A DNA stretch of 64,000 nt from positions 3,520,001 to 3,584,000 of the forward strand of contig OZ244070.1 in assembly GCA_965215605.1 (NCBI GenBank), given 5' to 3'. Each line of letters opens with the position of its first letter. Position 1 is the stretch's first letter. Source of the stretch: an uncultured Candidatus Binatia bacterium. Lineage in GTDB: Bacteria > Desulfobacterota > Binatia > UBA9968 > JAJDTQ01. Under the pieces are notes generated by a model. That model was given only the letters and a program-made list of their open reading frames with translations. It was not told where the DNA came from and ran no database searches. The translations under genes were made by a program, and so were the position numbers. Below are positions 1-64,000 of the stretch, piece after piece.

Positions 1-373
1 CGGCCAGCAGCGGGGCGGTGGCGGTCTCTCCCAGGAACGTCAGCGCCAGCAGCGCGCTGAAGAGGGGGTGAGTCGAGCGGAGCGCGGTGCCCCGGGCCGC
101 GCCGATCTTCGAGATGCCCGTGTAGGTGAGCCAGCGCAACACGGGCATCAGGAATCCCACCGCGACTGCCGCCCACAGAAAGCCCCGGCCCACGTCCGGG
201 ATCCCTGTGAAAACCCCCACCAGGGTCCACAGGATCACGGTCTGCGAGATCAGCGAGAGCAGGGTGACCGTGCTGGCGTTGGAGTACTGCAGCCCCCGGC
301 GGGCCGAGATGATGCTGATGCCGTAGGTCCACGCCGTCAGCAGACCGATGGCTTGGGGCAGGAGTTGCGTCAT
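1..373 (-). CDS. EamA/DMT family transporter, running off the left window edge
   Basis: Read manually from ATG at 373: MTQLLPQAIGLLTAWTYGISIISARRGLQYSNASTVTLLSLISQTVILW...THPLFSALLALTFLGE. Hydrophobic and clearly similar to 35804-36661. Not in the ORF track. Confidence 0.85.
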   Translation of the reverse strand, partial: MTQLLPQAIGLLTAWTYGISIISARRGLQYSNASTVTLLSLISQTVILWTLVGVFTGIPDVGRGFLWAAVAVGFLMPVLRWLTYTGISKIGAARGTALRSTHPLFSALLALTFLGETATAPLLA

Positions 374-468
374 GGGCGCAGGATCACGCCCTCGATCCTC
401 GATAGGGGAGCGCCATCCGGAGGGCGCCGACGAATCCTGCGCATGTTCATCAACCCGTTGGTGGCCCG

Positions 469-1530
469 TTAGTTTCGGATATCCTGCTGGAACCACTCCA
501 GCGGCAGCTCGTGGCCGAGGCCGTTTTCCTTGGCGTAGCGGTAGACCAGGTATCCCACCGCGGCGAACTGGATGCCGGCGGAGAAGTTGTGGTGCAAGGT
601 GGTCTGGGCGTCGTTCTCCCGGCCGGGCTTCTCGCCGGTCAGCACCTCCGAGATGGTGGTGTGGCTCCGGTCCCTGTAGCGGCGCATGTAGTTGTCGTCG
701 ATGGGACGCCGGTCGCGTTCCTCCTGGGTGCCCAAGGCGTAGTTCAGCACGGCCAGGTTGGAGGTGCCGATGACCACGTCGGCCTTCTCGTAGGTCTCGC
801 TCTCCAACTCCTCCGGGCGCACGTCTACCACGTGCATGCCGGTCTGGAGCCAGTCTGCCTGGAACAGGGGAATCCGCGAGTCCGTGCAGGTGGCGCCGAC
901 GTCGACGCCGCTCATGGCCTCCCGCGCCGAGTTGACCGCGGTGACCTTGATCTTCAAGACCTCCGCCATCTTCTTCGCGTAGGCCTCCCGGTTGGCCTGG
1001 GTGGGGCTGAAGATCTTGACGTGCTCGATGGGCCGCACCGCGCACGTGGCCATGGCGTAGGTGCGGGCCATGGCGCCCGAGCCCAGGACTCCCATGACCC
1101 TGGAGTCGGGCCGGGAGAGGTGCTTGACTCCGACGCCGGCGGTGGCGCCCACCCGGTAGCTCTGGAGGTAGCCGTCGTTCATGATGCACAGCAGCTCGCC
1201 GGTGCGCGTGTCCACCAGCAGGATGATGCCGCAATACTTGCCCGGCTCGACGTTGAACCAGTGTTCGGTGACCGCGCCGTTGTATTCCTGCCAAGTCATG
1301 ATGTCGAGCTTGAAGCGGAACGCCAGCACGGGCGGGTCCTTGATGGCGCCCAGCAGCGAGCCCCAGCGGAAGTAGTCGCCGACGATGGCGGTGGGGGACC
1401 ACAGGTCGGTGCGGGGCTGGTAGACGGCGTCGCCCTCCGCGAGCTGCTTGAGCGCGCTCTCCATGGCGTCGATGGCGTCGTTCATGTTGAGCGCCTGCTC
1501 GGCGATGCGGTTGTCGATCATCAGCGGCAT
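469..1530 (-). CDS. Ornithine cyclodeaminase/mu-crystallin family protein
   Basis: GIILLVDTRTGELLCIMNDGYLQSYRVGAT motif and Rossmann GVLGSGAMA. Start trimmed to ATG 1530, which has a GGAGA SD. Confidence 0.85.
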   Translation of the reverse strand: MPLMIDNRIAEQALNMNDAIDAMESALKQLAEGDAVYQPRTDLWSPTAIVGDYFRWGSLLGAIKDPPVLAFRFKLDIMTWQEYNGAVTEHWFNVEPGKYCGIILLVDTRTGELLCIMNDGYLQSYRVGATAGVGVKHLSRPDSRVMGVLGSGAMARTYAMATCAVRPIEHVKIFSPTQANREAYAKKMAEVLKIKVTAVNSAREAMSGVDVGATCTDSRIPLFQADWLQTGMHVVDVRPEELESETYEKADVVIGTSNLAVLNYALGTQEERDRRPIDDNYMRRYRDRSHTTISEVLTGEKPGRENDAQTTLHHNFSAGIQFAAVGYLVYRYAKENGLGHELPLEWFQQDIRN

Positions 1531-1708
1531 GTGGGTTCTCCGATGGTTTGGTATTCGTTCAGTGCTAGCAGCTTTCCGTTGCGAGTGTCCACCGGTGCCC
1601 CCGGCGGCAATCCCGGTGCTCCAGGGCTTGCGGAGGATGGACGCGTGGGCTACGTTGGCGCGAATGATTTTGACGGTTTCTCCGTCGACCAAGGGGAGGA
1701 TAGACAGA

Positions 1709-2791
1709 ATGCACCGAAGTGTCCGTTATTTCTTCAATGCTTCGGCCATCGCCATCGCGCTGGTCCTGGCGTGCCCGCCGTTCAACGCCGCCGCCGCGGA
1801 CCTGAAGGGCAAGACCGTTACCTGGACGATTCCGTTCGGCGAGGGCGGCGGTTCCGGCCGCTGGGCCCGGTTCGTGGAGCCGTTCCTGCGGAAGCACAGT
1901 GGCGCCGACATCCGGTTGAAGTTCGTCCCGGGCGGCGGCTCCACCAAGGGTGCCAACCTTTACGCCAAGCGCGCCAAGCCCGACGGCCTGGATCTCTTGG
2001 GTACTTCGGGTTCCACCCAGTTCCCGTTTCTGCTCAGCGACAAGCGCGTCAAGTACGACTACGGCAAATGGCGTCCGCTGCTGGCCTATGCCACGGGCGG
2101 CGTCGCCTACATCAGCCCGAAGCTCGGCGTCAAGACGGCCGCCGAATTGGTCAAGAAGAATCCGCCGCTGAAGTACGGCTCGCAGGGCGCCACGTCGCTG
2201 GACCTGGTCCCGTTGCTGGCCTTCGAGATGCTGGGGCTCAACGTGAAGGCGGTGTTCGGCATGAAGGGCCGTTCCGCCGGCCGCAAGGCGTTCATGACCG
2301 GCGAAACCAGCATTGACTACCAGACCTCCTCGGCCTACCTTTCCAAGGTGACGCCGCTGGTGAAGGAAGGCAGCGCCATTCCGATCATGTCCTGGGGCAC
2401 CCTCGACGCCAAGGGCAACCTGGTCCGCGACCCCAACTTCCCGGATCTGCCGCACTTTGCCGAGGTCTACGAGCAGGTCAAGGGCAAGAAGCCGTCCGGC
2501 GCCTGGTTCGACGCGTGGAAGGCTTTCTTCACCGCGGGGTTTCCCGCCCAGAAGTTCGTGGTGCTCCCCAAGGATACGCCCGAGGACGTGGTGAAGGCCT
2601 ATCAGGACGCATTCGGGAAGATGCTTGCGGACCCCGAGTACCTTGCCAGCAAGGACAAGAAGATCGGCACCTACGACCAGGTGACGGGCGCGGCGGCCGA
2701 GTTGAAGTTCAAGGCGGCCACCGATGTCCCGTCCGAAGCCAAGGCGTGGGTGCGGAACTGGCTGACGACGAAATACAGCGTGGTGTTCTGA
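1709..2791 (+). CDS. tctC: Tripartite tricarboxylate transporter substrate-binding protein (TctC/Bug)
   Basis: Signal peptide, WTIPFGEGGGS, VPGGGSTKGAN and PKDTP motifs. ATG 1709 follows GGGAGGA. Confidence 0.88.
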   Translation: MHRSVRYFFNASAIAIALVLACPPFNAAAADLKGKTVTWTIPFGEGGGSGRWARFVEPFLRKHSGADIRLKFVPGGGSTKGANLYAKRAKPDGLDLLGTSGSTQFPFLLSDKRVKYDYGKWRPLLAYATGGVAYISPKLGVKTAAELVKKNPPLKYGSQGATSLDLVPLLAFEMLGLNVKAVFGMKGRSAGRKAFMTGETSIDYQTSSAYLSKVTPLVKEGSAIPIMSWGTLDAKGNLVRDPNFPDLPHFAEVYEQVKGKKPSGAWFDAWKAFFTAGFPAQKFVVLPKDTPEDVVKAYQDAFGKMLADPEYLASKDKKIGTYDQVTGAAAELKFKAATDVPSEAKAWVRNWLTTKYSVVF

Positions 2792-2860
2792 TGGCTCGAC
2801 TCGCGTGACCGCGTCCCGTATGACGTGATCGCAACCGGACGGGTCTCGGACCCTGACGGC

Positions 2861-2898
2861 GAGGGCGGCCGGTCTTCCACGGCCGCCCTCTTTCGTTT
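2861..2898 (+). terminator. Intrinsic terminator or mRNA-stabilising hairpin between tctC and tctA
   Basis: GAGGGCGGCCG-8 nt-CGGCCGCCCTC followed by TTTCGTTT. Confidence 0.7.
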
Positions 2899-2965
2899 CG
2901 CGGTGACGAATCCCTGGCGAGGACCGACTCCCGCGGTGCACTGAAGCACGGAGAGGGCGACAAGG

Positions 2966-4954
2966 ATGCTCGACGCGCTCATCGAAGCCTTCTCGACCCT
3001 GCTGCAGGCCCAGCACGTGTCCTTCCTGGTGGTGGGCGTGCTGCTGGGCTTGGTGGTGGGCATCTTTCCGGGGCTCGGCGGCATCGTCGGCCTGTCGCTG
3101 CTGATCCCGTTCCTCCACGGCATGGATCCGGTGTCGGCCCTGGCCATGCTGGTGGGCCTGGTGGCCGTCATCCCCACCTCGGACACCTTCACCTCCGTCC
3201 TCATGGGCATCCCGGGCTCCAGCGCTTCCCAGGCCACGGTGCTGGACGGTTTCCCGCTGGCCCGCAAGGGCGAGGCGGCCCGGGCGCTCGGGGCCGCGTT
3301 CTCGGCCTCGCTTTTCGGCGGCCTGTTCGGCGCGGTGATCCTCACCTTCTTCGTCCTCATCGCCCGGCCGGTCATCCTGTTCTTCACCACCGCGGAGCTG
3401 TTCATGCTCGCGGTGCTGGGCATCTCCATGGTGGGGGTGCTCTCGGGCAGCTCCATCTGGAAGGGAGTGGCTTCCTGCGGTCTGGGGCTGGTCATCGGCG
3501 CCATCGGAGGCGCGCCGGCCACCGGCGAGGAGCGGCTCGTGTTCGGGGTCGACTATCTGGCCGACGGCATCCCTCTGGTGGTGGTGGGCCTCGGCATCTT
3601 CGCGCTGCCCGAGGTGGTGGACCTCCTGCGCGGGGCCGGCGCCATCTCCCGCACCCATGCCTTGGGGAAGGGCTGGCTCGACGGCCTGCGGGACATGATC
3701 CGCTACCGCTGGCTGTGCCTGCGCTGCGCCGGCATCGGGACGCTCATCGGCGCCATTCCCGGGCTCGGCGGCTCGGTGGTGGACTGGATCGCCTACGGCC
3801 ACGTGGTCCAGACCGCCAAGGACAAGTCGCAGTTCGGCCGCGGCGACATCCGCGGCGTGCTGGCGCCGGAATCCGCCAACAACGCCAAGGAAGGCGGCGG
3901 GCTCATTCCGACGCTGCTGTTCGGCATCCCGGGAAGCGGCAGCATGGCGGTCTTCATCGGCGGCTTGGTGCTGATCGGGCTGGAGCCGAGCCCGCGGATG
4001 CTCACGGCCGAGTTGCCCACCACCTACACCATCGTCTGGAGCCTTGCCCTGGCCAACGTGGTGGGCGCCGGCCTGTGCCTGTTTCTGTCGCCGGCCATCG
4101 CCCGGCTGACCACCATCCGCTACCAGTTGCTGGCCCCGTTCATGCTCATGGTGATCTCGTTCGCCGCGTTCCAGGCGAGCCGCGACATCATGGACTTCGT
4201 CGCGCTGGTGGCCATCGGCCTCCTGGGGGTGGGCATGAAGCGGTTCGGCTGGTCGCGGCCGGCCATGCTCATCGGCTTCGTGCTGGCCGACCAGGTGGAG
4301 ACGTACCTCTACCAGGCGATCCAGTTCCACGAGTGGGGCTTCGTTACGCGCCCGGGCGTGCTGATTATCGCGGCCATCATCGTCGCCTCCGTCTGGCTGG
4401 GCGCGCGCAACCGGCCCCAGGCCGAGCCGGAAACCGACGCGCCGCAACGGCATGCGAGGGAGTTGACGCCGCAACTGCTGTTCGCCGGTTTCGTCGTGGT
4501 CTTTTTCGTCGTCGCGCTCGCCGACTCTCTGCGGCACACTCTTCTGGGAGGGGTCTTCCCGGTCAGCGTGGGAGCCGTCATGCTGGTGGCCGGCCTGCTG
4601 GTGTTCTACGGCATTTGGCGGAGCGCCGGCACGCCGACCCCGTACAACGAGGACGCGGAACGCCCGGGCATCGAGGAGCACCAGGCTCCGGAAAAGGGGA
4701 TCTGGCACTACCTGAACTGGCTGCTTGCGCTGTTGGGGATGACCGCCCTGGCCGGGTTCTTCATTTCGCTGAACCTGTTCTTCGTGGCGTTCCTGCGCCG
4801 GGAAGCGAGGGTGAGCTGGAGCCGGGCGGTCCTGCTGACGGTCATGGCGGACCTGATGCTGATGTTCCTTTCGTGGCTCATGACCCTGGATCTCCCGGAG
4901 GGCCTGCTGCAGCACAATGTTCCCGATCTGCCTTGGCCTCTGGGGCCGATCTAG
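2966..4954 (+). CDS. tctA: TTT permease, TctA fused to a C-terminal TctB
   Basis: GIFPGLGG, PESANNAKEGG and PTLLFGIPGS motifs, plus about 160 aa of TctB-like TM segment ending LDLPEG. Confidence 0.9.
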   Translation: MLDALIEAFSTLLQAQHVSFLVVGVLLGLVVGIFPGLGGIVGLSLLIPFLHGMDPVSALAMLVGLVAVIPTSDTFTSVLMGIPGSSASQATVLDGFPLARKGEAARALGAAFSASLFGGLFGAVILTFFVLIARPVILFFTTAELFMLAVLGISMVGVLSGSSIWKGVASCGLGLVIGAIGGAPATGEERLVFGVDYLADGIPLVVVGLGIFALPEVVDLLRGAGAISRTHALGKGWLDGLRDMIRYRWLCLRCAGIGTLIGAIPGLGGSVVDWIAYGHVVQTAKDKSQFGRGDIRGVLAPESANNAKEGGGLIPTLLFGIPGSGSMAVFIGGLVLIGLEPSPRMLTAELPTTYTIVWSLALANVVGAGLCLFLSPAIARLTTIRYQLLAPFMLMVISFAAFQASRDIMDFVALVAIGLLGVGMKRFGWSRPAMLIGFVLADQVETYLYQAIQFHEWGFVTRPGVLIIAAIIVASVWLGARNRPQAEPETDAPQRHARELTPQLLFAGFVVVFFVVALADSLRHTLLGGVFPVSVGAVMLVAGLLVFYGIWRSAGTPTPYNEDAERPGIEEHQAPEKGIWHYLNWLLALLGMTALAGFFISLNLFFVAFLRREARVSWSRAVLLTVMADLMLMFLSWLMTLDLPEGLLQHNVPDLPWPLGPI

Positions 4955-5075
4955 TTAGACTGTTGCAGTCCCACTGGACTGGACGAGTCATGCAGGAGCG
5001 ACCGGCCGGTGGCCCCTGCTGGAGATGGCTACGTCGGTCACGCCAGTCTTCTTTGACCGAGGTTCGAGGTCCCGC

Positions 5076-6431
5076 ATGGCTGGATTTCTCAAAAAGCTGC
5101 TCTTCTGGATACCCGTCGGCGTCGGCGTGCTGGTGGTGGTGTACGCGGTCCGTTCCCGGGAGGCGCCGGTGCGGATCGAGCCCGAGGAGCAGACCACGGC
5201 AGTGCGTGTCGTGGCAGCGAAGTCGTTGCGAGTGGTGCCGCGGGCGGTGGGGCACGGCAGCGTCAAGCCGGGCAAGGTGTGGGAAGCCGTGGGCGAGGTC
5301 AGCGGTACGGTGGTTTACCGGCATCCGGAGTTGCGGCGGGGGGCGATTCTCGCCGCCGGCACCGAGCTTCTACGCATCGACCCTACCGACTACCGCCACG
5401 CGGTAGCCGAGATCGAAGCCAACATCCGCGCCGCGGACTCCCAGCTTGCCTTGCTGGATGTGCGCGCGGTGAACGCGGAACGGTCCCTCGCCATAGAGGA
5501 ACGGAACCTGGCGTTGGCCCGCAAGCAGTTCGAGCGGACAAGGGAGTTGCTGCGTCGCGGCGCCGTGTCCCAGTCCGAGGCCGACCGCGAGGAACGCTCG
5601 GTGCTGGCCGGCGAGCAGGCGGTGCAGAACCTCCGCAACTCCGTCCGGCTGCTTCCCGCCGAACGCGCCGCGCAGCAGGCGCAACGGGACCGGCTCAAAT
5701 CCCAGTTGGAGACGGCCAAACGCAACCTCAGCCGCACCACCGTGGTGGCGCCGTTCACGTGCCGCATCGCCGCGGTGAATGTGGAGCTGACTCAGTTCGC
5801 CGCCAAGGGACAGGTGCTGGTGGAAGCCGACAGCATCGACGTGGCGGAGGTCATCGCTCAGGTGCCCATGAGCCGGGTGTTGGCACTGTTGCGGTCACGG
5901 AACGGGCCAGGCTCGCCGCTGGGCACCGTGACCCCCCGGCTGCGGGAGGAAATCCAGGCGGTCGTGCGCCTGAACTCGGGGGACGTCGCCGTCGAGTGGC
6001 CGGCGCGTTTCTCGCGCATGAGCGACACGGTGGATCCGCGTACCCGCACGGTGGGGGTCATCGTGGCGGTGGACCAGCCCTACCGGCAGGCCCAGGAAGG
6101 CCTCCGGCCGCCCTTGGTGAAGAACATGTACGTCGAGGTGGAGCTGCGCGGGCCGCCTCGGCCCAGCACCGTGGTGATTCCTCGGGCCGCCCTGCGCGGC
6201 AGCCGGGTCTACGTAGCGGGGCGGGCGAACCGGCTGGAGTTCCGTACGGTGGAAGTGAGCTTCACGCAGGCCGATTTCGTGGTTCTCCGATCGGGACTCG
6301 AACCGGGCGAGCGCGTGGTGATTTCGGATCTGCCCTTCGCCGCCGACGGCATGCAACTGCGGCCGGAGCTGGATGCGGTGGTATCGGCCAACCTGGTGGC
6401 GGAGGCCACGGGCGTGGCGCCCGTCCGGTGA
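5076..6431 (+). CDS. RND efflux periplasmic adaptor (membrane fusion protein)
   Basis: N-terminal TM anchor, EVSGTVV lipoyl half-motif, coiled coil, VDPRTRT and SGLEPGERVV. Confidence 0.9.
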   Translation: MAGFLKKLLFWIPVGVGVLVVVYAVRSREAPVRIEPEEQTTAVRVVAAKSLRVVPRAVGHGSVKPGKVWEAVGEVSGTVVYRHPELRRGAILAAGTELLRIDPTDYRHAVAEIEANIRAADSQLALLDVRAVNAERSLAIEERNLALARKQFERTRELLRRGAVSQSEADREERSVLAGEQAVQNLRNSVRLLPAERAAQQAQRDRLKSQLETAKRNLSRTTVVAPFTCRIAAVNVELTQFAAKGQVLVEADSIDVAEVIAQVPMSRVLALLRSRNGPGSPLGTVTPRLREEIQAVVRLNSGDVAVEWPARFSRMSDTVDPRTRTVGVIVAVDQPYRQAQEGLRPPLVKNMYVEVELRGPPRPSTVVIPRAALRGSRVYVAGRANRLEFRTVEVSFTQADFVVLRSGLEPGERVVISDLPFAADGMQLRPELDAVVSANLVAEATGVAPVR

Positions 6432-6438
6432 CGAACTC

Positions 6439-9400
6439 ATGATCGGTTTCTTCGCCGGCCATCCTACGGCGGCCAACATTCTCATGATCGGGTTTATCCT
6501 GCTGGGGCTCGTCTTCGCGGGAACGGTCAAGCGCGAGACTTTTCCCGACATCCCGTCGGATTCCGTGCAGGTGCAGGTACCTTGGCCCGGGGCTTCTTCC
6601 GCGGACGTGGAGCAGGGCGTCTGTCTCAAGCTGGAGACCGCCGCGGACAGCGTGGATCAACGGGAGGAGACCCGTTGCGAGGCGCGGGAAGGGTTGGCGG
6701 TGGCGACCCTGGTGATGCGCCAGGGCGGCGATCTCGACCGTTTCCTGGAAGACGTCAAGAACGAGGTGGACGGGGTCACGGACTTCCCCGCGGACGCCGA
6801 AGCCCCGGTCGTACGCGAGCTGGGGCGCGTGGACGTGGTGGCATCCATTGCCGTGGCCGGGCCGTTGGCGCCGGCAGGACTGAAGGCCTACGCGGAACGC
6901 ATGAAGGACGATCTCCTGGCGATTCCGGGCGTGGCCAATGTGGAGATCCAGGGCTTTTCCCAGCGTCAGATCCGAATCGAGGTCTCGGCCTCCACCATGC
7001 GCCAGTTCGGCCTCAGCGTGCGCGACCTTGCCGACTCCGTGGAACGCCAGAGCGTGACGCTGCCGGCGGGGTCGGTGCAGGCCCGGGACTCGACGGTGCT
7101 GATCCGCTTCGATGACGAACGGCGCACGCCGCGCACCTTCGAGGACCTGGTGGTGGTGGCCTCGGCCAGCGGCGCCGTGATCCGCCTGGGAGACATCGCC
7201 GTCATCACCGACCGCTTCGAGCACGCCGGGGAGAAGAACCTCTTCAACGGCCGGCGGTCCGCTTGGCTCACGGTGGAGAAGGGCCGCTCCGATGACACCC
7301 TGAAGGTCATCGATGCCGTCAGGGCCTATCTTGACGAGCAACGGGCGCTGGCCTCGCCGGGCATGGTGCTCGAGATCACCAGCGACGTCGCGTCCATCGT
7401 GCGCGACCGGCTGAACATGCTGCTTCGGAACGGCGCGCAGGGCCTCGTCCTGGTGTTCCTGGTCATCTGGCTGTTCTTCGGCCTGCGTTACTCCTTCTGG
7501 CTCGCCGCGGGCCTCCCGGTGGCGTTCATGGGCACCATCGCCGGCATGGCGGCCATCGGCTACTCCTTTGACATGATCACCATGGTGGCCCTGCTCATCG
7601 CGCTTGGCCTGATGATGGACGACGCCATCGTCATCGCGGAGAACATCGCGCGCCACCGTGCCGCCGGACGTTCGGTGGTGGACGCGGCGGTGGAAGGGAC
7701 GCGGGAGGTGGCCCCGGGAGTGCTGGCGTCGTTCCTCACCACCATCGGCGTCTTCGGCGCCCTTGCCTTCCTGCAAGGGAACATCGGCGCGGTCATGGCC
7801 GTCCTGCCGGTGGTGTTGATCCTGACGTTGGCTTTCAGCCTGGTGGAGGCCTTCCTGATCCTGCCGCACCACCTGCTGGGGACGTTGCGCGCCAGGCGTG
7901 GCGCCTCGCCTCCCAGGTTGCGGGCTCTGTTCGACGCGGGTCTGGCACGCTTCACGGAAGGGTTCGTCGGGCGCTTGGTGGATGCGGCCATATCCTGGCG
8001 ATATCTCACGGTGGGCTTGATTGCGGGTCTGTTCCTCGTGTCCGTTGCCGCCATGGCCGGCGGCGTCGTGAAGTTCAGGACCTTCCCCAACGTCGAGGGC
8101 AACGTCATCGAGGCCGACCTGCTCCTCTATCCCGGGACACCGTTGGCCCGGACCGAGGCGGTGGTGGAGCGGGTGGTGGCGGCGGTCCGGGCCGTGGACG
8201 AAGCCTACGCGGCCGAGCGGCCGGGCGGCGCGAACATGGTGCGGAACATCGGGGTTCGGTTCAGCCGCAATCGGCACGCCAACGAGACCGGCGAACACCT
8301 GGCTACCGTCACCGTCGACCTGGTGGGTCCCGATTCCCGCTACGCATCCCTGGACGAGATCATGAACCGGTGGCGCGCGCGGGTGGGCGTGCCGCCGGAT
8401 GTCATCGCGCTGACCTTTGGCGAGCCGGAGTTGGGGCCGGCGGGCAGGCCCATCGACATTCGGCTGGTGGGGAAGGACATGGAGTCGTTGAAGGCGGCTG
8501 CCCTGGAATTGCGGGAGTGGCTGCGCGGATATCGCGGCGTGTTCGACCTGACCGATGATCTCCGCCTGGGCAAGCCGGAGCTGCGCGTGCGCCTGCGTGA
8601 AGGCGCGCTGGCGTTGGGCATGACCGCGTCCGAGGTGGCGCGGCAACTGCGGGCCGCGTTTCAGGGACGCCATGCGGGTGAATTCCAGATCGGCTCGGAG
8701 GACTACGAGGTGGATGTCCGCTTGTACGAACGCGACCGGGACAGCCTCGCCGATCTCGCCCGCTTCACCGTCACGTTGCCCACCGGCGAACAGGTGCCGT
8801 TGCACGCGGTGGCAACGCTGACCTCCGAGCGCGGTTACAGTCGCATCCATCGCGTGAACGGGGGCCGCGCCGTGACCGTCCGCGGCGACCTGGATCCGGA
8901 CAAGGCCAATTCCGCGGAAATCATCGCCGACACCCAATCCCGTTTCTGGCCCGGCCTGGAGGCGCGCTATCCGGGTATCCGCATGGAACTGGAGGGCGAA
9001 GCCCGTGAATCGGCCGAGACCGGGGCGTCCCTCGGGCGGAACTTCCTGGTGGGGCTGGCCGCCATCTTCCTGCTTCTGAGCTTCCAGTTCCGTGGCTACA
9101 TCGAGCCCCTGGTGATCATGGCCTCCATTCCCGTGGGCCTCGTGGGGGTGGTCATCGGGCATCTCGCGATGGGGCTGGAGCTTTCCATGCCCAGCCTCGT
9201 GGGCTTCGTTTCCCTTGCCGGCGTGGTGGTCAACAATGCCATCGTGCTGGTGGTGTTCATCAAGATCCGCCGCGCCCGAGGAGAAGCCGCGGAGGCCGCG
9301 GCGCGCGGCGCGTCCCGGGAGCGTTTCCGGCCCGTCCTGCTGACTTCGCTCACCACGGTGGCGGGCGTGTTGCCCCTGTTGATGGAGACCAGCCTCCAGG

Positions 9401-9561
9401 CGCAAGTCCTGGTGCCGCTGGTCACCAGCCTCGCCTTCGGCCTCGCCGCCTCCACGTTCCAGGTGCTGTTTCTCGTGCCCGCTCTTTACTGCATCGTGGA
9501 CGACTACGGCGGTACGGTAGCGGTGGAGACCGCCGCGGAGCCGGCAGCGCGGGTAACGTAG
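6439..9561 (+). CDS. RND efflux permease (AcrB/AcrD/AcrF family)
   Basis: About 1040 aa with ALGLMMDDAIVIAENI, GVVVNNAIVLV and RFRPVLLTSLTT. Confidence 0.93.
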   Translation: MIGFFAGHPTAANILMIGFILLGLVFAGTVKRETFPDIPSDSVQVQVPWPGASSADVEQGVCLKLETAADSVDQREETRCEAREGLAVATLVMRQGGDLDRFLEDVKNEVDGVTDFPADAEAPVVRELGRVDVVASIAVAGPLAPAGLKAYAERMKDDLLAIPGVANVEIQGFSQRQIRIEVSASTMRQFGLSVRDLADSVERQSVTLPAGSVQARDSTVLIRFDDERRTPRTFEDLVVVASASGAVIRLGDIAVITDRFEHAGEKNLFNGRRSAWLTVEKGRSDDTLKVIDAVRAYLDEQRALASPGMVLEITSDVASIVRDRLNMLLRNGAQGLVLVFLVIWLFFGLRYSFWLAAGLPVAFMGTIAGMAAIGYSFDMITMVALLIALGLMMDDAIVIAENIARHRAAGRSVVDAAVEGTREVAPGVLASFLTTIGVFGALAFLQGNIGAVMAVLPVVLILTLAFSLVEAFLILPHHLLGTLRARRGASPPRLRALFDAGLARFTEGFVGRLVDAAISWRYLTVGLIAGLFLVSVAAMAGGVVKFRTFPNVEGNVIEADLLLYPGTPLARTEAVVERVVAAVRAVDEAYAAERPGGANMVRNIGVRFSRNRHANETGEHLATVTVDLVGPDSRYASLDEIMNRWRARVGVPPDVIALTFGEPELGPAGRPIDIRLVGKDMESLKAAALELREWLRGYRGVFDLTDDLRLGKPELRVRLREGALALGMTASEVARQLRAAFQGRHAGEFQIGSEDYEVDVRLYERDRDSLADLARFTVTLPTGEQVPLHAVATLTSERGYSRIHRVNGGRAVTVRGDLDPDKANSAEIIADTQSRFWPGLEARYPGIRMELEGEARESAETGASLGRNFLVGLAAIFLLLSFQFRGYIEPLVIMASIPVGLVGVVIGHLAMGLELSMPSLVGFVSLAGVVVNNAIVLVVFIKIRRARGEAAEAAARGASRERFRPVLLTSLTTVAGVLPLLMETSLQAQVLVPLVTSLAFGLAASTFQVLFLVPALYCIVDDYGGTVAVETAAEPAARVT

Positions 9562-9641
9562 GAGCCTGCGGCGTTCACGCACAAACCAAATCCGCGGACT
9601 CCCGGTGTTGAAGTGCCGGCGCGAAGCGCTATCCTGGGTGT

Positions 9642-10010
9642 ATGACGTATCGAGACCGCATGATCGGAACCTGGCGCCTGCGCGAGTTTCGTTTCACCGA
9701 CGCCGGCGGCAACCCGGGCTCGTTGGACGGCGCCCCCACCGTGGGTCGGATGGAATACACCGCCGACGGCCACATGGCCACGGCCACGCGCCGTCCCGAC
9801 GGGCACTATTTCAGCTACTTCGGCGAGTTCGAACTCCAGGGAGACGTGGTGCTCCACCACATCGAATTCGCCGCGGATTCCCGGCTCGACGGCACCACCA
9901 CCCGGCGGGAGGTCTCCTTCGAAGGGGACCGGCTGGTGCTGACGGCGGCGCCGCCGGTCATGGGCGGGCCGGGCAGCCGGGCGTCGCTCGTATGGGAAAG
10001 GATGACCTGA
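9642..10010 (+). CDS. Lipocalin-like domain protein
   Basis: IGTWRL...YTADGHM...YFSYFGEF...LVWER pattern typical of the lipocalin_5 family. Confidence 0.7.
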   Translation: MTYRDRMIGTWRLREFRFTDAGGNPGSLDGAPTVGRMEYTADGHMATATRRPDGHYFSYFGEFELQGDVVLHHIEFAADSRLDGTTTRREVSFEGDRLVLTAAPPVMGGPGSRASLVWERMT

Positions 10011-10011
10011 C

Positions 10012-11115
10012 ATGGCGAACCAGACCGCGATTCCCTGCACCATGATGCGCGGCGGCACCTCGCGGGGGCCGTATTTCCTGGCCGGCGAGTTGCCGGCGGA
10101 CGACGCCACGCGCGACCAGGTCCTGCTGGCGGCCATGGGGTCCCCCGACCAGCGTCAGATCGACGGCGTGGGCGGCGCCACCACCCTTACCAGCAAGGTC
10201 GCCATCGTCTCGCCGTCGGACCATCCCTGGGCGGACGTGGACTACCTGTTCGCCCAGGTCTCGGTGGACCGGGCTTTCGTTGACTACAGCCCCACATGCG
10301 GCAATATGCTGGCCGGCGTCGGCCCCTTCGCCATCGACCGCGGACTGGTGTCCCCGATCGACCCCAGGACGGTGGTGAATATCCGCAACGTCAACACCGA
10401 CTCCTTGATCGAGGCGGTGTTGGAGACCCCCGACGGCCATGTCGAATATGACGGCGATACTGCCATCGACGGGGTCCCCGGCACCGCGGCGCCGATCCTG
10501 CTCAACTTCATGGAGGTCATCGGCTCCAAGACCAGGGCATTGTTTCCCACCGGGCAACGGCAGGAGGTCATCGAGGGCGTCGAGGTGAGTTGCGTGGATG
10601 TCGCCATGCCCATGGTGTTGGCAACCGCCGAGAGCATGGGCGTCCGGGGTGACGAGAGCAAGGCCGAGCTGGACGCCAACCGCGCGCTGCTCGAGAAGCT
10701 GGAGGCGGTCCGAGTGGTGGCCGGCGAGAAGATGGGGCTGGGTGACGTCCGAGGCAAGGTCATCCCCAAGTTCGGCATCCTCTCCCGCCCGCGCCGGGGC
10801 GGGGCGCTGACCTCCCGCTACTTCGTGCCCACGGACTGTCATGCGGCCCACGCGGTCTCCGGCGCCGTCTGCGTTGGAAGTTGCGCCTTGGTCCCAGGCA
10901 CCGTCGCGGACGGCATCGCGGAAACCGGCGGCGGGTTCTCCGAGACGGTGGAGATCGAGCACCCCAGCGGCTCCATCACGGTGGCGTTCGAGTTGAGTGG
11001 AGTGGGCGACGACTTCGCGCTCGAGAAGGCGGGGGTGGTGCGCACCGCCCGAAAGCTGTTCCAGGGCCAGATCTACGTTCCTGGCAGGGTCTGGAGTACG
11101 CGGCCATGCATGTGA
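10012..11115 (+). CDS. PrpF/FldA family isomerase (4-oxalomesaconate tautomerase-like)
   Basis: MRGGTSRGPYF, QIDGVGGATTLTSKVAIV, CGNMLAGV, EHPSG and RTARKLF motifs. Confidence 0.9.
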   Translation: MANQTAIPCTMMRGGTSRGPYFLAGELPADDATRDQVLLAAMGSPDQRQIDGVGGATTLTSKVAIVSPSDHPWADVDYLFAQVSVDRAFVDYSPTCGNMLAGVGPFAIDRGLVSPIDPRTVVNIRNVNTDSLIEAVLETPDGHVEYDGDTAIDGVPGTAAPILLNFMEVIGSKTRALFPTGQRQEVIEGVEVSCVDVAMPMVLATAESMGVRGDESKAELDANRALLEKLEAVRVVAGEKMGLGDVRGKVIPKFGILSRPRRGGALTSRYFVPTDCHAAHAVSGAVCVGSCALVPGTVADGIAETGGGFSETVEIEHPSGSITVAFELSGVGDDFALEKAGVVRTARKLFQGQIYVPGRVWSTRPCM

Positions 11116-12280
11116 CGTTTGGCTGGAATGTTCGCGTTGCGGGGTACGTCATGAACGTGCGAAGCTCCACAACCTTTGCCGGGAATGCGGCCGGCCGCTG
11201 CTGGTCCGTTACGATCTGGCCCGGGCCGGCGAGACGTTGACCCGTGACAGTCTCCGGGGACGGGCGGCGAGCCTGTGGCGGTATCGGGAAGTGCTGCCCG
11301 TGGTCGACGACGCAGCCATCACGACCCTGGGGGAGGGATGGACGCCGCTGGTCCACGCCGGGCGGCTGGGCCGGCGGTTCGGCATGCCGCGCCTCCACCT
11401 CAAGGACGAGGGCCTCAATCCCACCGGTTCGTTCAAGGCCCGCGGCATGACCGCGGCCGTGTCCATGGCGAAGCAACTGGGGGCGGAGCGCCTGGCGGTG
11501 CCCTCGGCCGGAAACGCCTCCGGAGCGCTGGCCGCGTACGCGGCCAAGGCGGGTCTGGAGGCTCATATCTACATGCCCCGGGACGCGTCGCGGGTCAGCG
11601 TCGTGGAGTGCATGCAGTACGGCGCCCACGTCGTGCTGGTGGACGGCTTCATCAACGATTGCGGCCGTATCATCGGGGAGAAGAAGGAAAGCGAAGGGTG
11701 GTTCGACGTCTCGACCCTGAAGGAGCCCTATAGGGTCGAGGGCAAGAAGACCATGGCCTACGAGCTTGCCGAACAGATGGACTGGACCCTGCCGGACGCG
11801 GTGCTGTACCCGACCGGTGGCGGCACGGGTCTGATCGGCATGTGGAAGGCTTTCGACGAGATGGAAGAGTTGGGATGGATCGATTCCAGGCGCCCGCGCA
11901 TGATCTCGGTCCAGGCCGAAGGCTGCGCCCCCATCGTCAACGCGTTCACGGCCGGGGCGGACACGGCTGAGGCGGTCACCCAACCGGCCACCCTCGCCGC
12001 AGGACTGCGCGTGCCCGTGGCCATCGGCGATTTCATGATCCTGGATATTCTGCGAAGGAGCGGCGGCACCGCCGTGAGCGTGCCCGACGCCGAGATCCTG
12101 GAAAGCGTCCGGGAGCTTGGTTCCGCCGAAGGGATCTTCGCGGCGCCGGAGGCCGCCGCGTGCGTGGCGGCTTTGCCCAGGCTCCTGGAACGCGGCGATG
12201 TGGACAGGGAGGAGCGGGTGGTGCTGTTGATCACCGGATCCGGGCTCAAGTACCCGCACCTGTGGAGCGACCTTCCTTGA
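11106..12280 (+). CDS. thrC: Threonine synthase (PLP fold II) with an apparent frameshift just after the start
   Basis: LECSRCG...CRECG zinc ribbon, TLGEGWTPL, NPTGSFKARG, SAGNA and YPTGGG. The SD-preceded ATG at 11106 is out of frame with the body, with the shift at about 11118-11122. Confidence 0.8.
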
Positions 12281-13005
12281 AGACCTTCGTGGGAACCAGC
12301 GGCTACGCCTACAAGCCGTGGAAGGGCAAGTTCTATCCCGCCGGCATGCCGGACAAGGAGATGCTGCCGTTCTATGCCGGCCGGTTCGACACGGTGGAGA
12401 TCAACCACACCTTCTACCGCATGCCCGCGGACCCGGTGCTGGCGCGCTGGCGCGAGCAGGTGCCGGAGGGCTTTTCCTTTTCCGTCAAGGCGTCCCGGGC
12501 CATCACGCACCACGCCCGGCTCAAGCAGGCGGACGATGCCGTGGCCTTCCTGTTCCAGCGGCTGGAGTCCCTGGGAGACAAGCTCGGCCCCGTGCTGTTC
12601 CAGTTGCCGCCCAACCTGCGGCTGGACCTGCCGCGGCTTCGGGACTTCCTCGGCACGCTGCCGGGGGAACAGCGGGTGGCGGTGGAATTTCGTCATCCAT
12701 CGTGGTTTGACGAGGATGTGTTCGACACCCTCCGGGAGCACGACGCGGCGCTCTGCATCGCCGACGGCGAGCTGGATGGCGAGACGCCGTTGGTGTCCAC
12801 CGCCAGTTGGGGCTATCTGCGGCTGCGGGCGGTGGACTATACCGACGACGCCATCGGAGCCTGGGCGGAACGGGTGAGCGGGCAGACGTGGACCCATGGC
12901 TACGTGTTCTTCAAGCATGAAGACGAGGCCACCGGTCCGAGGCTGGCGGCCCGGTTCATGGAGCTCGTGAAAGAGGCGGGAGCCGACGGTGAGCCGGAGG
13001 CATGA
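12277..13005 (+). CDS. DUF72 family protein
   Basis: VGTSGYAY, TVEINHTFYRMP, LGPVLFQLPP, EFRHPSW and VFFKHE. The TTG start overlaps the upstream TGA. Confidence 0.88.
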   Translation: MKTFVGTSGYAYKPWKGKFYPAGMPDKEMLPFYAGRFDTVEINHTFYRMPADPVLARWREQVPEGFSFSVKASRAITHHARLKQADDAVAFLFQRLESLGDKLGPVLFQLPPNLRLDLPRLRDFLGTLPGEQRVAVEFRHPSWFDEDVFDTLREHDAALCIADGELDGETPLVSTASWGYLRLRAVDYTDDAIGAWAERVSGQTWTHGYVFFKHEDEATGPRLAARFMELVKEAGADGEPEA

Positions 13006-13026
13006 ATCGAAGGGGAGGAGAGTCCA

Positions 13027-13842
13027 TTGTCAACCATCGAGAAATGGCCCGACGGGGCCCGGGTCGCGGTCCTCGTGACCCCCATGTTCGAGACCTGGTC
13101 CGTGGGAAACGCGCCGTCGTATTCGCCCATGTCGTCGCCGCTGAAGCCCGGTGTGGTGGACCGGCTGGGGGTGTCGTGGTCGGAATACGGCGGCCGCACG
13201 GGGGTCTGGCGGTTCATGAAGATCTTCCGTGAATTCGAGGTCCCGGCCACCGTGTGCACCAGCGGCCGCTCGGTGGAACTGTTCCCGGACGCGGTAAAGG
13301 CCCTGCACGAAAACGGCCACGAACTCGCCGGCCACTCCTACAGCCAGGATACTTTCCTCACCGACCTCTCTGCGGACGAGGAGAAGGAAGTGATCGGTCG
13401 CTGCTTCGACCTCATCCAGGGCGTGACGGGAGTGCGGCCCGTCGGCTGGCTCAGCCCCAGGGCCACGCCCACCGAGCATACCGCGGGGTTTCTGGCGGAG
13501 GCCGGCTGCGTCTGGCACGGCGACTACAACGACACGGACGTACCCTACAGGATGACGACGGGGTCCGGGGATGTCGTGGCCATCCCCCACAGCGACTTCG
13601 CGGACAACCGGGTGCTTCGGGGCAGCCCGCGCGACTTCCTCAACGTGTACAAGGACACCTTCGACTTCCTCTACCGGTCGGACGCGCCGGAAATGATCAA
13701 TCTGACCGTACACGCCCACTTCGGCGGCCGGCCGATGATGTCGGCCATGCTGACCGAGATCCTCCGGTACATGAAAGGGTTCTCGAAAGTCTGGTTCGCG
13801 CGCCACGACGAAGTGGCGCGGTGGGTGCTGGAGCAGGGGTAG
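13027..13842 (+). CDS. Polysaccharide deacetylase family protein (PuuE/allantoinase-like)
   Basis: EYGGRTGVWR, GHELAGHSY, RPVGWLSP, HAHFGGRP and VWFA. GGAGGAG SD. Confidence 0.85.
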   Translation: MSTIEKWPDGARVAVLVTPMFETWSVGNAPSYSPMSSPLKPGVVDRLGVSWSEYGGRTGVWRFMKIFREFEVPATVCTSGRSVELFPDAVKALHENGHELAGHSYSQDTFLTDLSADEEKEVIGRCFDLIQGVTGVRPVGWLSPRATPTEHTAGFLAEAGCVWHGDYNDTDVPYRMTTGSGDVVAIPHSDFADNRVLRGSPRDFLNVYKDTFDFLYRSDAPEMINLTVHAHFGGRPMMSAMLTEILRYMKGFSKVWFARHDEVARWVLEQG

Positions 13843-13848
13843 GGGGCG

Positions 13849-14418
13849 TTACCCCAGCGGCACGTCGACGCCGTTGAGGGTGAGCTCCGGGACCACCTCC
13901 ACCGGGTTCCGCAAGGTGTTGGTGGTGTAGCAGGACCGTTCCAGGGCTTCGGTGAACTCGACGATGCGTTCCCGGCTGTCGGGGCTTTGCAGATCCAGCC
14001 GGTAGACCAGACGGGTGCAGGCCGACGGCACGTCCGACAACCCGAACTTGCCCTTCTGGTCGAATTCCCCCCGTACCGTCATCTCCGCGCGCTCGATCCG
14101 GATGTCCATGAATGACGCTAACTGCGTCACCTGGCTGAGCATTCAGAAGCCGATGGAGGCGACGAAGTACTGGAGCGGTGCGGCCCCCTTGCCGCTGCCT
14201 CCCCGTGACGGCGGTTCGTCGCAGAAGATGGTATAGCCTTCGGATGTCCTGGCCTCCTTCAGGTGGTCGTTGACCAGTTTGATCTGCGCTTCGTGCACCG
14301 TCACCGCCTTGGAGGGGTCCTCCCGGTAGGCCTTTTGGCGGCGCTCGAAGAGGGCCTTGTGGTGGCTGTAGTCGATGGAGCAGCAGCCCGGGTCGTCGGT
14401 TTCGTTCGTGATGACCAT
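13849..14418 (-). CDS. OsmC/Ohr family protein, predicted selenoprotein (TGA 14143-14145 = Sec92), 189 aa
   Basis: Track ORFs 14143-14571 and 13849-14142 are the same frame separated by one TGA: DEPPSRGGSGKGAAPLQYFVASIGF-U-MLSQ...LERSCYTTNTL. SECIS-like hairpin downstream. ATG 14418 has a GGAGG SD. Confidence 0.88.
14106..14134 (-). promoter_or_regulatory. Bacterial SECIS element of the OsmC-like gene
   Basis: mRNA reads UGA + 11 nt + GGUGACGC-AGUUA-GCGUCAUU, extendable by CCA/UGG. G is the second loop position. Confidence 0.8.
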
Positions 14419-14635
14419 ATTCCCTCCGTTTGGATACATCAAAGCCGTACTCATTCGGCCACGAGCCTTTCTACCACAGAGGGCGAAAGATGCCGAAAGA
14501 ACACACCCGTGCAGCGGTGGTGACCTGGGCGGGAAGACGGCGGCGGCGCTTAAAATCGGACCGGCTTTCAACTAACTTGTGGCTTTGGCGCGAGAGATGG
14601 TTCGAACCGCGCCCGCACATGCAAACAGGTGATCC

Positions 14636-15985
14636 ATGTCGCAGGACCTGAGAAGTTATCTGGACCTCGTGGAATCGAAGGACGAGCTGGTGAGGATATC
14701 GGCTCCCGTGGATCCGCTCCACGAGGTGACCGCCCTGGTGGCCAAGCTGGCCCGGGAACGGCGCCGCCGGCCGGTACTCCTGTTGGAGAACGTCAAGGGC
14801 AGCGCGCTGCCGGTGGTGACCAACCTCCATGCCAGCCGGCGGCGCATGGCGCTGGCCATGAACGCCGAGCCTCGGGATCTCCAGCGGGCGTTCCTGAAGG
14901 CGATGGAGCGTCCGGTGGCGCCGGTGGTGGTGGACACCGGGCCGGTCAAGGAGGTGGTGCGAACCGGCGCGGACGTCGATCTGCTGGCGCTGCCGCAGAT
15001 CGTCCACCACGGCGCGGACGCCGGCCCCTATATCACCGCGGCCATCTCGTTCGCCAGGGATCCGGAGGACGGTACCTGGAACTGTGCGTACAATCGCCTG
15101 ATGATCATGGGGAAGGACCGGACCTCCATCCACATCACCGCGTCGAAGCACCTGTGGGAGTTCTACCGGAAGGCGGAAGCCCGGGGCGAGGCGCTGCCGG
15201 TGGCGTTCGCCGTGGGGGTTCATCCCGCCATCGGCCTGGGGGCCCTGGCCATTGGCTCCATCGACGAGGACGAGCGCGCCATCATGGGCGCGGTCCTGGG
15301 AGAGCCGCTGGAGCTGGTGCGGTGCGAGACCTCGGACCTGCTGGTGCCGGCCCATGCCGAGATCATCCTGGAGGGCGAAATTCTTCCCGGCGAAAGGACG
15401 CCGGAGGGTCCCTTCAGCGAGTTCACCGGCTACAGCCTGGGCCAGCGCCAGCGCGAGGTGGTGCGCTACAATGCCGTGACCATGCGGGAAGGCGCCCTCT
15501 TCCACGACATCGCCGTGGCCCAGGTGGACCACCTGTTGCTGTCCACCATCCCCATGGAGGCGAACCTCTACCGGGCGGTGCGCGCCATCGTCCCCTCGGT
15601 GACGGCGGCGCGCGTGCCCGCGCCCTACAGCTGCTACGTCGCCATTAATCAGCGGGTTCCGGGGCAGGCCAAGAACGCCATTCTGGCGGTGCTGGGCGCC
15701 GACATGTACATCAAGCGCGTGGTGGTGGTGGACCACGACGTCAACATCTTCGATGACCGGGAGGTGGCCTGGGCGTTGGGCACCCGGTGTCAGGCGGACC
15801 GCGACATCACGGTGATTTCCAACACCCGGGGCTCGGACCTCGACCCCTCCACGGATTCCGACGGCTACACCGCCAAGTGGGGCGTCGACGCCACCGCCAA
15901 GCCTTCCCTGGATAAGTACACGCCGCGCAACCGCATCCCTCGGGACGTCATGGACCGCATCGACCTGGATGCGCTGGGGCTGTAG
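14636..15985 (+). CDS. UbiD family prFMN-dependent (de)carboxylase
   Basis: DAGPYIT, YNRLM, AEIILEGEI, EGPFSEFTGY and VVVVDHDVNIFD. Confidence 0.93.
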   Translation: MSQDLRSYLDLVESKDELVRISAPVDPLHEVTALVAKLARERRRRPVLLLENVKGSALPVVTNLHASRRRMALAMNAEPRDLQRAFLKAMERPVAPVVVDTGPVKEVVRTGADVDLLALPQIVHHGADAGPYITAAISFARDPEDGTWNCAYNRLMIMGKDRTSIHITASKHLWEFYRKAEARGEALPVAFAVGVHPAIGLGALAIGSIDEDERAIMGAVLGEPLELVRCETSDLLVPAHAEIILEGEILPGERTPEGPFSEFTGYSLGQRQREVVRYNAVTMREGALFHDIAVAQVDHLLLSTIPMEANLYRAVRAIVPSVTAARVPAPYSCYVAINQRVPGQAKNAILAVLGADMYIKRVVVVDHDVNIFDDREVAWALGTRCQADRDITVISNTRGSDLDPSTDSDGYTAKWGVDATAKPSLDKYTPRNRIPRDVMDRIDLDALGL

Positions 15986-17416
15986 TTGACCTCCCCGGCG
16001 CCGAATTTCGTCTGCCTCCTCGAAGAGACCGCAGCGCGTTTTCCGGAAAAACCCGCGTTGCTCTGTCCCGACGCGACCGTGACCTACGGCGGGCTGCAAC
16101 AACGCGCGGCCGGATTTGCGCGGGAGTTGGCGGAGGGCAACGTCGGGCCGGGAGACCGGGTCGCGATGGTGTTGCCCAACCACTGGACTTTCGTGGTGGC
16201 GATGCTGGGTATCTGGAAGCTCGGCGCCACCGCCGTGCCGCTGAGCCCGCTGCTGAAGGCGGAGGAGCGAAAGGCCATCCTCGCGGACGTGGACCCGGCC
16301 GTGGTGGTCGAACGCGTGGAGCCGCGGGAGGGCGTCTGGGACACGGCGACGGAGGCCGGCGCGCCGGCCCACTTCGGCTACAGTTCCGGCAGCACCGGCC
16401 GGCCCAAGGGCGCGGTGTTCAGCCACTCGGCGCTGACCTTCGCAAACCGCTCCTGGGCGGACATGATGGCGGTGACGTCCGCGGACGTGGTGCTGTCGGT
16501 GCTGCCGCTGCCCCATTCCTTCGGGCTCAACGGCTCGCTCCTGGCTCCGCTGATCAGGGGCGCTCAGGTGGTGCTCCCCGGAGGGTTCGTACCCGACCAG
16601 GTCCTTGCCGCCATGGAGGAGCGCCGCGTGACCCTCTTCCTGGGTGTGGCCACCATGTTCCGGCGGCTGTTGAGCGCGCCGGAGTTTGCCGGCGCGGACC
16701 TGTCTTCGCTGCGCCTGTCGGTGTCCGGCGCCGCGCCATGTCCGTGGGACTTGGCGTTGGAATGGCGCCGTCGCACCGGCCATCGCATCCTCCGGGGTTA
16801 CGGCATGACCGAGTTGTTTCGGCCCATCTCGTATCTGGCCTCGGAGGCGGAGGACCGGCCGGAATGCATCGGGCGCGCGGTTCCGGGCGTCGACCTCCGG
16901 GTGGGGGCGGACGAGGGCATAGGGTCCGGAGAGGGGGACGTGGGGGAGCTCTGGATCAGGACGCCGGCTGCGCTGCAAGGCTATTGGAACGATCCCGCCC
17001 CGGTGCTGGAGGACGGTTGGTTCCGGACCGGCGATCTCGCCCGGGTCTCCGCCGACGGGTTCGTGGAGATCACCGGGCGCCTCAGGGAACGCATCCTGCG
17101 GGGTGGCTATTCGGTCTTCCCCCAGGAAGTCGAGGCGGTGCTGGCCGAGCACCCGGAAGTTGCCGAGGCCGCGGTGGTGGGGGTGCCCCACCCGGAGCTG
17201 GGCGAGGAGGTGGCGGCTTTCGTGGTGGCGAAGGTGGGTACGGTCCCGGAAACCGGCAGCCTCGCCGCCTACTGCAAGGAGCGGCTCGCCCGCTTCAAGT
17301 ACCCCCGACACATTCGTGTCGTGCCCGAGTTGCCAAAGGGGCCGACCGGGAAGGTGCTGAAGCCGGAGCTACTGGAGGGGTGGCGCACGGAGAGAGGGAA
17401 GGGGGAGGAGCGGTAG
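15986..17416 (+). CDS. Acyl/aryl-CoA ligase (AMP-binding family)
   Basis: YSSGSTGRPKG, GYGMTE, WFRTGDL and LPKGPTGKVLK. The TTG start directly abuts the ubiD stop. Confidence 0.9.
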   Translation: MTSPAPNFVCLLEETAARFPEKPALLCPDATVTYGGLQQRAAGFARELAEGNVGPGDRVAMVLPNHWTFVVAMLGIWKLGATAVPLSPLLKAEERKAILADVDPAVVVERVEPREGVWDTATEAGAPAHFGYSSGSTGRPKGAVFSHSALTFANRSWADMMAVTSADVVLSVLPLPHSFGLNGSLLAPLIRGAQVVLPGGFVPDQVLAAMEERRVTLFLGVATMFRRLLSAPEFAGADLSSLRLSVSGAAPCPWDLALEWRRRTGHRILRGYGMTELFRPISYLASEAEDRPECIGRAVPGVDLRVGADEGIGSGEGDVGELWIRTPAALQGYWNDPAPVLEDGWFRTGDLARVSADGFVEITGRLRERILRGGYSVFPQEVEAVLAEHPEVAEAAVVGVPHPELGEEVAAFVVAKVGTVPETGSLAAYCKERLARFKYPRHIRVVPELPKGPTGKVLKPELLEGWRTERGKGEER

Positions 17417-17443
17417 GTTCCCCCGCCTTCCCTTCCGTGACGA

Positions 17444-18493
17444 CTACTTTTTCGCTTTCGTGACCAGGAAGGACAGGCTCTCCCTGACCTCCGGCGGCAT
17501 GTTGAGGATGCCGTCCACGAGCCTCTCCACTTCCGGACCCGACACGGCGGTGATGACGAGCTTGGCCTTCTTGGCTTCGGCCAGCATCTGCGGGTCCTTC
17601 AGGGTCTTGGCATAGGCTTTCCGCAGGATTTCCAGGCGGTCCTTGGGCGTGCCCGGCGGCAGCGCCAGCATACGCTGGAACGCCATCTGGAACGCCCACG
17701 ACTTGTACAGATCGAGGGCTTTTTTGTTGAGCACGTCCTTGAACAGCGGGATGTTCTGAATCTCCGGGTCCGGGTAGCTGTGGCTGTCGATGACGAAGGG
17801 AATCAGTTTCTGGTCGCCCTTGGCATCCAGCATGCTACGGGCGGTGACCCGCATGGACTCCCACTGGGAGCAGAAGCCATCAACCTCGCGGCTTTCGAGC
17901 GCCAGCCGTATGGTGGCGGTCCCCTGGTACCCGGTGATGAGCTTGAACTTGGTGCCCATGCCCTTGTTGAGAATCGCCGGGATGTCGTGGCCGGTGGAAC
18001 CGGCCCGGGTGGCCCCTATCTTGATGGGCTCCTTGGAATTGATGACGTCCTTCCAGGTCGTCTTGCCGGTGAAGGCCATTATCATGCACACGATCTCGCC
18101 CCTGCTGGGGGCGCCGACCCATTCCATCTTCTCGAAAGGCACCGCGCCGGCCTTCTTGTCGCCCAGGGCTTTCTGCACAATGAGCGAGTTGTTGAACACC
18201 GCGCCGCTGAGGCCGTCCGGTCTGGCCCGCCGGCCGATGTAGTTGGCCGAGATCAGGCTGCCGGCTCCGGTCATGTTCTGCACGAGCGTGGTGGGGTTGC
18301 CGGGCACGTATTTGCCGAAGTAGCGGGCGATCAGCCGTGTGTACGTGTCATAGCCGCCACCGGGTGAGAAACCCACGATGAAGCGGAACGTCTTGCCCTT
18401 GTAGAAGTCCTCGGCGTGGGCCGCACTACCCGCGAACACGGCGGATGCCAGGATGATGGTCACGGCCATGGAACGTAAACCCTTGCGTGTCAT
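17444..18493 (-). CDS. tctC: TTT substrate-binding protein (orphan TctC)
   Basis: Signal peptide, IVGFSPGGGYD, NMTGAGSL, GYQGT and PPGTP. Confidence 0.88.
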   Translation of the reverse strand: MTRKGLRSMAVTIILASAVFAGSAAHAEDFYKGKTFRFIVGFSPGGGYDTYTRLIARYFGKYVPGNPTTLVQNMTGAGSLISANYIGRRARPDGLSGAVFNNSLIVQKALGDKKAGAVPFEKMEWVGAPSRGEIVCMIMAFTGKTTWKDVINSKEPIKIGATRAGSTGHDIPAILNKGMGTKFKLITGYQGTATIRLALESREVDGFCSQWESMRVTARSMLDAKGDQKLIPFVIDSHSYPDPEIQNIPLFKDVLNKKALDLYKSWAFQMAFQRMLALPPGTPKDRLEILRKAYAKTLKDPQMLAEAKKAKLVITAVSGPEVERLVDGILNMPPEVRESLSFLVTKAKK

Positions 18494-18575
18494 GGATGTC
18501 CCTCCGTTCTGTGTGTTGCCGGTGTTGCCGGCGTCGCCGACGCCGAGCCCCTTCGCTACAGAAGTGGCGCGGTCA

Positions 18576-18618
18576 TGTCAAGGCACTCGTTGAGAAATGC
18601 CCGGGCCGGTGCTATGAA
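18576..18618. promoter_or_regulatory. Back-to-back sigma70-like promoters for tctC (minus) and the seleno-glutaredoxin (plus)
   Basis: Minus-strand TTGACA at 18581-18576. Plus-strand TTGAGA (18590)-17 nt-TATGAA with a TG extension. Confidence 0.45.
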
Positions 18619-18637
18619 ACCAGACACGGAGGCACAC

Positions 18638-18871
18638 ATGGCAGAATCCATCGTCCTGTTCACGCAGCCCGGTTGACCGCCTTGTCATCGAGAGAAGGAG
18701 TATCTTTCTCAAAAAGGCGTCGATTTCGTTGAGAAGAACATTCGCGAGGATCAGGAGGCCCTGAAGGACCTGCTGGCGCGAGGGTTCCAGAGCACACCCG
18801 TGGTCATCATCGACGGGGAGGCAGTGGTCGGCTTCGATCAGGAGCGGATCGACTCGCTGCTCGGGCTCTGA
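18638..18871 (+). CDS. Glutaredoxin/NrdH-like redoxin, predicted selenoprotein (TGA 18674-18676 = Sec13, UPPC), 77 aa
   Basis: MAESIVLFTQPG-U-PPCHREKEYLSQKGVDFVEKNIREDQEALKDLLARGFQSTPVVIIDGEAVVGFDQERIDSLLGL. GGAGG SD. Absent from the ORF track. Confidence 0.92.
18678..18719 (+). promoter_or_regulatory. Bacterial SECIS element of the glutaredoxin gene
   Basis: Lower stem CGCCUU/AAGGCG and upper stem GAGAAGG-AGUAU-CUUUCUC, directly after the UGA. Confidence 0.8.
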
Positions 18872-18995
18872 CACGGAGGCCGCGCCCGCGGCCTCCGAAC
18901 CACAGACGACATACTCTCTTTCCGGACCATGCTCGGGGGCCATGCCTTGGTGCGCGGATGGCGCGGCTTCCCGCGCAACGGGTTCCGGATCGCCG

Positions 18996-21227
18996 CTACG
19001 GTTGTCGCCGGGCCTTCAACGCCCGGACGATTTTCTCCGGCGTGATGGGGAGGTCGTGGATGCGGACTCCGACGGCGTCGGCGACCGCGTTGGCGATGAC
19101 GGCGGGCGGCGGAATGATAGGCGGCTCGCCCACGCCCTTGGCGCCCAGCGGACCCGAGGCGCAGGGATGCTGGATCAGGTACGTCTCCACGGCCGGGGCG
19201 TCCAGCGCGCTGAAGATCTTGTAGTCCAGCAGGTTGGGATTGTCCATCTTCCCGCCGGTGAAGGTGCAGGCCTCGCTCAGCGCCTGTCCGAGCCCCTGCA
19301 TGACCCCTCCCTCGATCTGTCCCCGCACGGACAGGGGATTGACCGCCGTCCCGACATCCTGCACCGCCACGTAGCGAAGGATGCGCACGTGACCCGTCTC
19401 GGCATCCACGGCCACCTCGGCCGCGTGGGCCGCCACCGCCGGGTGGGGGACGAGCCGCGACACGGACTGCGCGCTGACGATGGGTCCGCGCTCGTGCTCC
19501 AGGGCCAGGTGGCCTACCTCGCGCATTGAGACGGAGCGTTCCGGACTGCCCTTGACGAGCACCTTGTTGTCGTCCAGCTCGAGGTCGCCGGGGTCGGCTT
19601 CAAGCTTGTCCGCGGCCACTTGCTGTATCTGCCTCTTCACTTCCCGGGCCGCCAGCAGCACCGCGCTGCCCATGCTCTTCAGGGCCTGGCTGCCGGCGCT
19701 GATGGTGGAATGGGGCGCGAAGTCGGTATCCGCGGTGCGTACGTGCACGTCGTCCAGGGACACTCCCAGCACCTCCGCGGCGATCTGCGCCAGCGAGGTG
19801 CTGGCGCCGCTCAGGTCCACCACCCCCGTGAGGATCCCGATGGTGCCGTCCTCGTTCAGCTTGACGCCGGCGCTGGACGCCATGCCGCCCACCAGCCAGT
19901 GGGCCACGGCCAACCCCCGTCCGATGTTCCCTCCGGCCGGCCTGGGCCGTTCGTTGAGGACCTCCGCCGCCTTGCGGAGCGTCTCTCTGACGTGCACGTC
20001 CTCGAGCCGGGCGCCGGCGGGTGTCTCGTCGCCGTCCTCGAACGCGTTCCGGAGACGCATCTCCACCGGGTCGATGCCCAGCTCGCGGGCGATGATGTCG
20101 ATCTGGGACTCGGAGGCGAACGTGAGCTGCGGACCGGCGGGACCGCGGTAGGCCCCGCAGGTGGGGGTGTTGGTGTAGACGCAGTAGCTGTCGATCCTGA
20201 GGTTGGGTATGCGGTAGGGGCCCGGAGCCCGCACCGCCGCCCCCTGGCTGATCATCACCCCGGAACCGGCCGAGTAGCCGGTTCCCAGCACCAGCTCGAT
20301 TTCCCGGGCGGTGATGGCGCCGTCGAGCCTGACGCCGGTCTTGTAGCGCAGATGGAACGGATGCCTGGGGTTGCTGCCCTGGAAGTCCTCGCCGCGGGTC
20401 ATGACGATGCGGACCGGCTGCCGGGCCTTGCGGGCCAGCGCCACCGCCGCCGGCTCGATGGTGGGCGAAATCTTGCCGCCGAAGCCGCCGCCGATCTCGG
20501 TGGGGATCACCCGGACCTTGGTCATGGGCATCCGCAGGATCTGCGCGATGGCGGCCCGCAGCGGGAACTGGGCCTGGGTGGGGACCCACACGGTAGCCTT
20601 GCCGGAGGCGTCGAATTGCGCCAGCACGGTATGGGGCTCGATGTAGGTCTGGTGCACCATGGGCACGTGAAAGCGGTGCTCGAAGATCCGGTCCGCCTCG
20701 GCGAAGCCGCGCTCCACGTCGCCGCGTACGATCTGCTTGTGGCCGCACACGTTGCCGCCTCGGCCCTCCACGCCCGATTGCGCCCAATAGTCGGCATGGT
20801 CCTCGTGGATCGCCGGTGCGTCCGGCGCCATGGCCTCCGGCCCCGAGGTGACCGCGGGAAGCACCTCGTAGTCCACCTCGATGAGCCGCGCGGCTTCCTC
20901 CGCGGTCTCCTCGTCCACCGCCGCCACGGCCGCGATCCGGTCGCCGACGTAGCGGACCTTGGTGCCGGCGAAGTACGCTTCGTCGCGGACAAAGTTGCCG
21001 TAACGGACGGGCGGCAGGTCGGCCGCGGTGACCACGGCCTTGACGCCCGGGAGCCGTTCGGCCTGCTCGGTGCGGATGGCGGAGATGCGGGCGTGGGGGT
21101 GGGGGCTCCGCACCATCTTGCCGTGAAGGACCCGGCCTCCCGGCGAGACGTCCGCGCCGAACACCGACTGGCCGGTCACCTTTTCGAGAATCTCGACGCG
21201 GGGTAGCTCCTGACCGACGACTTTCAT
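18996..21227 (-). CDS. Xanthine dehydrogenase family molybdopterin-binding subunit (CoxL/XdhB-like)
   Basis: KVTG, RSPHPHA, IGGGFGGK, AYRG, GQIEGGVMQGLG and GAKGVGEPP. Start at ATG 21227 (MKVVGQ). Confidence 0.92.
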   Translation of the reverse strand: MKVVGQELPRVEILEKVTGQSVFGADVSPGGRVLHGKMVRSPHPHARISAIRTEQAERLPGVKAVVTAADLPPVRYGNFVRDEAYFAGTKVRYVGDRIAAVAAVDEETAEEAARLIEVDYEVLPAVTSGPEAMAPDAPAIHEDHADYWAQSGVEGRGGNVCGHKQIVRGDVERGFAEADRIFEHRFHVPMVHQTYIEPHTVLAQFDASGKATVWVPTQAQFPLRAAIAQILRMPMTKVRVIPTEIGGGFGGKISPTIEPAAVALARKARQPVRIVMTRGEDFQGSNPRHPFHLRYKTGVRLDGAITAREIELVLGTGYSAGSGVMISQGAAVRAPGPYRIPNLRIDSYCVYTNTPTCGAYRGPAGPQLTFASESQIDIIARELGIDPVEMRLRNAFEDGDETPAGARLEDVHVRETLRKAAEVLNERPRPAGGNIGRGLAVAHWLVGGMASSAGVKLNEDGTIGILTGVVDLSGASTSLAQIAAEVLGVSLDDVHVRTADTDFAPHSTISAGSQALKSMGSAVLLAAREVKRQIQQVAADKLEADPGDLELDDNKVLVKGSPERSVSMREVGHLALEHERGPIVSAQSVSRLVPHPAVAAHAAEVAVDAETGHVRILRYVAVQDVGTAVNPLSVRGQIEGGVMQGLGQALSEACTFTGGKMDNPNLLDYKIFSALDAPAVETYLIQHPCASGPLGAKGVGEPPIIPPPAVIANAVADAVGVRIHDLPITPEKIVRALKARRQP

Positions 21228-21700
21228 GATTCCTTCGCCGCCTCCATGACCGCCTGGATGATGGTGCCGTAGCCGGTGCAGCGGCACAGGTTGCCGGCAA
21301 TGCCGTGGGAGACCTCCTCGCGCGTGGGCGAGGGGTTCCGGTCCAGCAGGGACTTGCAGGCCATGAGCATGCCCGGAGTGCAGTAGCCGCATTGGGCCGC
21401 GCCCGCGCCCGCGAACGTCCGCTGCAGCGGGTGCAGCTCCTCGCCCTCCGCCAGCCCCTCCACGGTCTCGACGCTCCGTCCGTCCGCTTCCGCGGCGAAG
21501 ATCAGGCAGGCGTCCACGAGCCGGCCGTCCAGGGTCACCGAGCAGGCACCGCATTCTCCTTCGCTGCAACCCTCCTTGGTACCGGTGAGCCCCAGGTCGT
21601 CGCGCAGGAAGTCCAGCAGCGAGCGCGTGGCGGGCACTTCCTCCCGGAAGGACTCGCCGTTCACGGTTACCGTGATCCGGATGCGTTCCGCGGTCATCAT
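21224..21700 (-). CDS. (2Fe-2S)-binding small subunit (CoxS-like)
   Basis: GCSEGECGAC, QCGYCTPG and GNLCRCTGY. Confidence 0.95.
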   Translation of the reverse strand: MMTAERIRITVTVNGESFREEVPATRSLLDFLRDDLGLTGTKEGCSEGECGACSVTLDGRLVDACLIFAAEADGRSVETVEGLAEGEELHPLQRTFAGAGAAQCGYCTPGMLMACKSLLDRNPSPTREEVSHGIAGNLCRCTGYGTIIQAVMEAAKES

Positions 21701-22572
21701 GTCTCGCCTCGCGCGCGTTGAAACGCGCTCTCGACGGCCCGCCGCGTGAGCACCCGGACCATATCCCTCCGATAGCCGGCACTGGCGCGGACGTCGTCGA
21801 TGGGCCGGGCGTCATTGGCGGCGCATTCCGCCACTTCCGCGACGGCGTCTGCGTCGAAGCGGCGGCCTTGGAGACAGTCTTCGGCCGACGCTGCCCGGAG
21901 CGGCGTGGGCCCCACGGCCCCCAGCGCGATGCGCGCGTCCTCGATGATGCCGTCCTCGTCCAGCCGCACGAACGCCGCGCAGTTGACCACCGCGATGTCC
22001 ATGGCGGTGCGGACGCAGCGTTGAAACGAGCTGCCGGCGCGGCCGTGCATGGCGGGGATGTGGACTGACGTCAGGATCTCGCCGATTTCCAGGGCAGTCC
22101 TGCCGGGGCCGAGGAACAGTTGCTCCATGGCCAGCTCCCGGGTTCCGTCCACACGGCGGGCTTCCGCGGTCGCGCCGAGCGCCAGCAGTGGCGTCGCGGT
22201 GTCGGCGGCCGGGGAGGCGTTGGCGAGATTGCCGCCGATGGTGGCGCGGTTGCGGGTCTGGATCGAGCCCACCACTCTCGCGGAATCGGCCAGGGCGCGG
22301 TAGCGGTTGACGATGAGGGAAGAGGCAGCCAGGGTCTCCATCAGGGCCAGGGCGCCGATGCGAATCCCGCCGTCCGAAGGCTCGACCCCATCCATGCCGG
22401 GGATCCGCTTGAGGTCGACCACGGCCTCCGGCTGCGTCTGCCGGCGCTCCATCCTGAGAAAAAGATCCGTCCCTCCGGCCAAGGGAACGGTCTCAGGGTT
22501 CAGCAAGGAAAGGGCCTCTTCGAGGCGGCGCGGAGCGAGGTATCGAAAATGCCTCATGGTTTCGGCGGTCAT
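21697..22572 (-). CDS. FAD-binding medium subunit (CoxM-like)
   Basis: LAGGTDL, QTRNRATIGGNLANASPAAD and PIDDVRAS. Confidence 0.93.
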   Translation of the reverse strand: MTAETMRHFRYLAPRRLEEALSLLNPETVPLAGGTDLFLRMERRQTQPEAVVDLKRIPGMDGVEPSDGGIRIGALALMETLAASSLIVNRYRALADSARVVGSIQTRNRATIGGNLANASPAADTATPLLALGATAEARRVDGTRELAMEQLFLGPGRTALEIGEILTSVHIPAMHGRAGSSFQRCVRTAMDIAVVNCAAFVRLDEDGIIEDARIALGAVGPTPLRAASAEDCLQGRRFDADAVAEVAECAANDARPIDDVRASAGYRRDMVRVLTRRAVESAFQRARGET

Positions 22573-22760
22573 TCATGGCACTTTTTCACGGCGGATGCAA
22601 TTCAGCGGGAGGTGAGAGCCGAGAACCGGGGCGCACGGGTTTCGATCGCTTTTCCGGGAAGCTGGCTCCGCGGAGGGCCTGCCTTGGCGGAGGGGGACCA
22701 TTCTTGATAGCCTCCAGGGTATCAGGACGCGTCGACTCAAAAGGAGGCATAAGAGGATAA

Positions 22761-23321
22761 ATGAACATTGCCACCAACTTCCGGAACAAGGGCTCGGTCG
22801 GGAATGCACTCTGGTACGCGGTTCCCCTTTTGCTGTTCTGCATCCCGACAGCGGCCTACGCGGCGCCGCCTGACCTGCAGACGCCGGCGCCGGTGATCTA
22901 CCTGGCGGACAATCTCGACGAGCAGGACAAGCTGGGGTGGTGCATCGATACCGTGGGGCGGGGGTTCGGTGAGAGGCTGCACGCGCACTCCTGCAAGCCG
23001 CGGGGCGGGGACGTGCAGTTCCGCTACGACAAGGACCCGCGGCGCATCACTTCGGCCACCTTCTCCGGCAAGTGCGCCACGCTGACGTCGCCGGCCGCCG
23101 CGGGCGTTTCCCTCGGGTTGGTGGATTGCTCGAAGGACTCGGCCGCCCAGGACTTCGACTACGACGGCGAGACGATGGAGTTCCGTCCCGGGGCCGACCG
23201 GGCCCTTTGTCTCGTGGCGGGCGCCGCAAGCAGGAGCGCGGGGCCGTTCATGTCCCGTAGTCTGGAGCTGGCTCCGTGCGCTGCCACCGACGCGGCGCGA
23301 AAGCAGTGGCGTATCAAGTGA
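22761..23321 (+). CDS. Secreted ricin-type beta-trefoil lectin-like protein
   Basis: Signal peptide, GWCID, paired Cys and QxF/QxW repeats (VQF, QDF, KQW). Confidence 0.6.
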   Translation: MNIATNFRNKGSVGNALWYAVPLLLFCIPTAAYAAPPDLQTPAPVIYLADNLDEQDKLGWCIDTVGRGFGERLHAHSCKPRGGDVQFRYDKDPRRITSATFSGKCATLTSPAAAGVSLGLVDCSKDSAAQDFDYDGETMEFRPGADRALCLVAGAASRSAGPFMSRSLELAPCAATDAARKQWRIK

Positions 23322-23355
23322 GGCGGCGCTTGGCGCCGCGGGCCGTTGGGGGACC

Positions 23356-24405
23356 ATGACCGAATCGAGGACCGGAATCGGCGGGCGCGGGAGCAGCTAC
23401 AACCCCCGGAACCGTTTCGAACCCCTCGCCTTCGTGCCGGACGGCGCCGCCGCGGGACCCTCCACCCGATTGCTGAAGGATACGTCCCGGTCCATCATCG
23501 CCTACAACGACAGCCCCGACGTGGGCTTCGAGGCCAGCGTCAATCCGTACCGGGGTTGCGAGCACGGCTGCATCTACTGCTACGCCCGTCCCACCCACGA
23601 GTACCTGGGCTTCTCCGCCGGCCTGGACTTCGAGTCCAGGATCCTGGTGAAGGAGGAGGCGCCGGAGCTTCTGAAGAAGGAGCTGGCGTCGCCGCGATGG
23701 AAACCCCAGGTGATCGCGTTGTGCGGCGTCACCGATCCGTATCAGCCCGTGGAGCGGCGCCTCGAGCTCACCCGGGGTTGCCTGAAAGTGCTCGCGGAGT
23801 ACCGGAACCCGGCGGCCGTCGTCACCAAGAACCATCTGGTGACGCGGGACGCGGACCTGCTACGGGAACTGGCGGCCCGGGACGCGGCCGTGGTGTTCAT
23901 CTCGGTGACCACCCTGGACGGGGACCTCTGCGGCCGCATGGAGCCACGGGCCTCTCAGCCTGGTTTGCGCCTCGACGCCATCCGCGCCTTGAGCGAGGCG
24001 GGCATCCCGGTGGGCGTTCTGGTGGCGCCGGTCATCCCCGCCTTGACGGACCATGAGATGCCGGCGATCCTGGCCGCCGCAGCGGAAGCCGGCGCGGGTT
24101 GTGCCGGCTACTCGCTACTTCGCCTTCCGTTCGCCGTCAAGGACCTGTTCGGGCAATGGCTGGAAGAGCACTTCCCCGACCGCAAGGAGAAGGTGCTGAA
24201 CCGCATCAGGGAGGTCCGCGGCGGAAGGCTCAACGACTCCGGCTTCAAGACCCGCATGAAGGGGCAGGGGATCTTCGCCGAGCAGGTGGATTCGCTTTTC
24301 CAGGCCAGTTGCCGGAAGCTGGGGCTGACTCGCCGGTCATGGAATCTGTCGGCGGCTTCGTTCCGGGTCCGAACCGATCAGTTGTCGCTGTTCAGCGATG
24401 ACTGA
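23356..24405 (+). CDS. PA0069 family radical SAM protein
   Basis: NPYRGCEHGCIYCYAR, TDPYQPVE and a C-terminal QLSLF clamp-binding-like motif. Confidence 0.9.
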   Translation: MTESRTGIGGRGSSYNPRNRFEPLAFVPDGAAAGPSTRLLKDTSRSIIAYNDSPDVGFEASVNPYRGCEHGCIYCYARPTHEYLGFSAGLDFESRILVKEEAPELLKKELASPRWKPQVIALCGVTDPYQPVERRLELTRGCLKVLAEYRNPAAVVTKNHLVTRDADLLRELAARDAAVVFISVTTLDGDLCGRMEPRASQPGLRLDAIRALSEAGIPVGVLVAPVIPALTDHEMPAILAAAAEAGAGCAGYSLLRLPFAVKDLFGQWLEEHFPDRKEKVLNRIREVRGGRLNDSGFKTRMKGQGIFAEQVDSLFQASCRKLGLTRRSWNLSAASFRVRTDQLSLFSDD

Positions 24406-24486
24406 CGACCGGAGTGGTATGCCGGGGGGATCGCTTCCACCGGCACGCTTGGCGCGGTTTGCTCCACGGGCGGCGTGGACGCCGGC

Positions 24487-25251
24487 TCAGGGCATCAACT
24501 CGCCGCCGTTCACACCCACCACCTGCCCGGTCATGTAGCTGCTGGCCGGGCTCAGCAGGAACACCGCCAGGTCGGCTACCTCGCTCGGCTCGCCCAGCCG
24601 TCCCATGGGGACGATCCTGGAGCGGTCCGTCTTGCGCTTCTCAAGCGCCTCGCCGGTGAGCCCGCGGCGCCACATGGGCGTGTCGATGGGCCCCGGCGCC
24701 AGCGCGTTGATGCGGATGCCGTGCTCGGCCACCTCGCGGGCCACAGCCTTGGTGAGGGCCGCGATGCCGGCCTTGGCCGCGGAGTAGTGGGACGCCCACT
24801 CCTGGCCCTTGAGCCCGTGCATGGAGGACAGGCTGGCGATGACGCCGAAGCGCGCCTCCATCATCAGCGGCAGCGCCGCGCGTATGCAGTAGAAGGTGCC
24901 GTTCAGATGGACGTCGATCATGCGGGCCCAGTCCGAGTCGCTGATCTCGTGCGCGGGTTTCTGCTGCGAGATCCCGGCCACGTTCATGAGATAGGCCAAG
25001 CTGCCGAACTCGCGGTGGGCCTTGGCGATGGCGTCATTGACCCGATCCGAACGGGTGACGTCCAGCTCCAGGGGCAGGGCGGTACCGCCGTTCGCGGTGA
25101 TGCGCGAGGCCGTCCCCTCCGCCTTGGCCGCGTCCACGTCCGCCACGGCGACTTTGACTCCCTGTTCCCCGAGCTTGAGCGCGATGGCCTGTCCGATTCC
25201 GCTGCCGCCGCCGGTGACGAATGCGCTGTCGCGCTCCATATCCCACTGCAT
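24487..25251 (-). CDS. SDR family oxidoreductase (FabG-like)
   Basis: TGGGSGIG, NVAG, YSAAK and PGPIDT. Confidence 0.92.
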   Translation of the reverse strand: MQWDMERDSAFVTGGGSGIGQAIALKLGEQGVKVAVADVDAAKAEGTASRITANGGTALPLELDVTRSDRVNDAIAKAHREFGSLAYLMNVAGISQQKPAHEISDSDWARMIDVHLNGTFYCIRAALPLMMEARFGVIASLSSMHGLKGQEWASHYSAAKAGIAALTKAVAREVAEHGIRINALAPGPIDTPMWRRGLTGEALEKRKTDRSRIVPMGRLGEPSEVADLAVFLLSPASSYMTGQVVGVNGGELMP

Positions 25252-25398
25252 GACCACCTCCCGTGTTCGTTTGGTTGAGCCGTGGAAACTAACACTTGCC
25301 CAGAGAAGGGGTCAAACGTGCCGTTCTCATGGGTTCGGTCGCGCCTCCCGGGCCGATCTGGTAAACATCACGTCACCCAAATCAAAGGGAGGTTTCCA

Positions 25399-26337
25399 GT
25401 GGAGTATCGCCAGCTTGGAACGTCGGGGGTCCGCGTTTCCGCCATCGGCCTCGGGACCAATCGATTCGGCTCGCCGGCCGTGCCGCAGGATGCGGTGACC
25501 GCCGTCATCGACGCGGCCGCGGACCTCGGCATCAACTTCATCGACACCTCCAACAGCTACCAGGGGGGCCGTTCCGAGGAAACGCTGGGCAATGCCCTGA
25601 AGGGGCGCCGAGATCGTTTCGTGGTGGCCACCAAGTTCTTTTTCCCGACGGGCGAGGGCGCCAACGACCGCGGCACGTCGCGCTACCATCTCATGAACGC
25701 CGTCGAGGGGAGTCTCCGCCGGCTCCGGACCGACCACATCGATGTCTACTACATCCACCGCTGGGACGACGCGACTCCCATAGACGAGACCCTGCGGGCG
25801 CTGGACGACCTGATCCGGCAGGGGAAGGTGCGGTACATCGGCGGGTCGGATTTCGCGTCGTGGCAACTGGCCCATGCCAACGTCCTGGCCGAATTTCGAG
25901 GCTGGACGGCCTTCGCCGTGATGCAGTCCCATTACCACATGCTGGAAAGAGACGTGGAGCGGGAGGTGCTTCCCTATTGCCGGGCCCACGGCGTGGGGTT
26001 CGTGCCCTATTTTCCGTTGGCCGGCGGATTCCTGACCGGAAAGTACGTCAGGGGCGAGAAACCGCCGCCCGGCTCACGCGGCGAGAGCGCTCCCTATGTG
26101 CAGAAGTACATGACCGATGCCAACTACGACGTGGTGGAGCGCCTGAGGGCATGGGCCGAGGCCCGGGGACGGAAGATGAACGAGTTGGCGCAGTGCTGGC
26201 TGTTGGCCCAGCCGCGGGTCTGTTCGGTCATCTCCGGCGCCACCCGTCTGGCACAGGTCCGGGACAACGCCAAGGCGGCGGAATGGGAGCTGACGTCCTC
26301 GGAACTGGCCGAGGTCGACGAGTTGCTGGGAGTGTAG
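25399..26337 (+). CDS. Aldo/keto reductase
   Basis: YRQLG, GINFIDTSNSY, ATK, SLRRLRTDHID and GKVRYIG. GTG start after GGGAGG. Confidence 0.92.
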   Translation: MEYRQLGTSGVRVSAIGLGTNRFGSPAVPQDAVTAVIDAAADLGINFIDTSNSYQGGRSEETLGNALKGRRDRFVVATKFFFPTGEGANDRGTSRYHLMNAVEGSLRRLRTDHIDVYYIHRWDDATPIDETLRALDDLIRQGKVRYIGGSDFASWQLAHANVLAEFRGWTAFAVMQSHYHMLERDVEREVLPYCRAHGVGFVPYFPLAGGFLTGKYVRGEKPPPGSRGESAPYVQKYMTDANYDVVERLRAWAEARGRKMNELAQCWLLAQPRVCSVISGATRLAQVRDNAKAAEWELTSSELAEVDELLGV

Positions 26338-26364
26338 GGAGCGGCAGCGGCGGGCCGCCGCTTG

Positions 26365-26844
26365 TCAGTGCAGGATGCGCACGGCGGGTTTGAGTTCGAT
26401 GACCTCCGCTTCAACCGGGTCCTCGGCCGTCGCGTCGCGCTTTCTTTTCTGAAAGGCTTCGTTCAGCAACAGCACCACCATCCGCCACAGCTCCTGTTTC
26501 TCCACCGGGGCGTGGAGGAAGAGATCGACCCCGGCGGCCAGGCCTCTGCTGTGGTCATGCATGAGGTGACCCGACAGCATCAGGATGATCGGCGTATGCT
26601 GGTGCGCGTCCAGCCTGCGAATGGCGCGGCAGAGATCGAAGCCGTTGAGGGGCCCCTTCAGAAAGCCGTTCACGAGGAAAAGCTGCACGTCCTGTTCCGC
26701 GGTGATTGCCAGCGCCTTGCGCCCCTCCGCGACGCGGATCACCTCGACCGCGTACGACAGCTCTTGTAGATGCCGTGAAAGTATCGTCGCGTGACTGGTG
26801 TAACTGTCCGCTATCAGAATCCTGGGTCGTTCGCTTCGTCTCAT
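26365..26844 (-). CDS. Atypical response regulator (pseudo-receiver)
   Basis: Receiver fold (RILIADS...NGFDLCRAIR...TPIILM...AGVDLFL) with the phospho-Asp replaced by Asn and the Lys by Ala. Confidence 0.75.
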   Translation of the reverse strand: MRRSERPRILIADSYTSHATILSRHLQELSYAVEVIRVAEGRKALAITAEQDVQLFLVNGFLKGPLNGFDLCRAIRRLDAHQHTPIILMLSGHLMHDHSRGLAAGVDLFLHAPVEKQELWRMVVLLLNEAFQKRKRDATAEDPVEAEVIELKPAVRILH

Positions 26845-27076
26845 GGGCTCCTCTTGGTCACCGCACCGGGGATGGGCGTCTCCGGTCAAGGCAGTTTCGA
26901 ATCTGTCCGAGTCGCACGGTTTCCCCTCCTCTCACGGGCCCGAATGCCGCATTCAATTATGCCATTCGAGCAGAGTCAAGACCTGCGCGGGTAAATTTTT
27001 GCGGCCGACGTTTTTATGCTTCGTGGGTGGGTTTGCCGTGGGGCCGACGCGAACGAATCGACCGCGCGCATGTCCC

Positions 27077-27898
27077 TCACGAATCGCGGCCGATTCGTCT
27101 CAGGAAGGTCCTTACGGCGGCGTGGGCGGCTTCCGGATTCGCGAAGAAATAGCTGTGCCGTTCTCCCGGCAGCACCACGAGCTCGGCCCCCGGTATGCCG
27201 TTTTCCAGGATCTCCGAGGAGGTGCGGTGGTTCATGTCGCTGGTGACGTTGCGGTCGTCGTCTCCGACGAGAATCAGGGTAGGGGTGCGGGTCTCGCCGA
27301 GGCGGCTGCTGGTGTCGTGGCCCTGTCTTGCCAGCAGATGGCGGAAGTAGAACTCCACCGGTCCCATGTTGGCCATGCGGACACGCAGGTAGTTCTCCAC
27401 CCGGTCTGGGTGCCGGGCGGCGAACTCGTCGGTGAAGCCCACCAGGATGGAGTGGTCGCGGACGTATTTCTCGTAGCCCCATTCCACCATCTCGGTGGCG
27501 ATCTTCAGGGGGATGCCCTTGGTGTCGGGAAACGACGCCCCGGTGGAGGCCAGGATCAAGGCCTTGATCCGCGAGGGATGGTCCAGGGCCATGAGCTGGG
27601 CCACCCGGCCTCCCATCGAGTGGCCGCAGACGATGGCTTCGGGAGCCTCCAGATGGTCCAGCAACGCCATGGCGTCGTCGGCGAACATCTGCGTCGTGTA
27701 CGGGATGGACGGCTTTCCGGACTGGCCGGTGCCGCGGTAGTCCATGGTGATGACCCGGTGGTCCCGGGAGAACTCAGGCACCTGGTGGATCTTCCACACC
27801 TCTCCGTCGCAGTGGGTCTCGCTGAGGAACAGAAGGGGCTCTCCTTCACCGTGGACTTCGTAGTACAGTTCGATGTCGTTGACGCGAAGCAAGGGCAT
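27077..27898 (-). CDS. Alpha/beta hydrolase (enol-lactone hydrolase-like)
   Basis: YYEVHGEGEP, DYRGTGQS, GHSMGG and PTLILVGDDD. Confidence 0.9.
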   Translation of the reverse strand: MPLLRVNDIELYYEVHGEGEPLLFLSETHCDGEVWKIHQVPEFSRDHRVITMDYRGTGQSGKPSIPYTTQMFADDAMALLDHLEAPEAIVCGHSMGGRVAQLMALDHPSRIKALILASTGASFPDTKGIPLKIATEMVEWGYEKYVRDHSILVGFTDEFAARHPDRVENYLRVRMANMGPVEFYFRHLLARQGHDTSSRLGETRTPTLILVGDDDRNVTSDMNHRTSSEILENGIPGAELVVLPGERHSYFFANPEAAHAAVRTFLRRIGRDS

Positions 27899-27933
27899 GG
27901 GACCTCCTGAAGTTCAGGCGTGGCAGGCGGCGG

Positions 27934-29115
27934 CTAATCGAAGTACCCGGTTTTCAGGGCCCAGAGCCACGCGTAGGCGATCTTCTCGTTGTATAACGCC
28001 CAGTGGCCCATGTGGGTGTACTTCGGCACCAGCCCCACGTGTATTTTCGCCCCGGCGGCCCCGTACTTGCCGGCCATGAACATCTCGCGCTTGTCACCGA
28101 GGCTTTGCCCGCCGATCCAGTGGCCGTGGTCGTTCTCGCCCACCATGAGCAGCACCTTGAGGTTGGCGAGCCATTCCGGGGCCGGGTCCTGCAGGTGGTC
28201 GAAGTACTCCTCCCGCGGCAGGCCGGTCACCCGGACGTATTCCTCGAGCCGTTCCGGGAAGACGTTGTGCTGGTTGTCCCGCAGCCCGATCTTGATCTGG
28301 GGGCGGGTGTTCTCCGTGAGCCGGAAAAAGTCCTCCATCCGACCCCAGGGAGTCAGCTCCGGCAGGTCCTCGTAGTGGGACTTCCGGTACGCCTCCACCG
28401 TACGCCGGGATATCTGCGTGAGCCCGTAGGGCTTGGGCGTCTCCATGCCCGTAGCCTCCCGCCACTCCCTGCGCCAGCCGTCGGGCCCGCCGCTGCCCCA
28501 GCCGACCACGCCGATGACCTCCGCTTCCTCGGTGAATCGGGTCAGGTGCGCCGCCATGGGACCCCCGGTCGAGTGGCCGAAGGTGATGAGGCGCCGCCCG
28601 TGAAGATGCCGGTCCGTCAGTTGTCCGGCCCCCTGGAGGATGACGTTGAACGTGCACTTGAGCAGCCGGTCCTGGAGCTCTTCCTCGCCGGTGTCCGTGT
28701 CCAGCAGATAAACGGGTAACCGATCGGCGATGGGCTTGTCCCATTCTCCGCCCCGGGGCCAGAGGCCCGGATAGCTCAGGGCCAGGACCGTGAAGCCCTG
28801 GGCCGCCAGCCTGCGGGCCAGTCCCGGGCGGCCGTCCGGGGTCACGTCCATGACCTTCTCGTTGGCACCCCCGCCGTGGAACACCACGAAGGCCGGCTGG
28901 TCGTCCCGCTCGCGCGCGGGGGTGTAGAGTGAGCCGTGTATGTCCCACTCGTAGCCGTTGCGCTGGTAGCGTTCGACCACCTCGGTGACGGAGTAGGCGC
29001 CGTCGTCATCGGGCGGCGGCATGGCGAGCCAGTCATTCCAACCGATGGGCACGAGGGTTTCATCACCCCCGAGGCTGCGGGTGAAGTCCTGGGTTCCGGC
29101 TGGCGGTTCGGGCAT
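27934..29115 (-). CDS. Alpha/beta hydrolase-fold protein of unknown function
   Basis: VVFHGGG, GHSTGG nucleophile elbow, VGEND and a C-terminal His. Confidence 0.65.
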   Translation of the reverse strand: MPEPPAGTQDFTRSLGGDETLVPIGWNDWLAMPPPDDDGAYSVTEVVERYQRNGYEWDIHGSLYTPARERDDQPAFVVFHGGGANEKVMDVTPDGRPGLARRLAAQGFTVLALSYPGLWPRGGEWDKPIADRLPVYLLDTDTGEEELQDRLLKCTFNVILQGAGQLTDRHLHGRRLITFGHSTGGPMAAHLTRFTEEAEVIGVVGWGSGGPDGWRREWREATGMETPKPYGLTQISRRTVEAYRKSHYEDLPELTPWGRMEDFFRLTENTRPQIKIGLRDNQHNVFPERLEEYVRVTGLPREEYFDHLQDPAPEWLANLKVLLMVGENDHGHWIGGQSLGDKREMFMAGKYGAAGAKIHVGLVPKYTHMGHWALYNEKIAYAWLWALKTGYFD

Positions 29116-29210
29116 GTTATTCTCCTGTGACGGCCTGCGGCCGCGGTCGGTCAGGCTGCGATATAGCGGTTACGGCAACGGAAGACAACGAAAGCAGAGG
29201 CGGATACATC

Positions 29211-30086
29211 ATGGAGCTGGGTCTTTCCCTTTTCTCGACGGAGCAGTCGGGTCCGGTAGGCGACATCGCCAGGGAGGCGGAGCGGCTGGGCTTCGAGTCC
29301 CTGTGGTTCCCGGAGCATATGCTCATTCCGGTGCACTACGAATCCCGTTACAAGCGCACGTCCGACGGGAGCGTCCCCGAGTCGTTCGCCCACCTGCCCG
29401 ATCCCTTCATCGGCGCGGCCATGGCCGCCCAGGCCACCGAGCGCCTGCGCGTCGCCACCGGAATCTGCATCCTGCCCCAACGTGACGTCATCGCCACGGC
29501 CAAGGCGGCCGCCACCCTGGACCTCCACTGCGGCGGACGTTTCATCATGGGCGTGGGCGCCGGCTGGTTCCCGGAGGAGGCGGAGATCCTGGGGGTTTCG
29601 TTCAAGCGCCGCTGGAAGATGCTGCGGGAGGGGGTCGAGGCCATCAAGGAGTTGTGGAGCCGGGACGAGGCTTCCTACGAGGGCGAGTTCGTCCGCTTCC
29701 CGCCGGTCAGGGTCTTCCCCAAGCCCGTGCAGAAACCTCATCCGCCGGTCTATCTCGGAGTCCACGACCCCAGATACGCGCCGGCGCGGGTCGCCCGCTA
29801 CGCCGACGGCTGGTGTCCGGGCGATCTGCCCGTGGACGACGCCGCGGACGCCGTGGCGAGTGTGCGCCGGGCCGCCCGTGAACACGGACGGGACCCTGGC
29901 GAGATCGAGTTCTCGGTGCTGCTGACGCCGAAGGACGGCTTTCCCACGGTGGACGACATGAGCCGGTATCGGGAGGCGGGCATGCGGCGCATCGTGTTGC
30001 GGTTGGATGCGGTGACCGGAAGCGGAGTCGCTGCCGCCGGGCGGCTCGAGCCTTTCCTGGAGCAGGCGAAGCGCTTGGACCCGTAG
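29211..30086 (+). CDS. LLM class (probably F420-dependent) oxidoreductase
   Basis: GFESLWFPEH, PDPF, AKAAATLD, GVGAGW and PKPVQKPHPP. Confidence 0.88.
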   Translation: MELGLSLFSTEQSGPVGDIAREAERLGFESLWFPEHMLIPVHYESRYKRTSDGSVPESFAHLPDPFIGAAMAAQATERLRVATGICILPQRDVIATAKAAATLDLHCGGRFIMGVGAGWFPEEAEILGVSFKRRWKMLREGVEAIKELWSRDEASYEGEFVRFPPVRVFPKPVQKPHPPVYLGVHDPRYAPARVARYADGWCPGDLPVDDAADAVASVRRAAREHGRDPGEIEFSVLLTPKDGFPTVDDMSRYREAGMRRIVLRLDAVTGSGVAAAGRLEPFLEQAKRLDP

Positions 30087-30133
30087 CCGGTGCCCTGCAA
30101 GCCCTAGCCTCCGGGCAGCGGCGGCACGGCGAG

Positions 30134-30943
30134 CTATCCCGACCAACCCCGGGTGATCAGAACGGCAAGCCCCACGGCCCAGCAATAGCCGGCAAACCAC
30201 GTGAGCCTCCGCGAGAGAAGCACCTTCAGGAGCACTTCGATGCTGAAGTAGCCCACGGCGAAGGCGGCCACGAAGGCGAGTCCGTAGCCCGGCGCGTTCA
30301 CCCCCGACGCGCCCTGGAGCCCGTGTGTCGCCAGTTGCAGCACGAAGGCGCCGAGTATGGCGGGCACCGACAGCACGAACGAGTAGCGCAGGGCCATGTC
30401 ACGCCGGAGACCGGCGAAGACTCCCGCGGCCACGGTGGCCCCGGAGCGGGAGATGCCGGGAATGATGGCCAGGCCCTGGACCACGCCGATGACCAGGGCG
30501 TGGCCGGCATGCATGTGCTCGATGCCCCGGGCGTGTTCCGGCGCGCGGTCGGTGGCGAAGAGCAGCGCGCCGGTGACGAGCAGCATGCTCGCGGCAGTGG
30601 GAACGCTGGCAAAAAGGCGCTCCAGCGGTTCGGCGAACAGGAGGCCGATGATGGCGGTGGGAAGGGTTCCGACGATGACCAGCCAGAGGAGCCGCAGGGC
30701 TGCCGGGTCCGCCCGTCGGGGCGCGGCGGCGGCCCGCGCCAGGGCCGTGAAATCCCGGCGGAAGTACACCAGCACGGCGCCCAGGGTTGCCAGGTGCACC
30801 GTGGCGTGGAACAGCACGCCGGGCTGGTTGAAGCCGGGAAGCCAGGACTGGAGCAGCACCAGGTGGCCGGAGCTGCTGACCGGCAGGAACTCGGTGAGCC
30901 CTTGCAGGATTCCGAGCGCGATGAGCGTCAGGGTGGGGGTCAC
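30134..30943 (-). CDS. uppP: Undecaprenyl-diphosphate phosphatase
   Basis: QGLTEFLPVSSSGH and PGISRSG. Probable GTG start at 30943 after GAGGA. Confidence 0.93.
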   Translation of the reverse strand: MTPTLTLIALGILQGLTEFLPVSSSGHLVLLQSWLPGFNQPGVLFHATVHLATLGAVLVYFRRDFTALARAAAAPRRADPAALRLLWLVIVGTLPTAIIGLLFAEPLERLFASVPTAASMLLVTGALLFATDRAPEHARGIEHMHAGHALVIGVVQGLAIIPGISRSGATVAAGVFAGLRRDMALRYSFVLSVPAILGAFVLQLATHGLQGASGVNAPGYGLAFVAAFAVGYFSIEVLLKVLLSRRLTWFAGYCWAVGLAVLITRGWSG

Positions 30944-31120
30944 GATTCCTCGTACGGCATGGTTTGACTCGAGCGGGACGGGGTAGGTTTCCACGAACCC
31001 CTGCCGGCAGGCAAGATCGGCTCGCGGGTCGATCCCTCGTGATTCGCCATTGGGCGACAGCTTCATCCGACGTTCAAACCACTTTAACACGCCTGCAACG
31101 ATCGAATGGCACCGCCCCAC

Positions 31121-31147
31121 CTGGATTCCCGCTTTCGCGGAAAGGAC
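31121..31147. repeat. REP-like palindrome of the GGATTCCCGC..CGCGGGAATGAC type
   Basis: CTGGATTCCCGCTTTCGCGGAAAGGAC, a degenerate copy of a widespread proteobacterial palindrome (reads SFPRKRES on the minus strand). Single copy here. Confidence 0.55.
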
Positions 31148-31218
31148 GTCAGGTTGACGTCCGCCGTCATGAGGCACCACAATGAGTGCCTTGCGGGCCG
31201 TTGCGGGAAAGGATCGAT

Positions 31219-32295
31219 ATGGCGTTCGACGGCATGCTCAGCCTCCAGTTCGTCACCCATCTGGCGAACCACTACTCGGTCAACCGGTTCGTGGAGTTGG
31301 CCGCGCTTGCCCGCGAACGCGGGTTCCAGCGGATCTGGCTCAACGACAACGCGCGCTACCGGAGCCAGGTGGTGGTGCTTTCGGCCATCGCCGCGCGCGT
31401 GCCCATCGGCGTCGGCACGGCCGTTCTGGTGCCCTACTTCCACCACCCCATCGAGGTGGTGGACTCCCTGGCCGCCCTGTCCGAGTTGAGCGAAGGGCGC
31501 GAGGTGGGCTTCGGACTGGCGCGCGGCTCCCTTACCCAGACGCCGCAGCACGTGGCCATGCACCGGCCCCTCGGGGTGGTGCGTGAGCTGGCGGTGTTCG
31601 CGTCCCGGGCGCTGGCCGGAGAGCGGGTGGCCTACCGGGACTTCCCGGTGCTGTGCGAGTACTTCCATTTCAATCCCGCGGGCAGGTTCGAGTTGGCCTT
31701 CACGCCGAAGTCCCCGGTGGTGATCTATTCGGGCGGCAACGGCCCCCGGTCGCTGCGCATGGGCGGCCAGGTCATGGACGGCCTCATCAGCTCGGGGACC
31801 TTCATTCCCATGCTGCGGGCGGGCCGGCTCAAGGGGATGCACCAGATTGCCGAGGCCGGCGCCCGGAGCGTCGATCCCGGGAAGACTCTCCGCAAGATGG
31901 TGGAGCTCAATGTCTCGGTTTCCCGCGACCGGGACGCGGCCTTCGAGTTTCCCAAACGCCAGGTGGCCCACTCGATCCCTCAATGGGAGTCCCTGGGGTT
32001 CACCCCCGAGGAGTACGCCCGACTCGGCGTGGAACGGCAGAGGGTGCTCGACCTGAAGGACGCCTTCGCCCAGGGCGCCACCATCGAGGAGGCCGCAGCC
32101 CTGGTGACCGAGCAAATGGTCCTGTCCTATTACGTGGCCGGCACCCCGGCCGAGGTGGCCGACCAGGTGGTGGAACTAGCCGGGCAGGCCCGGGAGCTTG
32201 GCTTCGACGAGATCGCCTTCGCCAAGCTCGGCCCCGACTACGAGGAAGCCATAGAGATGCTGGCGGAAAGCGTGATGCCGCGGCTCAGCGGGTAG
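31219..32295 (+). CDS. LLM class flavin/F420-dependent oxidoreductase (copy A)
   Basis: GFQRIWLND, GTAVLVPY, GLARG, GGNGPRSL and AGTPAEV. Confidence 0.85.
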   Translation: MAFDGMLSLQFVTHLANHYSVNRFVELAALARERGFQRIWLNDNARYRSQVVVLSAIAARVPIGVGTAVLVPYFHHPIEVVDSLAALSELSEGREVGFGLARGSLTQTPQHVAMHRPLGVVRELAVFASRALAGERVAYRDFPVLCEYFHFNPAGRFELAFTPKSPVVIYSGGNGPRSLRMGGQVMDGLISSGTFIPMLRAGRLKGMHQIAEAGARSVDPGKTLRKMVELNVSVSRDRDAAFEFPKRQVAHSIPQWESLGFTPEEYARLGVERQRVLDLKDAFAQGATIEEAAALVTEQMVLSYYVAGTPAEVADQVVELAGQARELGFDEIAFAKLGPDYEEAIEMLAESVMPRLSG

Positions 32296-32337
32296 GCCCG
32301 GCGAACAGCTACGGTACTTCAAGAAGGAGGAATCCCC

Positions 32338-33417
32338 ATGGCGGCATTCGACGGCAAGCTCAGTCTCCAGTTCGTCATCCACTTGGCGAATCAGTACACG
32401 GTGAATCAACTCGTGGAGTTGGCCGGGCTGGCGCACAGCCGTGGATTCGAGCGGATATGGGTCAACGACAACGCGCGTTACCGGAGCCAGGTGGTGGTGC
32501 TCGCCGCCATAGCGGCCCGCGTTCCCGTCGGCATCGGCACCGCGATCCTCGTGCCGTACCTTCACCATCCCATCGAGGTGGTGGATTCGTTGGCGGCGTT
32601 GTCCGAGTTGAGCGACGGGAGGGAGATCGGCTTCGGCCTCGCCCGCGGCGACCTGGCGCAGACGCCGCAGCACGTGGACGTACACCGGCCCATCTCGCTG
32701 GTACGGGAACTGGCCGTGTTCACGCGGCGCGCGCTCGCCGGCGAGCGTGTCCCCTATGGCGACTTCCCCGTGCTCAGCGAATACTACCATCTGAACCCGG
32801 CCGGCAGCTTCCAGTTGGCCTTCAAGCCGAGGTCGCCGGTGGTGATGTATTCCGGGGGGAACGGCCCCCAGTCCCTGCGCATGGGAGGCCAGGTGATGGA
32901 CGGACTCATCAGCTCCGGCACCTTCATCCCGATGCTCCGGGCGGGCCGCCTGAAGGAGATGCATGACATGATCGAGGCGGGCGCCCGCAGCGTGGACCCG
33001 CACAAGACCTTGCGCAAGATGGTGGAGCTCAACGTGTCCGTTTCGCAGGACCGTGACGCCGCCATCGAGTTCCCCAAGCCACAGGTGTCCCATTCGATCC
33101 TGCAATGGGAAGCGTTGAACTTCACTCCGGAGGAATACGACCGCCTCGGGGTGGAGCGGGAAAAGGTGCTCGAGCTCAAGCAGGCGTTCGCCCAAGGCGC
33201 CACCGTCGAGGAAGCGGCGGAGATGGTGACCGAAGAGATGGTGCTGAACTACTACGTCGCCGGGCGGCCGGAGGAGGTGGCGGATCAGATCGTCGAGCTC
33301 TCCCAACAGGCCCAGGTCCTGGGCTACGACGAGATCGCCTTCGCCAAGCTCGGCCCGGACTACGAAGAGGCCATCAACATGCTCGCGGACAGCGTGATGC
33401 CGAGGCTGAAGGGATAA
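32338..33417 (+). CDS. LLM class flavin/F420-dependent oxidoreductase (copy B, tandem paralog)
   Basis: Colinear and highly similar to 31219-32295. AGGAGG SD. Confidence 0.85.
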   Translation: MAAFDGKLSLQFVIHLANQYTVNQLVELAGLAHSRGFERIWVNDNARYRSQVVVLAAIAARVPVGIGTAILVPYLHHPIEVVDSLAALSELSDGREIGFGLARGDLAQTPQHVDVHRPISLVRELAVFTRRALAGERVPYGDFPVLSEYYHLNPAGSFQLAFKPRSPVVMYSGGNGPQSLRMGGQVMDGLISSGTFIPMLRAGRLKEMHDMIEAGARSVDPHKTLRKMVELNVSVSQDRDAAIEFPKPQVSHSILQWEALNFTPEEYDRLGVEREKVLELKQAFAQGATVEEAAEMVTEEMVLNYYVAGRPEEVADQIVELSQQAQVLGYDEIAFAKLGPDYEEAINMLADSVMPRLKG

Positions 33418-33421
33418 CGGC

Positions 33422-33973
33422 CTACAGGCTGCGCTTCTTCTGCCGCGCCTGCAGCGCTTCGAGGTTCTGTTGCGCCCCCTCGGCGAAGGGGTGGACGGCG
33501 AGGGTGGCCTCGAAGGCGCTAATGGCGGCCTCGTCGTTGCCCAATGCCGTCATGATGAGTCCCAGGCCGGAGAGCGCGCCGAAGTGGCGCGGCTCGAGCT
33601 CCAGGGTCTTGTCGATGTCGTTCACCGACGCCCGGTAGTCGCCCATGAGATAGTGGACCGTGGCCCGCTTGTTCCACGCTTCGGCGAATAGGGGGGCGAG
33701 GTCGATGATCTCGCTGAAGGTTTGCACCGACGCCGGGTAGTCCTGGGCGGACATCTCCGTCAGCCCCCGGCGCATCAGCTCGTTGACGCGGTCGTCGTCG
33801 GATTGATGCCATATGGCCCATATCAGGTTCGCCGCCACGGCTGCATCGCCGGCGTCGTCGGTGGTCTGTATCCGGGTGAAGAGCGCTTCCAGTCGCGGGT
33901 CCATCTGATCGGCCATGGGGGTTGCGGGTGCGATCAAGAGAAACGTGACGAGTATCGTTCCGGCAATCCGCAC
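33422..33973 (-). CDS. Tetratricopeptide repeat protein, probably exported
   Basis: AEAWNKRAT and LEPRHFGALSGLG TPR motifs. The start is uncertain (GTG 33973 gives a signal peptide). Confidence 0.8.
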   Translation of the reverse strand: MRIAGTILVTFLLIAPATPMADQMDPRLEALFTRIQTTDDAGDAAVAANLIWAIWHQSDDDRVNELMRRGLTEMSAQDYPASVQTFSEIIDLAPLFAEAWNKRATVHYLMGDYRASVNDIDKTLELEPRHFGALSGLGLIMTALGNDEAAISAFEATLAVHPFAEGAQQNLEALQARQKKRSL

Positions 33974-34135
33974 GGTGCCACAATACAGGGTCCGGTTTCG
34001 GCGCGTCAACACGCGGACGGCGGCACCTTCGGGTCGGTTGCCGGCGGGAATCAAGTTCGTTATGCAAGGGTCACGGGTGCGGCCGCGGACAACGGCCGCC
34101 CGCCCGGCAATTCACCCAAGGGAGTCATTCGAAAT

Positions 34136-35083
34136 ATGGGAACGACACTGATCACCGGAGTGGGCCTCGTCGGCACCTCGTTCGCGCAGCACGCTCTGAA
34201 GCGCAACGAGAAGCTGGTGTTCTACGACTTCATGCCGCGCGCGGAGTACCTGCACCGGAAGCTCGGGACCGCGGACGTGGATGTGGTGCAGAAGGATATC
34301 CGGGATCTGCCGGCGCTGACGGAGACCATGCAGCGCCACCAGCCGGAGACCGTCATCCACACCGCCGGCCTCATCGGCGGGCGGGTGGAGGAGTCGCTCT
34401 ACAGCGGGCTCCAGATCAACGTGATGGGAACCATCAACGTGCTGGAGGCCGCGCGGCTCACCGGGGTGAAGCGTTTCGTGCTGATCAGCACCTTCGGCGC
34501 CTATGACCGGCGTCGGGCCGGGAATGAACCCACCCACGAGGACATGCCCCGGGGCCCTGGAGCCGGTTACGGCAACTCCAAGGCCACCAAGGAACTGATG
34601 GCGGAAGCGTACCAGCGGCTCTACGGCTTCGAGCTGCTGACGCTGCGGCTGGCCAACGCCTACGGGCTTGGGCATTTCTGGGGCGGCTCCGGCGGCGGCG
34701 AGAAGGTGCAGATGCTGTTGGAGGCGGGTATCCGCGGAGAGGTGGCGAGGATTCCCCAAGCCCAGACCATGACCTTCGAGTACGTCTACGCCAAGGACAT
34801 GGGACGGGCCGTGGACCTGGCGGCCACGGTGCCGGTGCCCGAGAAGACCACGTTCAACATCGGCGTCGGCCAGGTGACGACCTTCGACGACCTCGTGGCC
34901 GCGGCGGAGCGGCAGTTCCCCAAGCTGGAGGTGGAGGTGATCCCCGGCAGCCCGCCCGCGGTGTCCGCCAGCTCGCCGCTGGATATATCCCGGGCGAAGC
35001 AATATCTGGGCTGGGAGCCGCAATACACCATGGATGCGGCGTTCGAGGACTACGTCCAGGATCTCCGGGCGGTCATGGAGTGA
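34136..35083 (+). CDS. NAD-dependent epimerase/dehydratase (extended SDR)
   Basis: LITGVGLVG, VIHTAG, GTINVLEAA and YGNSK. Confidence 0.88.
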   Translation: MGTTLITGVGLVGTSFAQHALKRNEKLVFYDFMPRAEYLHRKLGTADVDVVQKDIRDLPALTETMQRHQPETVIHTAGLIGGRVEESLYSGLQINVMGTINVLEAARLTGVKRFVLISTFGAYDRRRAGNEPTHEDMPRGPGAGYGNSKATKELMAEAYQRLYGFELLTLRLANAYGLGHFWGGSGGGEKVQMLLEAGIRGEVARIPQAQTMTFEYVYAKDMGRAVDLAATVPVPEKTTFNIGVGQVTTFDDLVAAAERQFPKLEVEVIPGSPPAVSASSPLDISRAKQYLGWEPQYTMDAAFEDYVQDLRAVME

Positions 35084-35739
35084 GCATGGAACTGCTTCAC
35101 TGCGTGTACGAGCCCGAGGGAGAGGGCCCTCATCCGACGATCCTGGCGCTGCACGGCCGGGGCGCCAACGCCACGGACCTGCTGGGCCTCGCGCCCCATC
35201 TGTGCGGCGGCGCGTTCCGGGTCATCTGTCCGCAGGCGCCGCTGGAGGTGGCGTTGGGTCCGGGCATGACCGGTTACGCTTGGTTCCCCATGTCGTCGGG
35301 CGGCGACATCGACACCGCCGCCTTCCTGTCCGCCCGCGACCGGCTCCGGATGTTCGTGGACCAATGCGCCGAGCGTTATCCCCTGGGAAGCCGCAAGCTC
35401 GTCCTGCTGGGCTTCAGCCAGGGCGGCGGGATGGCCTACAGCTTGGGACTGTCCGAGCCGGACCGTTTCGCGGGCATGTGCGTCCTGAGCTCGTGGCTGC
35501 GGGAGGGCACGCTGAGCGCCTTGGGCGTGGCCGACCGGGTGGACGCGCTGCCGACCCTGGTGCACCACGGCAAGCGGGACGAGTTGATCGAGCTGGCGCG
35601 GGCCACGCACTCCATCGAGTTGCTCAGGAAGCTGCAGGTCCCGGTGGACTACACCGAATACGACATGGGACACGAGATCACTTCCCGGAGCCTCGCCGAT
35701 CTGTCCGGCTGGCTCCAGGCGAAGGGGCTGGCAGTCTAG
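35080..35739 (+). CDS. Phospholipase/carboxylesterase (abhydrolase_2)
   Basis: LHGRGAN, GFSQGG, HGKRD and MGHEI. Confidence 0.9.
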   Translation: MSMELLHCVYEPEGEGPHPTILALHGRGANATDLLGLAPHLCGGAFRVICPQAPLEVALGPGMTGYAWFPMSSGGDIDTAAFLSARDRLRMFVDQCAERYPLGSRKLVLLGFSQGGGMAYSLGLSEPDRFAGMCVLSSWLREGTLSALGVADRVDALPTLVHHGKRDELIELARATHSIELLRKLQVPVDYTEYDMGHEITSRSLADLSGWLQAKGLAV

Positions 35740-35803
35740 CAGCCTGCGCCGAAGGGACGGATGAGAGCGGATTTGCAGCCGTGAATTCCTGCGGCGCAAG
35801 CTC

Positions 35804-36661
35804 CTAGGCCAGATAGATGACGATGATGCCGGCGATCACGAACAGCGTGGCGATGCCGGTACGAAGCGTCACCTGCTCGATGTCCCGTGAGAACAGCACG
35901 GTGCCCAGCAGCACCCACAGGGGCGCGACGCACACGATGGGGCCCACCACCACCACGTTGCCGATGCCCAGTGCCGCCACCAGCGCCCAGATACCCACCG
36001 CCTCGAACACTCCCGTGACCAGGAAATAGGGCATGGCCCGCCGGTCGAACACGATGTTTGTCCTGGCCCGGCGGCTGAAGAGGTTGAGCAGCAACGGGCT
36101 CATCGCGGCCGCGCCCATGACCGCGCTCAGGAACAGCGGCTCGTTGGCGATGGTCAGCCCGTAGCGCCGGATCGGGTGGTTCACGCCCGCCGTGAGCGCG
36201 GCGGCCAGCGGGAAGAGCAGCTCCCACGTCCGGTAGGTCTTCTGCTGCTGCGGGTTCCACGAAAGCAGGACGATGCCCAGCACCACCGCTCCGGTCCCGG
36301 AAAGCAGCAAGGGGGTGACGGTCTCGTTCAGGAAAAGCACGGCCAGCGCGGTGCCGAAGAGGGGATTGGTGGCCTGGACGGTGCTGGTGACGCTGGCTCC
36401 GAGGCGGGCCACGCCGTGATAGGCGAACAGTCGCGTGCCGAGCTGGATCCAGCCGCCGGCCACGAAGCAGAGCGTGGCCATCCAGGGGATGCTGGGGATG
36501 CCGCCGGTGAGGAAGACGATCGTCCACAGGATGGTAGTGTTCACGGCCAGCGCCACGTAGGCGGCGGTGGAGGGCGTCGAGTACACCAGGCCCCGCCGGG
36601 TGGCCAGGAAGCAGCCGGCGTAGAAAAACGAGGTCACCAGGGCGAGGAATTGGGGCGACAT
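35804..36661 (-). CDS. EamA/DMT family transporter
   Basis: About 10 TM segments in two EamA repeats. Confidence 0.85.
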   Translation of the reverse strand: MSPQFLALVTSFFYAGCFLATRRGLVYSTPSTAAYVALAVNTTILWTIVFLTGGIPSIPWMATLCFVAGGWIQLGTRLFAYHGVARLGASVTSTVQATNPLFGTALAVLFLNETVTPLLLSGTGAVVLGIVLLSWNPQQQKTYRTWELLFPLAAALTAGVNHPIRRYGLTIANEPLFLSAVMGAAAMSPLLLNLFSRRARTNIVFDRRAMPYFLVTGVFEAVGIWALVAALGIGNVVVVGPIVCVAPLWVLLGTVLFSRDIEQVTLRTGIATLFVIAGIIVIYLA

Positions 36662-36691
36662 GAAGGTGTGTGGCGGCGGGGCGCGTCAGCG

Positions 36692-37261
36692 TCAGGACGA
36701 CAGGCTTCGGGCCCATGCCGCCAGCGCGGTTACGACGTCCGCCACGGCTCCCTTGACGTCGTCGTGGCCCTGTTTGAGATTGCCTTCTTCGTCGAACCGC
36801 TGCCGCCCGTTGTTGACGTAGAGCTCGGGCTTGGGGAGCACGATGGTTTCCGTGAAGACGAAAGACTGCCGCAGCGCGAGCTGCGCCCGGACCGTGCCCC
36901 AGGGGCCGCCGGAGACTCCCACCACGGCCGCGGGTTTCTTCTTCAACGGCGAGTTCTGGGGCGGCCGCGAGGCCCAGTCCACGGCGTTCTTGAGCACCCA
37001 GGGGACCGAGTAGTTGTACTCCGGCGTGGCGATCAACAGCGCGTCCGCGGCCCGGATGGCTTCCTTGAACTCCGCCACCGGCTCCGGATCGCCCTGTTTC
37101 TCCACGTCCTCGTTGTACAGCGGGATGACGGCAAGATCGAAGCTGTGGACGTCGATCCCTTCCGGCGCCGCCTCCTGCGCGATGCGGATCAGACCGCGGT
37201 TGTAGGAATGGGCCCTGAGACTGCCCGCGAACGCAAGTATCTTGAACGACTGTGCTGCCAT
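36692..37261 (-). CDS. NADPH-dependent FMN reductase (ChrR/SsuE family)
   Basis: GSLRAHSYN and ATPEYNYSVPWVLKNAVDWASR. Confidence 0.92.
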   Translation of the reverse strand: MAAQSFKILAFAGSLRAHSYNRGLIRIAQEAAPEGIDVHSFDLAVIPLYNEDVEKQGDPEPVAEFKEAIRAADALLIATPEYNYSVPWVLKNAVDWASRPPQNSPLKKKPAAVVGVSGGPWGTVRAQLALRQSFVFTETIVLPKPELYVNNGRQRFDEEGNLKQGHDDVKGAVADVVTALAAWARSLSS

Positions 37262-37339
37262 GAACGGTGCTCCATTGGTGAGGCTCAGTTGAACGGCTGA
37301 GCCGGCTCCGTCGCCGGGCCCGCGTACGGGCCGGTTCGG

Positions 37340-38098
37340 CTATTCTTCCGCCAGGTCCCTGCTGGTCCCGATGCGATCGACCAAGGGGAGCTTGAGCGCG
37401 GGCCGGGCGACGTCGAGGCCGAACACCAGCCCGAGCAGATTGATCTCGAGCCCCTCCTGGATCCCCACCGCCGCCCCCAGCAGTCCGTAGATGGAGAGCT
37501 GCCAGCCGGTGCCGCTCGGGGTCCGGGCAAGAAACTTCCCCTCGTCGAGGTAGTCCTTGCCGACGGCGTTGGACGGAAGCGCCGCCTCGAGCTCCGGGAC
37601 CTGACGGGCCACGTAGGCGGTGAAGGTGTTGCTGTTGGGGCCGGGCCACAGCCGGTAGGAATTCGGATACGGGTAGCTCTCGGCGGCCTTGCGGATGCCC
37701 GGAATCGCGCGCGCGGCCGCCGCTCCCCGGAGGTCCGCCATGATTTTCGGACGGCTGTCGAACCACAGCCGGTCGGGGATGTCTTCCTGCACCACCACCA
37801 CCGGCAGTCCGCGGTACGAGCGCCAGCCCACCACCTGGTAGACCACGTACGTCCGGGCTCCGGCCTCCTTCGTGGCGATCCACGTGTGCACGCCGAAAAT
37901 GCCGCGCCAGTTGAATGCCCGCGCGGCATAGAGCTGCACCACGGCCTCCGGCGTGGCGGCCGGATCCGGCGCGATGCCCGAGCTTTCGCGGCTGGCGGTG
38001 CGCCAGTCCTTGTTCCAGGCTCCCGATGCGCTGACGACGAAAGTCGAGACAAGCGCGAGGAACAGAACGATGAGGGTGATGATCAGGATGTTTCGCAC
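37340..38098 (-). CDS. DUF3750 family protein
   Basis: WRGIFGVHTWI and YRLWPGPNSNTF. Confidence 0.75.
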   Translation of the reverse strand: MRNILIITLIVLFLALVSTFVVSASGAWNKDWRTASRESSGIAPDPAATPEAVVQLYAARAFNWRGIFGVHTWIATKEAGARTYVVYQVVGWRSYRGLPVVVVQEDIPDRLWFDSRPKIMADLRGAAAARAIPGIRKAAESYPYPNSYRLWPGPNSNTFTAYVARQVPELEAALPSNAVGKDYLDEGKFLARTPSGTGWQLSIYGLLGAAVGIQEGLEINLLGLVFGLDVARPALKLPLVDRIGTSRDLAEE

Positions 38099-38153
38099 CG
38101 GGTTGCCGTCATGCGCGCCTGGCCGACCGGCTGCCGGCCGGCCCCCGCGCTTC

Positions 38154-38183
38154 TTGACACCGAATCCCCAGGCCGGTTACTAG
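38154..38183 (+). promoter_or_regulatory. Sigma70-like promoter of the amidohydrolase pair
   Basis: TTGACA at 38154, then 18 nt, then TACTAG. Confidence 0.45.
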
Positions 38184-38251
38184 TGCTGGTTGTGCGGGAT
38201 TGTGAGGATACCTTCTGCGAGTCTAGGTGAAATCGTCCGAGGAGACAAATC

Positions 38252-39370
38252 ATGGCACAGAACGGGCACCCTTTGGTGGTGGATGCCGACGCCCACGTGA
38301 TCGAGACGGAACGCACCTGGGACTACCTCGAAGGCTCCGACAGGAAGTTCAGGCCGGTGCTGTTCGGCTCTCCCGACACGGACAAGCAGTACTGGGTGCT
38401 GGATGGAAAGATACGGGGAGCGCGTTTCGCCACCCTGAGCGAGCAGCAGCTCGACGATCTATCCGACAAGGCCGGCCGCCGTTTCACCACGCCGCAGGCC
38501 TCCCGCGAAGTCGATGACGTGGGGCTGCGCCTGGCGCAGCTCGACGAACTGGGGGTGGACGTCCAGGTCATGCACAACACGCTCTGGATCGAGCGGGTGG
38601 CGGATCATGTGGACGCCGAGACGGCGCTTTGCCTGGCTTGGAACCGCTGGATGGCCGACGTCTGGAAGGCGGGGCAGGGCAGGCTCCGGTGGTCCTGCGT
38701 GATACCCGCCATGGACCTGAACGAGGCGCTGCCGCAGATACGTTTCGCGCGCGAGCACGGCGCGGTGGCGGTGTGCATGCGGCCCTACGAAGGCGACCGG
38801 CACTTGGTGGACCCTTACTTCTATCCGGTTTTCGAGCTGGCCTCTGAGCTGGACATGGCCATCGGCGTGCACATCGCCAACGGCAGCGCCGGACTGACCT
38901 CGCATTTCCGGCCCCGGTACGACAAGACCGGCGGCTTCGCGCCGTTCCGGGTCCCCACGGTGGTGACCTGCCTGTCGCTGATCATGAGCGAGGTTCCGCG
39001 GGTCTTCCCGGACCTTCGCTGGGGCTTCATCGAGTCGTCGGCCCAGTGGGTGCCCTGGATCGTCAACGAAGCGAAACGCCGCTCGGGGAAGGCGGAGTAT
39101 CCCGACAATCCCTTCAAGGAGTACAAAGTCTACGTAACGGCCCAGACCGATGACGATTTCCCGTTCGTGCTGAAGTACGCGGGCGAGGACAACCTCGTCA
39201 TCGGAACCGACTACGGCCACACCGATTCCTCCAGCGAAGTGGACGCCATCACCAAGTTCAAGGCGGACCCCACGGTGGAAGACGATGCCAGGCGCAAGAT
39301 CCTGAGCGACAATCCCATGGCGCTCTACGGCATCCAACAACCCGAGAAGGAGAACGGCAATGTCCGGTAA
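38252..39370 (+). CDS. Amidohydrolase_2 family protein (copy A)
   Basis: VDADAHV, LDELGVDVQV, VHI, GFIES and GTDYGH. Confidence 0.88.
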   Translation: MAQNGHPLVVDADAHVIETERTWDYLEGSDRKFRPVLFGSPDTDKQYWVLDGKIRGARFATLSEQQLDDLSDKAGRRFTTPQASREVDDVGLRLAQLDELGVDVQVMHNTLWIERVADHVDAETALCLAWNRWMADVWKAGQGRLRWSCVIPAMDLNEALPQIRFAREHGAVAVCMRPYEGDRHLVDPYFYPVFELASELDMAIGVHIANGSAGLTSHFRPRYDKTGGFAPFRVPTVVTCLSLIMSEVPRVFPDLRWGFIESSAQWVPWIVNEAKRRSGKAEYPDNPFKEYKVYVTAQTDDDFPFVLKYAGEDNLVIGTDYGHTDSSSEVDAITKFKADPTVEDDARRKILSDNPMALYGIQQPEKENGNVR

Positions 39371-40448
39371 CGGAACCAACATGGTGGTGGACGCGGACGC
39401 TCACGTGGTGGAGACGGAGGCGACGTGGGACTATCTGGATGCGTCGGAGAAGAAGTTTCGCCCGCAGCTCTTCGGCTCCCCCGAGGATAGGACCACCCAG
39501 TACTGGGTGCTGGACGGCAGAGTGCTGGGTTTCCGGTTCCAGAGCCTGAGCGAGCAGCAGCTCGACGAGGTGTCGGCCAAGGCGGGCCGGCAGATGCAGA
39601 CGCCCCAGGACGCCCGGGAACTGCGCGACGTGCAGTTGCGCCTCGATCACCTGGACGAGCTCGGCATCGACGTCCAGGTCCTGTACAACACCATGTGGAT
39701 CGAGCAGGTGACGGACCACGCCGACGCCGAGATCGCCCTGTGCGGGAGCTGGAACCGCTGGATGGCGGACGTCTGGAAGCAGGGCGGCGGACGCCTCCGG
39801 TGGATCTGCGTGGTGCCGGCCATGACCATGAACGAAGCGCTCGAGCAGATCCGGTTCGCCCGGGAGCACGGCGCCGTGGGCGTGTGCCTCCGTCCCTTCG
39901 AGGGCGACCGGCACCTGGTGGATCCGTACTTCTATCCGATCTTCGACGAAGCCCAGCGTCTCGACATGATGATGGGCATCCACATCGCCATCGGCAGCCC
40001 CAAGATGGCAACGCAGTTCCGGCCCCGCTACGACAGCGGCGGCGGCCTGCCGGTGTTTCGCATCCCCACGGTCTCCACCTGTTTCACGGTGATGATGAGC
40101 GAGGTGCCCAAGGTCTTTCCGGACCTGCGTTGGGGATTCATCGAGTCGTCGGCCCAATGGGTGCCGTGGGTGGTGAACGAAACCATCCGGAGGTCGGGGA
40201 CGGCGGAATACCCCGAGAACCCCATGAAGGCGTTCCACATCTATGTGTCGGCCCAGACCGATGACGACTTCCCCTACGTTCTCAAGTACGCGGGAGACGA
40301 CAACATCGTCATCGGCACGGACTACGGCCACACCGACGCCTCCAGCGAAGTGGACGCGTTCACGATCTTCAACGGCAACGAGACCATTTCCGCGGAGCAG
40401 AAGCGGAAGATCCTGAGCGACAACGCCCGGGCGCTCTACGGGCTGTAG
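39360..40448 (+). CDS. Amidohydrolase_2 family protein (copy B, tandem paralog)
   Basis: Same motifs as copy A and overlaps its stop by 11 nt. Confidence 0.88.
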   Translation: MSGNGTNMVVDADAHVVETEATWDYLDASEKKFRPQLFGSPEDRTTQYWVLDGRVLGFRFQSLSEQQLDEVSAKAGRQMQTPQDARELRDVQLRLDHLDELGIDVQVLYNTMWIEQVTDHADAEIALCGSWNRWMADVWKQGGGRLRWICVVPAMTMNEALEQIRFAREHGAVGVCLRPFEGDRHLVDPYFYPIFDEAQRLDMMMGIHIAIGSPKMATQFRPRYDSGGGLPVFRIPTVSTCFTVMMSEVPKVFPDLRWGFIESSAQWVPWVVNETIRRSGTAEYPENPMKAFHIYVSAQTDDDFPYVLKYAGDDNIVIGTDYGHTDASSEVDAFTIFNGNETISAEQKRKILSDNARALYGL

Positions 40449-40467
40449 GGACGCGACGGGGTCGAGG

Positions 40468-40500
40468 GCAAAAGGCCGGGACGGTGTCCCGGCCTTTTGC
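40468..40500. terminator. Bidirectional intrinsic terminator
   Basis: Perfect inverted repeat GCAAAAGGCCGGGAC-GGT-GTCCCGGCCTTTTGC between convergent genes. Confidence 0.85.
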
Positions 40501-40521
40501 GTTTGGCGGCGTGGACGAGGC

Positions 40522-41088
40522 TCAACCCTTGAAGGGGCTCGTGACCTGGTAGCAGAAGCTGTTGAAGAGCGGGGTGGTGGTCAGGCCGGTCCAGGTGAAG
40601 AGTTTGCCTTCGGCGAAGAAGATGTGCATGCCGCAGTCGAACACCAGCACCACCCCGGCCAGGACCCCCACGGTGATGCCGATGACGGTGAGCCACCTCT
40701 CGCCGGCGCTCTTGAGATAGAGCAGCGTCGCCAGCCCGATCCCCAACTGGAAGCCCAGCAGCCAGATGGCGGCGGCGAAGCCCAGGATCCAGCCGATGAT
40801 GTTGGCGGTCCGGCGCCGTTCCTCGGCGGGGTCCAGGGGCTCGGCCTCCCTCTCCAGCAGCGAGGGGTCGGCGAGCCCCGGCTCGTCGCTGCCGGCGGGG
40901 ACGGCCTGCTCCGGCCGCCCCAGGATCTCCCGCCCAAGCTGGAGCGCCAGCAGCGCCGCGGTGGGCAGGCCGATGAGCCAGGCCATGAGGCTGGCCTGCA
41001 ACTCCCAGCCGTAGGCCTCCCACAGCGCCCACGCCATGACCAGGAACAACGCGCCGGTGAAGGCGATGGAGAAGCGTCGGGAACTCAT
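40522..41088 (-). CDS. tctB: TTT small membrane subunit TctB
   Basis: From ATG 41088 (MSSRRFSIAF), multi-TM, overlapping the tctA stop (ATGA). Confidence 0.8.
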   Translation of the reverse strand: MSSRRFSIAFTGALFLVMAWALWEAYGWELQASLMAWLIGLPTAALLALQLGREILGRPEQAVPAGSDEPGLADPSLLEREAEPLDPAEERRRTANIIGWILGFAAAIWLLGFQLGIGLATLLYLKSAGERWLTVIGITVGVLAGVVLVFDCGMHIFFAEGKLFTWTGLTTTPLFNSFCYQVTSPFKG

Positions 41089-42686
41089 GGCGCGGTCTCG
41101 CTGCTGCGCTTGCGCCGGCGGTCGCGGATCACCGGGAAGGCGATGCTGGCCAGGATGACGCACAGGATGATCAGCACGCCCGGCCGCGCGAGGAAGCCGA
41201 AGTCGTAGCGGGAATAGGTGATCCAGAGGTAGTTGTCCGCCAGCCGCCCCAGCACCAGGCCCAGCAGCAGCGCCGGCCGGGACCAGTCGAACATCACCAT
41301 GAGCCATCCCAGGGCGCCGAAGATCAGGGTGATGATGATGTCGCCGAAGCTGTTGGTGTGAGTGTAGGAGCCCAGGTAGATGAACAGCAGCAGCGGCGGT
41401 ATCAGCAGCGTCCCCTTGATGCGGGTGAGCCGCGCCAACTGGTTGAGGAACAGGAAGCAGACCGACACCGTGATGACGTTGGACACCACCAGCACCCACA
41501 CCAGCGAGAAGGTGACGTCCAGGTCCTTGGTCAGCATGGAGGTGCCCGGACGGAGGCCCAGGACAAGGAATGCCCCCAGCAGGATGGCCGTGGTCACGTT
41601 GCCGGGGATGCCGAAGGCAATGGTGGGAATGAGCGCGCCGCCGAGGGTCGAGTTGTTGGCCGCGCCCGGGCCCACGACGCCCTCGATGGCGCCGGTCCCC
41701 ACCTGGTCCTGCTTGCCCGAGGACTGCATCGCGTGGGCGTACGCCACCCACTGGGACACCGGTCCGCCCATGCCCGGGATGATGCCGATGTAGGTGCCCA
41801 TGGCGCTGCAGCGAGCCACCAGCCACCAGTGCCGCAACGCGTCCTTCACCCCCTGGAGCACGCCGCCGAGCCGGCCGACGTGGGCCTGGGCGATGCTGCC
41901 GCCCTTGGTGGCGAGGTCGATGATCTCGGGTATGGCGAACAGCCCCACGGTGGCCGGCACCAGCCCGATGCCGGCGCCGCCGGTCTCGCCGCCGCCCCAG
42001 AGATACATGGTGCCGAAGGTGAAGCGTTCGGTGGCGGTCTGCATGTCCAGCCCCACCAGCGAGAAGATGAAGCCCAGGCCCCCGGCGGCCAGCCCCTTGA
42101 TCACGCTGCCGCCGCTCAGCGCCCCCACGAAGGTGACCCCGGCTACCGTGAGCATGAAGAACTCCGGGGTGCCCAGGGCCAGCACCAGCGGGGTGACGAT
42201 GGGGATGGCCAAGGCGATGGCGCCAGCGCCGATGAGCGCTCCCATGAGGGAGCTCATGAGCGAGGCGCCGAGGGCGCGTCCTGCCTCGCCCTTCTTGGCC
42301 ATGGGGTGGCCTTCCACGATGGTGGAGGCGGTGGACCCTTCGCCGGGGATGCCGAAGAGGATGGAGGTGATGTCGCCGGTGGTGGCGGTGACGGCCATCA
42401 TGCCGAGGAGGAAGGAGAACGCCTCCACCGCGTCCATCTTGAGTTGGAACGCGAACCCGAGCATGAGGGCCATGGTGACGGGTCCGCCGAGACCCGGCAG
42501 CATGCCCACCGCGAAGCCGATGAGGTTGCCCAGCAACAGGTAGCCGAAGGCGGGCCAGGAGAACACCCGGACGAAGCCCTCCAGGGAGGCCGCGGCAATC
42601 TTCCCGGCCATGCCCTGGGCCAGGAAGATCCAGACCGCCACGGCCGCCAGAAAGGCGAGCCAGCCCAGGCTACGTTTGAGGGTCAC
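41085..42686 (-). CDS. tctA: TTT large permease TctA
   Basis: GMLPGLGG, FGIPGE, AANNS and PTIAFGIPG. The start is approximate (GTG 42686). Confidence 0.9.
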   Translation of the reverse strand: MTLKRSLGWLAFLAAVAVWIFLAQGMAGKIAAASLEGFVRVFSWPAFGYLLLGNLIGFAVGMLPGLGGPVTMALMLGFAFQLKMDAVEAFSFLLGMMAVTATTGDITSILFGIPGEGSTASTIVEGHPMAKKGEAGRALGASLMSSLMGALIGAGAIALAIPIVTPLVLALGTPEFFMLTVAGVTFVGALSGGSVIKGLAAGGLGFIFSLVGLDMQTATERFTFGTMYLWGGGETGGAGIGLVPATVGLFAIPEIIDLATKGGSIAQAHVGRLGGVLQGVKDALRHWWLVARCSAMGTYIGIIPGMGGPVSQWVAYAHAMQSSGKQDQVGTGAIEGVVGPGAANNSTLGGALIPTIAFGIPGNVTTAILLGAFLVLGLRPGTSMLTKDLDVTFSLVWVLVVSNVITVSVCFLFLNQLARLTRIKGTLLIPPLLLFIYLGSYTHTNSFGDIIITLIFGALGWLMVMFDWSRPALLLGLVLGRLADNYLWITYSRYDFGFLARPGVLIILCVILASIAFPVIRDRRRKRSSETAP

Positions 42687-42701
42687 GATAAGGGGGTTCG
42701 G

Positions 42702-42798
42702 TGAAACCCGCGCCACCGGCAGGTTCGAGACCCGCCCCTACGGGCGATCGCGCCTTGCCGGCAACGAAGAACCCCGCGGGGGCGGGTAGCACCCGGCC
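42702..42798. repeat. GTAG-type REP sequences between tctC and tctA
   Basis: Minus-strand GTAG-GGGCGGGT-CTCGA-ACCTGCC at 42741-42718, with degenerate copies at about 42702-42716 and 42776-42798. Confidence 0.55.
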
Positions 42799-42815
42799 GA
42801 AGGCCGCCAACGGGT

Positions 42816-43892
42816 TCAGGGCTTTTGCGCCATGGCCTTCAGGATTTCCAGGGCTTCGGGGTCGCGCTTCTGGATCTCCACCACCTTGTCGATAATGGAC
42901 TGGGCCGCGGCAGCGTTCAGCGACACGAGGTCGAAACCGATCGCTTTCTTGAAATGGGCGATCATCTCCTTGTCTTTCAGGAAGCGGTCGAAGCTCGCCG
43001 CCGTGGTGTTGAAAACGTCCTTGGGCACCCGCGCCGCGTAGACCCAGCCGCGGCGGACGCCGCCGAGGTACGCCAGGAGTTCCATGGCCCGGTAGTTGGG
43101 GTCTTTCTTGACGGAGTCACCCTTGAGATCCTGGACGATCTCGTAATAGGTGGGAAGGTCCGGCAGGCGCGGGTCGCGGATGATCTTGCCGTCCTGGACG
43201 GTCCCTTCCTGGGCGAGGGGCACCACCGCGCCTTCCTCCACCATGGGCAACACGGCGGCGAAGTAGCCGCTCTGGCTGTCGTTGGTCATGTTGAGCTCAC
43301 CCCGGCGGATGGCCGCGCGCATGTCGCCGCTGCTGCCGTAGCCGGTGACCAGCTTGTGGTCCTGGTCCAGGATCTTCAGCAGCAGCCGCGGCAGCATGGA
43401 GCGGGGGCTCTGGATCGACGTGGTGCCGAAGAAGATCTTCTTCTTCAGCCCGGCCAGCTCGGTGCCCTTGGTGATGCCCAGGTCCTTGCTGACGAAGGTG
43501 ACGGTGGTTTCCCGCACGCCGCCCAGCCACTGGAGCTTGGCGAGCTCGAACTTGACCTTCTTGGGCTTGAAGATGCTGTCGGTTACCGAGGTGGAGAACT
43601 GCCCGATGATGGTGCCGTCGGCGGGTGCGGAGTTGTACACCCAGTTCTCTCCCACGATGCCGCCGCCGCCGGGCATGTTCTTGATGATGGTGGTGGGGTT
43701 GCCCGGAATCTGCTTTCCGATGAACGGAAGCATCTGGCGCGCCATGATGTCGGCGGCTCCGCCCACCGAGTAGGGGATCAGGATGGCAACGGTCTTGCCT
43801 TTGAATGAGACGTCGGCTCCGTGAGTCGGAGTCGCGAGGACGATGAACAGGGCTGCGATTGCGGCTGCAAGGGATGCGAAACGTCGGTTCAT
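42816..43892 (-). CDS. tctC: TTT substrate-binding protein TctC
   Basis: Signal peptide, IPYSVGGAAD, NMPGGGG and TGYGSS. Confidence 0.88.
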   Translation of the reverse strand: MNRRFASLAAAIAALFIVLATPTHGADVSFKGKTVAILIPYSVGGAADIMARQMLPFIGKQIPGNPTTIIKNMPGGGGIVGENWVYNSAPADGTIIGQFSTSVTDSIFKPKKVKFELAKLQWLGGVRETTVTFVSKDLGITKGTELAGLKKKIFFGTTSIQSPRSMLPRLLLKILDQDHKLVTGYGSSGDMRAAIRRGELNMTNDSQSGYFAAVLPMVEEGAVVPLAQEGTVQDGKIIRDPRLPDLPTYYEIVQDLKGDSVKKDPNYRAMELLAYLGGVRRGWVYAARVPKDVFNTTAASFDRFLKDKEMIAHFKKAIGFDLVSLNAAAAQSIIDKVVEIQKRDPEALEILKAMAQKP

Positions 43893-43947
43893 TGGATGCT
43901 CCTTCCTGGGTTGGTCCAGTGCCCTTGTATTTCGGGTGGCCTTCGCA

Positions 43948-44008
43948 TGTCAACCGCAAAGCCCCGCTCGGGTGCGGATTTGACAACCTCCGGTGCTTCG
44001 GTTAAGAA
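43948..44008. promoter_or_regulatory. Divergent sigma70 promoters for tctCAB (minus) and ubiD (plus)
   Basis: TGTCAA at 43948-43953 (minus-strand TTGACA) and TTGACA at 43980-43985, then 17 nt, then TAAGAA. Confidence 0.55.
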
Positions 44009-44066
44009 CCCGGAATCTTCGGAAATCCAGCACTGAGAATTCAACACTTTAGGAGAGAGGTGACAC

Positions 44067-45512
44067 ATGCCCAAGAGCCTGGGATCGTTTCTGGAAGACT
44101 GCCGGCGAGAGATTCCCAACGAGGTGGTCTACGTGACCAAGCAGGTGGACCCGGCTCACTACGACGTGAGCGCGCTCATCAAGCACCTCGACGCGGAGAG
44201 AAAGTTCCCCATCCTGGTTTTCGACAACCCGTTGGACCTTCACGGGAAGCCGTCCGACATCAAGCTGACCATGAACTGCGAGATCTCGCAGGGCAAGACC
44301 CAGGTCGCTCTCGGGATGGACAGGAGCATGAGCCGGGAGGCCATGACCGACCGCTGTCTGGAGCTTGAGGAGCACCGCATCGCCCCGGTGATCATCGAAC
44401 GCGACCAGGCGCCCGTCATGGAGAACGTCCAGAGCGGCAAGGACGTGGATATCTATCAGATTCCCATCATGCGGCATCACTACATGGACGGCGGCCCCTA
44501 CATCGTCATGTCCACCATCACCAAGGAACGGACCTCCGGAATCTACAACTGCTCGTACCATCGGATGGAGATCAAGTCGCCCCAGAGCACGGCATTGTAC
44601 GCCTCGCCGCGCCACCTGTGGAAGATCTTCAGGGACTACGAGGACAACAACATGGAGTGTCCCGTGGCCACGGTCCTGGGGCACCACCCGGCCTACCACA
44701 TGGGCGCCTGTTACAGCGGCCCGTTCGAGGTGAGCGAGTTCGAGATCATCGGCGGCTACATGCAGGAGCCCCTGCGGCTCACGCCGTCCTCCACCTGGGG
44801 CGACAACTTCCTCATTCCCGCGGACGCCGAACTGGTCATCGAAGGCCTGCTGCAACCCAACAAGCGCGTCGTGGAAGGTCCCTTCGGCGAGGCCCCGGGC
44901 TATCTCGGGCCGCAGCGCTATACCACTTGCGTGGACTACAAGGTCACGGCCATGAACTGGCGCAAGGGCGCCATGTTTCAGTCCATCATCACGCCGGAGG
45001 GTGACAAGCCCTGGATGGACCTGCCGCGGGAGGGCGCGTATCTGCGGCGTTGCCGCGAGGCGGTGCCGGGGGTGACGGCGGTGTGCAAGATGGGCCGGCA
45101 CGCCCACTACAACGTGTTCATCTCCATGAAGAAGATGTCCGAAGGCGATCCCGGCCGGGCGGCGGCCGCGGCCCTGACCTTCGACCATACCAAGAACGTC
45201 TTCGTCTTCGACGAGGACATCAATGTCTACGACTCCACGGATATCCTGTGGGCGCTGGCGACACGGGTGCAGCCGCACCGCCAGGTGTCGATCCTGAAGC
45301 CGCTCTTCCGCGGCAACTTCCTGGACCCCTCGCTGGTGGACGAGATCAAGACCTCCGGCATGATCGTGGATGCCACGCGGCCGCTGGACCGGCCGTTCTC
45401 CCCGGTGTCGAAGGTGCCGGACGAGGCCATGCAACGGATCAAGATCGAGGATTTCATACCGGGAGAGATCCTCTCGCACATTCCCATAGACCGCACCACC
45501 TATTGGTCCTAG
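44067..45512 (+). CDS. UbiD family prFMN-dependent (de)carboxylase
   Basis: DGGPYI, YHRME, AELVIEG, EGPFGEAPGY and VFDEDINVYD. Confidence 0.93.
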   Translation: MPKSLGSFLEDCRREIPNEVVYVTKQVDPAHYDVSALIKHLDAERKFPILVFDNPLDLHGKPSDIKLTMNCEISQGKTQVALGMDRSMSREAMTDRCLELEEHRIAPVIIERDQAPVMENVQSGKDVDIYQIPIMRHHYMDGGPYIVMSTITKERTSGIYNCSYHRMEIKSPQSTALYASPRHLWKIFRDYEDNNMECPVATVLGHHPAYHMGACYSGPFEVSEFEIIGGYMQEPLRLTPSSTWGDNFLIPADAELVIEGLLQPNKRVVEGPFGEAPGYLGPQRYTTCVDYKVTAMNWRKGAMFQSIITPEGDKPWMDLPREGAYLRRCREAVPGVTAVCKMGRHAHYNVFISMKKMSEGDPGRAAAAALTFDHTKNVFVFDEDINVYDSTDILWALATRVQPHRQVSILKPLFRGNFLDPSLVDEIKTSGMIVDATRPLDRPFSPVSKVPDEAMQRIKIEDFIPGEILSHIPIDRTTYWS

Positions 45513-45571
45513 TGGACTGTAAGGTTGTTGCCGATTCGCAAGTTACAGGCCGCTGGTGAAAGGAAAGCTTC

Positions 45572-45718
45572 ATGGGTCAGGCTGTTGAAGTGACGTGTCC
45601 GAAATGCAGTGAAAAGTTCGTCGTGAACCCGCACATGCTCGGGTCCGGAATGGAGTTTCATTGTCCCTTCTGTGATGTGTACTTTCCGGAGGAAGAAAGC
45701 CCTAACATCTGGAAGTAG
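45572..45718 (+). CDS. Small zinc-ribbon protein (48 aa)
   Basis: MGQAVEVTCPKCSEKFVVNPHMLGSGMEFHCPFCDVYFPEEESPNIWK. Two CxxC motifs and an AAGGA SD. Below the ORF-track cutoff. Confidence 0.8.
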   Translation: MGQAVEVTCPKCSEKFVVNPHMLGSGMEFHCPFCDVYFPEEESPNIWK

Positions 45719-45724
45719 GAGAGC

Positions 45725-46675
45725 CTGTCGCAGCGGGACTTTTTCGATCTGGCGCGCCTGTTCCGGTTCCGGCAGGCGCTTGAAAGCGTTGAAGCTGTCG
45801 ATGCCCCCGAGGCCGTCCTGGTGGGCGGGCCGGAGCGCATCGACGGCGGTCGCGTCGGCATTCTGCCGGGCTCCTTCAATCCACCGACCCTCGCTCACCT
45901 GGAGTTGGCCCGGGCGGCCCGGCGCCGGTTCGACCTGGACCGCGTCGTATTCTCCCTCGGCAGCGTAATCGTTGACAAGGAACGGGTGGAAGGCCTGATC
46001 CGCGAGGATCGGTTGCTGCTGCTATCTCTGTTGGGGGCGGATCGCCCCTGGTCGGCTGTTGCGGTGGTCAACCGCGGCCTTTACTCCGAGCAGGCGCCGG
46101 CATTCCATGCCTGTTTCGGCAGCGGCGCGGATCTCTGGTTCATCGTCGGCATGGACAAGGTGCTCCAGATCTTCGACCCCAGGTACTACCAGGACCGCGA
46201 CCGCGCTCTGGACGCATTGTTCGCCCACGCGCGCCTCATCGGCGCCAATCGGGAAGACTGGGGCGGCGAGGACCTGGAAGCTCTGCTGGAACAGCCAGAG
46301 AATCGTCCCTACCGGGACTGGGTGCGCCCGCTGGCGCTTCCCGCCCGTTTCAAGGACCAGTCCTCCAGCGCCGTGCGGAGCGGCGCCGGAAGCGAATGGT
46401 CCTGGGAGGACGTGCTTTCCGAGGTGGCGCGGGACTTCGTCGCCGCCACGGGCGCGTTCCGGGACCGATATGAGTTGCGGGCGGCGGCCATGGACGTGCT
46501 CTATCCCATCAGGCAATGGGCGGAAACCGAGGTGGCGCTGGAGTCGCTCCTGGCCCGGGCCGCGGAGCCCGGCGAGGCCGGAGAGGCGGTGCGCGAAGTG
46601 TTGAGCACGCCGATGACGCCCGAGTTTCTCATGGACCGGCTTCAACGTCTGGGCCTGACGCGTTCCAGTCGTTGA
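45725..46675 (+). CDS. Cytidylyltransferase-superfamily protein (NadD-like nucleotidyltransferase)
   Basis: GILPGSFNPPTLAH, FIVGMDK and SSSAVR. The frame is open back to 45719, so the start is ambiguous (CTG 45725 or GTG 45821). Confidence 0.75.
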   Translation: MSQRDFFDLARLFRFRQALESVEAVDAPEAVLVGGPERIDGGRVGILPGSFNPPTLAHLELARAARRRFDLDRVVFSLGSVIVDKERVEGLIREDRLLLLSLLGADRPWSAVAVVNRGLYSEQAPAFHACFGSGADLWFIVGMDKVLQIFDPRYYQDRDRALDALFAHARLIGANREDWGGEDLEALLEQPENRPYRDWVRPLALPARFKDQSSSAVRSGAGSEWSWEDVLSEVARDFVAATGAFRDRYELRAAAMDVLYPIRQWAETEVALESLLARAAEPGEAGEAVREVLSTPMTPEFLMDRLQRLGLTRSSR

Positions 46676-46741
46676 ACAGGGGATCGGCGTCCAGCGCCGT
46701 CCGTCCGGATTCGATGGCCTTCCAACCGATGGCGGCCGCCT

Positions 46742-47881
46742 TCAGATATCCGGCAAGCCTGGCCTCGCGCGATTCGCCGGAGCCACGGCCGGCGCCGCCG
46801 TGAACGATGACGCGTTCCCGAGCTCGCCGCCGTGGCCGGCGGTGATGTGTCCGAGATGGTAGCGGGGTCCGTCGACCGTGTATCCGTGGAGCACCGGGTC
46901 CTCGGCCAGCAGCATGGGGGTGTCGAGGTCGATCCACTGGAAGGCGCCGGTGCCCGCCGCCAAGTGCGCGCTGAACCCCATGGCCAGCCGTGTCTCCACC
47001 ATGCCGCCGATCATGAGTCCGAGGCCGGAGGCCCGGGCGATGGCGATGATCTCCAGGGCCTGGGCCACGCCGCACTTGGCCAGCTTGACGTTGATGACGT
47101 GGGCCAGATGATCCCGGGCGATGCGCCCGGCGTCCTCGGAGGAGCGGCAGGATTCGTCGGCGGCCACGGGGACGCCCGCTTCGCGCACCAGCCGGGCCTG
47201 GCCGTCCCAGTCCTCCCGCGGTACCGGCTGTTCCAGGAGGGCCGGTTCCAGACCCTTGCGGCGCAGGCTCCTCAAGACCGCGAGGGTCTGCGCCACGTCA
47301 TAGCCCTCGTTGCCGTCCAGGATGAGGTCGCTCGTGGGATGGCCCTCACGGATGGCCTTGACGCGCTCGATATCGGCGTCAACGTCGACGCCGACCTTGG
47401 TCTTGAGGGTCGTGAAACCGAGCCCTCGGTACTCGGCCGCAAGCCGGCGGGCCTCTTCGGGTTCGCAGATGGGAATGGTGATGTCGGTGACGATGCGGTC
47501 GTGGGCGCCGCCGAAGAAGGCGTAGAGCGGAATATCCCAGTCGCGCGCCAGGGCGTCGAAAAGGGCCATCTCCAGGCCGGCTCGTACCGTCGGCGCTTCC
47601 GGGAGGGCGCCGGAAAGAGCTTCCACCAGCGGACGCCGGCGCAGGGCGTCGCGGCCGGTCCATTCCCGAGCCGCCCGCCGGACCGCTTCCAGCGCCGCCG
47701 GCTGGTCTTCCGGGGTGACCGTGGGCAGGATGGGAATCTCGCCCCAGCCGCTTGCGCCCCCGGCGAGGTCGAGCCGGACGGCGACGTTGCCGACCCTGTC
47801 CAGCCGCGCCCCGGCAATGGTGAACGGAGCCTTGAGTGACGCGTTCAGGACGCGCGCTTCGATGCGGGTGATCTGCTTCAA
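46742..47881 (-). CDS. L-Ala-D/L-Glu dipeptide epimerase (enolase superfamily)
   Basis: KTKVG, LDGNEGY, EQP, ADES, NVKLAK and DLDTP. Confidence 0.88.
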   Translation of the reverse strand: MKQITRIEARVLNASLKAPFTIAGARLDRVGNVAVRLDLAGGASGWGEIPILPTVTPEDQPAALEAVRRAAREWTGRDALRRRPLVEALSGALPEAPTVRAGLEMALFDALARDWDIPLYAFFGGAHDRIVTDITIPICEPEEARRLAAEYRGLGFTTLKTKVGVDVDADIERVKAIREGHPTSDLILDGNEGYDVAQTLAVLRSLRRKGLEPALLEQPVPREDWDGQARLVREAGVPVAADESCRSSEDAGRIARDHLAHVINVKLAKCGVAQALEIIAIARASGLGLMIGGMVETRLAMGFSAHLAAGTGAFQWIDLDTPMLLAEDPVLHGYTVDGPRYHLGHITAGHGGELGNASSFTAAPAVAPANRARPGLPDI

Positions 47882-48044
47882 GGGTGCTTCCGAAAGGGCG
47901 CCGGCGATGCCATGCCCGACAGGAACCTATCGCAAATTCCCGCCGGGGACCAGGGCGCTGTCGTCGCTTCATCCGGCTCGATCTGTTACGTTTCCGGCAA
48001 AGCGATTCAGCCGCTCGCGGCAGGGTCCTGAAGGAGGGTCGGAC

Positions 48045-48842
48045 ATGATTTCGGAAGTGGAGTTCGCTCCGGGCAAGAAGGGCTATCTGGCGAGAGCCCC
48101 TGAAGACGGCCGCTATCCCGCGGTGGTCCAGCTTCACGAGCGTTACGGCATAGTGGAGCACACGACGGACATTGCCGAGCGGTTGGCCGCGAACGGGTAC
48201 GTGACCCTGGCTCCCGACATGTTTTCGCGGTTCACCGGGGATCGGGAGGCGCTGGCCAGCGGAGACATCGGCGTGGGCATCCGCGACGATGAGGCGTTGG
48301 TGGATCTGGACGAGTGCATCGCCTATCTGCGAAGCCTGGACTGCGTGGACGGCGACCGCATCGCGGTGATGGGAGTATGCCAGACCGGGCGGCAGCCGCT
48401 GCTGGCCGCAGCCAGCCGCGGCGACCTTCGTTGCGCGGTGGTGTTCTACGGCGGGATCTACCAGCGTGACTGGGAGCCGCACGAGGAGCGCCCGACGCCG
48501 GTAGGCGAGTTCATCCAGCGGTTGTCGTGTCCGGTGCTGGGGGTGTTCGGCGACAGCGACCATATCATCTCGGTGGATGATGTGCTGCGGTTCAGGCGGG
48601 CGCTGGAGGAATCCTGGAAGAGCTATTCCATCCGTATCTTCAAGGATGCGCCCCACGGCTGGCTCAATGACACCATGCCTGGGCGGTACCGTCCGGAATC
48701 GGCCGAAGCGGCGTGGACGGTCTTGTTCCGTTTCCTGGAGCAACACCTGAGCCCGGATCGGGCCGGTACCCGCGTGGCGTGGGAGTTCGAGGGCGATGTC
48801 CCCGCGGACTACGATTTCTCGAAGACCGTGCGTCTTGCATGA
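48045..48842 (+). CDS. Dienelactone hydrolase family protein
   Basis: HERYG, LAPDMF, GVCQTG (Cys nucleophile), VFYG and APHGW. Confidence 0.88.
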   Translation: MISEVEFAPGKKGYLARAPEDGRYPAVVQLHERYGIVEHTTDIAERLAANGYVTLAPDMFSRFTGDREALASGDIGVGIRDDEALVDLDECIAYLRSLDCVDGDRIAVMGVCQTGRQPLLAAASRGDLRCAVVFYGGIYQRDWEPHEERPTPVGEFIQRLSCPVLGVFGDSDHIISVDDVLRFRRALEESWKSYSIRIFKDAPHGWLNDTMPGRYRPESAEAAWTVLFRFLEQHLSPDRAGTRVAWEFEGDVPADYDFSKTVRLA

Positions 48843-48884
48843 TCCGCGCCGGCAGTTTGGATTCCTGAGGATGATCGGGTTAGA

Positions 48885-49544
48885 TTGGTGGGTCTCATGT
48901 CCTGTCTCACACATGCTTTCGTGAAGACGCGCAGGATCTCCTGTCGTCGGCAAGGCGGCTCCGGCTCCACGTGGCTCGGCGCGGCCGCGCTGTTCATTGG
49001 CTGCTTCGCGGGGATGGTCTCGGCCGGGGAAGGCCCCGGAGGGAGAGTCGACGAGGTGTTGCGGCAAAGCGTCGCGATCCTCGGCGACACGAGTCTGAAG
49101 GAAGATGAGCAGGTGGAACGTCTTCGCGCCGTCGTCCTGCCGGTCTTCGACTTCCCCGAGATGGCCCGCCGTTCGCTGGGCTCCCACTGGCGTCGGCGCA
49201 GTCCGGAGCACCGGGAGGAATTCACTCGCCTGTTCACCCGGCTGCTGGAACGGACCTACACGAGCCGTATTTCCGCCTACAACGGGCAGCGGACGAAGGT
49301 GGTGGGGGAGGAGATCGATGACCGTTTCGCCCGGGTCAAGACCGAAATCACGGACCGGGACGACCGCCGGTTCAAGGTGGACTACCGCATGCGCCGCGGG
49401 GGAGAACCCGCCGAATGGCGCATCTACGACGTCGTCATCGAGGACATCAGCCTGGTCAACAACTATCGCGCCCAGTTCAACCGGGTCATCAACCGGAGAT
49501 CCTTCGAGGATTTGCTGGAAAGGCTGCGGGCGCAAGCGGGCTGA
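48885..49544 (+). CDS. mlaC: MlaC/Ttg2D family phospholipid-binding protein
   Basis: FDFPEMARRSLGSHW, VDYRM and WRIYDVVIEDISLVNNYRAQF. The start is uncertain. Confidence 0.85.
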   Translation: MVGLMSCLTHAFVKTRRISCRRQGGSGSTWLGAAALFIGCFAGMVSAGEGPGGRVDEVLRQSVAILGDTSLKEDEQVERLRAVVLPVFDFPEMARRSLGSHWRRRSPEHREEFTRLFTRLLERTYTSRISAYNGQRTKVVGEEIDDRFARVKTEITDRDDRRFKVDYRMRRGGEPAEWRIYDVVIEDISLVNNYRAQFNRVINRRSFEDLLERLRAQAG

Positions 49545-49591
49545 CGCGGCTTGCGCGCGGACACCAGCCCGGAGAATCATGCTGAGGGTCC

Positions 49592-50311
49592 ATGCCGGAT
49601 AAGGCCGTTCCCAGAAAGGCGTCCACCATCGTCCTGGCACGGGAGGCTGGAGACGGCGCATTCGAGATCTTCATGACGCGCCGGCCCCGGGAGATGCGTT
49701 TCCTGGGAGGCTTTTTCGTCTTCCCCGGCGGAAGCGTCAAGCGCGCGGACGCCTCTCCGGCCATGCTGGAGCGCTGCCGCGGTCTTTCTCCCGACGAGGC
49801 CAGGAGCCGGCTGGGGGACGACTTGAGCGCCGAGGATGCAATGGCGCATTGGGTGGCGGGCATCCGGGAACTGTACGAAGAAGTGGGAGTGCTCCTGTGC
49901 GTGAGCCAGGACAACGGCGCGGCGGTGGAACCCGATGCGCGGGACCGGGTGGCCGCCAGGCGGACCGCCCTGCTGAGCGGCGAGGTGGGCTTTGCCGAGT
50001 TGCTGGCGTCGGAGGGGCTTTGCTGTGACGTCGGCAGCCCCGTCTACTTCTACCACCGCACCACCCCGGAGCGGTATGCCATGCGGTTCGATACGCGGTT
50101 TTTCCTGGCTTCCCTCCCGGAGGGCCAGGTGCCGTTGGACGTGTCCGAGGAGGTGACGGAAAGCCTCTGGATCACCCCGGAGGAGGCGCTCCTGCGGGCC
50201 GAGCGGGGGCGCATGGCCGTCATACCGCCGACGTTGGCGACCCTGCGGACCTTGGGCGAGCTTGGCACCTGGGAAGCGCTGTGCCGCGAGTTCACCCTGC
50301 GCACGCCCTAG
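49592..50311 (+). CDS. NUDIX hydrolase
   Basis: VFPGGSV...GIRELYEEVG and RFDTRFF. Confidence 0.85.
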   Translation: MPDKAVPRKASTIVLAREAGDGAFEIFMTRRPREMRFLGGFFVFPGGSVKRADASPAMLERCRGLSPDEARSRLGDDLSAEDAMAHWVAGIRELYEEVGVLLCVSQDNGAAVEPDARDRVAARRTALLSGEVGFAELLASEGLCCDVGSPVYFYHRTTPERYAMRFDTRFFLASLPEGQVPLDVSEEVTESLWITPEEALLRAERGRMAVIPPTLATLRTLGELGTWEALCREFTLRTP

Positions 50312-50397
50312 GAGTCTGTCCGAAGTCTTCGTTCGAGCAAGAGTTTGAAACCGCCGGATCCGATTCCCGGACGCGGCGGGAGGGAGCAGTCGATACC

Positions 50398-52044
50398 ATG
50401 AGAACGGTGGATGTGATCGCCCATATCCTGAGGCGCGAAGGAGTTGACTATTTGAGCGCGTTTCCGACCTCGACCCTGATCGAGGCGGCGGCAGAGAGCG
50501 ACATCCGCCCCGTCATCTGCCGTCAGGAGCGGGTGGGCGTGGGCATCGCCGACGGTTACAGCAGGGTCAACAACGGCCGGCCTCCGGGTGTGTTCGCCAT
50601 GCAGTTCGGCCCCGGCGCGGAGAACGCGTATGCCGGGGTGGCCACGGCATACTCCGACGCCGTCCCGGTGTTGCTGCTGCCTCTGGGGCATACGCGGGAG
50701 CGTGAAGGCGTGTTCCCCCAGTTCAGCTCGTTGAAGAACTACGCTCCCATCACCAAGTTCGTGGAGCAGGTTACCACGGCCGACCGGGTCGTCGACACCA
50801 TGAGGCGCGCCTTCGCCAGGCTCAAGATGGGGCGGCCGGGTCCGGTGATGGTGGAGATACCGGCGGACGTGGCCGGCGAGCAGCTCGACCCCGCCGTGCT
50901 TGACGCCTATCGCCCGGTGAAGGCCACGCTCTCGGAGGCCGATCCGCGGGACGTCATGGCCGCGGCCAAGGCATTGCTCGAGGCCCGGGACCCGGTGATT
51001 CATGCCGGCCAAGGGGTGCTCTACGCCGAGGCGGCGCCCGAGCTGTTGGAGCTGGCGGAGCTCACCGGCATCCCCGTCATGACCACCATGGGCGGCAAGA
51101 GCGCTTTCCCGGAGACACACCCGCTCTCGCTGGGAAGTGCCTCGGGCGTCATGAACCGGCCGGTGTACCACTTCCTCAAGAAGGCGGACCTGGTCTTCGG
51201 CGTGGGAACGAGTCTCACCCGCCACCCCATGACCACGCCCATGCCGGCGGGGAAGACGTTCATACAGGCGACGGACGATCCCATCGACATCGGCAAGAAT
51301 TACCACGTCGACCATCCCATCATCGGCGACGCCAAGCTTGTGCTGAGGCAGTTCGTGGAGGCGGTCGGGGAGCTGCTGGACGGCGGCTCCCGGACCGAGG
51401 GGTCTGCCGCGGCGGAGATCGCCGAAATGAGAGAGGGCTGGCTTCAGGAGTGGAAGCCGAAGCTGACTTCCGGCGAGGTGCCCATCAATCCCTACCGGGT
51501 CATTCGGGAGTTCATGAACGCCGTGGACCCTGCCGAGGCCATCGTCACCCACGATTCCGGCAGCCCGCGGGACCAGCTCATGCCGTTCTATCGGTCCGCC
51601 GGGCCGCGGTCCTACCTGGGATGGGGCAAATCCCACGGTCTGGGCACCGGCCTGGGGTTGAACCTGGGGGCCAAGCTGGCGGCGCCCGAGAAGTTCGTGG
51701 TCAACTTCATGGGAGACGCGGCGTTCGGCATGACCGGCCTGGACTTCGAGACCGCAGTGCGCTCGAATCTGCCCATCCTGACCATCGTGCTCAACAATTC
51801 CACCATGGCGGTGGAGACCCGCCACATGGCGCTGTCGCACGAGCGTTACGGCAGCAGGGACCTCGGCGGCAACTACGCCGACATGGCCCGGGCCATGGGC
51901 GGCTGGGCGGAGCGGGTGGAGGACCCCGCCGCCGTGGGCGCCGCCATCGTCCGGGCGCGGCGGGCGACGGAGGAGGGGCAGGCGGCCTTGCTGGAGTTCA
52001 TCACCGGTCCGGAGATCGAGTACTCCCACAAGGGTGCGTTTTAA
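50398..52044 (+). CDS. Thiamine pyrophosphate-requiring enzyme (acetolactate synthase superfamily)
   Basis: RQER, GPGAEN, GPVMVEIP and the GDAAFGM...NN TPP motif. Confidence 0.9.
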   Translation: MRTVDVIAHILRREGVDYLSAFPTSTLIEAAAESDIRPVICRQERVGVGIADGYSRVNNGRPPGVFAMQFGPGAENAYAGVATAYSDAVPVLLLPLGHTREREGVFPQFSSLKNYAPITKFVEQVTTADRVVDTMRRAFARLKMGRPGPVMVEIPADVAGEQLDPAVLDAYRPVKATLSEADPRDVMAAAKALLEARDPVIHAGQGVLYAEAAPELLELAELTGIPVMTTMGGKSAFPETHPLSLGSASGVMNRPVYHFLKKADLVFGVGTSLTRHPMTTPMPAGKTFIQATDDPIDIGKNYHVDHPIIGDAKLVLRQFVEAVGELLDGGSRTEGSAAAEIAEMREGWLQEWKPKLTSGEVPINPYRVIREFMNAVDPAEAIVTHDSGSPRDQLMPFYRSAGPRSYLGWGKSHGLGTGLGLNLGAKLAAPEKFVVNFMGDAAFGMTGLDFETAVRSNLPILTIVLNNSTMAVETRHMALSHERYGSRDLGGNYADMARAMGGWAERVEDPAAVGAAIVRARRATEEGQAALLEFITGPEIEYSHKGAF

Positions 52045-52110
52045 CGGTTTGCATCAAAGCCGGCGGGTCATGCGCGGATGCATGGAACGCCCGGACGTGA
52101 AGAGGATTCC

Positions 52111-54816
52111 ATGCGAAAATCCATCGGCCTGATCCTGCTCGGCGCGTTCCTGCTGTTCTCGCTCTTCGGCGAGGCCATCTATCTCTACACGGACTATCTC
52201 TGGTTCGGTGAGATCGGCTATTCCGGCGTGTTCACCAAGACCCTCTGGATCAAGATCCTGCTGGGCGTGACTTCGGGCGTGCTGTTCTTTGCGCTGGTCT
52301 ACGTCAACATCAAGCTCGCGGCGCGCATTCGCGAAGGCGTGATACCGCTCAAGAGCACGAACCCCGAGGTGCCCGGGCCGGAGGAGTTGGATCCCCTGAT
52401 CAGGCGGCTGCTGCTGCCGGTGGCTCTGGTGCTGGGGTTTCTGGCCGCGCCGCAGGCGGCGATGCACTGGGAGTCGGCGCTGCTGTACTTCAACGGCGCT
52501 CCCTTCGGCATCCAGGATCCGCTCCTGGGCAAGGACATCGGCTTCTATATCTTCCGGCTTCCGGCGCTCGACGCCATCTATCGGTGGTTCCTGGTATCCC
52601 TCGGGCTCGTGCTGGTGGCCACGGCTTTCATCTACCTGTTGTACGGCGGGATCCAGTACGGGGAAGACGGACTGTCCGTCCACGCGGCAGCCAAGGTCCA
52701 CCTGTCGATACTGCTGGCGTTGTTGTTGCTGGTCCAGAGCGGCGGTTACCTGCTGGACGCCTACAAGCTCCTCTACTCGCACAACGGGGTGGTGTTCGGC
52801 GCCGGTTACACCGACATACACGCCAGGCTTCCGGCGCTCCGGGTGCTGGCGGTAGTGGCCCTGTTGGCGGCCGGGGTTTGTCTGTTTCATATGCGCCGGC
52901 CCGGTCTCCGGTACGTGGTCATCGGAATCGGGGCGCTGGCCGTGGTCCACGGCATCGGCATGTACGCGTATCCGTCCTTCCTGCAGCAGTTTCACGTGGT
53001 CCCCAACGAGCTGGTGGCCGAGACGCCCTACATCGAGCGCAACATCCGCTCCACGCGCCACGCCTACGGCCTGGACCGGGTGGAGGCACAGGAGTTTCCG
53101 GTCAACGAGGTGTTGACGGCGGAGGACCTTCAGAAGAATGACGCCACGGTCAAGAACATCCGGCTGTGGAACTACATGCCGCTGTTGTCCACGTACGCCC
53201 AGCTACAGCAGATCCGCACCTACTACGAGTTCGTGGACGTGGACAATGATCGCTACGAGATCGACGGCAACTACCGCCAAGTGATGCTCTCGGCCCGTGA
53301 GCTGTCCCACGAGCAGTTGCCGAGCCGCATCTGGATCAACGAGCACCTGGTGTACACCCACGGCTACGGGGTGGTGTTCAGCCCCGTGAACCAGATCAGC
53401 AAGGAAGGGCTGCCCGCGTTCTTCGTCAAGGACATCCCGCCGGTGTCCGAGGGTTTCATCAAGGTGACCCGGCCGGAGATCTACTTCGGTGAGGTGGCCA
53501 ACGACTACGTGTTCGTCAAGACGAAGGCGCAGGAGCTGGACTACCCGGCCGGCGACCGGAACATCTACACCACCTACGATGGCGCGGGTGGCGTGCCGTT
53601 GCGGTCGTTCTGGCGCAAGCTCTTGTATTCGGCCCGTTTCGCGACCCTGCGGATCTCCCTGTCCAACGACATTACGCCGGAAAGCCGGATTCTCTACTAC
53701 CGCAAGATACAGGACCGGGTGCAGAAACTGGCGCCGTTCCTGACCTTCGATGAAGATCCGTACCTGGTGGTCACTCCGGAGGGCCGGCTGTTCTGGATCA
53801 TCGACGGCTACACCACGTCGGACCGCTACCCGTATTCCGAGCCCAGGGAGGGAGTCGGCAACTACATCCGCAACTCGGTGAAGACCGTGGTGGACGCCTA
53901 CAACGGCACCGTGGAATTCTACATCGCCGATGGCGACGATCCGGTGGTGCAGGCCTATTCCAACGGCTTCCCGGGCCTGTTCAAGCCCATGGAGGCCATG
54001 CCGGAGGCGTTGCTCGCCCACGTGCGCTATCCCCAGGATCTGTTCAAGGTGCAGGCGCGGATGTATGCCACCTACCACATGCGGGATCCGCAGGTCTTCT
54101 ACAACAAGGAGGACCTGCTGAGCATTCCCAATCGCAAGGTGGACGATGAAGAACGGGAGATGGAGCCCTACTACACCATCATGCGCCTGCCCGGAGAGGA
54201 CAAGGAGGAGTTCGTCCTGCTCCTGCCCTTCACCCCCAACAACCGCGACAACATGCGGGCATGGCTCGCCGCCCGGAGCGACGGGTCCCATTACGGCAAG
54301 CTGCTGGCGCTCAATTTCCCCAAGGCCAAGCTCGTCTACGGCCCCAAGCAGGTCGACGCCCGCATCGACCAGGATGCGTTCATCTCGCAGCAGTTGAGCC
54401 TCTGGGGCCAGCGCGGTTCGGAGGTGATCCGCGGCAGCCTGCTGGCGATTCCCATCCAGGAATCGCTGCTCTACGTGCAGTCGCTGTATCTGGCGGCGGA
54501 GCAGGGCTCCCTCCCGGAGCTCAAGCGGGTGGTCGCGGTGTTCGGCAACCGCATCGCCATGAGGGAGAACCTCGAGGATGCGCTGAACGAGCTGTTCGGC
54601 GACTCCGCCGAGGGTCCCGCGACGGCCTCGCCGTCGGTGCGGATGGCGGCCGGGACGGAAACCGCCGGAGGAACCCCGGCGGCCCGGGCCATGGAGTATT
54701 ACCAACGCTCCATGGAACGCCTCCAGGCCGGCGACTGGGCCGGCTTCGGCGACGCGCTGCGCCAACTCGAGCAGTCCCTCCAGGCCCTGCAGGCGCCGGC
54801 TACACCGGCCCAGTAA
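52111..54816 (+). CDS. UPF0182 family membrane protein
   Basis: DYLWFGEIGY, GAGYTD, NIRLW, DVDNDRY and YTHGYG. Confidence 0.9.
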   Translation: MRKSIGLILLGAFLLFSLFGEAIYLYTDYLWFGEIGYSGVFTKTLWIKILLGVTSGVLFFALVYVNIKLAARIREGVIPLKSTNPEVPGPEELDPLIRRLLLPVALVLGFLAAPQAAMHWESALLYFNGAPFGIQDPLLGKDIGFYIFRLPALDAIYRWFLVSLGLVLVATAFIYLLYGGIQYGEDGLSVHAAAKVHLSILLALLLLVQSGGYLLDAYKLLYSHNGVVFGAGYTDIHARLPALRVLAVVALLAAGVCLFHMRRPGLRYVVIGIGALAVVHGIGMYAYPSFLQQFHVVPNELVAETPYIERNIRSTRHAYGLDRVEAQEFPVNEVLTAEDLQKNDATVKNIRLWNYMPLLSTYAQLQQIRTYYEFVDVDNDRYEIDGNYRQVMLSARELSHEQLPSRIWINEHLVYTHGYGVVFSPVNQISKEGLPAFFVKDIPPVSEGFIKVTRPEIYFGEVANDYVFVKTKAQELDYPAGDRNIYTTYDGAGGVPLRSFWRKLLYSARFATLRISLSNDITPESRILYYRKIQDRVQKLAPFLTFDEDPYLVVTPEGRLFWIIDGYTTSDRYPYSEPREGVGNYIRNSVKTVVDAYNGTVEFYIADGDDPVVQAYSNGFPGLFKPMEAMPEALLAHVRYPQDLFKVQARMYATYHMRDPQVFYNKEDLLSIPNRKVDDEEREMEPYYTIMRLPGEDKEEFVLLLPFTPNNRDNMRAWLAARSDGSHYGKLLALNFPKAKLVYGPKQVDARIDQDAFISQQLSLWGQRGSEVIRGSLLAIPIQESLLYVQSLYLAAEQGSLPELKRVVAVFGNRIAMRENLEDALNELFGDSAEGPATASPSVRMAAGTETAGGTPAARAMEYYQRSMERLQAGDWAGFGDALRQLEQSLQALQAPATPAQ

Positions 54817-54957
54817 CCTGCCGGCCACGACTGTGAGGGGGGTTCCGCCGGTCGCCGCAGGGCGCCTTGCGACAAGGGGAGCATCGCCCCGCGGCGATTG
54901 CGGCGGGCGATGCGCGAGACGGCGAGAAGGGCCCGGGACGGAAACGCGAGTGGACAC

Positions 54958-55794
54958 ATGAGAAGCATGACCGGTTTCGGCCAAGCCATCCTCCAGGACA
55001 GGCAGGTCAAGGTTTCCGTACAGATCCGCAGTGTGAATCACCGGCACGCGGACATTCACCTGCGGGTGCCGAAGCTCTATCTGGGCCTCGAGGACGAGTT
55101 GCGCGAGCAGGCACGGGGGAAGATCCACCGCGGCCGCGCGGATGTCTATATCGACCGGACGCCGCTCAAGGGGCGGGGCTACCGGCTGGAGGTGGACGAC
55201 GCCCTCATGGAGCAGTACTGTGAAGCCTTGCAGCGCATCAAGAAGCGGTTTCGGCTTCAGGGCGACATCGACCTTCAATTGGTGCCGCGGCTGCCCGATC
55301 TCTTCCAGTTCAAGGAGCCGGAGCGTGTGGAAGGAAGCGAGAAGCGTTTGGTGCTGCGGGCGTTCGACACGGCCCTGAAGAGCCTGACGCGATCCCGGGA
55401 CCGGGAGGGGCGCAACCTCAAGCGTGACATGGGGGCCGAGGCCCGCCAGTTGGACCGGGTGGCCCGGAGCCTGGGGCGGCGCGCCGTGGCCATCGATCAG
55501 CGGCTGCAGGAACAGGGCGCGGCGGCCAATCCCGCGGGCGAGGCGGGGAGCGGGACCTTCAAGGGCAGCATCAACGAGGAGGTGGTGAGGTTGAGGAGCC
55601 ACGTGGAGATGCTCTCCGGCCTGATGCGGGAGCGGGAGCCGGTGGGCAAGAAGATCGACTTCCTGCTCCAGGAAGTTCAGCGGGAGCTCACCACCATCGG
55701 CGCCAAGGCGCCGCAACTGGAGGTGGTCCGCCTGGTGCTCGTGGGCAAGGAAGGCGTGGAGAAGATCCGGGAACAGGTCCAGAACGTGGAATGA
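54958..55794 (+). CDS. yicC: YicC/YloC family endoribonuclease
   Basis: MRSMTGFG, RSVNHR, GKKIDFLLQEVQRE and IREQVQNVE. Confidence 0.92.
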   Translation: MRSMTGFGQAILQDRQVKVSVQIRSVNHRHADIHLRVPKLYLGLEDELREQARGKIHRGRADVYIDRTPLKGRGYRLEVDDALMEQYCEALQRIKKRFRLQGDIDLQLVPRLPDLFQFKEPERVEGSEKRLVLRAFDTALKSLTRSRDREGRNLKRDMGAEARQLDRVARSLGRRAVAIDQRLQEQGAAANPAGEAGSGTFKGSINEEVVRLRSHVEMLSGLMREREPVGKKIDFLLQEVQRELTTIGAKAPQLEVVRLVLVGKEGVEKIREQVQNVE

Positions 55795-56411
55795 CGGTCT
55801 CGATTCGAAGCTTTACCAAACGCGGCCCCGGGCTCGTGTTCATCGTATCGGCGCCGTCCGGGGCGGGCAAGACGACGTTGACGCGGAAGGTCCTGAGCCT
55901 CTATCCGGAGATGAGCCTGTCCGTGTCCTGCACGACGCGTCTGCCGCGGCATGGAGAGACTCCCGGCAAGGACTACGAGTTCGTGTCGGAGGCGGTGTTC
56001 AGACGAATGCTCGCCGCGGGAGATTTCGCCGAATGGGCGGAGGTTCACGGGAAGCTGTACGGCACCCCCCGGCGGCCGCTTGAACGCCAGCTCCGACGCG
56101 GCCGGGACGTGCTGCTGGACATCGACGTTCAGGGGGCGCGTCAGATCAAGGAGCATGTCCGCGACGCCGTGGCCATATTCGTGCTGCCGCCGTCTCTCGA
56201 CGAGTTGCGCCGGCGCCTGGCGGCCCGGGGGACGGACGCGCGCAAGACGATCGAGCAGCGCTGGCGCAACGCCAAACATGAAATTGAGGAAATTCAGGGA
56301 TATGATTACTTTATCGTCAACCGTGACGTGAAGGATGCGGTCAAGCGGCTCGCCGCAATCATCGCGGCTGAAAGGCTCAAGGTGTGCAGGTACATTCCGA
56401 AACAGAAGTAA
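55791..56411 (+). CDS. gmk: Guanylate kinase
   Basis: SAPSGAGKTT, TTRLPR, YGTP and LDIDVQG. Confidence 0.96.
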   Translation: MTVSIRSFTKRGPGLVFIVSAPSGAGKTTLTRKVLSLYPEMSLSVSCTTRLPRHGETPGKDYEFVSEAVFRRMLAAGDFAEWAEVHGKLYGTPRRPLERQLRRGRDVLLDIDVQGARQIKEHVRDAVAIFVLPPSLDELRRRLAARGTDARKTIEQRWRNAKHEIEEIQGYDYFIVNRDVKDAVKRLAAIIAAERLKVCRYIPKQK

Positions 56412-58588
56412 GCCCCCGCCGCCGGTCGAAACGCGCCAGCGCCGGCAGCGCCATCGCCGAGCTTGTCGACAAGGTCCAGCAGTACCAGCCCGGGGCCGAC
56501 ATCGAGCAGTTGCGGGAGGCCTGCCAGTTCTCGTCGCGGGTGCATGCAGGACAGAAGCGGCTGTCCGGCGAGCCGTACCTGACCCACCCCCTGGCCGTGG
56601 CGGGCGTGCTGGCGGACCTGAAGCTCGACCTTCCGAGCATCATCGGCGGGATGCTTCACGATACGGTGGAGGACACGCTGGCGACGCTTCCGGAGATCGA
56701 GTCGGCGTTCGGCGAGGAAATCGGGGCTCTGGTGGACGGAGTGACCAAGCTGAGCCGCGTGGACTTCACCAGCCACGAGGAAAAGCAGGCGGAGAATTTC
56801 CGCAAGATGATCATGGCCATGGCCAAGGACATCCGCGTGGTCCTCATCAAGCTGGCCGACCGTACCCACAACATGCGCACGCTCCAGTATCTTTCCCCGG
56901 AGAAGCAGCGGCGCATCGCCCAGGAAACGCTGGACATCTATGCTCCCATCGCCCACAGGCTGGGAATCTACTGGATCAAGAGCGAGCTCGAGGACCTGGC
57001 CCTCAAGCACATTCGCCCGGAGATCTACGCGCAGTTGAAGAGCAGCGTGGCGCAGAAGCGGAAGCACAGGGAGAAGTACACCAATGACGTGATCTCCCGT
57101 CTGAGCAAGGCGCTGGCGGAGGAAGGCATCGACGCGGAGGTGAGCGGCAGGCCCAAGCATTTCTACAGCATCTTCCGGAAGATGGAGAACCAGAGCCTGG
57201 ACTTCAGCCAGGTTTACGACCTGGTGGCGTTCCGTGTCGTCGTGGACACCGCGCGGGAGTGCTACGAGGCCCTGGGCGTCGTTCATGCGAAGTGGCGGCC
57301 GGTGCCGGGCCGTTTCAAGGACTACATCGCGCTGGCCAAGCCCAACATGTACCAGTCCCTGCACACCACCGTCATCGGCCCCAACGCCCAGCGCATCGAG
57401 ATCCAGATCCGCACCCAGGACATGCATCGGGTGGCGGAGGAGGGCATCGCTTCCCACTGGCGGTACAAAAAGGAGAAGGACCTGCAGGTGACGGACATGC
57501 AGCGCTTCGCATGGCTCCGGCAACTCCTCGAATGGCAACAGAATCTCTCGGACCCCCAGGAGTTCCTGCACAGCATCAAGGAGGACCTCTTTCCCGACGA
57601 GGTATACGCGTTCACGCCCAACGGCGATCTGCAAAGCTTTCCCAAGGGGGCGACGGTCATCGATTTCGCCTACCGGATCCATTCCGACATCGGGCAGCAT
57701 TGCTCGGGCGCGCGGGTGAACGGAAGGCTGGTGCCCTTCAAGTACATCCTGCGGAGCGGCGATACCGTGGAGATCATCACCACCCAGGAACAGACGCCGA
57801 GCCGGGACTGGCTGAAGATGGTCAAGACTCCCCGCGCCCGGTCCCGCATACGGGCCTGGATGGCCTTGCAGCAACGGGAACGAAGCGTGGCCCTGGGCCG
57901 CGAGATCCTGGAAGCGGACTTCAGCCGTCACGGGCTGGACTTTCAGGACCTTCAGGAGGAAGGGACACTCGAGACCCTGGGGCGGGAGCTCGGGGTCAAG
58001 AACGAGGAAGGACTGCTGGCCGGCCTCGGTTACGGCAAGGTGATGTCGCGGCAGATCCTGGCCAAGCTGGTTCCGGCGGACAAGATCGCGGCGGACAAGA
58101 AACAGCTCGAGGGCGGCCTGGAGCGCCTCTTCCGGCTGGTGGGCTCCAGGGACCGCGGTGTCCGGGTCAAGGGCATCGAGGACGTGCTGGTCCGGTTCGC
58201 GCGCTGCTGCCATCCGTTGCCCGGCGAGGACATCACCGGATTCATCACCCGAGGGAGAGGCGTCACCGTGCACGTGGCCAGTTGTCCCACCGGGCTGGAC
58301 AACGATCCCGAGCGGAAGGTGGAGGTGAGTTGGTCGGAGGATGCGCAAATGCCCCGGGCGGTGAAGATCGAGGTGGGCTGCGCCGACGAGCCGGGGCTGC
58401 TGGCGGCCATCAGCTCGGCGATCTCCGAGGCGGGCGTGAATATCGCTCGCGCGCACATAAGAACGTTCGACGACAAGGCCGTCAACACCTTCGAGATCAT
58501 GATCGGAAGTTCCGATCAGCTCCGTCGGGTGTTGCAGGATATCGCCGGGGTGAAGGGGGTTTACAAGGCGAGTCGGGTCCAGGGTTAG
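56384..58588 (+). CDS. spoT: Bifunctional (p)ppGpp synthetase/hydrolase (Rel/SpoT)
   Basis: HD motif LHDTVED, KLADRTHN, RFKDY, YQSLHT and EIQIRT, plus TGS and ACT domains. Confidence 0.95.
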   Translation: MQVHSETEVSPRRRSKRASAGSAIAELVDKVQQYQPGADIEQLREACQFSSRVHAGQKRLSGEPYLTHPLAVAGVLADLKLDLPSIIGGMLHDTVEDTLATLPEIESAFGEEIGALVDGVTKLSRVDFTSHEEKQAENFRKMIMAMAKDIRVVLIKLADRTHNMRTLQYLSPEKQRRIAQETLDIYAPIAHRLGIYWIKSELEDLALKHIRPEIYAQLKSSVAQKRKHREKYTNDVISRLSKALAEEGIDAEVSGRPKHFYSIFRKMENQSLDFSQVYDLVAFRVVVDTARECYEALGVVHAKWRPVPGRFKDYIALAKPNMYQSLHTTVIGPNAQRIEIQIRTQDMHRVAEEGIASHWRYKKEKDLQVTDMQRFAWLRQLLEWQQNLSDPQEFLHSIKEDLFPDEVYAFTPNGDLQSFPKGATVIDFAYRIHSDIGQHCSGARVNGRLVPFKYILRSGDTVEIITTQEQTPSRDWLKMVKTPRARSRIRAWMALQQRERSVALGREILEADFSRHGLDFQDLQEEGTLETLGRELGVKNEEGLLAGLGYGKVMSRQILAKLVPADKIAADKKQLEGGLERLFRLVGSRDRGVRVKGIEDVLVRFARCCHPLPGEDITGFITRGRGVTVHVASCPTGLDNDPERKVEVSWSEDAQMPRAVKIEVGCADEPGLLAAISSAISEAGVNIARAHIRTFDDKAVNTFEIMIGSSDQLRRVLQDIAGVKGVYKASRVQG

Positions 58589-58624
58589 GCCGGGAGAATC
58601 GTCGGCCTGGGCCCGGATGGGGGT

Positions 58625-58816
58625 TCAGGCGACCTTTTCGATCTTGCCCGACCGTATGCAGCGCGTACAGACACGAATGTGCCGCACCGCGCCCTTCACC
58701 CGTGCCCGGACCTGCTGGAGATTCGGGAGCCAGCGGCGTCTGGTCTTGTTGTTCGCGTGGCTGACGTTGTTGCCGACCGAAGGCCCCTTGCCGCAGATGG
58801 TGCATTTTCTAGCCAT
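58625..58816 (-). CDS. rpmB: 50S ribosomal protein L28 (Cys-containing form)
   Basis: [10 protein letters not shown]...[20 protein letters not shown]...VCTRCIRS. Confidence 0.97.
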
Positions 58817-58884
58817 GGCTACTGTCTTCGAATCCTTTCAATGAGTTCGGTGGACGTAATGGTCCGGTGTCAATCGGCAGATGA

Positions 58885-58909
58885 TATCATAGGGATGCGC
58901 GTTTGCGAA
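58885..58909 (-). promoter_or_regulatory. Putative rpmB promoter (coordinates approximate)
   Basis: Minus-strand TTCGCA, then 17 nt ending TGA, then TATCAT (extended -10). Confidence 0.45.
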
Positions 58910-59079
58910 GCAGATGGCGTGGTCCCTTGGCTCCAGGGCGTCCTGGTGTCAACCAGCACGTTGGGTCGGGGGGTTGCAGGATGAGCGCGCGGTGACGCGC
59001 CGGCCTTCCGGGACGTATTCAATTGTCATTTGAATGATACCATGCTAACGGGTGACACAATCATTCGAGGGGGAGCAAA

Positions 59080-59469
59080 ATGGTTCTAGACCTGAGGGTC
59101 AGCGTCAAGCGGCAGATTGATCGTTTGAGGAAGGATCTGGCAGCAGCCACGGATCGCGTCGGTGCGTTGCGCGATGAGATCAAGCGCCATGAACAGATAT
59201 ATGGGATGCTGGATGGAAGTGCCAGGAAAGGCGGGCGGGCCGGACGGCCGCGAGGGTCCGGCGGCGGCCAGAAGCGGGGGCCGCAGGGTTCGATGATCGA
59301 TTGGAATGGGATTTTCGAGAGTCTGCCTTCCGAGTTCACGCTGGATACCCTGGGCGCCGACAAGACCGCCCAGGAGAAGCCCCGCGCCTACCTTCGGCAG
59401 GTGGTCGTGAGGTGGTCCAAGGAAGGCCGGATCCGGCGCACCGGCAGGGGCCGCTATCAGAAGGCGTAA
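59080..59469 (+). CDS. Hypothetical basic protein, possible DNA-binding protein
   Basis: GGGGAG SD. Coiled-coil N-terminus, GRPRG linker and a winged-helix-like C-terminus (GRIRRTGRGRY). Confidence 0.75.
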   Translation: MVLDLRVSVKRQIDRLRKDLAAATDRVGALRDEIKRHEQIYGMLDGSARKGGRAGRPRGSGGGQKRGPQGSMIDWNGIFESLPSEFTLDTLGADKTAQEKPRAYLRQVVVRWSKEGRIRRTGRGRYQKA

Positions 59470-59516
59470 ACCGGACCGCTGGACGAGTCCATACAAGACA
59501 GTGAGTGGAGGTAACG

Positions 59517-60959
59517 ATGGAATTCAATGATTGCCGCGAGTGGATCGCCAAGGCGGATGCCTTGGGAGAGCTCAAGACCCTGAAGGGCTGTGACTGGGAT
59601 CTCGAGATCGGCGCCATTACCGAGATGGTCATGCGCAAGGAAGACGGCCCGGCCGTGCTGTTCGACGAGATCAAGGACCACCCCAAGGGCTACCGTGTCC
59701 TTTCCAATTCGCTCAGTTCGCGGAAGCGTATCGGACTGACCCTCAACCTGCCGCCCGGCGACAGCAAGATGGAGTTCGTCAATACCTGGCGTGAACACTA
59801 CAAGAAGATCCAGCCCATTCCGGCGAAGGTGCTCAAGGACGGTCCCGTGTTCGAGAACGTCTTCGAGGACGGCAACATCGATCTGCTCAAGTTCCCCACG
59901 CCCAGGTGGCATGAGCGGGACGGTGGCCGCTACATCGGCACCGGGAGCATCGACATCACCGCCGACCGTGATGAGGGCTGGACCAACTGGGGCACGTATC
60001 GGGTCATGGTCCACGACTCCGACACGGTGGGTTTCTACATCTCTCCGGGCAAGCATGGACGGATACACCGGGACAAGTACCAGTCCACCGGCGAGTCCTT
60101 CAAGATGGCCATGTCCTTCGGCCACGACCCGCTGGTTTTCCTCGGCGGCAGCATCGAAGTGCCTTACGGGGTGCCCGAGTACGACTTCATCGGAGGTCTT
60201 CGAGGAGAGCCCCTGGAAGTCGTCAAGGCGCCGTATTCCGGGCTGATGGTTCCAGCCAACGCGGAGATCGTCGTGGAAGGCGACGTGGTATTCGGCGAGG
60301 ATCGGGTGGAAGGCCCGTTCGGCGAGTGGACCGGCTACTACGCCAGCGCGGAGCGGAACGAGCCCATCGTGAAGATCAAGCGGATGTACCACCGGAACGA
60401 CCCGATCATCCTCGGCTCGCCTCCGGGAAGGCCTCCCGCCGAGCTCGGCTGGTATCGGTCGTATCTGCGCTCCGCGCTGATCTGGGACGAGATGGAGAAG
60501 GCGGGGGTGCCGGACGTGAAGGGTGTGTGGTTGATGGTGGCCGGAGGCAGCCGCCTCGTCATGGTCGTCTCCATCAAGCAGCGCTATCCCGGCCACGCGC
60601 GTCAGGCCGCCGTGGTGGCTTCCCAGTGCCATGCGGGGGCGTACCTCGGACGCTACGTCATCGTGGTGGACGACGACATCGATCCTTCCAACACCGACGA
60701 CGTGATCTGGGCCATGGCGACGCGCTCGGACCCGGACTCGGACATCGACATCATCCGGCGGGCCTGGAGCGGACCCCTCGATCCGATCGTGCATCCCACC
60801 AAGAAGGGTTTCAATTCCCGCGCCATCATCGACGCGTGCCGTCCCTACGAGTGGATGAGCGAGTTCCCGCCGGTGGCGGAATCGAGTCCGGAAGTGCTGG
60901 ATGCCACCGCGAAGAAGTGGGGCAAGGTGCTGTTCAGCAGCAACGGTGCCGGTTCGTAG
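59517..60959 (+). CDS. UbiD family prFMN-dependent (de)carboxylase
   Basis: DGGRYIGT, TYRVM, AEIVVEG, EGPFGEWTGYY and VIVVDDDIDP. Confidence 0.93.
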   Translation: MEFNDCREWIAKADALGELKTLKGCDWDLEIGAITEMVMRKEDGPAVLFDEIKDHPKGYRVLSNSLSSRKRIGLTLNLPPGDSKMEFVNTWREHYKKIQPIPAKVLKDGPVFENVFEDGNIDLLKFPTPRWHERDGGRYIGTGSIDITADRDEGWTNWGTYRVMVHDSDTVGFYISPGKHGRIHRDKYQSTGESFKMAMSFGHDPLVFLGGSIEVPYGVPEYDFIGGLRGEPLEVVKAPYSGLMVPANAEIVVEGDVVFGEDRVEGPFGEWTGYYASAERNEPIVKIKRMYHRNDPIILGSPPGRPPAELGWYRSYLRSALIWDEMEKAGVPDVKGVWLMVAGGSRLVMVVSIKQRYPGHARQAAVVASQCHAGAYLGRYVIVVDDDIDPSNTDDVIWAMATRSDPDSDIDIIRRAWSGPLDPIVHPTKKGFNSRAIIDACRPYEWMSEFPPVAESSPEVLDATAKKWGKVLFSSNGAGS

Positions 60960-60969
60960 CCCCGCACCG

Positions 60970-61821
60970 CTAACGTTTTTCCCGAGACGGCGGGTCCATC
61001 ACGATGGTGACGGACCCGCCGTCTCTTTGTATGTGGAGCATCCGTGGCCGGGTCCCCGTGCCTGAGTAGAGTATTCGCTTCAACTCGCGCGTGTTCCTCA
61101 CCGTCTCTCGATCCACCCCGGTGATGACGTCACCGCGCCGGAAACCCAGCCGCGAAGCGGTGCCGTCGCGTTCCACATGGGCCACCAGGACGCCTCCGTG
61201 CCGCGGGGTAGCGAACAGCCGGGCCAGTTCCTCCGTCAGGTCCTGCAGGTGCATGCCCAACAGCCGCGTAACCTCGTCACGCGCTGGAAACTCCCGTTCT
61301 CCGAGGTTGACACCCTGCTCCAGGACCTCGGTTGTGGCGTAGATGGGCGTGCCGGTTCGCAGCGCCACCGCGATGGCGTCGCTCGGGCGCGAGTCCACGG
61401 CGATGGTACGGCCCCCCGCCTTGACGGTGATGACGGCGAAGAAGGTGTTGTCCCGGATTTTCGTTATGGTGACCCGCTCCGGTTCGGCGTCCAGCCCCTC
61501 CAGGAGGTTGCCGATCAGGTCGTGGGTATCCGGCCTGGAAAGAGGTTCACCCTCGAGGACGCGGGCGATGGCGCTGGCTTCCGCCGCGCCGATCCATATG
61601 GGCAACACCCGGCCAGCCCCGGTCAGGATCACCACGGGGGTGCGGTTCGTGGGGTCCACGGCCACATGCCGCACCTCCATGCGGATGACCGCCTCGGAGG
61701 CGGCGAGGCCCTGGACGGGTAGCAGCAGGAAGATCCCGAACAGCGCCCCTCGAAAGCTCCGACTCGGGCCTGAAGAGAGCGGGTGTCCGGAAACTCCGTC
61801 CGCCGCGAGCGGGTTTTTCAT
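60970..61821 (-). CDS. Bifunctional nuclease (DUF151) fused to a PDZ domain
   Basis: LPIWIG, RPDTHDL and DSRPSDAIA, then a PDZ-like LGMHLQ...GVLVAHV...GDVITGV segment. Confidence 0.85.
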   Translation of the reverse strand: MKNPLAADGVSGHPLSSGPSRSFRGALFGIFLLLPVQGLAASEAVIRMEVRHVAVDPTNRTPVVILTGAGRVLPIWIGAAEASAIARVLEGEPLSRPDTHDLIGNLLEGLDAEPERVTITKIRDNTFFAVITVKAGGRTIAVDSRPSDAIAVALRTGTPIYATTEVLEQGVNLGEREFPARDEVTRLLGMHLQDLTEELARLFATPRHGGVLVAHVERDGTASRLGFRRGDVITGVDRETVRNTRELKRILYSGTGTRPRMLHIQRDGGSVTIVMDPPSREKR

Positions 61822-61959
61822 GGGCGGAGCTTATCCACCGCGGCTTGAGGGTGTCAACAGAAGAACCGCTTGCGCGGTGTTGACGATCCTGAAGCCCGCC
61901 GGTTAATCTCGAAGGGCCTCGCCGCGGTGGTATCCCGCGGAGGGCCGGCAGGAGGCTGC

Positions 61960-63738
61960 ATGAAGATCGCGCTGCTCCCGGACAACCTGATCGATCGAAT
62001 CGCCGCCGGCGAGGTGGTGGAGAGGCCCGCGTCGGTTGTCAAGGAGTTGCTGGACAATGCGCTCGATGCCGGGGCCGGTGAAATATCCGTTCTGGTGGAA
62101 GGTAACGGCACCGCGCATATCAAGGTCAGCGACGACGGCGAAGGAGTGGCCTTCGAGGATGTTCCCCTGGCCTTCGAGCGGCATTCCACCAGCAAGATCC
62201 GCGACGAGGCGGACCTCGCGAACATCGCCACCATGGGCTTTCGGGGAGAGGCGCTTCCCAGCATCGCTTCGGTTGCGGTGGTGGAGATGGTGTCGCGCCC
62301 GGGATCTCGGGAGAGCGGTTGCAGATACCGGGTCGAGAATGGGCGCCGGGGAAGCCCCGTGGCCGCCGGCTGTCCCGTGGGCACCACCGTCGAGGTGCGG
62401 GACCTCTTTTACCATGTGCCCGCCAGGCTGAAGTTCACGAAGTCCCCGCGCACGGAGATCCGGTACGTCAGCGACGTGGTGAACCGCGCGGCGCTGGCGC
62501 ACCCATCGGTGCATTTCCGCCTTCACCACGGCGGCAAGAGACTGGCGGACTACCTGGCCACGGCCCGGCTCGAGGACCGGGTGCGGCAGGTGTTGGGCGA
62601 CGCCGGCAGCGACCTGGTGTCCTTCGCCTTCAACCGGGAGTCTCTCCGGTGCACCGGTTTCGCGAGCCAGGCGCCCAAGTCCTTCGGCAACTCCCGGTAC
62701 ATGATCACGTTCGTCAACCGCCGGTTCGTGCGCGACAGGCTGCTGAACCACGCCATGCTCCAGGCCTACGATACGCTGCTGATGAAGGGACGGTTTCCCG
62801 CGGTGGTCCTCTACCTGGAGATGCCGCCGGACTACGTGGACGTCAATGTCCATCCGGCCAAGACCGAGGTGCGCTTCCGCCGCCAGAACGAAGTCTACGA
62901 GACGGTTCTGGCCGCCGTGCGGGGGAGCCTGAAGGCTGCCGCCCAGGGAAGCGCGTCCTTCGCGTCCGACCCCGCTCCAGGCCGTACGATGTTGGATGAA
63001 GGGGCGGGAGTCCGGGAGCCGTTTTCGGCGTACGGCGCCCCGGGCGTCCACCCGGGCCTGCCCTTGCACGCCCGCGCCGGCGCCGCCGGCCCCGTGCCGG
63101 GCGCGCCTCTTGCCGGACATCCGGCGGCCGGCTCCCATCTCTCCGAAGAGCCGGGGAGGTTCTCGTCGCTCATGGTCGTGGGACAGGTGTTGGGGTGTTA
63201 CATCCTCTGCCACGGCGCCCCGGGCATGGTGCTCATCGATCAACACGCCGCGCATGAGCGCATCGCCTTCCAGCGCATGCGCGAAGACCTCGAACACGGC
63301 GCCATCGAGAGACAGGAATTGCTGATGCCGCAGATCCTGGAGCTTACGGTCACCGAGGCCCTGGTGCTCGAAGAGCAACTCGGCGCGCTGGAGCGGGCGG
63401 GATTCACCGTGGAGCCGTTTGGCCGCAACACGTTCTCGCTGAGGGCGGTGCCGGCCCTCCTTGCCGAGGGTGACTACCGGGACGCGGTGCGCGCGATGAT
63501 CGGCGAGCTGGCGGATACGGACCGGACCGGGGAGTTGCGCCGGGGCATTCATGAGCGTCTCATGACCATCGCCTGCCACAGCGTGATCCGCGCCAACCGC
63601 ACACTGGTGAAGGAAGAGATGGAGGCGCTCCTCCGCGGTCTCGACGACGCCGAATTCGCCACCCAATGCCCCCACGGCCGCCCCGTGATGGTTCAGTTCA
63701 GCCGCTCGCAACTGGAGCGGATGTTCCGGCGCGCCTGA
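61960..63738 (+). CDS. mutL: DNA mismatch repair endonuclease MutL
   Basis: IAAGEVVERPASVVKEL, GFRGEAL, DVNVHPAK, DQHAAHER and CPHGRP. Confidence 0.97.
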   Translation: MKIALLPDNLIDRIAAGEVVERPASVVKELLDNALDAGAGEISVLVEGNGTAHIKVSDDGEGVAFEDVPLAFERHSTSKIRDEADLANIATMGFRGEALPSIASVAVVEMVSRPGSRESGCRYRVENGRRGSPVAAGCPVGTTVEVRDLFYHVPARLKFTKSPRTEIRYVSDVVNRAALAHPSVHFRLHHGGKRLADYLATARLEDRVRQVLGDAGSDLVSFAFNRESLRCTGFASQAPKSFGNSRYMITFVNRRFVRDRLLNHAMLQAYDTLLMKGRFPAVVLYLEMPPDYVDVNVHPAKTEVRFRRQNEVYETVLAAVRGSLKAAAQGSASFASDPAPGRTMLDEGAGVREPFSAYGAPGVHPGLPLHARAGAAGPVPGAPLAGHPAAGSHLSEEPGRFSSLMVVGQVLGCYILCHGAPGMVLIDQHAAHERIAFQRMREDLEHGAIERQELLMPQILELTVTEALVLEEQLGALERAGFTVEPFGRNTFSLRAVPALLAEGDYRDAVRAMIGELADTDRTGELRRGIHERLMTIACHSVIRANRTLVKEEMEALLRGLDDAEFATQCPHGRPVMVQFSRSQLERMFRRA

Positions 63739-63748
63739 GCGGTGTCCC

Positions 63749-64000
63749 GTGAACAGGCTCAGGGTCATCTTCGTCGTGGGTCCCACCGGCGTCGGCAAGA
63801 CCGACGCGGCGCTGACCCTCGCGTCCCGGTTCGACGCGGAGATCATCAGCGCCGACTCCATGCAGGTCCATCGCCACATGGACATCGGGACCGCCAAGCC
63901 GACGCCGGCCCAGCGGCGGGAGCGGCCGCACCACCTCCTGGACGTGGTGGACCCGGACGGGGACTTCGATGCCTCGCAGTTCCGGGAACGGGCGCTGGCG
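63749..64000 (+). CDS. miaA: tRNA dimethylallyltransferase, running off the right window edge
   Basis: GTG start, then VVGPTGVGKT...EIISADSMQVHRHMDIGTAKP...PHHLLD. Canonical mutL-miaA order. Confidence 0.95.
   Translation, partial: MNRLRVIFVVGPTGVGKTDAALTLASRFDAEIISADSMQVHRHMDIGTAKPTPAQRRERPHHLLDVVDPDGDFDASQFRERALA

Follow-up and report, generated by a model that had tools for sequence, protein, structure and literature searches.

RESULTS

A reading frame interrupted by one TGA

In the stretch of DNA analysed here (64,000 nucleotides, referred to below as the window), positions 13849 to 14418 of the minus strand hold a gene for an OsmC-related protein that is split by a single in-frame TGA into two listed open reading frames, 14143..14571 and 13849..14142, both on the minus strand. 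The first-pass annotation of this DNA had proposed that the two frames are one, broken by the TGA at 14143-14145, and both the ORF listing and a translation with TGA read as U agree with this. The strand of the gene had been left unstated there. The features of the locus are as follows.

13849..14418, minus strand: coding sequence of the predicted OsmC-related selenoprotein, 189 residues when TGA is translated as U
14418-14416, minus strand: start codon ATG, used likewise by the orthologs
14423..14427, minus strand: GGAGG resembling a Shine-Dalgarno sequence, located 4 nt before the ATG, read from the sequence
14380..14385, minus strand: codons of Cys12 and Cys13 in the motif CCSIDYxHHK, kept in 22 of 34 aligned relatives
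14143..14145, minus strand: UGA, predicted selenocysteine (Sec) codon, residue 92; 30 of 34 relatives have it in this column and four have Cys there
14111..14131, minus strand: predicted SECIS hairpin, 8-bp stem and 5-nt loop AGUUA (loop at 14123-14119), from covariation and minimum-free-energy folding
13930..13932, minus strand: codon of the resolving-type Cys163, second of the conserved cysteines, which is kept in 34 of 34 relatives and in 114 of 119 homologs
13851-13849, minus strand: stop codon TAA, read from the sequence

The read-through product carries U92 within ...ASIGF-U-MLSQ... and Cys163 within ...LERSCYTTNTL; the retention of the latter had already been pointed out and extends to every aligned relative. 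Between the UGA and the hairpin lies a spacer of 11 nt (14142-14132), and the hairpin, with its loop AGUUA, is found exactly as it had been written before. The accompanying remark that it is built from rare codons (TTA and TCA) is also right, TTA being used for none of the 180 leucines and TCA for one of the 99 serines in five neighbouring genes; the G+C content of the local DNA is 66%.

Conservation of the TGA and of the two cysteine columns

We searched 40 related genomes and the genome of the window itself (G000) in all six frames, with stop codons read through. OsmC-like matches were present in all 41 genomes, and of the 96 matches listed, 78 had an in-frame TGA and 18 had none. A full-length ortholog, 84 to 98% identical and with exactly one TGA, was found in 19 of the 24 other genomes of the same genus, and orthologs of 64 to 67% identity, again with the TGA, in two genomes of a second (sister) family. 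Counting the window, the long form described here thus occurs in 20 of 25 genus genomes, while a shorter paralog occurs in all 25. A protein alignment was then built from 34 genes: 20 of the genus (including the window), 2 orthologs of the sister family, and 12 that are more distant. The TGA falls in one shared column in 30 of the 34, and the remaining four have a cysteine there (GF-C-M). The stop in this column is always TGA and never TAA or TAG.

The same column is a cysteine in most database homologs. A HMMER search of 1.84 billion representative proteins returned 826 at an E value of up to 0.001; in the 119 proteins of 140 to 240 amino acids among the 152 stored of these 826, the U92 column holds Cys in 112 and the C163 column in 114. 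In many of the shorter matches, residue 91 is the last or residue 93 the first, which identifies them as Sec genes cut by gene callers. A word-indexed protein search with the read-through protein returned just three fragments, of 105 to 110 amino acids, and public protein collections hold this gene only as two fragments.

Selection was assessed on 22 orthologs. The median dN/dS was 0.12 upstream of the UGA (80 codons; 201 pairs with dS above 0.05) and 0.08 downstream of it in the same frame (94 codons; 223 pairs), and both halves are under purifying selection.

These data bear on the explanation that the TGA is a nonsense mutation in a cysteine codon, either in a pseudogene or through an assembly or sequencing error. 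TGA is one base away from TGC and TGT, and the draft genome comprises 8 contigs, with contamination estimated at 5.74%, which would leave room for such an accident. Against it, the same TGA is present in the 19 other genus genomes that hold the ortholog (of 24) and in more distant relatives, dN/dS downstream of it is 0.08, and the site is spanned by RNA-library contigs of relatives for which no difference is listed at this place, 118 of their differences being unlisted. The conservation of the TGA excludes this explanation for practical purposes, and we regard its probability as negligible.

A conserved hairpin downstream of the UGA

The stem of the hairpin consists of 8 pairs, the two lowest of which are G-U, and the element is part of the minimum-free-energy fold. 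Its folding energy is unexceptional (z = -0.21; 87 of 200 shuffled sequences fold at least as well), and the case that the hairpin exceeds chance is made by the comparative evidence, not by thermodynamics alone. In a gap-free alignment of the 48 nt from the UGA onward in the 30 Sec forms, the stem corresponds to columns 15-23 paired with columns 27-35. Standard pairs make up 87.8% of its cells, compared with 22 to 47% when the pairing is slid by one to three columns. Compensatory changes were seen in five of the nine pairs, for example from G-C to U-A at columns 18/32 and from G-C to C-G at columns 21/29. The covariation score was 0.329 as against 0.121 for shuffled alignments, and none of 500 shuffles scored as high, with the reservation that the rows are relatives of one another and the shuffle counts are not to be read as probabilities. 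All six core pairs are formed in 29 of the 30 Sec forms, and loop columns 24-25 are G-U in all 30.

The four Cys forms present a different picture, with 1, 5, 3, and 4 of the six core pairs formed and the GT retained in one of the four. Since these forms keep some core pairs, and one of them as many as five of six, part of the stem complementarity may derive from the encoded peptide. The full element, by this comparison, appears to track the UGA. Synonymous variation gives a similar indication: among 20 same-genus orthologs, the third position varies in just 2 of the 12 codons after the UGA, the lowest figure of all 162 windows, for which the median is 9 of 12. We read it as independent evidence of a constraint at the RNA level. 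The A at 14119 (codon TTA) is unique to the copy in the window among these 20, the others having G (TTG). An Rfam scan of positions 13800 to 14500 gave no matches at an E value of up to 10.

Selenocysteine machinery in the genome

The genome in which the window lies is a draft of 4.06 Mb in 8 contigs. Profile searches detected selA (580 bits), selB (380 bits), and selD (374 bits), all above the curated cut-offs, side by side at positions 1984272-1988572 of contig C1, and a tRNA-Sec at C1:259405-259495 that scored 73.1 bits against a gathering score of 47 and has the anticodon TCA (UCA). The selD gene has an in-frame TGA of its own, which yields U17 in ...AAG-U-AAK..., followed by an 8-pair hairpin with the loop GUC. 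With the long form, the shorter OsmC-like paralog, and selD, the genome holds at least three Sec genes. The annotation had named the lack of this machinery, the loss of the TGA in relatives, and a residue other than Cys in the homologous column as findings that would speak against its proposal. All three were checked and none applies: selA, selB, a Sec-containing selD, and tRNA-Sec are all present, the TGA occurs once in each of the 19 same-genus orthologs and is kept in both sister-family orthologs, and the column is Cys in the stop-free relatives and in nearly all full-length database homologs.

We also weighed an alternative genetic code, with TGA recoded as Trp or Gly, and dismissed it. 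TGA serves as the normal stop in two of five neighbouring genes, so an alternative code is not the explanation; it also ends several orthologs, and the residue in the homologous column is Cys.

Another way to account for the TGA is that translation stops there and restarts at the adjacent AUG (TGAATG), producing a 91-residue and a 97-residue chain that together form an OsmC-like fold. Such an arrangement would agree with the ATG that directly follows the TGA in 24 of the 30 Sec forms and with the gene callers' presentation of the two halves as separate proteins. The next codon is, however, CTC or CTG in the other 6 of the 30, and no Shine-Dalgarno-like sequence precedes the ATG, two observations that make stop-and-restart very unlikely. 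It would further have to contend with a stop that without exception is TGA (not TAA or TAG) and falls in the Cys column, with Cys-form homologs that are single chains, with a break that would halve the central helix (residues 81-103), and with the conserved GU-loop hairpin and a full Sec machinery. We consider it highly improbable. A single gene in which the UGA is truly decoded as Sec is the reading that we hold with high confidence.

Family, fold, and candidate active-site residues

The read-through protein scores 135.7 bits with the NCBIfam model NF041052, "OsmC-related (seleno)protein," for which the curated cut-off is 95 (E = 1.1e-39); residues 43-183 of the protein align with profile positions 5-144 of 144. 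It also matches the Pfam OsmC model with E = 3.7e-14. The gene is in all probability one member of this catalogued selenoprotein family, which ordinary gene callers cut at the UGA. None of the Ohr and OsmC equivalog models reached its cut-off in the NCBIfam listing (E up to 0.1); the only Ohr model in this listing was NF052637, at 18.6 bits against a required 240, and it contained no OsmC equivalog.

An AlphaFold2 model of the single chain, made from a 112-row alignment, has the OsmC/Ohr fold with a mean pLDDT of 93.6 and a pTM of 0.85. In this model, U92 lies inside the long central helix and C163 between helices 149-162 and 164-169. The top Foldseek matches were 2opl, 2onf, and 1lql, followed by Ohr and OsmC structures, with E values from 1.7e-9 to 1e-6; a profile search of the PDB placed 2opl first (7.5e-28) and 3cje next (1.2e-24). 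The near-invariant residues of the subfamily are D67, E68, G74, P81, C/U92, and C163, and C/U92 and C163 are the only near-invariant Cys positions of the family. The Pro-Glu of the Ohr NPE motif would correspond here to Pro81-Leu82, which puts Leu82 at the Glu position, while D67 and E68 are near-invariant in the subfamily.

The designation of the protein as an OsmC/Ohr-family peroxidase in the first-pass annotation can be kept as far as the fold and the two Cys positions are concerned; the word peroxidase stands on weaker ground, with no Ohr or OsmC equivalog model above its cut-off. The subfamily is neither Ohr nor OsmC proper, and a peroxidase activity is inferred by homology. We therefore weighed the possibility that the protein is a real selenoprotein and not a hydroperoxide reductase, that is, a YhfA/COG1765-type redox protein in which Sec92 and Cys163 act on another substrate. 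Candidate substrates would be disulfides or persulfides, whether of proteins or of small molecules, and metals or metalloids, with the N-terminal CC...HH residues possibly taking part. The YhfA group corresponds to COG1765. Redox enzymes most commonly use Sec at a peroxidatic position, which counts against this alternative, as do the fold, which is that of Ohr/OsmC, and the fact that the family's only near-invariant cysteines are the two that define Ohr/OsmC thiol peroxidase chemistry. In its favor, besides the missing equivalog match, are the nearest solved structures, 2opl and 3cje, which have no assigned activity, and the additional conserved residues of the clade, C12, C13, C66, and C133 together with His19 and His20, which are foreign to the Ohr/OsmC mechanism. 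The 2005 survey (PMC1088965) assigned the Sec forms to the "predicted redox protein" group COG1765, and the subgroup outline in PMC8945050 describes a third, YhfA-type subgroup that keeps both cysteines, is said to be without the catalytic Arg and Glu, and is biochemically uncharacterised. We see this alternative as a serious one, with a chance somewhat below even.

An N-terminal arm with vicinal cysteines and paired histidines

About 42 N-terminal residues of the long form fall outside the NF041052 model. The extra N-terminal Cys segment noted earlier was recovered here as a clade-specific motif: CCSIDYxHHK is invariant in 22 of 22 orthologs (rows L021-L042 of the 34-row alignment), and rows L043-L050 and L053 have a two-residue gap at the place of its Cys pair. 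The extension itself is common to many homologs, Cys forms included. Four distant Cys forms have CC followed by x-I-D-Y/W and are without the HH, while at least seven other 50%-identity clusters contain N-terminal fragments that have the motif with HH and that extend to the Sec position or end a little short of it. In the AlphaFold2 model, the motif block was predicted with moderate confidence (pLDDT 83).

The long form may conceivably represent a distinct subfamily in which this flexible vicinal-Cys/His-His arm serves as a third redox centre or as a metal site, a suggestion that we offer as speculative and rather unlikely. If it were true, electrons from an external reductant might, for example, pass through the arm, possibly from one subunit of the dimer to the other, and so reach the Sec92-Cys163 selenenylsulfide. 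The protein would then be a self-contained three-centre Sec/Cys relay, unlike a plain two-Cys OsmC-type enzyme.

Genomic neighbourhood and RNA-library contigs

The gene has no companion on its strand: on one side it converges with a gene of the polysaccharide-deacetylase family (13027-13842, plus strand), the two stop codons being 6 nt apart, and on the other it diverges from a gene for a UbiD-family decarboxylase (14636-15985, plus strand), which is followed by one for an AMP-dependent ligase (15986-17416, plus strand). We compared 19 related loci from records titled Candidatus Binatia, Thermodesulfobacteriota, Syntrophobacterales, or Deltaproteobacteria MAGs. The UbiD neighbour was present in 17 of the 19 and the deacetylase neighbour in 16 of the 19, including the locus of one ortholog of 69% identity. 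This sharing suggests ordinary synteny among relatives and no functional link, and the "unusual context" that had been ascribed to the gene reduces to a monocistronic gene between conserved neighbours. In a consensus scan of positions 13600 to 14800 for promoters and terminators, there were no promoter-like sites and one terminator-like site, located in the gene on the other strand, which is no more than was found in shuffled sequences.

RNA libraries from three studies yielded contigs that span the UGA, with a likeness of 85 to 99% (X17 record 2; X19 record 9; X21 records 16 and 17). The A-to-G difference in the loop, at 14119, that is also seen in the relatives is present in three of these contigs. 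We take the contigs as a hint of expression, a weak one given that strand and level are not shown, that DNA carry-over is possible, and that 118 differences are unlisted.

The RNA-library contigs leave parts of the stretch uncovered, for example positions 14451-14524. DNA runs labelled as sponge or viral metagenomes hold small shares of the stretch (0.19 to 0.28).

DISCUSSION

Proposed decoding and catalysis

Reading the gene as a single Sec-decoded frame, we propose the following course of events. When the ribosome arrives at UGA-92, SelB carrying Sec-tRNA(Sec) would bind the hairpin 11 nt downstream, a step suggested by the anatomy of the gene and by the comparison with its relatives. Sec would then be inserted at UGA-92 in place of termination, for which all the needed genes are in the genome. 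The resulting Sec92 would replace the first of the two family-wide conserved cysteines, Cys163 being the second. By homology, the reaction would begin with an attack of Sec92 on an oxidised substrate, for which a hydroperoxide is the likeliest candidate, and Sec92 would become a selenenic acid. Cys163 would resolve this into a selenenylsulfide, and an external dithiol donor would finally reduce the latter. As to the substrate in particular, we give a hydroperoxide an even chance. The scheme for Ohr/OsmC proteins, in the mechanistic outline of PMC8945050, comprises two essential cysteines, an intramolecular disulfide, reduction by lipoyl proteins, and a homodimer; the homodimeric state of the present protein is assumed from the family as described there.

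Significance

The gene is present in protein collections only as two fragments, and surveys of called proteins consequently under-count selenoproteins in this uncultured lineage; the practical outcome is a corrected annotation. The occurrence of the shorter paralog in 25 of 25 and of the long form in 20 of 25 genus genomes suggests that these bacteria depend markedly on selenium in their redox defence. The literature that we found consists of bioinformatic surveys and unrelated papers, with no biochemical characterisation of any OsmC-like selenoprotein, and for this reason a well-conserved case with a clean SECIS element and natural Cys-form relatives would make a convenient model for comparing Sec with Cys in this fold. 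A literature search for the UxxS/CC...HH variant returned no paper, and one on selenoproteins of the lineage turned up a study of methane cycling in sponges.

Comparison with known systems

OsmC-like selenoproteins have been in print since 2005, and the family is not new. In their survey of the Sargasso Sea, Zhang, Fomenko, and Gladyshev reported three such sequences with a UxxT motif and a figure of the SECIS element (PMC1088965), and the OsmC-like selenoprotein family appears again in a table of a 2026 review (PMC13188914). The first-pass annotation was right to say that Sec-containing OsmC-like proteins had been reported before, as both the account in the 2005 survey (PMC1088965) and the curated model NF041052 attest. 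The long form adds a member from an uncultured lineage to a known, curated family and is not a new kind of system; its sole possibly new element is the N-terminal CC...HH arm.

With the proteins of the NF041052 family, the long form shares the Sec at the first conserved Cys, the retained second Cys, and a SECIS element directly 3' of the UGA with a G in the small apical loop. It departs from them in having UxxS (U-M-L-S) where the published motif is UxxT and in its additional N-terminal residues with CCSIDYxHHK. The shorter paralog of the same genome (G000:C1:1207296-1207736), which is 29% identical to the long form, has one TGA and the UxxT motif and is the better fit to the family model, with 184.8 bits.

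The SECIS element of E. coli fdhF has a spacing of 11 nt and a G and a U in its loop. The hairpin described here resembles it in following the UGA after an 11-nt spacer and in having G-U at the start of the apical loop, and the stem and GUC loop of selD from the same genome resemble the apical part of the fdhF element. The stem sequence of the present hairpin is, in contrast, unrelated to that of fdhF, and no bulged U is evident in its 8-bp stem.

Among solved structures, GSU2788 of Geobacter sulfurreducens (2opl) is the best Foldseek match, aligned over 183 columns that include the N-terminal helix, and 2opl and 3cje are the best profile matches in the PDB, with their first Cys in the same column as U92. 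Both are Cys proteins deposited as structural-genomics entries without an assigned function, the sequence identity is 18%, and 2opl has Ser where Cys163 stands here. The Ohr/OsmC thiol peroxidases (1n2f, 1usp, 6eb4, and 1vla) have the same fold, with Foldseek E values of 5e-8 to 2e-7, and share the two conserved Cys positions, which in those enzymes, by the description in PMC8945050, are used for peroxide reduction. The long form differs from them in its predicted Sec in place of the first Cys, in its N-terminal extension, and in matching none of their equivalog models.

A second OsmC-related selenoprotein and the sel genes

The genome from which the window is drawn (G000, contig C1) carries, outside the window, a second and shorter gene for an OsmC-related selenoprotein as well as genes for selenocysteine synthesis and insertion.

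G000:C1:1207296-1207736 (locus L052, 576-1052, minus strand), second, shorter OsmC-related selenoprotein gene
G000:C1:1984272-1988572 (loci L001, L004, and L005), selA, selB, and selD, adjacent to one another on the same strand

The shorter paralog, of about 159 residues, has the motif UxxT, is 29% identical to the OsmC-related selenoprotein of the window, and scored 184.8 bits against NF041052, the NCBIfam model for OsmC-related (seleno)proteins. The spacing between its UGA and its own hairpin, UUUCCCG-GUA-CGGGGAA, equals that in the window's gene, and each of the 25 genomes sampled from the genus carries a paralog of this type. The selD product is itself a selenoprotein, with U17 within AAG-U-AAK, and an 8-pair hairpin with the loop GUC follows the selD UGA at 25 nt.

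Additional cysteines and the hairpin loop of the window's gene

Besides U92 and C163, the window's OsmC-related selenoprotein has two more conserved cysteines.

14221-14223, Cys66 codon, within the CDEP motif
14020-14022, Cys133 codon, within PSAC

The C66 column holds Cys in 33 of the 34 aligned relatives but in only 27 of the 119 full-length database homologs. The 26 closest Sec forms all have Cys at C133; the four Cys forms all lack it there. The final loop base of the SECIS hairpin, at window position 14119, is A (codon TTA) in the window's copy alone among 20 same-genus orthologs, G (TTG) being found there in all the others and in the RNA-library contigs.

Neighboring genes

Two listed ORFs of the window overlap by 121 nt (12160-12280).

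10997-12280, PLP-dependent enzyme gene
12160-13005, DUF72 gene

Since the Pfam DUF72 match begins only at residue 59 of its listed ORF, the real start of the DUF72 gene probably lies downstream of the listed one. Antisense ORFs of 427, 386, and 946 aa opposite real genes (window 10976-17311) were rejected as genes, being the usual high-G+C artifact.

The surroundings of a 69%-identical OsmC-related ortholog were determined in a more distant genome (locus L072).

L072, 1617-2420, polysaccharide-deacetylase-family gene, beside the ortholog

The UbiD neighbor is absent beside this ortholog; the deacetylase-family gene, 69% identical to that at 13027-13842 of the window, still adjoins it.
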